DNA of 63,514 nucleotides, the filler included, from Folioceros fuciformis (taxonomy: Eukaryota), in the NCBI GenBank assembly GCA_049999805.1. It is 12 parts of 12 records of this genome, joined end to end, with 100 filler letters (N's around TTAATTAATTAA, not from the genome) between each part and the next. Parts side by side here need not be neighbours in the genome. Positions count along the whole stretch, not along the records: positions 45,011 to 55,638 come from JBNGIO010003489.1; 11 more parts are not named here. One strand, given 5' to 3'. A program made the translations under genes and the position numbers. How positions within the stretch are numbered: position 1 is the first letter of the stretch; the number at the start of each line of letters is the position of its first letter. Of the stretch, positions 1-63,514 are shown piece after piece. The notes beneath the pieces are model-generated. The model was not told the origin of the DNA. It was given only the letters and a program-made list of their open reading frames with translations, and ran no database searches.

Positions 1-203
1 GTCAAGAGTCTGTAAGGACACGGAGCATGAGACAATCTGGTTCACGCAAGGCAGCGTGATTCCGCACCAGATTGCTCTTAGGAAGAAGAGACTTAAGGTC
101 TTGTGAGTAAAACTCTAGTCAGAAGCAGTCTGGTTCTTTCAGACATTTATCAGGTGTGAGTACTCAAGAAAGGATTGAGTGTCAACCTTGAGTGGTGGCA
201 AGA

Positions 204-3200
204 ATGGCCAGTGACAGTATTAACCAGATCGTACAGGAGAAGCTGGACAAAAACAACTTCCATGCCTGGAAGTTTCGTTTTACAAACTTTCTTATGGGAA
301 AGGGTTATTGGGACTACATTGAGGGGGAGCATGAAAAACCCCCTGTAGTACTTGAACGGAATGCAACAGCGGAGCAGATTAAGGCGCTGAAGGATTGGAG
401 TCAAGGATCTCGGAAGGTCATGTATTGGCTGTCAATCAGCATTCATGACACCATGATTGGGCACATACAGGATGCAGAGTCGCCCAAAGAAGCATGGGAT
501 GAGTTGGTAAAACTCTATGAGACTAACACGAAGGCGAGAAAACTGCAGTTGAAGAATGACTTCAACACAGTTATGAAGAAGAACTTATCAATCAATGAGT
601 ACGCGTTAAAGATCAAAGGGACAGTGGAGTCCCTTGCGTCCATTGGTGTCAGTGTGGAAGATGATGACAAGGTCGAAGTTTGCTTGCGCGGGTTAACACC
701 TGCCTACAAGCAGTTCAAGACTTCCATACAGACTCGGGAAAACATTCCCAATTTCTCAGACCTGATTTCTATGTTGATCATAGAGGAGAAAAACCTAGGC
801 GAGGAATCATCCTCTAAGCCTAAGGAAAACTCTGAGCAGGCCTTCTACTCTGGCAGAGGCAGAGGTAGAGCCCAAGGTGGCAGAGGGCAAAGAGGTGGTA
901 GAGGTCGGAATCCCTACCAAAATCAACAACAGAATCAGGAGTCCCAGTACAAGAGTACACTGGAAGAGGAGAAAATTCTCGAGGCTGGGGGAGTCAAAGA
1001 GGACGTGGAAATCAACAACAAAATGATGCAAATGCAGACAATAGTGGTTGCTNNNNNNNNNNNNNNNNNNNNNNNNNNNNNNNNNNNNNNNNNNNNNNNN
1101 NNNNNNNNNNNNNNNNNNNNNNNNNNNNNNNNNNNNNNNNNNNNNNNNNNNNTGGAAATCAACAACAAAATGATGCAAATGCAGACAATAGTGGTTGCTG
1201 GAATTGTGGTAGGTTAGACTACTTCGAAAGAGACTGTCCAAGGAGAAATCAAGGCAACAGGAGGCAGCAGAACAATTATGCCTCTAGCAGCAGTCAGAAT
1301 GACTTAGAAAACTTGTTTGTCATGCAGCATATGCTTAACTCTATGTCTGCTAATGGATCCAACAATGGTGAGATTGTGTGGTATGTGGACTCAGGAGCTT
1401 CGAACCACATGACATGCCATGGGGAGTGGTTCAAAGAAATGCAAGTGCTTGACAAACCTGGATATGTAGAAACTGGAGATGACACAACACATGCAATTGT
1501 GCATACAGGAACTGTACCTCTGAAGATGCAGGATGGCAAAGTGAAGTGCCTGGTAGATGTTCTTCACGTACCCAACATCACAAAGAACTTGGTGTCAGTT
1601 GGGCAGATGGTTGAGCAAGGACTGCAGGTTAGATTTACACCTGCAGGACTCTTTGTTGAAGAGTGCAAGAAAGGCGGTCGCCTGATTGCTCAAGGACAGA
1701 AGGTTGGACGGATGTTCACCTTGAACGTGGAGGTTCCTAAGCTGAAGTCAGCCATGTTTGCGAAGGGTACAAGGGTAGTGAAAGACCTAGAGATGTGGCA
1801 CAAACGCATTGGACATGTAAATGTGCAGAAGTTGAAGTCCATGCAGCATCAGAAGGTTGTCACAGGCATACCCAAGCTTACAGAAAATGGACTGCAAGGT
1901 ATATGTGAAGCATGTCAACTTGGGAAACAGCCTAGGAATGCGTTCCCCCATGACAAACATGTCAGCAGATATGTGTTGGATGTTGTGCATTCAGATGTAT
2001 GGGGTCCTACACAGACTGCATCAATCGGAGGCTGCAAGTACTATGTGACCTTCATTGACGACCACACAAGGAAGGTGTGGGTCTATTTCATGAAAAAAAA
2101 AAAGTGAATTGTTCACTCATTTTCATACTTTCAAGGCGATGGTTGAGAAGCAGATAGGTAGGCACATCAAATGCCTAAGATCTGATGGAGGGGGAGAGTA
2201 CTTCTCCAGAGAGTTCAGCAAATTCTTATCAAAACAGGGCATTCAACGGCAGTACTCATGTCGTTATACGCCACAACAAAATGGAGTTGCAGAGCGCAAG
2301 AACAGGCACATAGCAGAAGTGGCGAGAGCATTAATGACAGAGAAGAAGATGCCTCACTACTATTGGGCTGAAGTTGTAAGCACAGCAGTGTACATCATGA
2401 ACAGAACTCCCATAGCAGCGGTGCACAGTGTAACACCGGAGGAGAAGTTCACAGGGAAGAAACCTGACTTGTCACACTTAAAGGTATTTGGTTGCATTGC
2501 TTATGTCCATATTCCGGATGAGTTGCGGACTAAGCTTGATCCAAAAGCAGAAAAGTGTGTCTTCATTGGGTATTCTGTTACACAGAAAGGATACAGGTGC
2601 TACAATCCCTCGAGTCCTACGAGCTCCACAGCTGTGTCTCGCAAAGGGAAGGAAAAAGTCCAGGATTCAAAGATACCAGACCTAAGTGCAGGTGCGGATG
2701 ATTCAAGCGACTCTCAGCAAAGCTTGGATGAGGAATTCGGTGTACCGAAAATCGAAACACCTGGTGCAAAAGAGGTTCAATCAGCCCCTGGAAGTGGTTC
2801 AATCCCACGGAGATCTGGAAGGTAGAAGGTTCCAATACAGCGGTTGACCTATGATAGCTATGTAGCTAGGCACCATGCCTATATGGCAAAGGTTGTACAG
2901 GATGTGGAACCAAGAAGCTTTGAAGAAGCTATTGGAGACACAAAGTGGGAACATGCTATGGATGAAGAAATGAATGCGTTAAATCAGAATGCAACATGGG
3001 ACTTAGTACAACTACCTGAAGGCAAGAAACCAATAGGTTGCAAATGGGTGTACAAGGTCAAACACAACGCAGATGGTAGTATCAACAGGTACAAGGCAAG
3101 GCTTGTGGCCAAGGGATATGCCCAGACATATGGAATAGATTTTGAGGAGACGTTCAGTCCAGTTGCCAAAATGGCAACAATTCGAACCGTGATCGCACTA

Positions 3201-4436
3201 GCGGCATCGAAAGGTTGGGTCCTACATTATATGGATGTGAAGAATGCGTTTTTACATGGAGAATTGCTGGAAGAAGTATACATGGACCAGCCACCAGGAT
3301 ATGAGGATTTGGATCATCCAAATCATGTGTGCAAGCTGAAAAAAACGTTGTACGGACTGAAGCAAGCCCCGAGGGCTTGGCATGAGCGTCTTGCTCAGCA
3401 TCTGATTCACATCGGATTCAACATGGCAGATGCGGATCATTCGTTGTATGTGTGCAAAAGTACAAAACGACTAGTCTTTGTGACCATTTATGTGGATGAT
3501 CTAATCATTGGAGGTAATCAGTTGGATCAAGTGGAGCAGATCAAGGAACTTCTACAACAAGAGTTCAAGATGGCGGACCTAGGTGAACTGAGGTTCTTTT
3601 TGGGCATTGAAATTATACGAACCAACACAGGCATTTGGCTGTCACAGCGGAAGTATGCGTCGGATGTACTAACTAAGTATGGTATGGTTGAGTGCAAGCC
3701 AATCTCGATTCCTTTGGATCAAAATCTAAAGCTCAGTGCTCATGATGGTGAAGCACTTGAAGATCCAACAATGTACAGGAAGATTGTGGGTAGCTTGATA
3801 TATCTCACTCTATCCCGACCAGATTTGAACTATACAGTGGGATTGCAAAGTCAGTTTATGCAGGCGCCAAGAAAGCCACATTTGGATGCAGTAAGGCGAA
3901 CGTTGCGCTATGTGAAGGCAACTATGGATCATGCTCTCTTTTATGTTGCAGATTTAGAAATAAACCTGTGTGGGTACACAGATGCAGATTGGGCAGACAG
4001 TGTTACTGATCGTAGATCTACAAGTGGATTCATTTTTTCACTTGGGAGTGCAGCAATTACATGGAGTAGCAAGAAGCAGCCTACAGTGGCTTTGTCTAGT
4101 ACAGAAGCTGAATACAGAGGCGTAGCAATGGCAGCGTGTGAAGTGACTTGGATTTGTAAGTTACTCGGAGATTTTGGATTGCAGGTCAACGACATGGTTG
4201 TTATCTACTGTGACAATCTTAGCAGCATACAATTGGCGCGAAACCCAGTGTTTCATGCCAGGACAAAACACATTGAAATACATTATCATTTTCTTCGCGA
4301 AAGGATTTTATCTGGAGCTATTGATCTTGTGTATGTCAACACAGACGAGCAGATAGCCGATATATTTACTAAGCCAATGGGAGCAAAGAAGCTGAAGAAA
4401 TTCCGAGCTATGTTAGGCGTACAGATGCTATGTTGA
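204..4436 (+). pseudogene. copia gag-pol polyprotein, disrupted
   Basis: gag (KLDKNNFHAWKF), zinc knuckle CWNCGRLDYFERDC, protease WYVDSGASNHM, integrase HSDVWGP / RSDGGGEY / QQNGVAERKNR, RT YKARLVAKG / YVDDLII, RNaseH TKHIEIHYHF / ADIFTK. Frameshifts near 945 and at the A-run 2093-2103, stop TAG at 2823, and the expected RDVVFDE segment after GYRCYNP (~2610) is missing. Confidence 0.93.
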
Positions 4437-4449
4437 GCTCGAGGGGGAG

Positions 4450-4659
4450 TGTTGAGTTATCGAGCTCTATATGAGCTAAACTTATGTGGTGTTAGTTATC
4501 CCAGTTGGGTTCATACTAGACTAGTTCTAGTTATTAGTGAACTTAGGATAGTGTAGATTATCCCATATTGAACCTGGAAGTTGTGTAGCCCTAAATGTAC
4601 TACTTAAATGGAGACCTCGGACCTCCATAGTAAGACAGTGGTGATGTGTATTGTTTTCA
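4450..4659 (+). repeat. 3' LTR of the copia element (~210 bp; right end approximate)
   Basis: starts TGTTG right after the PPT; candidate end TTTTCA at 4659. Confidence 0.7.
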
Positions 4660-4686
4660 TGGTTGTGATCACCAATACCACCCTCT

Positions 4687-4786
4687 NNNNNNNNNNNNNN
4701 NNNNNNNNNNNNNNNNNNNNNNNNNNNNNNTTAATTAATTAANNNNNNNNNNNNNNNNNNNNNNNNNNNNNNNNNNNNNNNNNNNN
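4687..4786. other. artificial contig linker; the same linker occurs at 6359, 16462, 20658, 27301, 30184, 31674, 36265, 43121, 44911 and 55639
   Basis: 100-nt block of Ns with a central TTAATTAATTAA (stops in all six frames), seen 11 times. Confidence 0.97.
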
Positions 4787-5394
4787 CACCAGCCCATCAC
4801 GGCGATCCGACGCCGGTTGCTTGCCAGCCAGCCTGCTGCCGTCTTGGCTTCCTGGTTCCGCTTGCTTAGCTGGCTAGTGCTAGGATCTGCCTTCCTGGAT
4901 CCAATCAACCCCCGCCTTCATTCACCTGCCAACCCGGCTGCTTCGGCCATGATTCAACCAGCGCCAGCCCGCCGCCAGCCTACCTGGTTCTACTCCTTCT
5001 CATCCGCAACCGGCCGATGGCGGCGCGTACCTGCAGCCTGGATCCCAGCCAGCTTTATGGTCACCATCAGCCTCCACATGTGCTATGGGTTGGAGACATC
5101 CGATCGAAGGAGGCTTGATTTTGAATGTTGTCCCCTCGTCATAAGAGGACCAGGAAGATCCTTGGGGTGGTCGAGAGCTGTGTGACTAGCTCCGCGATTG
5201 GTGTGGCTAGTGGAAGAGGTGCTCTACACCTGTGAGGGAGTGGAATTTCTGCAGAAGGTTAGGGTGGGAACGCGAGTTTCATGAAACCCCTAGAAAGCCG
5301 AGAGGGAGCACGTGTTTGGCGAAACTCTTGAGAGCCGTCCAGCTGCGATTTTTCCCTTCCTCACTCCGCTGTCTAACCAGGCCGTGTTTAAATC

Positions 5395-5580
5395 TCTGTG
5401 AGGAGTCTGTGTGGCTCAAGGAGGAGTCTGCGTGGCTCAAGGAGAGGTCTATGTGGCCTAAGGAGAGGCCTATGTGTCCTAAGGAGAGGCCTATGTGGCC
5501 TAAGGAGAGGCCTATGTGGCCTAANNNNNNNNNNAGAGGCCTATGTGGCCTAAGGAGAGGCCTATGTGGCCTAAGGAGAG
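5395..5580 (+). repeat. 21-bp minisatellite (CCTATGTGGCCTAAGGAGAGG) lying between two ~150-bp direct repeats (5245-5385, 5646-5785)
   Basis: direct reading of the repeat units; the collapsed array contains a short N gap. Confidence 0.85.
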
Positions 5581-6150
5581 GATTGTGTGTCCCAAGGTTT
5601 GGGGTAGCTAGTGGAGAAGGGTGTTGTGCACCGGGAGAAAGAGGGATTTCTGCAGAAGGTCAGGGTGGGAGCATGAGTTTCACAAAACCCCTGGAAAGCC
5701 GAGAGGGAGCATGAGTTTCGCGAAACTCTTGTGAGCCGTCCGACTGTTATTTTTCCCGTTCTCACCCAGCTGCCTAACCGGACCATGTTTTATCTTGAGA
5801 AGGGGTTTGTGTGGCCTATGAGGCGACTATGTGTCCCAAGGAGGAGGATTGAGTGAAGATTTTATGCAGGTGAAGTATGAGTGTCTGAAATTGTGAAGTG
5901 CTGAGGAAGATTGGTGACAGATGGATGGAAAACAGCGGAGGAGGCGCTAGATGAGTTTGGGGTTTCGATTCGACATGTGAGACTAATGCTTTCTTGGCTA
6001 CAAGAAGGGATGGCAGAGCAGGTGAAGCAAGTGCTACTACAGCAAGCCTAGGTGGGCAGCAATATGTGGTGGGTGTACCCCATGGAAGATAAGTCATGTG
6101 GTTCCGACCAGGGGGTGGATGTACCCCTACCAAACTTTCACAGAGCGGTG

Positions 6151-6358
6151 TGTGAACCTCCAAAGTTTGGGGTAGTAGTTTGTTTTAGTTGGAAAAGGGT
6201 TAATAGTGGTATGGTTTGGTTTTCTTTTTCTACTTATTTTTCCTAATTTTCCTTGATTTTCTGGTCATTTTTCCTATTTTTCTTTGTGCTAATTAGGTTA
6301 ATTGACCAGGAAATAGTTGGTTTGGTTATAAGAGTGGGTATAGGTTTGGTCCCAGACC
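6151..6358 (-). repeat. dispersed ~210-bp repeat; inverted copy at 16725-16931
   Basis: reverse complement matches GGTCTGGGACCAAACCTATACCCACTCTTATAACC...CAAACTTTGGAGGTTCACA with few differences. Confidence 0.9.
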
Positions 6359-6458
6359 NNNNNNNNNNNNNNNNNNNNNNNNNNNNNNNNNNNNNNNNNN
6401 NNTTAATTAATTAANNNNNNNNNNNNNNNNNNNNNNNNNNNNNNNNNNNNNNNNNNNN

Positions 6459-7492
6459 CTTCAAGCCAACTAAAACATGTCAAGTTGTTCGAAAAATATT
6501 TATCAAACTTAAGACTTGTCTGTGAGCAACTCTCAAAGCCTCTTAAACTTCATCAAAGAACTAAATTTCAATCACTTGAAAATTTTATGGAACAACAAAG
6601 AAAGCTTCTTTATGGAGAAGAGATTCGAATTTTCTACAACACACCTAAAATCTTGCACTGTGTGATCAAAGAATTAGTTCAAAGGGCAAGCCAATGTAAG
6701 AAAAACAGAGAGAAATTAGCACGAGCTTTCCTCCATGAACTTGAATATGAGGTTGGAAGTGAAGTAAACCCTCTTCTTGAGGAAGATATAGCTCTAATCC
6801 ATAGAACCAAATGTGGGATGAATAATGGTGATTACAGTGGTTTGCAACATCTTGAGATACATAATCTTCTACGATTAATCCTTGACTGGATCTCTTTGCT
6901 AAGACAACCGATTGTTCCTGACTGGATCCTTACTATTGCGTTAAGTAGAGGAGAGATATTAAGCTCCATTGCTGAGCTTCATAAGTGCACTAAATGTGCA
7001 TTCGCAACCTTTCAAATTTTGGCTTGTTGGATGTATCAAATTGTGCCTAGTAAAGCACGTCTTACTCGGCGTCTCTATGGAGGACTTGCCCATATCCTTT
7101 TAAGGCATACAAGGCTACATAATGTGCTAGAAACCAAGGCCATTCCTGTCATTCAAAAACGACCTTCTAAAATGAAAGAGAGGTTTTCCATTATATCAAA
7201 GGTAACACAAGGTATCACTAGGTTCAAACCAACCATCCTAGAAGTAGAATATGGTCTCTTACTTGAGGCAACAGCTCGCCATTGGTGCAAGTTGGCTACA
7301 TCAAGCTTACCAAGTTCTAAAGCAAGCACAAGCGAACTAGTTGCATTATCATCAGCCACAACCATAAACACTTCCAATGATGGTCCCAAAATTTACTTAT
7401 CAAAAACTCTTAATGTATCGTACATTACCTACGTAAAACCTTTGTTGTTAAATCGCCCTAGCTTAGACGTTGGACCATTATTAAAAGCCTAG
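6459..7492 (+). CDS. PTPDC1: PTPDC1-like protein tyrosine phosphatase domain-containing protein, C-terminal part (5' end lost in the gap)
   Basis: frame is open back to the gap: SSQLKHVKLFEKYL...FMEQQRKLLYGEEIRIFYNTPKILHCVIKEL resembles the post-catalytic PTPDC1 motif Q-x-x-LLHG-x-E-x-R-x4-PK-x2-H, followed by a helical LLxLILDWxxxLxxP region. The catalytic CX5R motif is not visible. Confidence 0.7.
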
Positions 7493-10400
7493 ATGAACAT
7501 CCCTCTATGGTTGATAAGAAGAGCTCTATATGGCTGTAGTGCTATGGAGCTAAGATGTCTTTGGATGTATTTTAATCAAACTGCAAGTAATTATAGGTAT
7601 TTAATACCAAAGCGTAATTTAAAGACATTTAAAGTATGTACCTTGTTGTACTAAATGAATAGTACATATCATGCATGTTGAAGCAAATGGCTTCACTTAT
7701 TCCCGCTATGCTTTTGGGTACACTGACAACACCCTCTAACCTCTCAACTTCACAATAGCCCCGACAACATCTATCAATTGATATTTTGTTGCTACCATAT
7801 TTCCGACAGCGACTGACATCCAAGGCAGCCGTTGAGAGAATTTAGTGCACACGATTGGATACCATGTATGTACTACTCTGCTGCTTTGCTCTGCTCTATT
7901 CTGTCGCCACCCATTGCACCGGTCAATGTTTGATGTTGGTTTCACGACTCTCTTTTATGTTCGTCCTTTGGTTTTTGAACTTGTTTCTCACATCTTCGAG
8001 TCAAGTCTCTATCAGTTTTTGAACTCCATATGAGAGGTCACATCTTTGAGAATGGAGAGATGGAGTGAACGCACTTTACTTGTTTTGGTCCTTTGGTTTC
8101 TGACGTATTTATGTTTGTCCTTTCTTATTTTGCTATATGAATTCAGGCACAGCATTCGCATACTTGTCCTACTGATTTCGGTGCAAGAGCTCTTTCATTT
8201 TCGCAAGGACGAGTCTTTAGTAAGCACTCACTTTTGAGAGCTTTCGGGGGAGAGGTTTGAAAGTTGCTCATGTCCTCCCGAGAGCGCGGGAAGAGGAAGG
8301 ATGGTTTATTTTGCATGGGAGAAAAGAAGAGAAGGGACAATGGTCTTACGTAAGGAAGTTGAGGTGTATTAGGTCTTGTTTTCTTTGATTAAGTGGTGGA
8401 GGGTTGCATCAAGGAGCTGAAATGTAGAAGGGAATACGCGCGTCGGGACGCATCAACGTAGCGAAGATGCTGAGAGGAGGTGGCTGTAGCTGAAGCTCCG
8501 AGGCGGAGGTGGATCCATGCTGGGCGTGTAGGCCGGACTGAGAGAGACGGGGGGAATTGCTGTTGTTGTGGGTTGGAGGGAGGGAGGGCAATGTCCCAAA
8601 TTCCAAAGCCAGAGAGGTTACAACTTCCGGGAGACGAGTAGATTCCGTTAAACGCGTCCACGCTCCACAGCCTGGAGGGAGAGCAGGACAGGAGCAGTGT
8701 GAGAGTGTGGGGGCGTGAGTGTGAGAGAGAGGAGCGACTGGAGTCCAGTTGCGCTAGTCACGCAGTGAGAGCAGGCTCCACGTTGTTCAGTCCCCACCCT
8801 CTTTTCTCTCTTTTCCCAAAGCTGGTCTGCTGCTACTGCTTGCGGCCAACAGCTTCTTCCCTCTCCCTTCCCAGAGAAAGCTAAGCCCAGTGCCCAGTCC
8901 TCGAGCGCCTCGTGGACGGAGCCCTCTCCTGCTGCAGACACTCTGGGCTGTGCGCGGACGGGACGGGTTGGGTCGGGTCGGGTCGGGTCAGGTGCGTGAC
9001 CTCGGTTACCTTGCTGGTATTGCTATTGTTGCTGCTGCTGCCGCTTTCACACCGCCTCACCCCTGCTGCTTGCTTCCGCTTCGTACTTGTGGCCTACCAC
9101 TTACCACTTACCACTTCACTGCTTGCCTGGCTTTGGTCTCTGCCTCCTCCCCGGAGTCTAATCGGGTAGCTCCGCAGAGCAAATCAGGCAGACCCACCGC
9201 CTGTTTGTCCCTGCTCCAGCATCCANNNNNNNNNNNNNNNNNNNNNNNNNNNNNNNNNNNNNNNNNNNNNNNNNNNNNNNNNNNNNNNNNNNNNNNNNNN
9301 NNNNNNNNNNNNNNNNNNNNNNNNNGCTCCTCGGAGCTGCCACTAATTTGGAGTCCGGGGGAGAGGCGTAGGCGGGAGATCCCACATTTGTGGTGGCTGG
9401 AGAGGCCTCTGCCCGTCAGCTCGCTTCATCTCGTCTCGCCTCGCCTCGCTTCTTGCTGGTATCACCACCTTCAACTACCCTGGCCTGCCCCGCTTCTTGG
9501 CCCGATCCCGGATCCGATCGCTAATTGGCACCCGCTCTCCTTGCCGCTGAAATTCATGGCTCCGCGTCTTCGCTCCAATTTCCTCCTGCCTCCGCGTATG
9601 AGCACCCCCTAGATCTCTCTCCGCCAGACTCTGCCTCTGCCACTGCCACTGCCACTGCCCGCTCTTTCCTCTTCTTGGCCTGGCTTGCCTTGTCTGGTCT
9701 ACCTTTGCATGGTTGGCGTGCGGGTTTTGGCTGCACCCGGGATTGCGATTATCGTGCACGATTGCTGTTAGCGGACTGGACAGACTTTTGTTTTCACAAA
9801 TCTTTATGCTCATCCCCTCTGTTTCCTTCTGGCTCGCATACTCAGTACCTCTTTGCCTGTGCCTGTGAGTGTCTTGTCTCTATCACGTTTGCAGCTTCTT
9901 GTTCTCCTTCACTCCCCCTGTCCTGTGTGGTGGGTTCCGGTGAAGGCTCATCCACCGCATGCCTTGCAAGCTTCCAGGCCTGGCCTGGCCTGGACACCAG
10001 CGTAGGGTTTGAGCGCCTTCTTGGAGCGGACTAGCCTGAGTGGCATGGAAATTTTTTTTGGGCTGTGCTGCGGTATTTTTAGTTGCTGGGGAAAGCTGTT
10101 CAAAGCGGACGGGGAAGCGGGGCAAGGGCTTTTGTGCTCCCACATTTTTGTGAAAGAATTGGATTGTCACAGGCCTGCGCTTGTCAATCCTTTGTGACTG
10201 TGACTGCACTCCGCTCACTGCCGCCTACGGATTCCAACTCCTGCTCTTCAGATTGGACGCGCCCACTTCTGTCCAGCCCAGCGCGGTGATGCTGCTGCTG
10301 CTCTTTCTTGCTGCCTCCGGAAGGCTCTTGAATTCGGTCCGGCCGAGCCAGTCGGGTTCTTGACAGGATTTGGGCTTTCCGGAATAGATAGCCGCGCAGC

Positions 10401-11227
10401 AGAGCAGAATTTGGGTCGGGCGGGGCGTCGAATGCTTGTACACAGCGCAAGTGTACAGGCCAGGTCTGCGGCTTGTGTCGGGGACTGCCCCGGCACCTCA
10501 GAGCATGAGAGATCCCTGGGCAACCATGTGGCTGCGGGCTTGAGCGAGCGGCAAGAACTGGAATCTGCGTGGTGCGTTGCCACCGGATGTTCCCCCCGCT
10601 GCCAGGGCCCTGGCTCCATCCGCTGCGAATTGCTACTGGCTACAAGCGCCGGAGACGATGTTGGTTCGCCTCCTTCGCAATCTGAACTCGGGCGCTTTGC
10701 AGATAAGATTTTGGAACTTCCCGCACGTGCTGCAAGTTCCCTAGCTGTGGGTTGTCTCCTGTCGTCGCCTCCTCTGCCTCTGCTGGAGTATTCTTGTTAC
10801 CAAGGCAGGCAGGGGATTTAGTAGTCTTTTCTTCGCAGCCATACAGACATCACCACCACCGTAGTCGTCGTCGTCGTCGCTGTCTGCCACCAGCAGAAGC
10901 AGCCTGTGTGGGGCAGGCCAGGGGTTGTCTCAACTGCCACCAATGTTGTAAAGAATCGGGCAAGTAAGTCGAGTCCCTTGGGAGTGGTTCCAAGGGTTTC
11001 CCATCATCTGGTGGGTCGAAGCAACGGAAGGATTGGGCGTAGGGTTGGCTGGTGGGCGAGCCTCTCAGCGCTCTGGAGTTTCAAAAGAGCTGGACCTCCT
11101 CTTCTTCCAGGTGGGGGTGAATGGAGGAAAGGTCTGTAAAGTAGGCACAGTCTGCTACAGGCCACTGGCACAGGAACAGCCACAGGGAGGCCACAAAGCC
11201 TAGGAATGCTGGTGGCCTTCACCTGCT

Positions 11228-12327
11228 ATGGCTGAGTCTAGCCAGGCGCTGGTGCCAGTCCCAGGCCCCTTGGAGGAGTTGGCACCTCTGTCGGGCGAGG
11301 TGTCGGGAGGGGACAAGGGGCGAGAGTACCGCAAAGGTAACTGGACTCTCCAAGAAACCATGATACTCATATCGGCCAAGAAGCTGGACGACGAGCGCAG
11401 GCTCAAGGGAGGTGACAAGGAGAAGAGCAAGACCGCCGAATTTCGGTGGAAGTGGGTGGAAAACTACTGCTGGAAGCACGACTGTCAACGAAGCCAGAAC
11501 CAGTGCAACGACAAGTGGGACAACCTGCTCAGGGACTACAAGAAAGTGAGGGATCACGAATCCAAGCTGCTGCCGGGCCAAAAATCCTACTGGAACCTTG
11601 AGAAGCATGAAAGGAAGGAAAGGTCTCTCCCTTCGAACCTCTCCCCCCAGGTCTACGAGGCTCTGCACGACATCATCGACAAACGCCACAACACTCCCAA
11701 GCTCACGCATTCGGGTGGAACTGCCGGGACCACTTCCGTTCCCATGCAACCCCTTCCCCCACCGCCGGAGCACCAGCAACCCGCTTCTGGTGAGTTCCCT
11801 CACACTCCTCACTTCCGTTGTCCCTGGTGTGTCCTTTTCTGTTGATTTATCCTTTTCTCGTGTCCCAGCCATTGTTGGGGTTGTGAAGCTGAGCAGAGGG
11901 CATGTTCTGTACAGGAAACAACCGGGAATGTCTGCCTGCCTTGGAAGACGGGATTTCCCTGTTGCTGTCTCACATCAATGCTGTACCATGGCTTGCAGAT
12001 GGGGATGACAGCTCTGAGAATGATGAGAGTGGCGGAGTACAACCATCACCGGCCAAGAAGCGGAAGTATACCCCTTCTGCCGAGGGCATAGGCCCTGCCC
12101 TGTCCAAGAGCACCTTGGAGTTGTCCCAAACTCTGTTAGCCTGTGAGGAGATGAGGGAGAAACGGCACAACGACATCCTAGCGGTAAAACAGGAAAAAGT
12201 CCGTATCGCTCAAGAAAGGAAAGAGATCAAGCGGCAGGGCTTTACCGGGCTCATCGAGGCAATGAACAATCTTGCCCATGCCATTCGGGTACTGGCCTCT
12301 GAGAAGGCGGGCGCAGGTCATGGTTGA
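11228..12327 (+). CDS. trihelix transcription factor, ASR3/SH4 clade; exons 11228-11789 and 11999-12327 (~296 aa)
   Basis: REYRKGNWTLQETMILISAKK...RWKWVENYCW...QCNDKWDNLLRDYKKVRD Myb/SANT-like domain; phase-compatible GTGAGT...TTGCAG intron; C-terminal coiled coil. Confidence 0.92.
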
Positions 12328-13095
12328 GCAATCCCGACAAGCAGCAACCATCCAGCAGCAAGCACCCGGCAGCAGCAGCAAGGCCGATCCCAGCGCCCGC
12401 CCTTCCTTGCTATGCCCTGCCTAGCCATGCCCTGCCCAGCCGAGGCCACTTGCCCGAAGCCCATGTGGTCGATCCATTCTTTCAAATTGCTCACTAGGCG
12501 TGTGGTCTGCCGTCCATTGTTGGTTAGATTAAAGCCGCACGCTGCAGATTGTTGTCATCCCCGATCATCTTCTAGATTTTTTGTACAAGAACCCGTAGGT
12601 GACACGGCTCATCAATGAATCCCTTCCATTTTTTGTCCCTCGCAATGAGCTCCTTGGGCCATGCCCCATGTCGTTGCTTCAACGGACAATCCCTCCACGT
12701 ACCAATTCGGGGGTACATACCAGGCAAGCGTAGAGAAAATGTGAAGAATTGATCGGCTATGTCAGGTCGGTAATGTCTGTACCATCTTCACCTGGTGCAG
12801 GACAGCAAGAATTTTCCCATTCACGACAACGCATGTCAGAGCTTAGAAGCCCTCCTGGCTTCTATCTACTCTGTGATGTGCTGTCCTGCTCCTCGAACCG
12901 AGGAACTGCTTATCAGATTCGATGCGAAGCATTTTCGAGATCCTCACTCTAGGCACCTTGCCTCCGCTTCTCGTCACGAAAAAAATAATACTACTAAACA
13001 CTAACTTGGAACTTGGCCGCAACGAGGGCTTCTTTCTCGTCCCTTCCGTTCTGCGCATCAGATGTGAGGGTGTCGCACTTCCCGCTGCTACTCTC

Positions 13096-15608
13096 TCACA
13101 CGTTGAACCGAAACAACATGACGTCCCCTTCTTGAACCACGTATTCCTTGCCCTCGGATCTTAGCTGGAGAGTGACAACAGTGTCCGGTAAGGAGGTGGA
13201 GAAATTGGACGGGCGCAATCAGCTTTCCATTTCTGTAAGGCAGAGAGGAGGCTCACCAAGCCCTTTTCCCTGGCAGCCGAAAGAGAACCAGCTACGACGT
13301 AGTCCTTGTAAGCTACCTGTGAGCAGGCCGGTCATGGCAGTTAGGAGTGCACGCATCTTGATAAGTGAGCAAGAACGCAGTTATATTGCAACAAGAGGAA
13401 CACTCACGGTCTCGGCTCTAATGAATCCCCTCTCGAAGTCGGAGTGGATGACACCTGCAGCTTGCGGGGCTGTCATACCTGGATGAAGGACCCGTGCTCT
13501 TTAGACATAGACAGCCTTGCGAAGAATCTCAAGATGCGTGCATGCAGCTGGAGAGGTTTAACTACCTTTGTGAATTGTCCATGCCTTCGTTTCCTGCATC
13601 GACAAAGACACGGAAGAGCTCCAATGAGTGGCATGAAAGGAGCCTAACTGTTGCCAACAGTGGCAATGTTGCGAGGGGTCATACTAAAAAAATCTCACGG
13701 TCTCTGTCCACGCACCTTTTCTCCCGAGGTGAAGTACGTTCGTAGACCTAAGAGGTTGTATGTGGCGCGAACAAGGGAGCCCAAACCCCCTTCAGATACT
13801 CCAAGAGATATCAGGTACTCTGTACGCTCTTCGGGATCGAGCTCCGAAAGTTCAGCCTCCACCTACAATGTGATTTGACATCATCACATTAGGAGACATG
13901 TAAAGATGTTAAAGGGGAACCATTCTCCTTGTCAAGTCAAGTAGGCCATCAGATGGACAAAGGAAGCCGCCAGCTAACGGCAAGGTGACATACCTGCGCT
14001 GAAACAACCACCACCTCCGAATTCAGGCTTTCGGCCACTTTGATCACTTTTTGAACATGTGTGTTGCCTGAAGGGTCAGCCAAGTCTGACTCTGCTACAT
14101 TTGCTGCAAAAATGACTGGCTTCATTGTGAGCAGGCACAGCTGCTCCACTGTCTTCATCTCATCCTCTGAAAGTGGAACTGCCCTTGCAGGCTTTCCTTC
14201 CAGCAAGGCATCGTTGATTCTCTCAAGAGCTGCAGCCTCCATCTCTTCCTACACTTGGCAGCAAGGTCCGAACCAAGGCATTATGCAGAGAAATTTAAAT
14301 CCATGTTCGTGTCGAGGTCAGAAATGATAACATGATGTTTTAAGAGGACATTGGTTTCCTCCTCCATCGAAAAAACCTCTCCCACTCTACACAATTGCCG
14401 AAAACCCTACAGAGCATGGGAGCTGTGTGTACCTTTGCTTTGACCAAGGGATCTTTTACCCTTCCTTTCTTTAGCCTTTCCAACCTCTTCTCAATCTGCT
14501 CTCACTTTCACATCACAAACTTGCACAGTTTATACAGGAGACTAGTAGCTGGGCTTGTGATTGCCACAAAGTTTCATTCAAGCTAGAGAGAAAGGGAGAG
14601 TCCTTCATTGCCCAGCACCTGAGAGAGATCAGCGAATGCTAGCTCCAAGTTAATTATATCAATGTCTGCCTCAGGATCCACCTTGCCGTTAACATGTACT
14701 ATATCGTTGTCTTCGAAACAGCGAACCACCTGCACAAAAAACCTCGTGTCAAGAGTATGACTCCCAGTTGACTGTTCGTTTGAATCATCTGAGACATGTA
14801 AAACTCCTAAAGAGCAGGAGCACCAACTGCTGCTGCTGTGGTAGTGTCTGACCTGTATGATACAGTCAACTTGTCGAATGTGCGAGAGGAATTTGTTACC
14901 GAGACCCTAACACATCAAAGTACCACATGCTGTTGATGACATAGCAAAGAAGATACGTCACCGACATCCAGACCAAGAAGAAAATGGTTCACAACCAGAC
15001 CTCTCCTTGGCTTGCACCCTTCACCAGCCCAGCGATGTCCACAAATTCTACACTTGTTGGCACCGTCTTTTGTGATTTGCTAAGCTGGGACAGGACATCC
15101 AGACGAGCGTCTGGCACGGCAACCACCCCAACATTTGGCTCGATCGTACAGAAAGGGAAGTTCGCTGCTTGTGCTTTGCCATTTTCGACCTGCAGGCAAC
15201 TTCATGTCACCAGCAAGAGCACCAAGATGGCAGATTTCATGCAACGTCAGAACTCGTGTATCGGGGTGTCAAGAACATCGAAGTCCATACCAAGGCGTTG
15301 AACAGCGTGGACTTCCCCACGTTCGGCAGCCCAACTATGCCAGTCTTCAAGCTCATGCTGATTCTATCGCTGCCCCCGGATGACCATCTCATCTGCTCCG
15401 AGAACCTGAATCCCCTTCTCAAACCATCACACCACGGTAGCAGAGAGCTGGTTCGGTTGATGCCCGAGAAATGCTGCGAAAGGGAACGAAGGGAGAAACG
15501 ACCAGCAGAAATCTTGACATGCTGCCTTGCCCACGTTGCCACAACTGGAACGCCACGAGACAAACATTGAATTGGCAACTGCGCAACTGCGCCAGCAGCA
15601 ACAGCCAT
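13096..15608 (-). CDS. ychF: organelle-targeted ribosome-binding ATPase YchF / Obg-like ATPase; 11 exons: 15608-15291, 15189-15001, 14906-14853, 14729-14619, 14495-14433, 14248-13994, 13862-13716, 13593-13566, 13478-13408, 13316-13257, 13164-13096
   Basis: [89 protein letters not shown]; all introns GT-AG; N-terminal transit-like extension. Confidence 0.96.
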
Positions 15609-16724
15609 CGCACGCAAACCTGCTACACCTGCGGGCTATGCCCCTATCCACTGGCTGGCTTTAGTGCCTCATCCTTCGAGGGCTTCATCGCTATCGCTCT
15701 GGATGCAGGACAGTAATGGGCGCCCCTTGTAGATTTCCAGGCTCAGTTGGGATGGGTGTTTGGTTAGCGTACTCAATTTCTATCATGTGGATATGGCAGT
15801 TTGTGAAGGATTTTCAGGAGTCCCCGCAGGTTTGATCACTATCCAGCAAGATCAGTTATGAGTCCACGCAGCCTCCCCAGGGAACATACATTTCACGAGA
15901 GAAACGAAAAATTCGGCAACATTACGTATGTGCTCGTTCAGCCGACCTGCCAACTTGGGTCTGCGTGTTCCAACCAGCTGAAAGTTCACAACTTGTCACA
16001 TCCACTAAGTAGTCTAGCACAGTATCTAGCTTCGACTTCAATGAATGCACGTCTCTGCTCGTCTCAAACTTGTGCTTGAGAAATCTGAGTGATCCAAGGA
16101 ACTGATAAATATGAATTGTGTGCACTCAAAGATAGTCGGAGCAGATAGCTTCCAGCACTTGGGTTGAGAAAGAACTCTTCGGTCTAGGGAAAATTCTAGA
16201 CCGTTCTCAACACCGAATCAAACACAACGAACCAGTGTACAAGTCCTGACAAAAATGACAGGAGCTCAAAAACCATGACAGTTCCTCTGAGGCAACCACC
16301 CAAACCTTTTCAACATTTGCAGATCTCTGGGAAGAAGATTCAGATGAATGGCAGGCTTTATTCACGGTTCCATCCGTGATCAAATTAGCTTACGAATCCC
16401 TGTAGATACAAGTTACGTAGGGGAAGGTAGACTAGACAATCAGAGGGGGAGGCGGGGGGGTNNNNNNNNNNNNNNNNNNNNNNNNNNNNNNNNNNNNNNN
16501 NNNNNTTAATTAATTAANNNNNNNNNNNNNNNNNNNNNNNNNNNNNNNNNNNNNNNNNNNNCCCCTGACACTGACATACCCAGATACCCGTTCCTATGTT
16601 CAAACCATTATTTTATTATTTTAATAGTATTATATTTTTATTTAATCATTTAATAATATATCTTTAATTAATATTAAACTAATCACCCAACCCTATGGCC
16701 TGGTACCAAACCTAAACCTTCCCA

Positions 16725-16931
16725 GGTCTGGGACCAAACCTATACCCACTCTTATAACCAAGCTAATTATTTCCTGGTCAATTAACCTAATTAGCAGAAG
16801 AAAAATAGGAAAAATGACCAGAAAATCAAGGAAAATTAGGGAAAATAAGTTGAAAAAGAAAACCAAACCATACCACTATTAACCCTTTTTCAACCAAAAC
16901 AAACTACTACCCCAAACTTTGGAGGTTCACA
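16725..16931 (+). repeat. second copy of the ~210-bp dispersed repeat (see 6151-6358)
   Basis: direct comparison of the two copies. Confidence 0.9.
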
Positions 16932-17414
16932 GACGTCTTGAAGGAGAAGTTGGGGTCTGACCAACCAGTGGAGGGGCTTGAAGACTTATAATACCACAAC
17001 CAGAAAATGCGCGCCCATCTGTGGAGTGATTTCTTGCACCCAAGAACCACCAAAGGGCCACACATCCCCTTATTGTCGTTGCAATCTTATGATTCGCTCC
17101 GAAGGAAATGAACTAGTGCTAAGGAACACTACCTGTCACACTTCTACCTATCAGCCGGTCTATAGGTCTGACCATACACACAACAAAAAGGCCAGAAGCC
17201 TAGCCTATCCTCNNNNNNNNNNNNNNNNNNNNNNNNNNNNNNNNNNNNNNNNNNNNNNNNNNNNNNNNNNNNNNNNNNNNNNNNNNNNNNNNNNNNNNNN
17301 NNNNNNNNNNNNCACTTCTACCTATCAGCCGGTCTATAGGCCTGACCACACACACACAACAAAAAGGCCAGAAGCCTAGCCTATCCTCAAATCAGCTCAC
17401 ACAACTCACACTCC

Positions 17415-17640
17415 TGATCTTCAGTCCTTTAGCTCTTCATGATTCCCACTTCAGTCCTTTCTTCTTCACTTCAGCCCTTCAGCTCTTCATGATTCCCACT
17501 TCAGTCCTTTCTTCTTCACTTCAGCCCTTCATGATTCCCACTTCAGTCCTTTCCTCTTCACTTCAGCCCTCCACCCTTCACTTCAGCACACACTCCTGCA
17601 CTTCAGCAACTCACTCTTCACTTCTATTCATTTCACTCCA
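17415..17640 (+). repeat. pyrimidine-rich tandem repeat (ATGATTCCCACTTCAGTCCTTTCTTCTTCACTTCAGCCCTTC, about 3 copies plus degenerate copies)
   Basis: direct reading. Confidence 0.8.
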
Positions 17641-18719
17641 ACTCTTCCTCTCTTTGCTTCAGCTATCCCCTGGAAATTGGAACACAATGGCTTCACTCCT
17701 TGCAGCCTTCAAGTATAGTGTGAATACTAGGACTGGATAGCCCTCCAGGCTCACGGTCCTGTCCCTTCACTTCAGCCAGCCTGCGAATCATTCAGCCCTT
17801 GCGGATCCGGCCACACGGATCTTGACAGCCTTGGGATCTCCACGTTCCCCTAGTGGCAAGGGAACTCAGGACCTCGGTTCAATCTCAACCGGCTCAGCAC
17901 CCTAAGCCAGGAGTTCTGCACACAAGGTCTAGGGACATCGCACCGTAGACAACCCCCTCCTCAATGGCAGGTCTAGCCTCTTATAGGAACTTGGCCCAAA
18001 CCTCCATCTCTATCTGCTAGGGTTAGCCTCACTCAACCACCCAGCAATCTCTCTCTGACCTAAGCCGCCCCTAATTCTAACCTAAACCTAACTCTGACCT
18101 AAACCTAGTTTTGACCTAATCCTAACCCTAACTTTGACCTAACCTTAATATGACCTAATAGGGGTTGTGTACACTTACCAAAACTGACCAACCTCTCAAG
18201 ACTACCAAAATGGCTGACCAACCTCTCAAGACTACCAAAATGGTTAGTGCCTCTCAACACTCTCCCTTTGACCTCAGATCATTCCATCCCTTCTCTCATA
18301 TCATTCCATCCCTTCCCTTCAGAGCATCCTTCAACCCACCAGGTCTCGCCTTCAGGTCCCCCTCCATGCTGCTGGTCAAGGGACATGTCCCGGCAAAGTT
18401 ACCCACCTAGTGCCCCTGAATGGGCACCTTGTAAGCTTGGCACTAGAAGTGACAACCCACCATTCCTGCCAACATAACCATCACTGGGCTTCCCGCTCAC
18501 TAACAGCACGCCTGTACTAGGCTTTCCGCCTGGATGGGGCAGTTCGCAGGTCCCTCAGCTTTGTCTACACGCATTCACCTGGCGGGCTGCACCCCCGACC
18601 TTTATCCATACCACCGTAGCCTCCCTGCTCGAAGCATGACCCGAGTCGAAGCCAGACTTGAGCTGCTTCCCCTCCACCTTGTCCTTGAAACCCCAACTTC
18701 TAGCCCCGCCTCCCAGGAC

Positions 18720-20657
18720 CTCGCAGCCTAGCCGTCCTACAGCCTGGCTGCGCCGCCACTGCCTTGCCATCTGCTTAGGCTAGCCAACCACTTGGATCCA
18801 GTCCGCCCGCTTAGCAACCGCCTGCTTAGATCCCGATCCAGACCTCTCGGTGCCTTCTAGCCAGCCAACCTGCCAAACGCGATCCTGGCTTGCCTGCCAT
18901 GGTTGCTGGGATCCTGCCATCCCGGCCCCGCCCAGCCTTAGCGATCCGGCCAGGCTTGGATTCGCCTGCGAGCTAGCCGGATTGGCTCGGCTATCTAGCT
19001 GAATTCCCCTGCAACCTGTCTACTCATCGATCAGCCAGGCTACCCGCAAGCCGGCATGCTCTACCCGGCCTCGACCAGCCTACATGCCTCCATCGGATCT
19101 TGCCCCCTGCAGCTAGCCGCCTGTCTGGTTTCAATTCTCTTGCACCAGCCTGCATGCACGTCCCCCTGTTTGCCTGGATCCGGCCACCTGCGACCTAGAC
19201 TCTAGCCGCCTCCTGGATTTGGCAGCCTTGCCTGGCTGCCTGGCCCGGCTAGCTGCCTGCTCCTCAGTAGCCAGCTGCTTGCCTGGCTCCAGGATCGGCC
19301 AGCCACAGCCCGCCAGGATTCGGCGCCGCCCTTGGCTTGCCTGCGCTGCCGACCTGCCTGGTAACCTCCGGATCCAATCCCAGTCCCGACCAGCCTGGAT
19401 CTGCCCCGGCTCCCAGCAAGCCGGGCGACTGCCTGGCTAAGACAGCCAGCCAGGCCGCTGCCTGGCTTCGGAATCCGACCAGCCTGCCAAGTTCGCCTGC
19501 CAGCCAGCAGGTCTCCCACCGGCGGCCCTCCTGCAGCCGCGCCGCTGCTGGCCCGATCGTCCTCCAAGGCCCTGCCAGGCCGCCTCCAGCCACAACCAAT
19601 CAGCCAACCCGGCTAGCCTGCTAGCCTCTTGGTGGCCACCTCGCCGATTCAGCCAGGCTTTCCCCTTCCAGGACCCCTTCCAACCGGCCACCATCCGCCA
19701 GCCCCGAGCACCCAGCCACGCCGCCTGCACCCTGGCTGGCCGGCTCCCCGAGGCAGACCGCCCATGTGGTCGACCAACCTGCCTGCCGGCCTGGTACACT
19801 CGCAGATCCAGCGCCGCCGCCTGGCTCCTCCATCGCAAGAGGCTGCAAACCGGCCTCTTGCCTTCCGGATCTGGTAGGCAGCTGACCTGCCGATCCGACA
19901 CTCCCTCCGGCCACCGGATTTCCCCCAACCCGTTGGTTGCCTGGTCGGATCTACCCTCCGGCCAAAACACACACCACCCTGTCCCTACTGCCACTGCGAG
20001 GCTGCCTTCCTGCAGTGGCTGGCAGCCTGCAGCCAGGCCAGGCTGCCTGCTTGCAGCCAGACCAAGCTGCCCGTCTGTAGGCGGTACTAGGCTGCTTGCT
20101 TGCAGCCGTTTGGCAGGATCCGCGCCGCCACATGCCTGCTAGACTCCTAATCGATCCCCATGCTGCCGACAGGCCGCCGACTGACCATAGTCCAGCTAGC
20201 CGGCCAGACTGCTCAAGTCCTCGCAGCCCGCCTCCGCCTCCAACCTTCAGCCTTGACCAGCAGGTCAGCCTAGCTGGCCGAACTGCCGGCCGTTGCTGGC
20301 TCCAAGCCTTGGCCAGGTAGCTAGCCTACAGGTCGCGGCCCAACCAGCCTTCCCACGAGACCCAGCCTGCCTAGCCCGACAGCTTGCCTAGCTACCCCCC
20401 GCCGGCCTCCTCCCTATTCCCTGCCTCAAGCCACCTTGCAGTCACCCCGGCCTGTTGGATCCAACCGAGGCTTGCAGCCGCCGATCAGCCGGCCTGTCGG
20501 AATCCACCATAGCAGCAGGTCGACCCACCTGCCAACCAGGATCCGGCCAAGCCTGGCCCTGATCCTGGCCTGTCTAGCTGACCTGCTCTCAGGATCTCAA
20601 CCCTCAGCGCATGTGGAGGCAAAACCCCGGGCACTGATTGCCGACAGGTTCCACCTT
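18720..20657 (+). repeat. GC-rich degenerate CAGCC/CTGCC/GGATCC repeat tract, probably TE-internal; similar tracts at 4787-5060 and 32000-32160
   Basis: low-complexity motif recurrence; only short, low-complexity ORFs. Confidence 0.65.
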
Positions 20658-21328
20658 NNNNNNNNNNNNNNNNNNNNNNNNNNNNNNNNNNNNNNNNNNN
20701 NTTAATTAATTAANNNNNNNNNNNNNNNNNNNNNNNNNNNNNNNNNNNNNNNNNNNNGGGCGTTACTCTATAGGCGCACCGGACTCATTTCCGGAGTAAG
20801 TAAAGGTTTTTTTACTGACAACCTGTTATTTTCGACAAACCCAGAAACCTCGAAGTCGAAAGCATATAGGACTTCCACTGGGCGACAAACTAATAGTGAG
20901 ACGGGCCGTTCAAGATCCGGTACTCTGACATCATGTAGGACGCGGGGCGTAACGGTCCTCAGACGGTTGCAAGCATACTAGGGCCGTCAAGCGTAAAGCT
21001 TTATACTCGCGTACGCTAGCCGATACGCTCCACTCGACCTCTCTCCCTCTCGCCATCATACCTACTTCTCAATCTGACTTCCTCCTTTTCCTCCATTCGC
21101 TTTCCTCTCCGCTTCGTCTCCCATCCCTTGCAACCTCTACACCTTCCCCNNNNNNNNNNNNNNNNNNNNNNNNNNNNNNNNNNNNNNNNNNNNNNNNNNN
21201 NNNNNNNNNNNNNNNNNNNNNNNNNNNNNNNNNNNNNNNNNNNNNNNNNGTCTTACACTTTGCGAAGGTCGGCGTGCCAACATCTTCGCCCCTTTTCCCT
21301 AGTTTTCAGGTCGTAGGACTCCATCGTC

Positions 21329-22490
21329 ATGGCGCCAGGGCAGTTTCTTGAGGTTGGCCACACTCGACGACTCAACGTAGAGCAAATCCAAATGCACTCC
21401 TACCCCAACTTTGTGCCCTAGATAACAATAGCAGGAGACCTGATGAAGTAGTGGGAATTGGGGATTTTCCAATTCCCCTAGGCTATCAACTCCACAGCAA
21501 TTGTTCCAAAATTTGCTTGGACCATGCTATAGTGCTTGCGGGGCAAGGTGGCCTCAATGAAAATTCATGACAATCCCATCGTTTGGACAGTCCACATGAT
21601 GAGGGAAGTCTACTGCCGACCATCGGTAGAGTAGGACGGACCCTACCTCAGCTCGCAATGCAACAAGGAGCTAGTGAAGGAGGCAGCAGCCACGCTCCTG
21701 GCGGTGAATTCCACCAAAACCACCAACCGGTGGTTAATTCACGATCTCATGGACCCATGAATCTAGGGAGTGGCCCGCTTGATCGTTAGTTGGCTATTGG
21801 TAACCAAGATGGACCACATAGCAAATGGAGTGTTGTTGCTCCTCTATGGGTTGGCACAAGGCACCTAGTAGATTGGGGGAAAGTAGTGGCACATTGAATT
21901 CACTTTGATTTTAGGAAGCTTCGGCAAGAGAAGCCACCTGCCTTGGGACTTGCCCCTTTCCTTCTCCACATTTGGGACCACTATAAGGTCTTGACGGATT
22001 TGGAGAAGGCATCACTTTCTCGGCTGCCACTAGCCCCAGCCCCTTCCTCTATTGCTCCGCCCTCGGCTCCTAGGAAGAAGGTCCCACTGCCAACAACACA
22101 ACCCAAGGCCCTTCCCACTGCACCGGTCCCTCTATTGGTATTGGACCCCTCAGAGGACCGTAGGGAGGCAGCCCCGGCATCACAACCCACGTTATCCGTC
22201 CATACCGTATGGAGTTGGTCCGGTTGGCTGCCCAACTTGACTACAACGAGTAGCATGGGATTGGGCTGTCTAGAGTGAAGTGGCCTCCTTTGCTGCACGA
22301 GAGAAAGAAGGGGCAAGGACCTCATTCCCCTAGTCTGCCACCAGCCGGAGTAATCCCGACTTCAACACCCCAGCCAGCCCAGGAGGAGACTGACCACCAG
22401 AAAATTTTGCCGCGGTCCATTGTCCTTGAAGACCAAATTAAAGGAGGTATCACGGACCCAGAAGCCATGCGAAGGGCCTCTAAATATCCT
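21329..22490 (+). pseudogene. decayed TE-associated ORF, unassigned family, copy A
   Basis: RGVARLIVSWLLVTKMDHIANGVLLLLYGLAQG..VDWGKVVAH...LAPFLLHIW with many stops and frameshifts; homologous to 44095-44743 and 45011-45600. Confidence 0.7.
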
Positions 22491-23090
22491 TAAGGAGAGT
22501 AATGTTGCCTCCCAATTACTGGTTTTATAGCGACGCAACTACAGAATGAGCTACCCAAGCAGCTCAGGGAATTGTCACAAGTGTGGCGGAAGGACAAGCG
22601 TGGTCCCTCGGGCAAGACGTAGCATGGGAGGGTGAAAACATTGCTCTCCAGAGGAGTATGACTAAGTTAGCAACTTAGTTAGCTACTTTAAGAGAAAGGG
22701 CTTTCACGCACACCATTGAGCTCCAGTGTGGGCAACTGGGTCTGGTACCCCTACTAGGCACCCGCTCACATGTATCGTGGCCAAATCAATCCCACGGTGG
22801 TTGTAGGCTTCCTCAGAATCGCTCCCCTCCGAGCCTGGTCAGCTCCCTCCAACTGTGTTTATCGTTCACTTACGACATTCAACCTTCCCTAGCGCGTACC
22901 TTCAATACGTTCAGTCAGTAGGAAGGCACCGTTCCTTCACTTGGAAGGGCCCCAGTACCTCCTCCCTCACCCAATACCCCTTTCCTCACAAGTCTCCTTA
23001 CAACACCTTCCACAACCATCCAACTACTCGTCTCCCTACGTCCAACGACCAACAAGTTTTTCCTTGGGCCGGTTGTTTCGTGCTTGTGCT

Positions 23091-24889
23091 TGTTAGCGAG
23101 AACTTCAAGGGAGTCTTTCCCTAGAGTCTATCCTCAGGCCAACTATCACAAAGGTATTGCCACACACCTACAGCAACACAACAACCATTCACAAGGGAAG
23201 CAACTTGCAGGGGTGCCCATGGAAGAATATAAGCCCTCCGCCAAGATATTATGAAGAAGGAAGGGAGCCACATGATGAAGGAGGAGAGGAAAAAGCAAGG
23301 TCTCTCACTTTTTTTTGGTTGCAAGGGAGCTCAAGAGCGTATTTATACCCTCTAGAAGAGATCCTAAGGAAGCTTCATAAGAAGCTCACAAGAAGCTGCG
23401 CAAGGAGCTTCCTAAAGATTAGTTTAAACTAATCTAGACAAATAGTAATTAATTAGACACTAATCTTAGACTAAACACATTAGTCTAAGCACATTAGGCT
23501 TTAATAACCTTATAACCTCCCACTTAAAGGCCAATTTACCTTCATAGGAGAGTGGTCTACCTCATGCCCATGAGTGTCCAAGCTTGTGTGAATTGCTCCG
23601 TAGAGAGCCCCTTGGTAAGAATATCTACAGGGTTCTAACTTGTGTGAACTTTGACAAGTTGTACCCTCTTGTTTGTCGACACCTCTTGAATGAACTGATA
23701 CTTCACTTCCACATGTTTGGTCTTCGCATGAAACACTGGATTCTTTGCCAATTGGATCACACTCTGGCTATCACAATGCAACACTGGCAGCTCAACCTTG
23801 ATCCCCAAGTCTCCCACTAAACGAGCAAGCCACATGGCTTCCTTGCAAGCCTCAATTGCTGCAACATACTCGGCCTATGTGGTAGATAGCATTATTCACG
23901 ATTGCAAACAAGATTGCCATGAGACTGCCCCTCTAGTGCACATGAAGACATAACCTGATGTGGACCTTCTTTTATCCATATCCCTTGCATAATCTACATC
24001 CGTATATCCAACGACAAATGCATCTTCACTACCAAAACATATGCACAAAGCTTTTGTACCATTTAAATACCTCATAACTCCTTTTACTGCCTCCCAAAGC
24101 TTCTTGCCAGGGTTTGACATAAACCTATTAACCACTCCCACTGCAAAAGTTATGTCAGGACGTGTAGCAATCATTGCATACATCGAACTCCCTATAGCTG
24201 ATGAGTATGGAACCTTCTCCATTTTAGCTTTGTCCTCTGCAGAGCTTGGGCAATTCTTGCTCGAAAGTTTCACATATGAAGGCAACTTAGTACTCAATAC
24301 CTTCCCCTTCTTGATATTGAAACGTTGAAGCACCCTGTTAATGTATTTAGTCTGAGACAAGTAAAGCAAATGCTTATGTCTGTCTCGACGAATACACATG
24401 CCAAGAATATGGGTGGCCTCTCCCAAGTCTGTCATGTCAAAGCGAGCTTGCAACTTTGACTTCAACGTTGAAATCTCATCACTGCTATTCCCAACCACTA
24501 GCATATCATCCACATAGAGGACCACAATGAGCAAGATTTCATCCTTAGCTTGCTTCGTATAGAGGCAATGATCCTCATCGCTACGTTTGTAGCCTTGAAA
24601 AAGCATAAATGAGTGGAACTTGTAATACCACTCTCTAGGTGCTTGTTTAAAACCATAAAGGCTCTTTTTTAACCTGCACACCAAATTCTCTTTGCTGCCC
24701 TTCTCAATGAAACCCTCTAGTTGCCACATGTATACCTCTTCTTGGAGATCACCATGCAGAAATGCCGACTTCACATCCATCTGGACAAGTTCTATGTCAT
24801 TCCTTGCAACCAGAGCATGAACACATCGCAAGGTGGTTATTTTGACAACTGGTGAGAAAATCTCATCAAAGTCAATACCTTGCTGTTGC
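23091..24889 (-). mobile_element. Ty1/copia (Tnt1/Tork-like) 3' fragment: RT, RNaseH and 3' LTR (~23091-23515)
   Basis: GIDFDEIFSPV, QMDVKSAFLHG, LYVDDML, VPYSSAIGS, AKTKHVEVKYQF with stops; PPT-like AAGTGGGAGG on the minus strand at ~23516-23525. Confidence 0.92.
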
Positions 24890-25060
24890 TACACAAGTAA
24901 GTGCAGCCAGGGCTAAAGTGCTGAACATTCACCAAGATGCGGTGAAGGTCCCAAAACAAGGCAGTTTGTGGGTCTTGTAATCCTCCCCCTGTGCCGGCTT
25001 GAGAAAATCCTTGGCATTCCCATCCCACAATCACAAAGTGGATAAGGGCAAGGATCTGAA

Positions 25061-25266
25061 TGTTGAAAACATTGTAGTGCATGGATCAGACCACACGCAT
25101 GCACACACAAAAGAGTTAGTTATTTAAGAATAAGGTCCACTATACATATGTCCTCAGACACTAGCAATTGTAACTGCTACGATAACCCTAACTACCTAAG
25201 GTACAACCCTAAGAGTATAGGCAATGTACTAACAACTAATATCTACTTGTTTAACACTCCCACTCA
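25061..25266 (-). mobile_element. short copia-type LTR (~196 bp) with an adjacent PPT
   Basis: minus strand reads TGAGTGGGAG|TGTTAAAC...TTTTCAACA. Confidence 0.55.
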
Positions 25267-26439
25267 TTGCATACTTCTTAGTTGTATAAGCATGCTGAGC
25301 TTATTTAACACGGTCCGTATTAGTGCACGAGAATAGCAAGGAAACGTGGAACACACAAAATCGCTTCAATTCCCACTTTCGCGTGCCGCCATCAAGTCTT
25401 CATCTTCAAAAAAGGGCTATGTATCGCAGAGCTAAGCACTGACTGCTATGGTGAGTTGGGGATACCTAGAGGCATCGACTCTTGAGGACATGGTGCGCAA
25501 CACAGCCATGTTGGGAACAACGCGCCAACCGATTTCATTCGACAGCTCTGAAGATGAGGCAAGGCTTGTCGACATGCAAAGCTCGAGCTTGGAGAGGAAG
25601 CTGTAGGCGAGCAGCAGCTGTAGGGTTCAACTGATCATAAGTCAGCACCGCTTGCTGCAGCTGAGAAGCCTCTTGCTCACATCGCAGCTTGTTTGGCTCC
25701 CCACTCAGCACCTCGCAAGACTAACACCTCTGTTGAAGTTCCAAGGTGTGTGTGTCCAGACGAAACACCACTTTGCCCGTGACACGGCCATGCTCCAAAG
25801 TGGTTGAGACAGGTGGAGCAAGAGGCCAGGCGCGTCAGCATGCATTGGATGAGGAGGGTGCATCTGATGGAAGAGCGTGACGCTCTTCTCACCCACGAGA
25901 TATCTACCCTCAGAAGACAGCTCCAGGCTACTGGCGGATAGGCTCCTCGAATGAATTATCCGCCACTTGTTCCTGCTGATTCGGTCGGTGCTCCCACTTA
26001 CAGCTACAGTCATTTCTCACCTGTTGGGCCTTTGAATGCAGTAAAGCTTCCTCCGCCGAATGAAGAAGAATATGTGGTCATGCCTACACCACACAACCCA
26101 AGGCCCTACACCCTGCCTAGGGGACGCAAGACCAAGATTGTGAGACTGTTGACTGATGGTAACGGCATTGACGATCCACTCACTCCTGGAGCCTACGTCT
26201 GCACCATTATTGGAATAGCGATGATGAGAGAGAGCTGGTTAAGGTGGGGTGGAGAAAACGGAAACTTCATAACCTTTTACAGTAAGTTTTCATGCACCTC
26301 TGATATATGTCTACCACTATTTTTGTGGCTTGAGGAGTGCAATGAAACTAAACCCTGACAGTTTACAGTGTCCTCCTTGTAGTGTCTCAACGTCAAATGA
26401 ACCACGAGAATGGTGAAGAGTATGGGACAGAGGACGAGG

Positions 26440-27300
26440 ACATGGAGAATTGGAAGACTACATGCGGAAGCGTGTCTTCTACATACAAAAGTTGAATTAA
26501 GATTAAATTGTGAAGTACACTTAATTGTCCTTTTATAGGTACCACCTGAAAGGGTGTGTTCTTTCACTAGTCTAGATAACTAACCTATCAGTTACTTTGC
26601 TAAGCTATCTAGACCTAAGGTTACATAACTCAAGTGAACTGCTACCTCTTCTAACTCTCCCTCTCAGTCACTTTAGAGTTATGAGAGCTCTTATAGAGAC
26701 CAGCACTTGTGAGAGTCTGATACTGTAAGCTATCTACTTCAGCTCGGCTGTCAAATCTTCCAGCCGCTGACACTGTCAAGAAGTCTGTCGCAGACGACAA
26801 CCCTTACAGTAGCGCACTAGTCATGACTAGAACAGAAGTAATACTGCAGTTTCAGTTACCCTTGCACTTGATGAAGTCAGAAGGAGTATCATCACCATGT
26901 CTTCAAGTTTTCTTGAGAAACATAACTACTACAGTCTACAAGACCAAGTCCTTCCCTATGAAAACAATGTCTAAACTTAGGAAGTGACTTTGTCAATACA
27001 TCAGCCATATTAAGATCAGTAGGCACATACTGAATCTTTACTATGCCCCTCTCAGCTACATCTCTGACATAATGATGTTGAATCTCAATGTGCTTAGTGC
27101 GGGCATGAAAGACAGGATTGGCCACCATTGCAATGGATGACATATTATCACAATTGAGGATGGTGGGGCCCTTTTGAAGCATTCCTAGATCCTCACATAA
27201 CTTCCTTTTCCACTCGGCCTCCTTTGCAGCTTCTGTCAAAGCTTTATACTCTCACTCAGTAGAAGATAGAGAAATCGAGGCTTGTTTCTTGCAGGACCAA
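26440..27300 (-). mobile_element. Ty1/copia 3' fragment: RNaseH, PPT and 3' LTR
   Basis: WSCKKQASISLSSTE...CDNMSSIAMVANPVFHARTKHIEIQHHYVR...ADVLTKSL; PPT GAGAGGGAG at ~26657-26665; LTR left end approximate. Confidence 0.88.
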
Positions 27301-27535
27301 NNNNNNNNNNNNNNNNNNNNNNNNNNNNNNNNNNNNNNNNNNNNTTAATTAATTAANNNNNNNNNNNNNNNNNNNNNNNNNNNNNNNNNNNNNNNNNNNN
27401 CACATCTCAATCAGATTTTTAACAAGAGAATGCACTTCCAAGAAGATGCACTCAAGAGATTGCTCCTTCCCGAAAAAGCTCATTCCATAGAAAACAAGAG
27501 AATATAAGCTTACAGCTGCAACGGACACCATATAG

Positions 27536-27746
27536 CTAGGCTTTTATGCCTGCTACTTAAGGTTCACTATAGCCACTTTCACACATCTAGCTATGTGTCT
27601 ATCTAATTAACTTTATATTATTATATATATTTTATAATCTTAACAAAATAATTATTAAATACCACTAATAGTACTTATTAGCATAATTTAATTATTAAAT
27701 AATTACTATTTGCATACATCTAAGCGATAGCACACGATCATGCTTG
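27536..27746 (+). repeat. AT-rich dispersed repeat; diverged copy at 43441-43699
   Basis: shared blocks GCTTTT(T)ATGC, CTATAGCCA..ACACATCTAG, TAATTACTATTTGCAT..ATCATGCTT. Confidence 0.7.
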
Positions 27747-28269
27747 ACAAGTCTCAAGAAGTTCGACAATCAAGTTATGTAGGCGCTTGNNNNNNNNNNN
27801 NNNNNNNNNNNNNNNNNNNNNNNNNNNNNNNNNNNNNNNNNNNNNNNNNNNNNNNNNNNNNNNNNNNNNNNNNNNNNNNNNNNNNNNNNGTAGGCGCTTG
27901 GGGACATCACATGTCCTAGCACATTTGAGTGTGTTGTTAATGATTTGGCCTGAAAGCAGGCTTCCTTGCCGATCGCCTTAGAAGGGGCCCTCTCGGCTCC
28001 AATTTTGGCCTCTTTCTTTTTGCTGTAGGATTCCCAAGATTACCCTCTTCTTGAAGATTTTATCTGAGGTGTTAAAGAGGGCATTTTCACTTTAGAGGTA
28101 ACCCTTAAGCAAGCAAGGGACTTTTTACTATTGAAGTCTCGTGAAGGCCCTACCTCCTTTGCCTTCCTTTTCTAAAGGGTTGTGGAGTTTTCAGGCCTCC
28201 CTCATTGAAGGGCTCTTAGTGCGTGGAAGCATTAAGAGCCGTCTTTTCAGACTCATCCATCCTCAGGTC

Positions 28270-29650
28270 TTCTCTGGCTCGTATTTGCATTTGTTTAGGT
28301 AAAGGTGCAAGTTCTTGGCTTTTGTCTCGACCTTGCATCCAAGCGTTTTGAATCGCATCAAAAACTCTAACCACCTCGATGAGATTTCGCTTAGGTTTGG
28401 CCCACCTATGACTTTTTCTCTCTCTACACGCAGTTGTGGCGTTGCCATTATCAACACAAGGTCCCACCTAGCACGTTGACCCATCAGGGGGCACCACATC
28501 GCCACCCATGATTCAGTTCGGAATATTATGTTCTCAATGGCCAGGAAATGTGGGTTTCTTGGGTATAAGGATCATTCATATACTTTGTGTCATGGTAACA
28601 TAGTTGTCTCAGATCCCACTAGGAATTCAATTTGCGAGTCGTCATCAACCACCTTAGATGGCTAGTGGAGGGTTGTGCAAGTGCTAAAGTCCATAAATAT
28701 TCTCTTCCGCAAGACAAGCATTTTTCATCTCCCTTGTTCTTAAGACCCATGGGGCCATAGGCAAAGACTTTTCAAGGTGCATCAAGGGCTATGCAAAGGT
28801 GTATCATAGTCATAGAAATGAGGTTCTTCTTCTTTCCTCTATGATGGCCTTTTTTTATTACACGAAGACAGTACTAGATAGAACTAAGATAACCATGACC
28901 AAAGAACCAACCATGGCCGAACTCATAGGCCTGATAAATAAAAGAAAGCCTTGGGAGAATATGTGAGGAGGGATGAAGTGAAAGAAAGAGCTTTCCTGAT
29001 TTGAGTTGTCAATATCAAGGACACATATATAAGCCATCGTGAGCATTATATTGCCACCCATAATGCGATCCGGGATATCATATTCTACTAGCTAGAGAAT
29101 ATGGGTTTCTTCTATACAAGGATTGCCCATATACTTAACGAATGAGGTTTTACTAGGAGTTGAACTTTTTCTCACAATGGGGAATAGGTTTATTTTTCTC
29201 ATTTTGAGTCATCGTACTAATGAATGACACGATGTTAATTATGATCATGACACAAATCCTATTAGACATTTAATTTGCGACCACATCGTCAGCAACCTCC
29301 CTTGATGGGCAGCGGAAGGTTGCTGAGCGGAAGGTTGCTGAGTGGCGGAGGGTTGTGTAAGTGCTAAGTCCATAAGTATTGTGTCCCGCGTATAGAATGA
29401 GCAGGTTTTAATCGTGTTTGACTTCTTAAGATTCATCAAGGAGTACAGAAAAGTGTATCATAGTTATAGGATAAGGGTTCTTCCCTTTTTTTCAAGGGTG
29501 GTCTTCTTTTGGCTATGCATATTCATTGCTTAAGGTATATCATAGTCATAGTATTGGGGTTCTTCCTTGTTTTTGAGTGATGGTCTTCTTTTGACCATGC
29601 ATATTCATTACTTTGCAATGAGCATCGACGAATACGACCTTTTGAACAAC
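28270..29650 (+). mobile_element. decayed CRE/R2-like (restriction-like endonuclease) non-LTR retrotransposon 3' remnants, at least 2 copies
   Basis: GKGASSWLLSRP...MRFRLGLAH...SCG...HLAR*PIRGHHIATHDSVRNIMFSMARKCGF...NIVVSDPTR; second copy HYIATHNAIRDIIF..AREYGF at ~29045; many stops. Confidence 0.72.
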
Positions 29651-30118
29651 AAGGCCTAAGAATAACAACAATTCGAATGTCGAATGATGTTTAGGTCGAC
29701 ATTTAAGGAGTAGTGGATAATTTTGAGAATGACATTGGAAGAAGCTAATAATATTTTGAGAATCAGATTAGGAGGGACTAGTAATATTTTGAGAATGGTA
29801 TTAGAAGGGGAGAATGTATTGGAGCTAGTAGTACCTCTAAGTGCCCTTCTGCGGCTGGTTCCCTTTCGGGTTTTCTTCCATATGGAATATTTGGAGTAGA
29901 GTTCATTTTCCATTTTATTTTTAATAATAGAAAGAAAAACCTCTATGTGCACTGGTGGTAACTGGTCCTAAACTTCGGAACCAAAAGTTGATTTCCTGTC
30001 CAGAGGTGCTCAAAGTGGCTACCGTGTGCACTGCCTCTGGAGATGGTTTGGTCATAGTCAGTACGTCGGCATGCACACCGTGGTTCGTCGGTAGAGACGC
30101 ATCTTCCCCCAGCGAACG

Positions 30119-30183
30119 ATGGCCACAACAGTCTGGCAACCGGACCAGTTATGCACCCAACAAGTAGATTCTCTGTGTACAGG
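30119..30183 (+). CDS. probable 5' end of a paralogous PLS-PPR gene, truncated by the contig end
   Basis: MATTVWQPDQLCTQQVDSLCTG aligns with MATVWQPNPVWTQQMVLGVYTG of the gene starting at 51758; same GAACG|ATG context. Confidence 0.6.
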
Positions 30184-31562
30184 NNNNNNNNNNNNNNNNN
30201 NNNNNNNNNNNNNNNNNNNNNNNNNNNTTAATTAATTAANNNNNNNNNNNNNNNNNNNNNNNNNNNNNNNNNNNNNNNNNNNNATTTTATATACTGGGTC
30301 CGTTTTCCCTTCATGGAAACACTGACCCCGCCTTTTTTCAGCCTGCCTCCCTTGTAGCCTGCCTTCATTGCAGTTTTCAGCCCAAAATGTCGGGCAGCCC
30401 AGGACGATCCTAGGCTTGACCCAGCATATGGATTCACCTTTTGGTGGGTCCAACAACACCGAGTTAAAATCGCCGACATGGTCCGTCTGTCGCTCGCTAT
30501 ACAGGGGCTTGCGGATGGACCAAAGGGCTTTTCAATGTAAACAGTACTTCACCATAGCGGACACTTTGATGGTGTTGATGAAAAAGTTGGGGGAGCCCCT
30601 CCATTTCTCTTTGGGATGCCATACCGCCCGCATTCAGCGGCCAAGTGAAGAGGACGTTATTGTTGGAAGATATGAGTCCCACCTCCAACGTACCTCACAC
30701 TAGGAGGAGGTCTGTCTGTGGCGCGCACGTGGACGTGCTCTCTATCTCTCACAGCAAAGTCGATGCGCAAGGCAGAAATGACCATCGTGATGAGACCGGG
30801 GAATTGAAGTACAGTAGCAGTCGTCACTGTAGCCTTGTTCTTGTTGGTGGTGTTGACTGCCTTAGCCAACGAAGACAACTTGAAGTCAGATGGGATTGTG
30901 TCCTTGGCTACCTTGCCCAGGAAAACGTTGATGGAGGGAGCGCCTGGCCCATCGGTGAGAGCAACGCGAAAGTTCTGAAAAGGGTCCTCATCCGCAGCTC
31001 ATGCCATCCGGAGAGCAACACACACCGTCAATAGAGTGTGAGGTCCCACCGGCAAGTACGAAAGGCCTGAAGGGCCTTGCAATTTCGAGACTGTCGATGT
31101 CCAACAGCCTTCGATGAGTCGTCTAGAAGCAGAGGGCGGTAATTAGGATGAAAGAGTTTCGCACTGAACGGTGCGCGATTGATCGATGATAGACAGATTA
31201 CAATGTGCCTGCGCACATACAGGGCTACTAAGTAGCAAGGATTCACAAGATGTAGGGGGGTGTTGGCTGTCAGGCATGGACAACCTGGCCAGAACTAGAC
31301 TAGAATCCGAGTGCGCATGCTCAATTGAAGAACACTTCCGCGCATCTGTCCATCTGCCAAAGTCTCCACTTTCTTCCCATTCTTGACATTTCTAGCCAAA
31401 CTTTGGCACAAACGGGACATTAAACGCTAGACGGGACATTTACATCATTGCATTTTGGCCATNNNNNNNNNNNNNNNNNNNNNNNNNNNNNNNNNNNNNN
31501 NNNNNNNNNNNNNNNNNNNNNNNNNNNNNNNNNNNNNNNNNNNNNNNNNNNNNNNNNNNNNN

Positions 31563-31673
31563 AATTTTTTTACAAACCGAGACTACATGATGTGTTTCCT
31601 CTCTCTAATTTTTTTACAAACCGAGACTACATGATGTGTTTCCTCTCTCTAAATTTTTTTACAAACCGAGGCT
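31563..31673 (+). repeat. ~44-bp tandem repeat (AATTTTTTTACAAACCGAGACTACATGATGTGTTTCCTCTCTCT)
   Basis: about 2.5 copies, flanked by gaps. Confidence 0.85.
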
Positions 31674-34099
31674 NNNNNNNNNNNNNNNNNNNNNNNNNNN
31701 NNNNNNNNNNNNNNNNNTTAATTAATTAANNNNNNNNNNNNNNNNNNNNNNNNNNNNNNNNNNNNNNNNNNNNCCTCTGATCCCTGTGCTTAGTTATCCG
31801 TCCATCCAGCCATCAACCAACTTCAGCTTAGGGAGCGCTGCCATTCTTTCTCTCCCCTATCTTGATCAACCCTCTCTTTGTAGCCTGCGCTGTTGGATTC
31901 TAGTCCGCCCTACCAACCCGATCCCACACCAGGCCAAATCTCCATTTTTCCCCTGCTCTTTGTTGCCAGCCCTCCTTCCCATCCTCCTTCCCTCTCCACC
32001 TTCAGCCCAATTCCAGCCCATCCCGATTCTGGCCATCCAGGCCTGATCTGCAGCCCGCGCTGCTGGATCTTGGACCACTAGCCGGGTACCCTCCCCGTTG
32101 CCGACACCATCCCGACCCCGGCGCCGACTCCTCTCCGGCCAATCTCACCGGTGCTGCCATTCCGCTTCCCTCCCGTCCTCTGCCCGTGTATTCTTCTTGT
32201 ATACGGTCCATATACGNNNNNNNNNNNNNNNNNNNNNNNNNNNNNNNNNNNNNNNNNNNNNNNNNNNNNNNNNNNNNNNNNNNNNNNNNNNNNNNNNNNN
32301 NNNNNNNNNNNNNNNNCTCCCCCTCAATATATTTTATACATATTGATACCTATTTAATATGTATACAATAACTATATTCCCGTATTTCTTTTTCTTTTTT
32401 TTCCCCCTTTTTCTCCCTAATTTGTCTTTTATTTTTCTTGCTTTTCTATTTTCTCTCTTATTTTCTGGATTTAATTCCAGAAATTCCGACTCTACTCTTT
32501 CTCACATGTTTCCTTCCCCTAACAATCCGGGATTTGTCCTAGCATCTTGGGATCAGTTTGTCATGGCCAATGAACTGTTTTGGCTGGAGGCCGATTCTGC
32601 TGAATAAGCTACCGATTTCAGGCCCGGTTCCAGTTGCTTATCACTTTTCTTCTAATCTCTCCCCTTTCGTCTCTCATTGCTTATACTAACACTAAGGGAC
32701 TTCTGTCTCAGGAATGTTTGACAGTCCAATGGTCCACTATCCCTTGGGGTCATCGATTGGATGTAATGGGTGCCTGTTTGCTATCCTAACCCACTCCAAC
32801 ATGAGTTCAACTCCTGCAACCTCCCCACTTACATCTTTTGTTGTACTCTTCTTGCTTCTAACACTTTCCGAGTAGGTCTGACCTACTGTCGGTGGGCCCC
32901 ATAGAACCTCCCTTAGGACTAAACTAACAAACTGACAAGTGCTCCTCTCATGAGGGCTATGCATCAGCCACTGTGGGAACCATTAGAGGAGATGCTACAA
33001 GAGTGAAGGTGACTGGCCCGAAGGCAACCTTAGCCATCATGGGAATAGTGGCAAGAGAAGCCTTTGCAGACAGCCACTCAACAATAAGAAGGCGGCGCCC
33101 ACCAAATCTAGAAGAATAGTCAATAGCCAAGGATCAGCAAGAGCTGTTGGTAGGGCCAACAAGGGGGTTGGCGGCCCGTCAAGTTGATGGTAGGGTAGAC
33201 TAGTCTAGTATAATAATGTGCTATAAACTACTGCTTTGGTTGTCGTGTCCTAGTGGTCAACTTGTAGAGAGAGGAAGGGGACTAGAGCTAGGAGTCCTCT
33301 ATAAGAGGCTAAGAGCCTCTAGAACCGGTTTGTCACTTTACGATCTCTCTCGGGTTGTCCCTGCTTGGATATAGTAGTGTGTGCCGGTTGTGCAGTGTTT
33401 GGTAAAGCTTTGAGAAGTAGTGGCCAAGGTTAAGGGTTGGGTCCCTTTAAGTCTTGATCGTGCTCGGTTCGGCCTTCATGTCCTCCTTCCTCGGCCAGCA
33501 AACCCTTGGGCTCTCCTCCCCCTTTGCTGGTCAAGCAAGTCTTCCCATAAGACCTCTACCTCGCTTTCACTACTATCTGACCTCTCCTGGCTGCATGGCA
33601 GCAGGTCTACAACCGAGGTAGCGGAAGTCGCTATCGGTAGGGGAGAAATGATGCCAATAGAGGGAAGCCCTACCGCAGTCGGGGAAGCAGTGACAGTCGT
33701 GGGACAAGCAACCGGGGTTGCTGAAACCCCTACCCGCACGAGGAGAACTGGACTGGAGACAGCTATAGGCAGAGCGATTGGAGGCACCCTAGCATCTTTG
33801 GTGGACAGAGAGCAGACAAGCAGAGGTAGCCCACGCGAGGAGGAGGTAAGCACCTCATTTGCAGCAGGAGGCCAGATTGTATTAAAGCACATGGATGAGG
33901 AGTCTTATATTCTTGGTCTCTATGTAAATGGAAATCATATACTTAACCTTACTGCCCATGTGCGTGTGAGAATAAGAAGGACCAGGGCCTATCGTCTGCA
34001 AGGGACGACGCACAGGAGATGCTTCTCCTAGTGTTTCCGGGTGTGGGGTTAACCCCCTGTTATTCAGAGGCAATTTTGGAGGAGCTCACCGAAGAAGAG

Positions 34100-35790
34100 G
34101 TATAGGCCTAGGTGGAGCAGGAACCAGTGATGGTCCTTAGGAACAGGCAACCAGGGGGAGGAGAGCGAGATCCCCGTTGGACTTTCCCTTTCCCCTTGAC
34201 TCGGCTCCGGGCCTCATCCCGTTTTCGTTTGTAACGATCCGCGAGCTTTTGGACCTTCTCCACAGCTCCGGTCTCCTGTTCCTACGCCCGTAACAACTCT
34301 TGTTGCATTTCCTGATTTGTTGATGTACTTCCTTAACTTGGGTCAGGATCAGTTCCTGCTGATCCTTCATGGCCTACACTTCTTCCCGAGCTCGGCGTAA
34401 TTCTTCCTATACCTGTGCTTTCACTGCGCCCAGGGCCTATTAGGCTTCCTCTAATTGTTCCCGCCTTGCCTCTGCTTCAGTCAGCTTGGCTTGCGCCTCC
34501 TCTTCTCACTGTCCTTACATACTCGACCAAGTAAGCACCAGTGCAGCCTGGTCTAGCATGTTTACTTGTGCTCGGACCATGGTCGTTGACAGGCCCGGTA
34601 AGCCCACCTATTGAGGGGCTCCACTAGTAGCCATCCCTTTGTCCAGAATCCTATATCCCAACCAGGTGCGCACCCTCGGTAGCTCTTCCATCTATAGGTT
34701 TACGAGCATAGGGGTTCCCTTAAAGATTTCTTCCCATTAAGGGAAGAGTTCCACCACTGGGGTCAGCCCTAATTTTTCAGCCAACTCAATGGGCTTTTCT
34801 ACCGCGGTTGGTGCCTCCTCATCGGGTTTTGCGGAGGAAGTGGTCAATTGCTTGGTCCCTGTTTTCCTGACCATCTCCTACAGCATCTAGTTTGCTGCGG
34901 ACCTGGTAACACGTGTGCTTGCCTTCTTTCTCTTCACAAGGATTTTCCTGCTGCCTCCTGCTTTCTATTTCCTACTGGCGGGAGCTTCCTCTTCCGAACT
35001 TCCTGTTGTTCCCAATTCTTAGCTGCTAGACTCTGCCTCTTCCTTGGGTCCTTCTGGCTTCCACTTCATTTCCCTAACAGGTTTCCACATATGGAGCGAA
35101 GCCAGATATCTAGTTTCGGCAAACTATTAACATGCGAATACAGGTGAACCAGGAAAGGCGAAATTAAAGATGGCCGGGGGGTAGGAGAGTTCAGATTTTG
35201 CTTCTCCTCATTCAGTCTGTTGAGGATGATTTTCCCCCAGTTGATCTTGCTCCCCTTGACGACCTTGTGTACGAACAACAACATGTGGTTAGATAGGTAG
35301 TCCTGCTTCTTATGCTGCAAGAAGCTTAAGAGCCATTTGGCAAGGCCCATGAGTTGAGCAGACGCCATCTCCCATGCCAGCCAGCCGTTGGCCTCTCGAC
35401 CTATTCCTGACTTGAACAAGGCTATTGCTGTTGCCACTGTACTTCGCTTCCGTAGAGATTCGATTACAAGCCCTTTGGCCTCCCTGGCTGCGGCCATACA
35501 CTGCTCTGACCAAACCTGAATCCCACTCCTATGGTCTAACTCTGATACCTCCCATCAACGTCTTGCCTTGTACCTGCTATGCACACTCGCGTACCAGGCT
35601 GGGGTTCGCGTAATTCCAGTGTTTCGTCATGAACCCAAGACCCAACTCCTCCACCAGCCCACCTGCCCAGCCCTTCCAATGGTCTATGTTGGGCCAGAAC
35701 GCAACCTCAACCTGTGCCATGGATCCAAGTGCGGTGTCCCTGCACAACTCTACATGCGTTAGCTTAGCGGATATTTCTGCCATTCATTGC
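34100..35790 (-). pseudogene. decayed TE-associated ORF, divergent member of the unassigned family (copy C), with a downstream coiled-coil region
   Basis: GLAKWLLSFLQHKKQDYLSNHMLLFVHKVVKGSKINWGKIILNRL...LISPFLVHLY parallels the other copies. Confidence 0.6.
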
Positions 35791-38700
35791 CGTTCCAGGG
35801 TTAGCCTATGTGCCACCACCACCTCTTATCCTGTGCCTCACAGCCTCGCACTTCCTCGAGTCTATCAGGGGATGGCCACGGGCCTGTGTTCGCTGCTTCC
35901 TCCATGTTCACTACGCTCCGCCTGTATGCCCACTCCTTGTCTGCCGAGTCCACTCCCCGACACCGCTTCAATTGTGGTTGCGCTCCACTTTGAAAATAAC
36001 TCCTGGACACTTGGGTCCCCTCTTAGGGTTTCCATTTGTGAGCAGTCGTTCCGGTTTCCACTACTTCCGCCGACTTCCAGTACTAGTTGCTCCTTCTGTG
36101 ATCACCGTCCACCTTCTGCGACCGTTGTCAAGCTTCGGTTACATCACTGCCTGTGCCACAGGCAGTGATGTCCTACACCTAAGCTAACCCTAATCACAAC
36201 TCGCCTCTATAACCATGGGGGTCCCCCTTTTATAGGCTTTTGTAAATTGTTCAAAGAACAAAGGNNNNNNNNNNNNNNNNNNNNNNNNNNNNNNNNNNNN
36301 NNNNNNNNTTAATTAATTAANNNNNNNNNNNNNNNNNNNNNNNNNNNNNNNNNNNNNNNNNNNNGGCAGGGGCAGGGGCAGGCAGCCAGGCAACGCAAGG
36401 CAACGCAAGGTGGACTTAGGAAGGGCAGGAGGGCAGCGCAGCGCAGCCCATGCCCATGTGTTCCATGTACCTATATGGAAAGAAAAGTCATATGTGTTGG
36501 TTGGTAGTAGGAAAAAAGGGAGGAACAGTGGCACTGTGGCGTCGGTATCGTGCCTTGTTGTTTGTGTTCATTTGCTCAGTACATGGAGGCTACGGACACA
36601 AGAAAGTGGGAATCGGATGACGGGGGATGGGGACGCGCGGCGCAGCCACAGCAGAAATGAATGCTGTTCACCTCTCTTCCAAGCCCTTGCAAGCGCGCGT
36701 GCTTCCTTTTGCAAGTCAAGTGTATTAAAATGGTGTGACATAGGCGGGCCTTCCAGGGTGCCTGCATGAGCATGAGCATGAGCATGCGCATGCTGATGGC
36801 CCATCCCCAGCTGGATGTGCAGCCAGATGCGATCCCAGCCGAGCACAATGGAATGGAATGGAATGGAATGGGCTGGGCATATACATACATACATAGGCCA
36901 GGCCGCATGGACCAAGCGGTGGAAGCAGCGCAGGAAGGGAACGCGAAGGCAGGAACAGCCCGCCTGCGACACGATGACCTACCACTTTGGCGTCACCTCA
37001 ACACGACCAGCCGCGCCACAGTACCGGTTTTGCCAGCGTCGCCCCGCCTCACGGAGTCACGGGACCATCGCGCAGGAGCCAGAAAAGCCACCTGAAGCGG
37101 GCCAGTGGGAAAAGGACATGAAGTATTTTTCGTGAAACTCAGCTTTGCGGCTCGGCGAGGAAGCGTGGTCAAGGCAAGGCAAAGGATAGGGGGAATCTGC
37201 GATGTGCTTTGCTCTTCCAGTCTGGAAGGGAAAGCAGTTAGCGGGCCTAGCTGGGGATGCTAAGCTGGAGGCTGGACTTTGGCTGTCTTTGCTTGCTTGC
37301 TGATTTCGCGCAGCTGGGACCTGGAAACTGGGACCCCGGACCTGGGACACGGGACATGGTGCCTGGGGCCTGGGGTCCTGGCCCTCCTGGCCCTCCTGGC
37401 CCTCCTGGAGTCCTGGGGCCTGGGCCTGGGGCTGGGACCCCTTCCGTCAGCTGCGGAAGCAGCGCGCGCGCTTCTCTCCGAGCATCTCTCTCCTTGCGCC
37501 GCGCGCGAGCAGTGATGGAGCTTCGGGATTTCGCCGCATTGAGCTCTACCCCAGCGCGTCTGGCCACAGCCCTCACTGGAGGGAGGGAGGGAGGGAGGGA
37601 TTGTCGTCAAGTGACATAACCTCTGACTATGGCCGGACTCCGACCACATGAAGCTGGCTGCGCGCGGACATGGCGCCACGTCTCTGCCTCTACCCCTGCT
37701 TACGTAGCCCAAGATTCCCTTGGGTCTCTGGAAGCTGGTCGACCAGCGGCTCCAAGGCGGTTGAGAGGCAGTTGGCACTTCTATTCCCGGGACGGTGCAC
37801 CGAAATCACGGCGTGACCTGCGACTTGTCGCTCCGACTTCGCACAGTCGTGTTCGTCTGCGCGCGACCAGGGGATGCTGGATCTCTCTTCCGCTATATCA
37901 CTTGCCATCCATGGGCAGGCGAGATTTGGAAGGTGTTCGTCAAGGGGTCACTTCCAGCAAGTTGCAAACAGTGCGGAGCGGACCGAGTCTAAGTCTAACA
38001 ACACCCCTTGTTGACGAAATCCATGAGCCGGCAGTCTGTACAAGTAATATAACATTTACACTCTGATGTTACATCATTTCGCTCTGATACTCAGGATCAG
38101 AGTAGACAGAACTCCACCACAACCTGAACAAAATGAACTAACAGCAAAGGCTCCTCCTTTCTTGTGCGTGTGAGCCAACTGCATTTCCCAACTTCCGGCA
38201 AGAAGAAGCAGGCCGCACACACCACGACACTTACTCACCCTTGCACCCCCTCTCCGCCCTATTCTTAGTTAACATTAGCTGCTTACACAAGTTACCCCGC
38301 TTCTACATTTCTAGCATGCCAACTTCTCGCTGCAAAAAACCATCAATTCTTACTGAATCTGCTGGTAAAGGGACAGGATGCGAGCAAGCGAACCCAAAAA
38401 TCCAACCAGGAGAAGTTGAATGCCGAAGAGGTCAGGGAGCCACACTGTCAGGCCTACCCTAAATTTGCAACTAATATGCAATGTCACCTGGATTCGGCAT
38501 CGGGCTTCGGATCTGGAAAAGCCGGAGAGATGTTATTTATTCCCCCATACGCGCAGCTCACTGAGTCGAACTCTTCACGGATGCTAGACCAGGCGGTTCA
38601 CGATCGCTTCAAAGCGCTCCAACACCAGGAACACACTCACATCACACGTGACTACCCTCCTTCTTCCTGCGGGCTCCTCAGGCACGCACAGGTGAGTGCG

Positions 38701-38969
38701 CCGAGCTGCTTGCGCATCCCGCAGAGGCTGACGGAAGAACCTGCAAGGACCAACTTTCCACCCCAGACCAGCTGCATTGGCCCCCGGAATACTTCCGGCT
38801 TCCTCCTCCCTGTCAGGGCACACCGAGTGAAACCAGGCATTCAAGCACCTGAGTTGAAAGTGACCGCTCGCCAGTACGGCATCCTTGAAGCTGCTACACT
38901 CCAGCACTTAGAAAACTTTTGTCTTCCCGCTGCCAGGGACTTGGTGACACTAGTGGATTAGACCGTTAC

Positions 38970-40863
38970 CTACGGCCAGTCCCACCACGGGACCGAATTC
39001 TTGTCGTCCACAGAGAAGAAATAGCTGGACAACTCATCGGACTGCTGACAAGCTCCGTCTTCAAGCTTCACTTCAGGCCGTGGCTGACTGGCATAGCTCA
39101 GCCCTGGATTCATCAGTCTGGGACTGTCGAAGTCGTCTCCCAAGTGCTGGAAGGGTTCCATGGCCGCTAGCATGGAGGAGGGGAAAGGGATGTCCGTGAT
39201 AAGGGCCGGCGGCAGAGAGGAGCAAGGCGAAACCTCAGTTGGAGAAGCCATGAATCCGCAGCTGGTGACGGTGCTCGCGCAGCTGCCTGAAGACCAATTC
39301 AGGGCCGGCCCGGAGATGTCAGTGGACGCTGCAGCCGGGGAATTCTGTTGCAAAATGGGCAAGAGCTTGCCGTAGTCGCTGTCAACAGCCTGGTGCGGGC
39401 TATCTACATTGGACATGCCGCTGTTTACAGAGTTGCAAGTGTCGGAGCTGTGGGGACTACCTCGTCCGCAGGCGCCGTATCTCAAAGTACTCCTGGAGTC
39501 CTGCGAGTTGTTGTTGCTGGAGGGGAAGTTAGTCACGGACTTGGGACTGAGCTGGAAATCGCTGGCACTCAAGTCGTTGGTAGGGACTGAAAGCAACTCG
39601 GACATAATCAAGGCCGACTTCGCAGAAGCTGCGACCACAGCAGCAGCAGGGACAATCTTAGTCGCAGCGGCCTGAACCCCGTCCGTCGGGGCAACAGCTT
39701 TCGACGGACTGACGTTCGGGTCGGAGACTTTATTTGGCTTGCCAGGCTCTGATGACGAGTTGGAACACTCCGGCAACTGCTCGTCCCTAGCAGGCGATTT
39801 ATCAAGAGACAGGCGCTTCACCTGATGAAAAGACACAACCCAAGGTGCAGACTACGTCAGCACCACGACATCAAAGCGCCTCCCCGCTTCCCTGCTGGGC
39901 CGGGCAGCAAACATGACCATAACAGACAAGAGCCTCAACAACAACTACAAACTCGACACATCGCAGAACAAGCAACAAGCGAGGGGAAAAAAACAAAACA
40001 AAACAAAGGAAAAAAATAGAAGAGAACAAGAGCGAAACAAACAGAGGACGTCATCCTCCCTTTCCTTCCTACCTCTTGAACGAGCCTTTCCTTCTCCTCC
40101 AGAAGCGTGTTGTAGTCTCCCTTCAAAGCATCGTAATCAGCCTTGAGCATCTCGTAGTCCTTCTCGAGCTGTTTAGTTTTCCAGCGCGCCCGCCGGTTCT
40201 GGAACCAAACCGCGACCTGGCGCGGCTGNNNNNNNNNNNNNNNNNNNNNNNNNNNNNNNNNNNNNNNNNNNNNNNNNNNNNNNNNNNNNNNNNNNNNNNN
40301 NNNNNNNNNNNNNNNNNNNNNNNNNNNNTTCCTCTCCGGCTCCAATTTGTTCTCCATCTCGAAATTCTTCTCGAGCGACCGCACCTGCTCCGCCGTCAGC
40401 CTGCGCTTCTTCTCTGCAGGCTGGCCGAGGTCGTCCCCGCCGTCCTCGTCCCCGGTCTCCTCCGGCGACGTCTCGAACAGCGTGGGATAGCTAAACGGCC
40501 GCTTCAAATTGGAGGCGCTAGGACTGGCATTAGAGCTCGGGTGCGGCAGCACTCCCTCTTCCAACCCTCCCTTACCTGCAATCGAGCACCAGCACAATCA
40601 CTCAAACAAAATTCCACACAATGCTGCTTCCCCGGCATCCAATCTTTGCAATTACACTCTCCACGTCCCTCCTTCAGCCGCCTCTCCTTACCTGGAGAAT
40701 GGCCAGCCCCGGCTCCGGCTCCGGTCCCGACTCCGGCCCCGGGCCCGGCCCTGGACGACAACAAAGCCACAATCGTATCGGTGGAGCTGCTCTCACTCCT
40801 CTGCATCATCTGCAGCATGCCACCCGCCCCGTTGTAGGACGCAAGCGCATTCCCGCTGGCCAT
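38970..40863 (-). CDS. homeodomain-leucine zipper class I transcription factor; exons 40863-40692, 40575-40073 (contains an N gap), 39821-38970
   Basis: [28 protein letters not shown]...[25 protein letters not shown] followed by the zipper; C-terminal aromatic AHA-like PWWDWP*; phase-consistent GT-AG introns. Confidence 0.95.
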
Positions 40864-43693
40864 GGCTGCAAGATCTCACCCTCCCTCCCCTCCTCACACC
40901 CTCCTCACCCCGGCCTCCAACGAAATGCAACACAATTGCTCGGAACCGCCTCTCCTCCTCAGCCTACACCTCCTCCGCATTGAATCCGCACCAAACACCG
41001 CAATCCGAGCGACTCAACCCCCAGATCGGAGCACCGGCACACCAAAGAGCTAGCTAGCTACACAAGGCGAGCTCCCCCCCGGACGAGTGTTGCAACGCAA
41101 ACAAAGCTCCGAATGGTGAGGTGCAGGTGCAGGTGCAGGTGCCGACTCGCTGCGCTTCCCGTTGGCGCTGGTTGCGGAGTGGCAGGCGGGGCTTAAGAGG
41201 CCAAATGCGAACGCGGTGGAAGGCACAGGAGGAGACGGCTTGGTCTGGCCTGGCTGGCTGGTTACGGGACGCAGGCCTGGGGGTGGGGAGGAAATAGCCG
41301 AGCTGAGAGCGGGAGGAGAGCGACCGGAGAGGAGAGAGAAGGCGGGCTCTGTCCTGGAAAGAGAATGGAGCGCCCGGCTGGCTGGCTGGCTGGCTGGCCT
41401 CTGGCGGCCTGGCCCCGTGGTCCGTAAGCTGTGTAAGAGCCAATGCAAGCACAAAGCCCTTTCCTCTCTCTCTGTTTTTCCTTTTTCTCTTTCCCCACCC
41501 TCTCTCCCTTCCCCGTCGTTCGCCCTCTCCCCTTTCCCTTCCGTTAACGTTTAGCAGGAGCATTAAAACATCCCGCTTTTTTTAGGCCTCCTCCCCCGAT
41601 CCTCGATCCTCCATGCCTAGCCTTGCTTTGCTTTGCCTCGCTTTTGTTCTTAACACCAAATCCTAGTCCCTGATCACACTGTCGCGCCACATTCCCTTCC
41701 CTCCCTGCTCCCTCCAATTTGGCAGAGCATCTCCCGGCTCTGCCCAAATCTTCCTTCCGCCCCACGAAATCAGAGGACCCAACGGGAATAACCCACCAAA
41801 TATGCCAAATCAGCCCTACTTTTTCTTTTCTATCCCAACAATTTTGATGCTCCCATTTTTCCATCTCCTTTCACACGCCAACCACATTCAACTTCAAGTT
41901 CAAGCGCCTTCCAAGGGTGTTCCCTCCCCGTCAAAAATCTCATTAGGGATTGTGTGGACTTGAAGGAAGGGTGGATTAGAGGGAGACTTGGTACAAGATT
42001 CCTTCTACCATTACATAGGTATTACATGCTTTGAAAGGACTCTTCTTCCTTGTAAAGGGTGAGGATAGGATTGAGTCCTAGTATGAGATAGTAACACAAT
42101 GACACATGCATGAAACTTGCCTGTAGGTAAAGAGGTGACATTTTTGTCGTCACCTAGCAATGCCAGTAACAAAGTTCGGTGCCATCTTTGTCTCTATCCT
42201 TCACAAAAATCATGTGGGCAGAGTAGCTATCGTTTTCTGGCTGTTTCTGTGGTGGAGCAAGGGCAGCAGTAGTAGTGAGTGTCACAGGAAACCAAAGAAA
42301 GCTGCGGGGGAGGAAAGAAGTTCCGTGGAGAAGTACTCCATGTCCACTTTTTGTACAAAGCACGAAAAGGAGTTTACAATGGCAAAACAAGGTGTAAAAG
42401 GAGGAGGATGGAAAGCGAGCATGGTAACATTATGGGCTTGCATTCTCCCTTGGAAGATAGAACAAAGTACTTCCTACCCACTACTTCTACCATCTCTCGA
42501 TGCAACTTATGTGCATCTCAAAGTCAAGTCAAATGATCAATTGATCAAGTTATTAAAACCCACTGAGATTGATTAGACATCGGTATGAACTTTCATCATG
42601 TGTATCACATACTTTCTCCCCACTTTCATTGAAGTAATCCAATCTCCCCCATTGAAGTGAAGTGATTCAATCTCCTTCCCTCATTGAAGTCATTCAATCT
42701 CTTGGTCAATAATCACCAAGACCCAATAGGCTTTCATTCATACCAACTCTAACCATATTCATTAACACTCTTCCTCCTCCAATCAACTCAACTAGACATC
42801 AACAAAACCTAAAGGCAATCCCAACCCCTAAACATCCTTCACATACGCAACTAGTAACTAATGTCCTTTTCAAGGTAGAAAGGAGGGATATGGCTACCAA
42901 CCTCGTTGGTGGGTGGAAGCTTTCGAGGGTGACTAAAGCATATATCTCTTGTCCAAAATCAACCCATCAAGTGCTGGTAGGCGAGGCATGCTCAACCCAT
43001 CACACTCATCGCACTCATCCCACAAGTACCACATCCACACGTCCCTTCCTTCCTTACACCCACACTTCCCTTCCTGCCTTCCTTTCTCCCGTCCTCATAG
43101 ACTCCAATACCCCCCTCCTCNNNNNNNNNNNNNNNNNNNNNNNNNNNNNNNNNNNNNNNNNNNNTTAATTAATTAANNNNNNNNNNNNNNNNNNNNNNNN
43201 NNNNNNNNNNNNNNNNNNNNAGTGTATGTAGGGTTCCCAAATAGATTGCATTTTTCTCTAAGATTTTTTTTCTTATTTAAGAACTAAGGAAAAAATAATA
43301 AATTAATATTATAAATTTTATATATTCTCAAAATATTAAAAATTACAAATATGTTTCACTAAAACTATCGTTTCTTGAAAGCTACCTCTCTAGCACTTAG
43401 AAGACTTTAAAAGAATGCTCTTTAAGAGAATATGTTGGGTTAAGCTTTTATGCTTGTCATTTGCTACATAGTTGAACTAGATTTTTATATTTGCTACTTG
43501 AGCTAGGCTATAGCCACATTGTGAGCCATGCTATAGCCATATTACACATCTAGTTTTGTATCTATATTGTTAACATTATATTATATTAGATTAAATAAAT
43601 ATTTTATTAATTATTACTAATGATATTTAATTGTATACGTTATTTATGTTCTAATTACTATTTGCATGCACCTAAGTGATACTATACAATCAT

Positions 43694-43797
43694 GCTTTAC
43701 GCTGGCGTGGGTCAAGTGTAAAGCTTTACGCTGGCGTGGGNNNNNNNNNNAGTGTAAAGCTTTACGCTGGCGTGGGTCAAGTGTAAAGCTTTACGCT
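43694..43797 (+). repeat. 29-bp tandem repeat (GCTTTACGCTGGCGTGGGTCAAGTGTAAA), collapsed; related single unit at ~20987
   Basis: direct reading. Confidence 0.85.
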
Positions 43798-44094
43798 CGC
43801 CTGACACGCCGATACGCTCCACCCGATCCTCTCTTCCTCTTGCCATCATTTCACTCGCCGATACGCTCCACCTGACCCTCTCTCCCTCTTGCCATCATTC
43901 CCGAACCTCATTCTGACTTCCTCCTTTCCCTTCGTTCACCTCCTTCTCTGCTCTATCTTTCAACACGTTGTGACCTGCTTACTTTCTCTACCACCTCGGT
44001 GCTCTTCCTTCTCCTTACGAAAATCGGTGTGCCAACGCCTTCTACCCCTTCCATGTCTTCCAACCACATAACTTCTCTAACCACATAATTGGCC

Positions 44095-44743
44095 TTACCT
44101 GGAGGCTCAACGTGGAGCAAATCCAAACGCGCTCTTGTCCCAACTTCGCACCCTCAATAGCAGCAACAAGAGACCTAATCTAGTAGTGGGAATTAGGGAT
44201 TTTTCAGTTCCCCTGGGCCATCAACTCCACAACGATTGTCCTGGAATTTGCCCGGACCATGCTGCAATGCGCGCGGGGCAAGGCAGTCTTGGCAAAAATC
44301 CGAGACAATTCCACATTACGGGCAGTCCAGATAATGCGAGAAGTCTATCGGCCACTAGTGGAAGAACGAGGCAAACTACCTTAACTCTCAATGCTACAAG
44401 GACCTGGTGAAGGAAGCGGCAACAACACTCTTGGTGGCAGACTCCACCAAAACCACCAACAGGTGGCTAATCCATGACATGGAGGGGCCCACGAATAAGG
44501 GGAGTGGCCCGCTTGATAGTTAATTGGCTGCTGGTGACGAAGACGGATCACATAGCACACAGAGTGCTGCTACTCCTCTATGGGTTGGTGCAAGGCACCC
44601 CAGTAAATTGGGAAAAAGTGGTCGCACATCGGATCCATTCCGATGTTAGAAAGCTTTGGCAAGAGAAGCCACCCGCCTCATGACTGTCCCCTTCCCTTTT
44701 CCACATCTTGAACCACTATAAGGTCCTGATGGCTTTGGAATAG
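44095..44743 (+). pseudogene. decayed TE-associated ORF, unassigned family, copy B
   Basis: RLNVEQIQ...RGVARLIVNWLLVTKTDHIAHRVLLLLYGLVQGTPVNWEKVVAHRIHSDVRKLWQEKPPAS*LSPFLFHI; upstream DNA also matches 20990-21300. Confidence 0.72.
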
Positions 44744-45010
44744 GCTAAACCCTAGACCCAGCCGCGGACCCCGGCTCTCCCGGGGCACCTCCAGGGGCTC
44801 AGGCCCCGCGGCTGGGAGTGCTCGGCCCCCCAGCAGGGGGCTCATGCCCCGCGGCCTTGGGGGGTGGCCTTCGCCAGGCGCGGCGGGCGCCGCCAGCCCG
44901 CGGCTAGGGGNNNNNNNNNNNNNNNNNNNNNNNNNNNNNNNNNNNNNNNNNNNNTTAATTAATTAANNNNNNNNNNNNNNNNNNNNNNNNNNNNNNNNNN
45001 NNNNNNNNNN

Positions 45011-45600
45011 GGCCATGGGGGAGTCCAGCTTGGCTCTGTTACCACCCTTGGAGGGTTCTGTGACCGAGAGGCTTATTGGGGCTGTGGCGAGGGCCTTGGG
45101 CTGGGTTGTTGGTGTTAGAGCCTTCTTCCTGGGGGTAGGGTTGGGATTGGGGGCTGGAGATAAGGGGTAGGAGGAAGGCGGGCTAGAGCTACCTGTTCTA
45201 AGGTGGTCAGGACCTCGAAATAGTCCCATATATGAAAAAGGAAAGGAGAGATCCTTGAGGCGGGCGGCTTCTCGTGTCTAAGTTTCCTAACATCGGACTG
45301 AAGCCGATGTGCTAGCCTTCCCCCAATCCATGGGATTACCCTGTGCCAACCCGTAGAGGAGGAGCAGAACTCCATCCGCAATGTGATCCGTCTTGGTCAC
45401 GAGTAGCCAGTTAATGACGAGTCTGGCTACTCCTCGGATATTGGGGTCCAAATGTTGTGGATCAACCACTCGTGGTGTTTGCGGACGCCTACAGGAGTGC
45501 CGTCACTACCTCCTTGACCTTGTCTTTACTGCACTGCGAGTTGAGGTAGAGGCCACCGCGCTCCTCCGAGCGCCGCCTATACACATCCCTCATCATTTGC
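45011..45600 (-). pseudogene. decayed TE-associated ORF, unassigned family, copy D; 56-bp tandem repeat upstream at 45950-46100
   Basis: NIRGVARLVINWLLVTKTDHIADGVLLLLYGLAQGNPMDWGK / AHRLQSDVRKLRHEKPPASRISPFLFHIWDYF, separated by a frameshift. Confidence 0.72.
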
Positions 45601-46529
45601 ACCGTCCTCCTGGGCCCACTGTGTTATTGCCTCCGGCCACCACCCTACCCTCCGGCCACCACCCTACCCGTGAGCCCACGTGTCACCATCACTCCTGGTG
45701 CTCCAGCCTCTCATTAAGACTCCCTAGCTGGTTGCCGCCCCACCAAGCCCGAGATCCGAAGTAGACGTACGATAGGACTCTTAGGGTAGATTAGGATTTT
45801 TTTTGCTTTGATGGTAGTTGCTCGGACTCTAGGTCCGAAAGGTGTATAAATTTCAAGGTCTTTGTAAAGGGAAGGGCCTCAAGTCCCCATCCTCACTCTT
45901 GTGTTCTGCATTGGCACGCCATTCCTTGACTGCATCCTTTCCCCCCTACTCCGAAACTCCACATGTCGGGCAGTTTCGTCGCCTATTTGAGCCCCGGTGG
46001 CCCAGTCTGAAACTCCACATGCTGGGGAATTTNNNNNNNNNNTCTGAAACTCCACATGCTGGGGAATTTCCCCACTTGTTTGAGCCCCGATGGCCCAATC
46101 CAAACCTTTCCCCTCCACGGGGTCATGATCCAGTCCAGCACAAGGGGAAGGCTCAACACCTACAACAACCTCTAGTGACCACCTCGTTTCCCCGCCTCTG
46201 TCAAACCACCCATCGATATCTCACTAACTTCGTTGGCCACACGGTAGAAGCAATTTCATCTACTTCGGCGTATCCTGCCACTCTGTTCACTACTTCCCAT
46301 CACCCCCTTCTTTTCCCTGCTCCTTTCCTTCGTACATGCATCGGAACAGGACATCTTCTCACCCAACGCTAGATCTTCTACTACCCCTCTAACTCTTTTA
46401 TTATCCGTCTCACCCAACACTAGGCTTTCTACTATCCCTCTTCCCAACGCTAAATCTACTTGTGCCTGCTTAAACTTAGCATATGCTGCTCTAATTCAGA
46501 CTATTAGTTCCATTAAGATCAATCTCCGG

Positions 46530-47545
46530 TTCAATACAAGTATGCACGTGATGCCTATGTTCACCGTTAGTTGCTTCTCCTGACAAAAGAAAAGCAATGC
46601 ATCAACAAGAGCCAAATATAAGGTGGAGGCCACGATGGTACCATCAAGTGGACATGCTACTAAATGCCCAGAAGAAGCCCAAATCTAGATGTAGACGCTG
46701 CCCTTCACAAAGCTGACTGCCAATTCCTTTCTTGCACATCCCCAAGCCAAGGTGCACATGACATACTCATGGTAATCCTAGACAATCCTCATAATGAGAT
46801 CTGAGGTGGAGGTACCTTCAGTCCTCATTGTCGCTATGAATCTCCCTGCAGCTTTCATCTGCAAGAAGAGTTAGTTCCTGTTACAGGAAGAGGAGTTAGT
46901 TCCTGCTACAAATAGAAAGCACCGACAGCATGCTGAAAGAGAGCTCCAACAAACTGAAGCATCACAAATACTCACAAAGTCATGTACAACATACTTGGCG
47001 GCGCCACTAGTGTCAGCATACATGTAATACCACAGCGCGTTTGCTGTCACACAAATCTCCACCAAATACAGTCACTCAGTCAACAAGACTCCCGGTGCAT
47101 CAAACAACAGAGGCTTGCAAGACATACGGAAGGGCGTTATGTGCAACTTCATGGATTCGAAGTTTTTCCAGGAACTCCTGATTGATCACCAAGGGAGCAT
47201 CAGGCACTATTTCGTCAACCTATCTGCCAAGGGACAACCACAGTGGTCAACCTCAAGAGAAGCACCCCGGAAAGGAACCCTAAACCACTGATTCCTCAAA
47301 CCTGATCCACAGCACCCCCGCATACACAACAATGCAGGACCAAGAACCTTGTGCTTTCCCCAGACCACAAAAGGCACACTATCGACAGCCCCTTCCTTAC
47401 GGCTGACAAAATTGATAACAACTAAGTACCAAACAGGTCCATGACAGTGCAGCGAACACCGGACTCCACAGAGAAAAGAGATCCAGAGAGTCCGCAGATC
47501 ACTTGCAATGTCACAGCGATTCGTGGCGCTCCGCCTCAGTCCTTT
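46530..47545 (-). pseudogene. CCT: choline-phosphate cytidylyltransferase pseudogene (intron-retaining partial duplicate)
   Basis: exon remnants [90 protein letters not shown]; 3 in-frame stops; the N-terminal HxGH exon is absent. Confidence 0.85.
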
Positions 47546-48734
47546 AATTGGAATTGGTTGGGTACACACAAGGTCCGGTACGTTGAAAGACGCGTTTACG
47601 CAAGAATGTCCCATTGACTATGCATGCCCACACCATACGAGCTAGCTCCGATGCCGCAGCCCAAGCAACTTTAGCATAGCTATGTGCATGGCCAGAATCG
47701 CTGGACGTCCTCACCTAATTACCAGGCCAGCCAGCCTTGTTCGCCATGACTCTGACTGACTGAGGGTTCTGCATGTTCAAAACCGATTGAGGTGTCCTTC
47801 CGCAGGCCTGCCCAAACATCGGCTGGTGGTTGCAAGTTGAAGGCATTATAGCGTTCCCTGACTCCCCAGAATTCTGATTGCTGCAATGCTACAGGGTGTT
47901 CGACTGCGAATGGATCAAGTGCAAAAGAACAGCCAGTACAAACCAAACCCCATGCTTACCTGGGTCTCTAAGGCATTCCGTTCAGGGTTTAGCCACAGTA
48001 CTTCCGGGTTGCACACATTTCATGTCTGGCCCAGTGCTGGGAGGTTCACCACTGGACTTGCACATCTGGAAAGGCTGATCTCTGAATTTGATGTTGGAGT
48101 TGCAAGTTTGAATGATGATAGAGTAGCATGGATAGAAGAGACCTTGGCGAACCGAACCGGAGGAAGACAAATTATACGTATCCTGCGTCTCCTTGAAGAC
48201 CTTTCATCGCAGGTGCTATCTTGATTTCCCCTCAGAAATAGTGTGCAGCAGTTGCTTTGATTTCCTTCAAGAAGAAATAATGTGCAGCAGCTGCCGTAGT
48301 TCTTCAAGGGCTGGTGGCCAGCAGCAGCAGTCCCTGTGGTTCTTCAAGGAAGAGCGTGCAGCAGTTTTGTACAAAGGTTTACTCCGCTGAAAAAAAGGGC
48401 GACCACGTCTGGCAACAATTTTTTCGGTAGGTACCATCTTGTAGGACAAGAGACGAGATAAGAGAAGCTTACATTCGGCTGACTTCCGGCGGTGTGAGGC
48501 TTGTGCATCCATACGACAATAAAGTCGCAAAAGCTCTCTCGCAATTCCACTGCTGCTTCCAACCGTGTCTCCATCATCTCCGTGTCTCAACAGGCTTTCA
48601 AGTGATCTTTCTTGCCCTTTCGGCGCTTCAAGTTGCATACGAAGTTCAAGGTTGCAACCACCGGCACACCAATTGTGTCACCTAACACGGGCTACACTTT
48701 GAACCTCCTCTACATTTTCCTTCTTCCTCTCTCC

Positions 48735-51700
48735 TCACGGTCGACCATTACAACTGCAAGCCCCAGCAGTGAATCGATGCACACGGTACCCATCCCTGAC
48801 AACTATGTCTCTCTGTTCAATCCTTGACATGATCTCCGTGGATCTGTGGCAGTCGCTGCACATGCGAAGATTCTTGGTTACCACCAGAGGTGTCCCACTG
48901 GGAGTGTTCAACAGACCAAACGCCAAAGCTAGCTTCTCGGCATGGCCACAAAGCGCATTTTCCTTTTCCACCTCGCCCAGTGGCTTCAACACCAACTTTG
49001 TGTGAGGCACATGTTCCCCATCCCGTTTCAAACGTTCATTCAAGCTCTCCACCTTAAGAGCAATATCCTCTCTCCTGCATCCCACCAGAAATTGGTGCAC
49101 CTCCCTCCTCACCTCAATGGTTGCCACCGCCGGTTTCTTGTTAGCCCCTGCTCCCCTCCTCCGATTTTCGATCCTGTCTACATCGAGCCACCTACCCGCA
49201 TCAGCGTAGGCATTGGCCATGAGGACATAGGCAGGCGCCCCCTGGGGGTCCAGCGTGACGATGCTTTCAAAACACCACATGGCCCTCTCTATATCCCCGT
49301 GATTTTTGCAGGCATTCAACAAAGACGTCAAGGCCACAACATTACGTCGGGCCTCACAAGATAACAGCATCTTCTCTGCCTCATCTAAATGGCCAGCACG
49401 CCCAAGAAGGTCAATCATGCAGGTGTAATGCTCAATAGTTTGTTGGATGCCATGCTGTTCAGCCATGGAATCAAAATGCTTACGACCCTCGTGGACCAGT
49501 CCCTCGTGACTGCATGCTACTAAAACGCAAGTGAATGTAGCACCATCAGGCTGAATGCCTGCAGCCAGCATATCGTCAAAACAAGCCAGTGCCTTGTGAC
49601 CTTCATCACAAGCACCGTAGCCAGATATCAGGGCAGTCCACGTCACCACATCCTTGGCAGCCATGCTGTCAAAGACCTGGCGTGCATCTTCTATTTCACC
49701 AAATTTTGAATACATGTCCACCAGGCAGTTGCCTAGCACAAGGTTATCCAGCAGTCCTCTTTCAACAATCTGAGAGTGCAGCTGCCTGCCCTTCTGTAGA
49801 GCACCAGTGCTTGCACAGGCCTTCAGCAGGCAAGCTAAAGTGACATGGTTGACCAAAATTACGCCCTCCTCCTCCATTTGTCCCAAAAGAAAGAGTGCCT
49901 CACGTCCCAGCCCTTGTTCGGCGTACCCAGCTATCAGGGCATTCCATGTCACCACATTCTTTGTCGTCATGCTGTCAAAAACCTCGCGTGCATCTCCCAA
50001 TTCACCACATCTTATATACCCAGATATCAGGGCATTCCATGTCACCACGTTCTTTGTGGTTAAGCTCTCAAAGACTCGGCGTGCACCTTCCAGTTCACCA
50101 CATTTAGCATACATGTCCACTAGGCTGTTGCCCAACACTACATCATCCAGCAGACCCCTTTCGACAATCTGCGAGTGCAGCCATCTGCCCCACTGTAAGG
50201 CACCAGTGCTTGCACAGGCCTTAAGGAGGCAAGCAAAAGTGACATGGTTAGCCGAGATCAGGCCCCCCTGCTCCATTTGTCCATACACAAGAAGCATCTC
50301 AAGTGCAAGCCCTCGCTGTGCATACCCAGCTATCAAAGCATTCCAGGTCACCACATCCTTCGTGGCCAAGCTTTCAAAAACGCGGCGGGCATCTTCCAGT
50401 TCACCACATTTTGCATACATGTCCACCAGGCAGTTGCCCACCACTACGTTCCCCAGCAGACCTCTTTCGACTATGAGTGAGTGCAGCTGTCTGCCCTTCT
50501 GTAAGGCACCGGTGCTGGCACAAGCCTTGAGAAGGCAAGCAAAACTAAAATCATTAGCCAAAAGTTGGCCCTCCCGCTCCATTTGTTCGTACACAAGAAA
50601 CGCCTCGTGTCCGAGTCCTTGCTGGGCATACCCAGCTATCAGGGCGTTCCATGTCACCACGGTCTTCGTGGGCATGCTGTCAAACACCTTACGTGCATCT
50701 CCCAATTGGCCACATTTGGCATACATGTCCACGAGGCAGGTGCCCACAAATAAGTCAGGAGGAATGCCACTGTACAACACGTCACGATGCACATTTCTGC
50801 CAGATCCTAAGTCGGCAGCAAACGCACAAGCTTGAAGGACAGCTACAAAGACGTGAGCATCCGCCTTGACTCCTGACCTACGCATCTCGAGGTACAGTTG
50901 TATCGCCACATAAGGTTTCCCATGCTTAGCATATGCAGAAATTATGGAAGACCACATGAAGGCATCTGGTTTGCCTACCCTGGTGAACACATGCATGGCC
51001 TCCTGTAGCCTACCCCCAAATGCATACATGCGCAAGATATGGTTTCCCAGGTATGTGTCCGACTCGTACCCGAGTTTGACAGTGAGGTCATGAACTTGGC
51101 GCCCAACAACCAGATTTCTCTTAGCTGCACAGAGCTTTAGCACAGTGTAAAGCAGAGACTGAGAAATAGGTGAGTCTGTCTCCGCTAGAGATTCCAGGGC
51201 TCCAACGGCTTGGGAAAGCTTACCCTGCTGGCATAACGTGCTCACGGTTGCAGCAGTAACGACGCACATTTCTGATCTTTGGCGCTCACCAGGTTCAGAC
51301 TTATCCCAAGAAGAGGTAGAGGCGGGAGGAGGGGCACCATGACTCTTCTGCCAATCCAAGGAAACGGGCTGGTCATGTACCCGAGCCGCCTTAAGCATGC
51401 ACTGGACCTCGCCGGATCCCTTACTGGGCGAACGGCAGCTCACCTTATGTTGTCTGTTGTCCCACCACATGGTGGGGTCCCGAAAAAATTGTTGCCACAA
51501 GTCCTGCTGCTCTTGTCCCCGTCCCTGGCGACGACCATCATCGCTGGTGGGAAAAGCGTTCCTACCCACACATTTTGTGGGACGTGCTGCAAGTGCTGGG
51601 CTTCGAGTCCTTCCACTGCTGCACCTGGAGGCTTTGTTTGCCGACGTTGGCCTCCCTAACATGAGGAGAACAGCGGGAGCTTCTGGTAGAACACCTGTAT

Positions 51701-51758
51701 ACACACCAAGTACCATTTGTTGGGTCCACACCGGGTTCGGTTGCCATACCGTTGCCAT
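48735..51758 (-). CDS. intronless PLS-class PPR protein with E1-E2 and a DYW:KP (GRP-type) deaminase domain; candidate organellar U-to-C RNA editing factor, 1007 aa
   Basis: about 17-19 P/L/S repeats, KKPAVATIEV box, short gating region, HAEKLA, CSDCH, C-terminus CSCNGRP. Confidence 0.96.
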   Translation of the reverse strand: MATVWQPNPVWTQQMVLGVYTGVLPEAPAVLLMLGRPTSANKASRCSSGRTRSPALAARPTKCVGRNAFPTSDDGRRQGRGQEQQDLWQQFFRDPTMWWDNRQHKVSCRSPSKGSGEVQCMLKAARVHDQPVSLDWQKSHGAPPPASTSSWDKSEPGERQRSEMCVVTAATVSTLCQQGKLSQAVGALESLAETDSPISQSLLYTVLKLCAAKRNLVVGRQVHDLTVKLGYESDTYLGNHILRMYAFGGRLQEAMHVFTRVGKPDAFMWSSIISAYAKHGKPYVAIQLYLEMRRSGVKADAHVFVAVLQACAFAADLGSGRNVHRDVLYSGIPPDLFVGTCLVDMYAKCGQLGDARKVFDSMPTKTVVTWNALIAGYAQQGLGHEAFLVYEQMEREGQLLANDFSFACLLKACASTGALQKGRQLHSLIVERGLLGNVVVGNCLVDMYAKCGELEDARRVFESLATKDVVTWNALIAGYAQRGLALEMLLVYGQMEQGGLISANHVTFACLLKACASTGALQWGRWLHSQIVERGLLDDVVLGNSLVDMYAKCGELEGARRVFESLTTKNVVTWNALISGYIRCGELGDAREVFDSMTTKNVVTWNALIAGYAEQGLGREALFLLGQMEEEGVILVNHVTLACLLKACASTGALQKGRQLHSQIVERGLLDNLVLGNCLVDMYSKFGEIEDARQVFDSMAAKDVVTWTALISGYGACDEGHKALACFDDMLAAGIQPDGATFTCVLVACSHEGLVHEGRKHFDSMAEQHGIQQTIEHYTCMIDLLGRAGHLDEAEKMLLSCEARRNVVALTSLLNACKNHGDIERAMWCFESIVTLDPQGAPAYVLMANAYADAGRWLDVDRIENRRRGAGANKKPAVATIEVRREVHQFLVGCRREDIALKVESLNERLKRDGEHVPHTKLVLKPLGEVEKENALCGHAEKLALAFGLLNTPSGTPLVVTKNLRMCSDCHRSTEIMSRIEQRDIVVRDGYRVHRFTAGACSCNGRP

Positions 51759-53342
51759 CGTTCAGGATTGGGTCGTTTGGAGATTCATGCATGGCCAGGC
51801 CAAGCCAGGCTCGGCTCCCCCCGCACCCGCCGCCGCCCGGCCCCTCAACTCAGAGACTTGACCGAACCTTTGAAAACGAGAATCGCCGCAGCAAAAAGCT
51901 CATGTTGCTAACCATCCATTGCCTGAGCTGCGGGCATGAACTTTAACCGTATAGACAGGGGCGGGGGAAATGAGCCCTTCGGTACCATTGGTGACTCAAC
52001 ATTTGCACCTGTCCCACCCACCGAGAAGCCTGCCGTCTAGGTTTGCTGCAGTTCAACAATGCCGCAGCAGGCCAGCATGATCCAAGACATGTCATCTGGG
52101 GCTCCTATGAACGTGCACGTCATCTTTGAATCCCTGAGAGCGGGCCCTAAACAGTCTGATGTACAAGCTTGATGCTAGCGATGTCTGCAGATATGGGCAC
52201 GGGCTGCGCGGACCATGCTGTTCTCGCTAGGCAGAAGGAATTAAAGGGGGTCGCCAAGAAACCCGCAAACGTGACATCCGCGTGCCTGATTGTTTGCTGC
52301 TGGTACCAGCGTACGGAGGCTTTACCTGCCTCAAATTGTTAGAGGACTCTCGGTTCCGTTCCAGGATCTGCTTCATGCTGTGGTACTCCAGTCAACCACT
52401 TCACTCCCAAGAGGCTGGTCCGCGTGCTGCCCAGTTCCAGTTTCGTTTAGCGACCCCTGGTCTTACAAGCTTTCGACCACAGATCCGGATCTGGGCACCC
52501 AAAACGCATTTGATCAGATGAGTGTGCCGGATTCCTCCTCGCTTCTTGTCACCCATTCATTTCGGAACAGGACAAGTTCAACTTTGGGTAACTTCGTTTT
52601 CACATATTCCACTGCCTCTGCCTGCCTCATGAGTCAACCGAGGACGCTGGGAGCCATGAGTTTCTTGAGAGCGACTTATTCCTACCATTCACAGCATTCA
52701 CTCATGGACATTTACGAGTCTGGATACTCCTAGTTGGGGAGGGAGCAAAGTTAAAAAAATATTTTTCTAAAATATGAAAATAGACACTCCCAATCCCTAT
52801 GATCCAACTCTATAAATATTATATTTTCATTATTATTTAAATTTAATTATTAACATATTATAATAATCACAAGATCATATTGTCTAAACTTCTGGAGAGC
52901 TACCAAGGTGAATGACCTGCGTGCCTCTCACTTATGGTCTTGAATAGGGTTTGCACTCAAAGAGCTACATGCATCTTTGTGGTCGGGTCCAGAAACAAGC
53001 TCCCACAATCTTTCAACTTGGGAGACTTGATCTTGCCCCATGGGTTGGATACAAAACATTTATGTACGACCACCACCATGGTTGTACACCTTATCACTCT
53101 CCAAAGCCGTTATCCTAGCCATGTGCACATGTAGGTGGGCCAATGCACCTTAAGCTAAGCACTATGCTATGACAATGAAATGTTTTATGCAATACAAGTA
53201 CAAGATGCTAAGTATTAATTCTATCTTACTTAGTATTTATCCAAGGCCTGTAGACCATATATAGTAAGGAATAGTGCTATCTAGTCTCAAAGACCAATGG
53301 CTGTCTATTAAGATCATTTCTATATGTTGCTAAACCAGGTAG

Positions 53343-53555
53343 TTTTTTATTTTCCTTTTTCATTTTCCCTTTTGGGTATGTTGTGTAAACTATAAGTTAA
53401 CATAAACATTAGTCAAGAGTGATTTGTGAAGAATTTCATACCTAGGTAGATTCAATTCTACAAATCAGTCTTAACAAATCAGTCTTGACTAATGGTTATG
53501 TTAAATTATAGTTTACACCGCATACCAAAAGGGAAGAGGTAAAGGAAAAAAAAAC
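53343..53555. mobile_element. AT-rich foldback / MITE-like element with ~90-bp imperfect inverted arms
   Basis: TTCCCTTTTGGGTATGTTGTGTAAACTATAAGTTAACATAAACATTAGTCAAGAGTGATTTGT pairs with ACAAATCAGTCTTGACTAATGGTTATGTTAAATTATAGTTTACACCGCATACCAAAAGGGAA. Confidence 0.8.
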
Positions 53556-53560
53556 TTCGT

Positions 53561-53972
53561 TCAAGAGGAGGTTTTGACCCAAACTGAGGCCCCCTTTCTC
53601 CATCTGTCCATACCAAGCAAGTGCCTCTTTGGCGGAACCCTTGGCTTGCTGTGCATGTCCAGATAGTGGTGCATTCTACACGTCACCACATCCTTTCTGG
53701 CCAGGCTTTCAAACACCTGGCGTGCATCCTCCGATTCACCACATTTTGCATACATGTTCGTCAGACAAGTGCCAACAAACAACAAAGTTAGTAAGTAGGA
53801 AGGCCACTACGCAACAGATCACAATTGGACTTTGTGCCAGATTCCAAGTTTGCGGCCAACGCACAAGCTTGGTTGAAGGGCAGCTACGACGACATGAGCA
53901 TCAGCTTGCGCTCCCAACCTTAGCATCTCACAGTACACTTGTATGGCCTCATTAGGTTTCCTGTGCTTAGAA
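53561..53972 (-). pseudogene. PLS-PPR pseudogene fragment; paralog of 48735-51758
   Basis: LFVGTCLTNMYAKCGESEDARQVFESLARKDVVT plus frameshifted flanks matching ~50560-50930. Confidence 0.85.
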
Positions 53973-53977
53973 GGAGC

Positions 53978-55337
53978 TGAAGGAAAAGCCACCAAGGGAA
54001 GGATGCTAGATGCCCATTCAACGACGCAAGAGGCGATCAGGAAAGAAGACCTTAACGAGCCACAAAGAGTACACAGTAGGATATTTTGTATTGAGAGGAG
54101 AGGAGGGGTTTTCGGAGCTTTACATTGGAATATCTAGACTAGCAAGATGTGGTATAAAGCCTTGGACTTCATAACCATAGCTAAGCAGAGGGCCTATACG
54201 CCTGTCTATGCTGCTAGATCCTGTTGAACCATCAGCTGTAATCTCCATCTATGGTTTGTGCTTGAAAGTCGGTCTAGCAGCCTTGCATCTCGTTGACTCA
54301 ACGAGGTGTGTGTGTTCAGTTCTCTGTGTACCACATGATACTGCATTGTGGCTACAAGACTCGAAGCATCAAGGAATGATACAACGTCAACAACTGAAGG
54401 CGCCCCACCGTACCAATCCCACCACGAGCTCCTAGCCACAACATCACATGTGCGGCAAGCGATCAAGTAACATCATCAATGATCTGGCACCCTATGCATT
54501 TAGAAGTACTGATCGCTAGTCTGTGTAGGGGGACTATAGTTCTAGGAAGGCATAGCTCATCACTGACCTATGGAATGGTATATGCCTAATAGATGTCCGC
54601 CGTTTTTACAGGTAGCTCAGAGACGTACCCTTGGCTAACAGCGTAACCAGTATCCTATAGCTTGGCACCCCCGGTGGGACTTGCTGCTATTGGCTTGGGC
54701 ACTTGACGGGTCTCTAGACCTGTGATCCTCCCCAACTCCCGAGCAAGACCACGCATATCACGACATCAACAAGAACCAGTAAGAAAAAAAAAACAGTAAG
54801 TCGAAACAGTCCATATACATGGACGATCGTTGCAAGCAGGAAGCTCAGTATAGTGGAGGAGAGTCTGAACCCACGTACCTAGTATATATTGTGATTGAGT
54901 GACAGATCAGAAGAGCTAGCTTCTCACGGTCAAGCTCTCTAACGCTGTAGGCATCTATAGCACTTGGCTAGCAAGATCAGAAGATGTCTAGATCGACGGA
55001 CAGGCGCTATGGTGAAATGCCCACCTTACCCACCTTCTTTGGGACCCCAGCAGATGATCCAGATGAGCATTTATTGAACTTCAAGAATGCTATGAAATCT
55101 AGGATCATGGGGACTGAAAAGAAGTACCTAAAGTATTTTCCCACCTCGCCCCGTGGACAAGCAAAAGCCTAGTATGAGAAACTCGAGGGTGTGGATCAAC
55201 TTGATTGGGCTCGCCTTTGTTGCGCATTCCTTGTCAAGTTTGAAGCCCCGCCTTCCTAAGGGATTGTCACAAACAACTTCTTGACCTGTATCCGGATGAT
55301 CATCAAACTCTGACTAGTTACATCGATAGACTAAGGA
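53978..55337 (+). mobile_element. Ty3/gypsy (Tat/Ogre-like) 5' portion: LTR ~53978-54659, PBS 54663-54680, decayed gag 54984-55337, truncated
   Basis: LTR termini TGAAGGA...TCCTATA (decayed TG..CA); PBS TGGCACCCCCGGTGGGAC resembles the tRNA-Arg PBS; gag LPTFFGTPADDPDEHLLNF...FPTSPRGQAKA*Y...W..L..AFLVKF. Confidence 0.8.
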
Positions 55338-55638
55338 TTTAGGGTTTAGGGTCAGGGTTTAGGGTTAAGGGTTTAGGGTCAGGGTTAAGGGTTTAGGGTT
55401 TAGGGATCAGTGTTTACGGGTTTTAGGGTTTAGGGTTAAGGGTTTAAAGGGATTTTAGGGGTTAGGGTTTAGGGTTTAGGGTTTAGGGTTCCTCGGGTTT
55501 AGGGTTTAGGGTTTAGGGTTTAGGGTTTAGGGTTTAGGGTTTTAGGGTTTAGGGTTTAGGGTTTTAGGGTTTAGGGTTTAGGGTTTAGGGTTCAGGGTTT
55601 AGGGTTTAGGGTTTAGGGTTTAGGGTTTAGGGTTTAGG
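55338..55638 (+). repeat. plant telomere repeat array (TTTAGGG)n running to the contig end
   Basis: about 300 bp; variant units proximally, mostly perfect units distally; G-rich strand points toward the contig end. Confidence 0.97.
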
Positions 55639-57341
55639 NNNNNNNNNNNNNNNNNNNNNNNNNNNNNNNNNNNNNNNNNNNNTTAATTAATTAANNNNNN
55701 NNNNNNNNNNNNNNNNNNNNNNNNNNNNNNNNNNNNNNGCGCCTCACCTTCGACCCGCATTCGACGGCCTGCAACAAAACGTGGCTCAGCTTTGATATTG
55801 TGCGCCTCAAAGCTGTCGGTGCTCAGCGGCTCGGCGAAATCATTCGTCAAAGAGCGAGAAACAAGAAGAACAAACCCGAAGCAACTCAACGGCGCATGAG
55901 TAGACAACGAAGATTCAGTCATCCTGCCGCAGATAAGGAGCACGAAGAAGGAAAGGGACGGAGGAACACGAGACAGCAAGAATCACACGGTGCACGCGGG
56001 AGCGGTATCCCATTCACTCATCAAAGGCACATTCCACGAGTGTCTACTCTCTACTGAGATTTCCGTCTTCGGGGATGCCTGACCTGGTGCTCGCAACCAC
56101 CTCCATCCTGCTTCTAGGAGTAGGCAGCGAGCGAGGAGCTCCTCGAAAACCCAGCCCTGCAAATCCAGAGACTTAAAACCAGATCGAAGCTTGCAGAGAA
56201 AGCACATGAAGGAGCTGAAGACTCTTAGCTACCCTGGTAGGGACACTGCACAGTGAGCATTGCTGGCAGGCTATGGTCCAGCAAGGCGAGCAGCAGCAGC
56301 AAGCAGGCAGAGGTAGCAAAGGCGAAGAGCGCTCTATCCCACCAGCATGAGTGCTGCGGGTGGACACAAGCAGGTAAGGAGGAAAGGCACACCTGACATT
56401 CTTCCCAAATCTGTGCACACAGTCAGTGAAGAGGAGTGCGGAGAAGCAGCAGCATCAAGCGGGAATGGGGAGCCAACCTGGCTGCGGGAACAAGGCAAGA
56501 TGCTCCCACATTCCGCTGGGAAACCTAAAGCTGGCGACACAGGCAGACCAGCCAGTCAAACCCAAGGATGGCCGAGGCACGACCCGAACTGAGATGAAGG
56601 GGCACGCGTCATCCCGAGACGCAGGCATCCGAGAGATGTGAGATACGACCAATTACATACATTCATGATTTTTTATATTTTAAGCGACTTCTCATTGTAC
56701 AAATGTACCCCACATACACATGTATGTACAACACAAACAAAAGTTTCCTATNNNNNNNNNNNNNNNNNNNNNNNNNNNNNNNNNNNNNNNNNNNNNNNNN
56801 NNNNNNNNNNNNNNNNNNNNNNNNNNNNNNNNNNNNNNNNNNNNNNNNNNNAGAGCCCACATACCTTGTTAAACTATATTTCCTTCATTGCATACCTTTT
56901 TTTTGTTAAGGGAGTTTTTTTATAGCAGATGTAGTGGGGTCTGACCTTTTCATGACCAAGGGGAGACCAGGTTTCTATAGTGAATGTAGTTGTCACATAC
57001 CCCACTCAAACAACTATTAGCGAGTAATTGTTATCAACCTCTCGGGTTGGGAAAGTGCGACAAAAAAGTCTTGCAAGTACAGGCCCATGTAGCAAGGTCA
57101 CTTGTTCATCCCCTTTGCTATGTAAGGATTTTTCCTAGTTTTTGAAAAGTGTAGGGCTTCCCTATCTGGCACGGTATCATTTTTCCACCAATCGGTTCCG
57201 ATTGTGTCACAAAAGATCTTGGTAAACGTATACAACATCAAGTCCAGCAGATGTGGCTTCAGCACCCCCGGTGATAAATAGGTCATGCCTTAAATCTAAA
57301 TGCAACATCTTAGGGGCGATAGGGAGCTACAGGCTAGGCGG

Positions 57342-57424
57342 ACAAGGGGGTTAAGCCCCCATTCTTGGCTTTCCCTCATTGTCTAGACGAACAAGGGGGT
57401 TAAGCCCCCATTCTTGGCTTTCCC
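57342..57424 (+). repeat. 34-bp direct duplication ACAAGGGGGTTAAGCCCCCATTCTTGGCTTTCCC
   Basis: two identical copies, each containing a small GGGG-TTAAG-CCCC hairpin. Confidence 0.8.
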
Positions 57425-58566
57425 ATTGTCGATTGTTCCCTTTGTCACGAAGTAGATGGAACTTCCATTTTTTATTTTTTCTTTTTTTTTCTGTAAAGTC
57501 CTCAAGTTACATAACAAAGAAACCTTAACCATTGTGTTAAACATAACTAATTGCTAATGTATCTTCACATGTCTAGACACCCATAATGCTATAGGCAGCA
57601 ATTGGTGCCCCACGTCCCTTGGAGGTTAGGGGGTGTTAGCCATTGGTGTCTTAATAAAATCCTGTCTTCAAAACTGTCCACCAAGTTTCCCAACGTCCAT
57701 GATATTAAGGGTGTGTTAGCAAGCATATGAATTGAAGACTGGGATTTTTTGAATCTTGGTAACCATCTCTTCACTTTCTTAAAGAAACATGAAGGAAATG
57801 ACTTTTGGGTTGTGTGGCATGCTATATATATATCAGCATCATTGTATGGCCCTCACGATGACTCTTATAATGAAAGACATAATAATACACTATTTTTATA
57901 GTTATAAATTTTATTTTACATTGATTATAATAAAACAAGAAAGAGAAAAAAAGAAGGTGAAAAGAAAGGATTTTTTTCATGCCTATAATAGGGAATGAAG
58001 CACTGTAACGTGCACACATTGTTCGGGGCTTGAGTAATATTATAAAAATGCATGTATAATATAGAATGATAAAAATGATATAATAATGTGAGATAAAATA
58101 TGCAGATATCTGCATATTGAGTTTGGATTGGTATTTATTAGGCTCGGATATTCGAGAAAAAATGCCTCGCCAGTGTCGGGCTAGAGTGATCGCCAAGCGT
58201 CTTTCAAGTGGGAGAGCAGCGAGGAGCGGGTTGGGATGAACCAGTGTACCCCAAATGGCCAAATGGGGAACAAAGGGAAAGACCTAGGTTTTAGAGGATT
58301 GGCGCCGCACAAGGAGGGTGACAATGCGAAGAGAAGAGAGCTCGCGCAGTGATGGGAAAGAACGATTTGTGTGCAGAATGGCCGAGTTTGTGCAATGAGG
58401 CCTCCCACGATCCACATTGTGCTTCCTGTGCAAGGGTGGGTTGTGGGTGGCAGGAGACGGTGATTCAAGGCGGGCGGGGCTGCTGTGGGAGAGTTCTGGT
58501 GCATCCAGCTTGCACTGTAGTCTGTGGTGTCGTGGGGTCCGATAGCGAATTGGACCGTCTGCTTCC

Positions 58567-60900
58567 ATGGAGAGCAAACGTGGGTGGGCGGGAGTGATGT
58601 GGAGGGTAGGGCGAGCTGTAGTAGCGGGTCGGGTCAGGGTGCCTGCGAGGAGGGGATGCGCGTCCAGCGCCAGTCCGGAGAGTGACAATTTTGTGCCAGA
58701 AGTTCGGGTGGTCAAGCCCAGTTCGTGGCGTGTGTTGCCTGAGAAGATGGGCAGCGTTTTTGAGGCGCAGGCGAGTGTTGGGTCCACGGTTGTTAGCTTC
58801 GAAACGGGGAAGTTGGCCAGGTTCGCGTCAGGGGCGATTGTGGCAGGGGTGAAGGGGACGAAAGTGTTGGCCACTGTTGTTTCTGAGTCGCGGTTGGATT
58901 CGAGTGCCAGTTTTCTTCCCCTGCTGGTGGAGTACAGGGAGAAGAACTATGCGAAAGGCAGGATACCTAACACGTTCATGCGCCGGGAAGGGGCTCCTAA
59001 GGAGCGTGAACTCCTGTGCGCGAGAGTAATAGATCGGTCCATCAGACCCCTGTTCCCTAAAGGGTATTACTTTGAAACTCAGATTATAGCCAATGTGCTT
59101 TGCTCTGATGGTGAGCAGGATCCTGATGTTCTGGCTGTGAATGCAGCATCCGCAGCTTTGATGTGCTCCGATGTGCCCTGGAATGGGCCCATTGGAGCTG
59201 TGAGGATTGGTCGGGTGAATGGCAAGTTCGTCGTGAACCCTGAAATGGATGTGTTGAGCGAGAGTGATCTGAGCTTGATTTACTCTTGCACTGCCGACAA
59301 GACTATGATGATTGAGACACAGGCCAGGGAGATCTCCAACCAGGACCTGATTGCTGCACTCCGGTTGGCCCATTCCGAGGCTGTTAAACTTATTCCAGCT
59401 CAGTACGAGCTGTCAGGGAAGGTGTGCAACAGGAAGAGGGAAGTGCAGACTTTTGTAGTCTCGGCTTCGGTGTTGGATAAGGTGAGGAGTCTGGCAGCGG
59501 AGCACATTAAAACCATTTTGGACGATCCTGGTTATGGCAAGTTTGAGAGGGGGAAGGCTTTGAGCGCTGTGCAGGATGATGTGAAGGGCGTTCTGCTATC
59601 TCAAGGGGACGATGAAGGTTTGAGCCAGTTACCAGCTGCTTTCGATCAGGTGAAGAAACAGTTGTTGCGCGATAACATATTTCAACGGGGCGTTAGGGTG
59701 GATGGCCGCACCTTGACAGACGTGAGGGAAATATACTGTGAGGTTGGCCCTTACTCCACCTTGCACGGTTCTTCAATTTTCTCCAGAGGAAACACGCAGG
59801 TTCTGTGCACCGTGACTCTCGGGTCAAATGATGATGCGCAGAGGCTTGACTCTCTTGTTGGGCCGACCAGTAAGTCCTTCTTTGTGCACTACTCCTTTCC
59901 TCCATTTTCCATCAACGAAGTCGGGAGACTTGGTGGCATGAACAGGAGGGAGGTTGGACATGGCACCCTTGCTGAGAAGGCGTTGATAGCCGTTCTTCCT
60001 CCCGAGGATGAATTGGGCTTCATTGTGCGTGTTTCTTCAGAGGTGATGGCATCCGATGGGTCCTCATCCATGGCTACTGTATGTGGTGGGAGCCTAGCTC
60101 TGATGGATACTGGTGTGCAGTTGGAACGACACGTTGCTGGGGTGTCCATGGGCCTGGTGTCTCTCTTGGATCCTGAAACGGGCAATTTTCTGGACTACAG
60201 AATTCTGACTGACATATTGGGCTTAGAAGATCACTTGGGGGACATGGACTTCAAGATTGCGGGCACAAAACGAGGAGTGACTGCCATACAGTTAGACATC
60301 AAACTGAAGGGTATCCCTCTTGACATACTGTGTGAGTGCCTTGAACCTGCCCTTATTGCCCGCAGTTACATCATCGATGAAATGGAGAAGGTGTTAAAAG
60401 AACCTCGCAAGGAGCAAAAAGAGAACACTCCTCGCAAGGGCTCTGTAACAATTGAGAGAGATGCTGTCAGACTCTTGATCGGTCCTCTCGGTGCAACAGT
60501 GAGGAACATCCAAAATACAACTGGTTCCAAATTGCAGATATCTGAAGAGGGAGTAGTGACAATATTTTCGCTGAACCAGGCAGGCCTTGATGAGGCAAAG
60601 GAGATGATCGAAGCGGTTGTGGGCAACAGGGAGATTGTGGTTGGGGGAATCTACACCGGAACTATTGTAGCTATCAAAGATTTTGGAGCCTTTGTGGAGA
60701 TCAAGAACAGAGGACATCAGGGCCTGCTTCACATCTCAGAGCTTGAGCACCACCATGTGGTCCGTGTAGGAGACGTTGTTTCTCTAGGAGAGGAGGTCCA
60801 AGTGATGTGCATTGCGAGAGATCTTAGAGGAAACGTGAAGCTGTCCCGCAAGGCAGTGCTACCTCCACCTCAAGAAGCCGAGGCTGTGTCCAAAGCGTGA
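58567..60900 (+). CDS. PNP2: polyribonucleotide nucleotidyltransferase (PNPase), mitochondrial type, intronless, 777 aa
   Basis: FETGKLARFASG, FLPLLVEYRE, RVIDRSIRPLFP, RVDGR, RREVGHG, SDGSSSMA, EDHLGDMDFK, KH (LIGPLG) and S1 (DFGAFVE...GLLHISEL) domains; Arg-rich presequence. Confidence 0.95.
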   Translation: MESKRGWAGVMWRVGRAVVAGRVRVPARRGCASSASPESDNFVPEVRVVKPSSWRVLPEKMGSVFEAQASVGSTVVSFETGKLARFASGAIVAGVKGTKVLATVVSESRLDSSASFLPLLVEYREKNYAKGRIPNTFMRREGAPKERELLCARVIDRSIRPLFPKGYYFETQIIANVLCSDGEQDPDVLAVNAASAALMCSDVPWNGPIGAVRIGRVNGKFVVNPEMDVLSESDLSLIYSCTADKTMMIETQAREISNQDLIAALRLAHSEAVKLIPAQYELSGKVCNRKREVQTFVVSASVLDKVRSLAAEHIKTILDDPGYGKFERGKALSAVQDDVKGVLLSQGDDEGLSQLPAAFDQVKKQLLRDNIFQRGVRVDGRTLTDVREIYCEVGPYSTLHGSSIFSRGNTQVLCTVTLGSNDDAQRLDSLVGPTSKSFFVHYSFPPFSINEVGRLGGMNRREVGHGTLAEKALIAVLPPEDELGFIVRVSSEVMASDGSSSMATVCGGSLALMDTGVQLERHVAGVSMGLVSLLDPETGNFLDYRILTDILGLEDHLGDMDFKIAGTKRGVTAIQLDIKLKGIPLDILCECLEPALIARSYIIDEMEKVLKEPRKEQKENTPRKGSVTIERDAVRLLIGPLGATVRNIQNTTGSKLQISEEGVVTIFSLNQAGLDEAKEMIEAVVGNREIVVGGIYTGTIVAIKDFGAFVEIKNRGHQGLLHISELEHHHVVRVGDVVSLGEEVQVMCIARDLRGNVKLSRKAVLPPPQEAEAVSKA

Positions 60901-61604
60901 CAGAACAGAACAGACAATTTTCATTCAGACTGACGGTAGTAAGGAGGTTGTGTCCTACGGCTTGGAATTGTTCATATTACGAGAGCAGGTAGAATTGCTG
61001 GCGTTGCGCTGCGCATCTAGTTTCCGGTGGTGCCTACATCCACGTTTAGTCGAGTGGCACTAGAATGAAGTCAGTTTTGCACCTTTTCCCTACAGGGGTA
61101 CCCCTTTGCAGGAGCCCCGTCTCGCTGGAATTAGATTCTCGGACAACACGCATGAGGGAATTCCGGGTACCATTAGGAGTAGGTCCAGGGCCTTTGGGCG
61201 GGTCAGAAGGTACGGTCGTTTGGTCTCTTCCGTTTGAACAAAGAACACATTGACGAACAAAACGGGTACACAACTGAAGATGTCCTTTTGAAAAGCATGG
61301 AAGCACACGTCCGGGATGGACGACCTTTCCACTCACGAGAACAGTCCACAATATACTCACGTATTGCAGTGGCAACAGGAGGAAGCAGACATGCAGATGA
61401 GAAACTTTCCCGGAGGCGACCGTCTGCAGCTTAATAGCATCCTACTCTACTCTACAGTAGCTATCAACCTCAAGGGATGGAGGGAGAAGACCTCTACAAA
61501 AGACATCGCAACAAGAAGTGATGCTCGGCACAAGTGCCTGGCTCGTGTTCCAGCAGTGCTAGTAGATGGATAGCCCAAGCGGGGGCGCACATGCGTCTAT
61601 CCCA

Positions 61605-62126
61605 CTAATCAGGACTTCCAGCCAGGTAAGCCTCAAACTGGGCCCGCGGAGTGCAATTGCCAGGAACCCCGGAGAGTGCACGCAATGCCAAACCTCGCAG
61701 AACACAAGCCTCCCTGTATTCCTCCTTCCACCCCTGGATCAGTTCTGCGCATTCGAAGTACCACTGCCTGCAACCACACGCAGTTACGCTGTCAGCACCA
61801 TTCCACTCCAAGACAGCAACACTCAATGACTCACTGTAAGAGAAGAGTTTCGGAGACACGGAAACCAGCTTGCACAAGGAGCGGGCGAAGCGCTGGTCAG
61901 GGTATTGGAGACTGTACTTGCACACCATAGCACAACTGATGAGGTCTTCGCAATCCAGTTGAGCGAACACCCGGCGGCTCAATTCCCTTGGCAACTGCAG
62001 CGCTACGCACCTCAAGTCGGCACTGCAGGCCGCTTGAGCAGGATCCGAGCGCAGCGTCACCTCAACCTGCGGCTCCGAGAGCCGCAGTGAGTGACGAGAG
62101 CCTGCAAACGATGGACGCTCAGCCAT
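61605..62126 (-). CDS. small F-box protein; probable exons 62126-61918 and 61767-61605
   Basis: LQLPRELSRRVFAQLDCEDLISCAMVCK|QW F-box; removing a 150-nt GT-AG intron restores the VCKxW motif. Confidence 0.75.
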   Translation of the reverse strand: MAERPSFAGSRHSLRLSEPQVEVTLRSDPAQAACSADLRCVALQLPRELSRRVFAQLDCEDLISCAMVCKYSLQYPDQRFARSLCKLVSVSPKLFSYSESLSVAVLEWNGADSVTACGCRQWYFECAELIQGWKEEYREACVLRGLALRALSGVPGNCTPRAQFEAYLAGSPD

Positions 62127-62491
62127 GCTTGGACAAGCCTCGTCCAGCCCCAAAACCAAGCTTGCTCGTGACCTAAATTAGCACTTGTACATGGTTCGGT
62201 GCGAGAATAAGTCCAGAAACAGCCGACGGCATACACTCGGCTCTGCCTTCAAGACCGGTCGGGTCGGGCTGGGGCCTCGGATTGCACATGCCAGTGGACT
62301 GATAGAAGACTTCGTTAGCGGACGTCGAAAGTAAAAACCGTTTGGGAACTCCGCAAAACAAGCGAGTCGAGAGATAAACTGGCAGCAGGGTCCAGACCGT
62401 CTATGGAGGAAGACTTCACACACATATGCAGATGCCAAGCAAATCCCCACGATAAGGTAAACCAACAGCCACTAGAACCCTAAAAGTGTGC

Positions 62492-63504
62492 TCATCGCGA
62501 AGTCGTAGGATCCCATCCGGTAACCAGATTCTCGTCCAAAGCATCCAGTTGTTGCAGGTCTTGAGGTGATATTTCGAAGTCAAAAACCTGCACGACACCG
62601 AAGACAGGTTTCGGCAGCACATTCAATGGGGGCTACATAAAACGAAGTTTGAGCCGATTGCAAACCTGAGAGTTTTCCAGGATTCGGGAAGGGGTGACGG
62701 ACTTGGGAAGTGGCACATACTCCTTCTGTATGCACCAACGAATGAGCAGCTGGGCACTCGACTTGTTGTACTTTTTGGCAATCTGAAGGAACCACGGATG
62801 ACATGAGACATAATCATTCAGCTAGGGCTCTGATAGCTCTATGAGAAATGAGCCAAGGGTCTCACCTGTGCGAGAACTGGATGGTTCAGATTGGCCCCTC
62901 TCGTCAGGGGAGAATACGCTTGTAGCACAATGTTCTGGGACTTGCAAAACTGTACAATTCTCTCCCTTCCACAAAAAGGACTGAGCTCAATCTGCCGAAA
63001 CACGAATAAGGTATGGGGTTTCCGTTAATCCAAGCAAGAGGCAGTGGAGGAGGCGGAAGGGAGGCAGGGCAGGGCAGGCAGGGCAGTCCGGGGCCTACCT
63101 GGTTCACAGATGGTCGAATCCGGCACGAATTGAACAATTCCTGCAAGTGGTGAATTCCGTAATTGCTAACCCCGATTGCTCTGGCCTTTCCGCTCAACAG
63201 GATCTCCTCCATGGCCTTCCATGTCTTCAGACGGTCCCGACTCAACGGAGAATGAACGAGGTAGAGATCCACTGAAACAAACAAATCCACCGTCAAATCC
63301 GCGACACCAGCATAAACATCAAAGAGCTCCTGGGTTGATCCGCGCGACATGTGCAACGCGTACGCATACCGTAATCGAGACCAAGCTCTTTCAAGCTCCT
63401 GTCAATGGCTCGCAGCGTCTGCTGGTAGCCATGATCACTGTTCCACAGCTTTGTGGTAACGAAAATCTCTTCTCTTGGGATGCCACTGGCACGCACGCCC
63501 TTCC
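62492..63504 (-). CDS. aldo-keto reductase (AKR5 / glyoxal reductase-like), 3' exons 63504-63370, 63271-63099, 62991-62866, 62782-62666, 62587-62492; 5' end outside the window
   Basis: [66 protein letters not shown]. Confidence 0.93.
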
Positions 63505-63514
63505 CTGTTCCCAG

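Follow-up and report, generated by a model that had tools for sequence, protein, structure and literature searches.

The question raised by this locus is whether a hornwort gene for a putative U-to-C RNA editing factor carries, ahead of its PPR array, a motif known from plant organellar single-stranded DNA-binding (OSB) proteins, and what such a motif would represent there. A preliminary description had proposed its presence in the window, that is, the whole stretch of 63,514 nucleotides from Folioceros fuciformis (G+C about 50%) analysed here. The explanation considered probable is that an organelle-targeted PLS-PPR gene of the DYW:KP kind carries a decayed relic of a PDF unit, a module that regularly caps the N-terminus of proteins in a PPR subfamily of mosses, ferns and the hornwort lineage.

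The gene and its N-terminal motif

Translation of the window gives a single ORF of 1007 aa on the minus strand (48735-51758, stop codon 48735-47), with the following parts:

48735..51758, minus strand: PLS-class PPR, E motif and DYW:KP (GRP-type) ORF (Pfam: PPR 3.9e-92, E_motif 1.7e-12, DYW_deaminase 8.6e-31)
51507..51758, minus strand: residues 1-84, presequence-like N-terminus by residue composition and AF2, putatively for organelle targeting
51426..51506, minus strand: residues 85-111, well-preserved first half of the PDF unit, QDLWQQFFRDPTMWWDNRQHKVSCRSP (HMM positions 2-28)
51438..51446, minus strand: AAG|GTGAGC, a donor-like junction where moss-like PDF-PPR genes have their conserved phase-0 intron
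51279..51425, minus strand: residues 112-160, the PDF unit's second half and tail, eroded (MAFFT alignments A1 and A3; outside the HMM alignment)
49302..51266, minus strand: PPR (PLS) repeat array, residues ~165-819 (Pfam PPR, PPR_1, PPR_2 and PPR_3; AF2 helical repeats)
49113..49301, minus strand: E motif, residues 820-882 (Pfam PF20431, positions 1-63 of 63, 1.7e-12)
48738..49013, minus strand: DYW-family deaminase domain of the KP/GRP kind, residues 916-1007 (Pfam PF14432, 8.6e-31)

By Pfam and by the residues read, the ORF has a PPR array and E motif together with a DYW domain in which HxE and CxxCH are present, as in PLS-class editing factors. Its DYW domain contains KKPAVATIEV, HAE and CSDCH and ends in GRP (..CNGRP); compared with the moss-like locus L048, KKPAVATIEV replaces KKDPGQTWIEV and HAEKLA replaces HSEKLA. 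With the PG box replaced by K-P, HSE by HAE, and with the GRP end, it has the marks of the GRP variant of DYW:KP. The accessible text of PMC9478123 gives the GRP/DRH naming, HAE as a KP hallmark and the GRP variant of hornwort DYW:KP, from which the designer KP2/KP3 U-to-C editors were derived. The PLS array, E motif, HAE, CxxCH, K-P replacement and GRP end of that variant are all as in the window, whereas that same part of the paper makes no mention of an N-terminal PDF unit in these hornwort proteins. Judged from its sequence, the window gene is a candidate U-to-C RNA editing factor of probable hornwort origin.

Residues 1-72 contain 1 acidic, 8 basic, 13 S/T and 9 A residues. Pfam recognises no family in the N-terminal 195 aa, where the motif indeed lies outside the standard PLS-E-DYW architecture, and none other than PPR, E, DYW and TPR-like families in the whole ORF. 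The OB/SSB-like fold that marks the OSB family is absent from the ORF by Pfam. The peptide quoted in the preliminary description was found in the minus-strand ORF where it had been placed: the L87 codon starts at 51500, WWDNR forms residues 98-102 with codons at 51454-51467, and K105 ends at 51444.

The resemblance of residues 85-111 to the OSB PDF motif was supported by several searches. They follow the first-half pattern LW..[LF]F..P..WWDNR..K, and the back-translated WWDNR pattern occurs a single time in the window against an expectation of 0 from 100 shuffles. From 30 non-PPR proteins, 79 motif copies were taken to build a PDF HMM of 45 columns (consensus.e.LWk.Lf.nP.eWWDNR.nKkNPK.PDFKHK.TGEALWLns.p). 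Its positions 2-28 (the first 27 of 45 columns) aligned to residues 85-111 of the ORF with a score of 33.2 bits (i-E 1.7e-12 at Z=1), which carries some selection bias as the training proteins had been retrieved with the window's own motif. None of 20,000 shuffles of residues 1-165 scored above 11.9 bits. Additionally, among 1325 six-frame pieces of the window, the ORF alone scored (E 1.1e-9; runner-up E 0.49). A phmmer search with residues 61-165 against 1,835,955,588 representative proteins returned 37 matches at E<=0.001, three of them at <=1e-10, and both xWDxR and the PDF tripeptide were present in 35. The exceptions were P0032, a metagenome ORF with the half motif, and P0035, a nematode repeat protein dropped as a spurious match to the low-complexity linker. 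Sequence comparison thus confirmed the window motif as a genuine relative of the PDF motif.

Other searches returned no relatives. Word-indexed protein searches, which need several shared 5-mers, gave 169 candidates and 0 matches for residues 40-165 among proteins of near length, and 2 candidates and 0 matches for the N-terminal fragment among longer proteins. A metagenome scan with the window's own N-terminus yielded 53 pattern matches and 0 relatives. Neither the word-indexed nor the phmmer searches recovered a hornwort protein bearing the motif from the protein databases. Pfam has no PDF-motif model, assigning 0 families to PDF-only proteins. Searches of PDB by sequence found no solved PDF-motif structure, with no match at E<=0.01 for the OSB-like protein P0009 and weak unrelated matches alone (E>=0.01) for P0038.

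Relatives in mosses, ferns and OSB proteins

The preliminary description had suggested that a family of editing factors carries this module, and such a PPR family does exist. Nine of the eleven PDF proteins of 754-2400 aa are PPRs, from sources including Adiantum, Ceratopteris and Sphagnum; named members are an Adiantum capillus-veneris protein and a 25-member Sphagnum cluster. Moreover, 67 moss-like loci were found in metagenomes, 56 of them with the first half present, and a PPR array follows 125-588 nt downstream on the same strand in 39 of the 40 loci with at least 1200 nt of downstream sequence. In L048, the PDF unit, PPR array, E, E+ and DYW form one ORF. Mean identity over 36 pairs is 0.68 in the PDF unit vs 0.70 in the rest of the protein. 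The motif is not exclusive to the window gene, as intact N-terminal units occur in fern, Sphagnum and moss-like PPRs. No description of a PDF-PPR fusion was found in the open literature; the primary OSB paper, the papers defining DYW:KP and supplements may mention one.

A PDF unit lying behind the presequence and ahead of the first PPR, as characterises this subfamily, is found in the window gene in eroded form, collinear with L048, Sphagnum and ferns in alignment A3. The order presequence, PDF unit, PPR array is common to the window, the moss-like loci L048 and L001, the Sphagnum proteins of 841 aa (P0054 cluster) and the fern proteins P0015, P0041, P0043 and P0046; the Sphagnum and fern units are intact and these proteins have no DYW. 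The K-V junction is shared by the window, Sphagnum and L048. Several differences accompany these likenesses: P0039 and P0040 have three PDF units ahead of the PPR array whereas the window has one, and the unit abuts the first PPR in moss-like proteins whereas in the window and in ferns there are a linker and additional N-terminal repeats. The window protein ends in a KP-type domain, which was never the case among the PDF-PPR relatives found. Intact PDF-PPR proteins end in a canonical DYW (moss-like loci) or have no DYW (Sphagnum, ferns), so the module is not KP-specific, and a special link to U-to-C factors is not supported by the intact examples found.

The OSB proteins offer the other comparison. 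The PDF motif of Arabidopsis OSB1-4 is the same motif as residues 85-111 of the window protein; OSBs are plant organelle proteins, as the window protein is predicted to be. According to the accessible parts of two reviews, OSBs have an OB fold followed by C-terminal PDF motifs, and the OSB1 PDF motif binds ssDNA (PMC6963530, PMC4166229). OSBs carry one to three or more such motifs behind the OB/SSB-like fold; in contrast, the window has a single N-terminal unit without an OB fold, fused to PPR-E-DYW and eroded in its PDFKHK/ALW half. In the OSB-like matches, the PDF motifs follow the OB fold on its C-terminal side and lie past about residue 180; the capture of an OSB targeting exon, which had been offered as one origin of the module, was rejected on this ground.

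The donor-like site and the eroded half

On the minus strand, AAG (K105) is followed by GTGAGC at 51443-51438. The donor-like site pointed out in the preliminary description is therefore present, and it marks a real and conserved intron position in the moss-like loci, most of which retain the intron. GT follows the first half in 53 of the 56 loci; in all 36 split loci, a GT..AG phase-0 intron comes after WWDxRxxK, with AG preceding exon 2. These introns are 137-351 nt long, with no bias to multiples of three, and interrupt the motif at precisely the point occupied by AAG|GTGAGC in the window. At the same junction, the intronless loci L048 and L042 carry AAG|GTAAAT (V-N) and AAG|ACAAAT, respectively. 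The window has GTGAGC at this position but no separate exon 2; its codons are collinear with moss exon 2 in alignment A3 (KVSCRSP vs KVNPKYP/KVNARYP, then L, W..S...P, SW...E and PG..Q). Since its codons are collinear in this way and intronless moss copies read AAG|GTA, the window gene is most likely intronless at 51443, with GTG coding for Val106, and the collinearity speaks against use of this donor here.

The second half of the unit, judging from the alignments and the structural model, is eroded. P111 stands at canonical spacing (xWDxR, eight residues, P), and residues 111-116 read PSKGSG where PDFKHK is expected. The PDF tripeptide and KHK are absent from their place 13 residues after the xWDxR start, and the HMM alignment ends at the P. 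The PDFKH core had been described as apparently deleted; it is indeed lost, but by substitution with PSKGSG rather than by clean deletion. Residues 112-160 consist of SKGSGEVQCML, a 12-aa insertion, WQKSHGAP, a 6-aa insertion, SWDKSE and PGERQ in MAFFT alignments A1 and A3. Over the region of the TGEALWL strand and P.WV..L tail, scattered identities alone (GE, L, W..S...P, SW, E, PG.Q) remain; the alignment of this half rests on these few identities and its placement differs between A1 and A3. AF2 predicts for the window protein a helix alone at pLDDT 65-74, then values below 50 for residues 100-155 and helical repeats above 90 from residue ~169; residues 112-160 have no strands and, like residues 40-76, stay below 50. 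The intact L048 unit reaches pLDDT 76-92 with helix, strands and helix. From disorder in an AF2 model, loss of function can be argued only weakly. When the L048 model was compared with PDB by Foldseek, PPR and TPR-like structures alone were returned, which was uninformative on the fold of the PDF unit. The window copy may be largely eroded and vestigial.

Further evidence came from contigs of unrecorded type in four sequencing runs of the source lineage (X1, X2, X3 and X5). Dozens of contigs match the first half at 85% nucleotide identity or more, these being short contigs not assigned to a PPR or DYW:KP origin. They pile up over bin 51413-51543 and leave the adjacent bin 51282-51412 almost empty. 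Contigs of paralogues, which differ from the window at 51474/51481, number 55 in X1, 88-90 in X2, 66-68 in X3 and 68-72 in X5, and in three X2 contigs the shared first half leads straight into K-KSTCSPDFRR. At the nucleotide level the first half is strongly conserved, which argues against junk status for at least that stretch.

These observations allow the competing explanations to be weighed. If the AAG|GTGAGC donor were used, exon 1 with the presequence and half motif would be spliced to an in-frame acceptor further downstream, such as one following TGGCAG at a distance of 96 nt; the eroded half would then be intron, and the mature half motif would meet the linker or PPR array. The coincidence with the intron of the 36 split moss-like loci favours this, as does the sequence itself, GTGAGC being a good donor by the plant consensus. 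Furthermore, X1 record 7 ends at 51444, where paralogue similarity stops; this contig end fits a splice junction and a paralogue de Bruijn branch point equally. Donor use is nevertheless judged unlikely, as no exon encoding ..RYPDFKHK.. lies in any frame of 51000-51443, the two remaining minus-strand frames of 51000-51900 contained no hidden exon for PDFKHK, and the ORF stays open in frame for 60 codons up to the PPR array. Those codons, including Val106 and Pro111, align with the relatives' exon 2; the AAG|GTAAAT of intronless relatives and K-KSTCSPDF, read directly in paralogue contigs, also weigh against it.

The half motif might alternatively be a working module, with selection in hornwort-type factors preserving the helix-WWDNR for protein-protein contacts or import, irrespective of any ssDNA binding. 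The near-perfect profile match of the first half beside a decayed remainder, the contig pile-up next to a nearly empty linker bin and the helix still predicted by AF2 agree with this. However, the pile-up could equally reflect recent gene-family expansion or paralogues with the full motif (KSTCSPDFRR), and the window copy may be a young decay product, leaving a half-module function conjectural and this explanation improbable. Least credible is a chance resemblance or an untranslated leader, in which case translation would truly start further on, at M121 or M164, leaving the motif in no protein. Long open frames do occur at the G+C of the window, but the HMM score far exceeds every shuffle, the database-wide search yields PDF proteins almost exclusively, the relatives share the layout, and initiation at M164 would leave no targeting sequence.

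Proposed function and implications

In the preferred explanation, that of a decaying relic, the gene would be nuclear and its product organelle-targeted, with one PDF unit of ~65 residues between presequence and PPR array, derived from a module that is regular as an N-terminal cap in a PPR subfamily of mosses, ferns and the window lineage. An intact unit is predicted to comprise a helix (LW..FF), a three-stranded sheet (WWD / DFK / ALW) and a short helix, abutting the first PPR repeat. The window gene would have retained the helix and WWDNR..K stretch, with the DFKHK and ALW strands substituted and the 12- and 6-residue insertions breaking the unit. AAG|GTGAGC would mark where a phase-0 intron once lay; that intron would be absent here, and GTG would give the valine that opens the relatives' "exon 2". 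At the 5' end of the PPR footprint, the intact unit may contribute additional binding to single-stranded nucleic acid, irrespective of sequence; alternatively, it may tether the factor to nucleoid ssDNA. A role on RNA is speculative, since OSB proteins are reported, in the accessible text of PMC4166229, to prefer ssDNA to RNA. The window copy has probably lost such binding, and its first half may be kept for folding, import or protein contact.

A more far-reaching possibility, put forward tentatively and with more doubt than confidence, is that the PDF unit is an ancient functional nucleic-acid-binding cap that predates the split of mosses, hornworts and ferns and couples editing factors to ssDNA or nascent transcripts at the nucleoid, the first half having its own role in hornwort KP factors. 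Such a cap would have gone unnoticed because domain libraries lack a model, an intron splits the motif and N-termini are routinely trimmed in assays.

The finding bears on annotation, as the intron inside the motif makes prokaryote-style gene callers yield truncated "hypothetical proteins", for example the P0032/P0049 cluster, and the motif is missing from Pfam models. Additionally, PPR editing factors are usually viewed as PPR array, E and DYW, with N-termini regarded as mere targeting signals and removed; in the accessible text of PMC10482289, designer proteins and heterologous assays omit the native N-terminus, and heterologous editing by PPR56 works without it. A conserved PDF-like module directly on the first PPR would offer a handle on the way in which editing factors reach transcripts or nucleoids, and it bears on whether native N-termini improve engineered editors.

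The PPR gene of the window and its partial PDF motif

The PPR gene is a single open reading frame with a long PPR array (Pfam PPR, 3.9e-92) and the following features.

48735-51758, minus strand: PPR gene, one translated open reading frame of 1007 codons
Residues 820-882 of its protein: E motif (Pfam, 1.7e-12)
Residues 916-1005 of its protein: DYW-family deaminase domain (Pfam, 8.6e-31)

The DYW domain reads KKPAVATIEV, where the canonical counterpart in the moss-like metagenome locus L048 is KKDPGQTWIEV. It has HAE in place of HSE, followed by CSDCH, and the protein ends in GRP. In hornworts, DYW:KP proteins occur as DRH and GRP variants, so called from their three C-terminal residues, and HAE is described as typical of KP (PMC9478123). 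Because KKPAVATIEV, HAE and the GRP end match this description, the gene is classed as GRP-type DYW:KP and is a candidate U-to-C editing factor of probable hornwort origin. An OSB identity was ruled out because the OB fold is absent; in OSB-like proteins, by comparison, the PDF copies sit behind an OB-fold region. No Pfam family matches the N-terminal 195 residues, of which residues 1-72 (one acidic, eight basic) fit a putative organelle presequence. A 342-aa open frame antisense to the PPR array (49807-50835, plus strand) is most likely a by-product of repeat codon composition and not a gene.

The preliminary description reported an OSB-type PDF motif before the array. The quoted peptide is present exactly, with L87 starting at 51500, WWDNR at residues 98-102 and K105 ending at 51444, directly after which the minus strand reads GTGAGC. 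When residues 61-165 were searched with phmmer against 1.84 billion representative proteins, 37 matched at E<=0.001. Of these, 35 contain both xWDxR and a PDF tripeptide, usually in 2-11 tandem copies that follow an OB-fold region, and are OSB-like. The remaining two are a nematode protein, judged spurious, and a metagenome ORF holding half the motif. A 45-column HMM, built from 79 copies in 30 non-PPR matches, aligned positions 2-28 with residues 85-111 at 33.2 bits (E 1.7e-12, Z=1), a significant score that bears out the motif. Its training proteins were found via the window's own motif, which brings some bias, and the database-wide E-values are independent of it. None of 20,000 N-terminus shuffles exceeded 11.9 bits, and the PPR ORF alone scored among 1325 six-frame pieces of the window. 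Neither a Pfam model (N-terminal 195 residues and PDF-only proteins checked) nor, by sequence search, a solved structure of the motif was found. The motif lies outside the standard PLS-E-DYW layout. It is partial: its first half matches the profile and its PDF core does not.

Other features of the window include an uninterrupted 777-aa ORF (P0002; 58567-60900, plus strand) with two RNase_PH domains, PNPase, KH and S1 (Pfam), predicted to be a complete polynucleotide phosphorylase with a presequence-like N-terminus. This single-exon gene lies 7 kb from the PPR gene along the joined stretch, which is unusual for a plant nuclear window. A copia-type LTR retrotransposon occupies 192-4436 (plus strand; broken into four ORFs: gag, Pol_BBD/pre-integrase, integrase/SH3 and RVT_2), and a second RVT_2 fragment lies at 23896-24831 (minus strand). 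Thirteen pairs of 44-N runs with 12 bases between them look like a masked repeated element rather than assembly gaps, although two such pairs (4687-4730 with 4743-4786, 6359-6402 with 6415-6458) coincide with inter-part filler. The other N runs comprise eight of 100 N and three of 10 N.

PDF-PPR proteins in other plants

Among the 37 phmmer matches, two PPR proteins carry PDF motifs at the N-terminus.

P0015, Adiantum capillus-veneris: PPR protein with 2 PDF units
P0039: 1371-aa PPR-E protein with 3 PDF units

A follow-up search with the three P0039 units against proteins of 754-2400 aa gave 11 matches, nine of them with Pfam PPR families and none of these nine with the Pfam DYW family. They derive from Adiantum capillus-veneris, A. 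nelumboides, Ceratopteris richardii, a 25-member Sphagnum cluster, one EukProt transcript and other assemblies. Additionally, the half-motif ORF (P0049) led to 67 moss-like metagenome loci, representing about 31 groups when clustered at >=98% identity. The first-half pattern is present in 56 loci and a DYW match in 26. Among the 40 loci with at least 1200 nt downstream, a same-strand PPR array begins 125-588 nt further on in all except L013. In-frame stops inside the first half mark seven of the 56 loci (L003-L005, L009, L010, L015, L055) as pseudogenes, so the family includes many of these. L048 is an uninterrupted ORF with a presequence, a complete PDF unit, PPR, E, E+ and DYW (Pfam DYW, 9.3e-46).

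A PPR family carrying the module is therefore upheld by nine of 11 long PDF proteins and 39 of 40 testable loci, and the motif is not confined to the window's gene, since fern, Sphagnum and moss-like PPR proteins carry it. The proposed special link to KP-type factors is not supported. Intact moss-like ORFs end in CSCMDYW, CSCMGYW or CSCRDYWQ, so that they and L048 have a canonical DYW, whereas the window's protein has KP/GRP. As the module accompanies PG-type DYW, no DYW and KP/GRP, it is not tied to KP-type domains.

The PDF motif is restricted to green plants according to a review (PMC4166229). Three proteins (P0026, a Biecheleria cincta transcript from EukProt, P0021 and P0025) consist solely of 4-12 PDF-like repeats, one being from a dinoflagellate transcriptome. 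The OSB-like P0003 (Kingdonia uniflora, 1160 aa) has 13 PDF tripeptides, 12 upstream of its OB-fold-like region and one downstream, the opposite of the typical arrangement, in which the OB fold comes first.

Protein database searches recovered no hornwort protein with a PDF motif. Contigs of four public runs (kind unrecorded) were placed on 48400-52300 at >=85% likeness and pile up over the motif bin 51413-51543, with nearly none in the adjoining bin 51282-51412. Those differing from the window at 51474 and 51481 number 55 (X1), 88-90 (X2), 66-68 (X3) and 68-72 (X5). One error-free X1 contig stops exactly at 51444, and three X2 contigs run past the shared K into KSTCSPDFRR (hand translation), a putative paralogue whose PDF tripeptide is correctly spaced. 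These short contigs suggest that the first half is common to many putative paralogues and that the window's copy departs where its erosion starts.

The donor-like site and erosion of the window's copy

The AAG/GTGAGC at K105 could be read as a splice donor, and the moss-like loci bear on this directly. GT directly follows the first half in 53 of 56 loci, and the second half (xNxRYPDFKHK...) was detected within 900 nt in 38. In 36 of these, 137-351 nt (median 270.5) separate the halves, with AG immediately 5' of the first exon-2 codon in every case and lengths without bias to multiples of three. As judged from sequence, this is a true phase-0 intron after WWDxRxxK, exactly at the window's position. 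No second half was detected in the other 18 loci, nine of which end within 400 nt and nine of which are divergent or decayed. In many of L001-L047, the intron (L001, 7228-7519) holds a second, degenerate first-half copy (HWQKFFSGPSHWWNSVSRLEK) in an open frame shared with exon 1. A GTAAGT of its own follows this copy, which may represent an alternative 5' exon or the remnant of a tandem duplication.

An intronless junction can mimic a donor merely by having a valine codon at the start of exon 2. The two intronless loci read AAG/ACAAAT (L042, T-N) and AAG/GTAAAT (L048, V-N); exon 2 of the split relatives L058/L059 likewise starts V-N, and Sphagnum proteins at the K-V junction also read ..EKVNARYPDFKHK. 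The codons after the window's K105 align gap-free to the relatives' exon 2 (KVSCRSPSKGSGEVQCML vs KVNPKYPDFKHKKTQEAL). In this alignment, scattered identities follow beyond a 12-residue insertion (WQKSHGAP vs WLNSNLNP) and a 6-residue insertion (SWDKSE vs PWVEAE; PGERQ vs PGTVQ), and no other frame of 51000-51443 holds a PDFKHK-encoding exon. Most likely, then, no intron interrupts the window's gene at this point, and GTG encodes Val106.

The PDFKH core, described as apparently deleted, is indeed missing, but by substitution: the first half matches the profile almost perfectly, P111 keeps its canonical spacing, PSKGSG stands where PDFKHK is expected, and the insertions break the unit. AlphaFold2 models (the same 25-row alignment) differ accordingly. 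L048 is confident (10-residue pLDDT blocks 76-92), with a helix (..EKLWREFFL), short strands (WWD, FKH, AL), a helix (VDAELAA) and, about 10 residues on, the first helix of the PPR array. The window's protein retains the first helix alone (residues 76-93, pLDDT 65-74), and residues 100-155 lack strands at pLDDT <50. The window's copy is a relic, largely eroded and perhaps vestigial.

Possible role of the PDF unit

The gene is assigned to a known class (PLS-DYW:KP, GRP) and carries a partial PDF motif. Within the open full-text literature searched, no paper describes the PDF-PPR fusion; a term search of the main text of a survey from 2026, on domain fusions of editing factors, gave neither OSB nor PDF (PMC13386178).

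Motif homology, place in the architecture, family, intron position and erosion being established, a role can be proposed. Across nine intact moss-like genes (36 pairs), the second half and tail show about the same conservation as the remainder of the protein (identity 0.68 vs 0.70), an argument for function in intact units. According to reviews, the OSB1 PDF motif is sufficient to bind ssDNA, and OSBs favour ssDNA over dsDNA or RNA (PMC6963530, PMC4166229). Counting against a required N-terminal role, PPR56 is reported to edit in E. coli even when its N-terminus is missing (PMC10482289). Where a PDF-PPR protein has an intact unit, this would cap the PPR solenoid at its N-terminal side, which corresponds to the RNA footprint's 5' end, and could supply a non-specific contact to single-stranded nucleic acid or retain the factor on ssDNA of the nucleoid. 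The window's protein has probably lost such a role, and its first half would persist for another reason.
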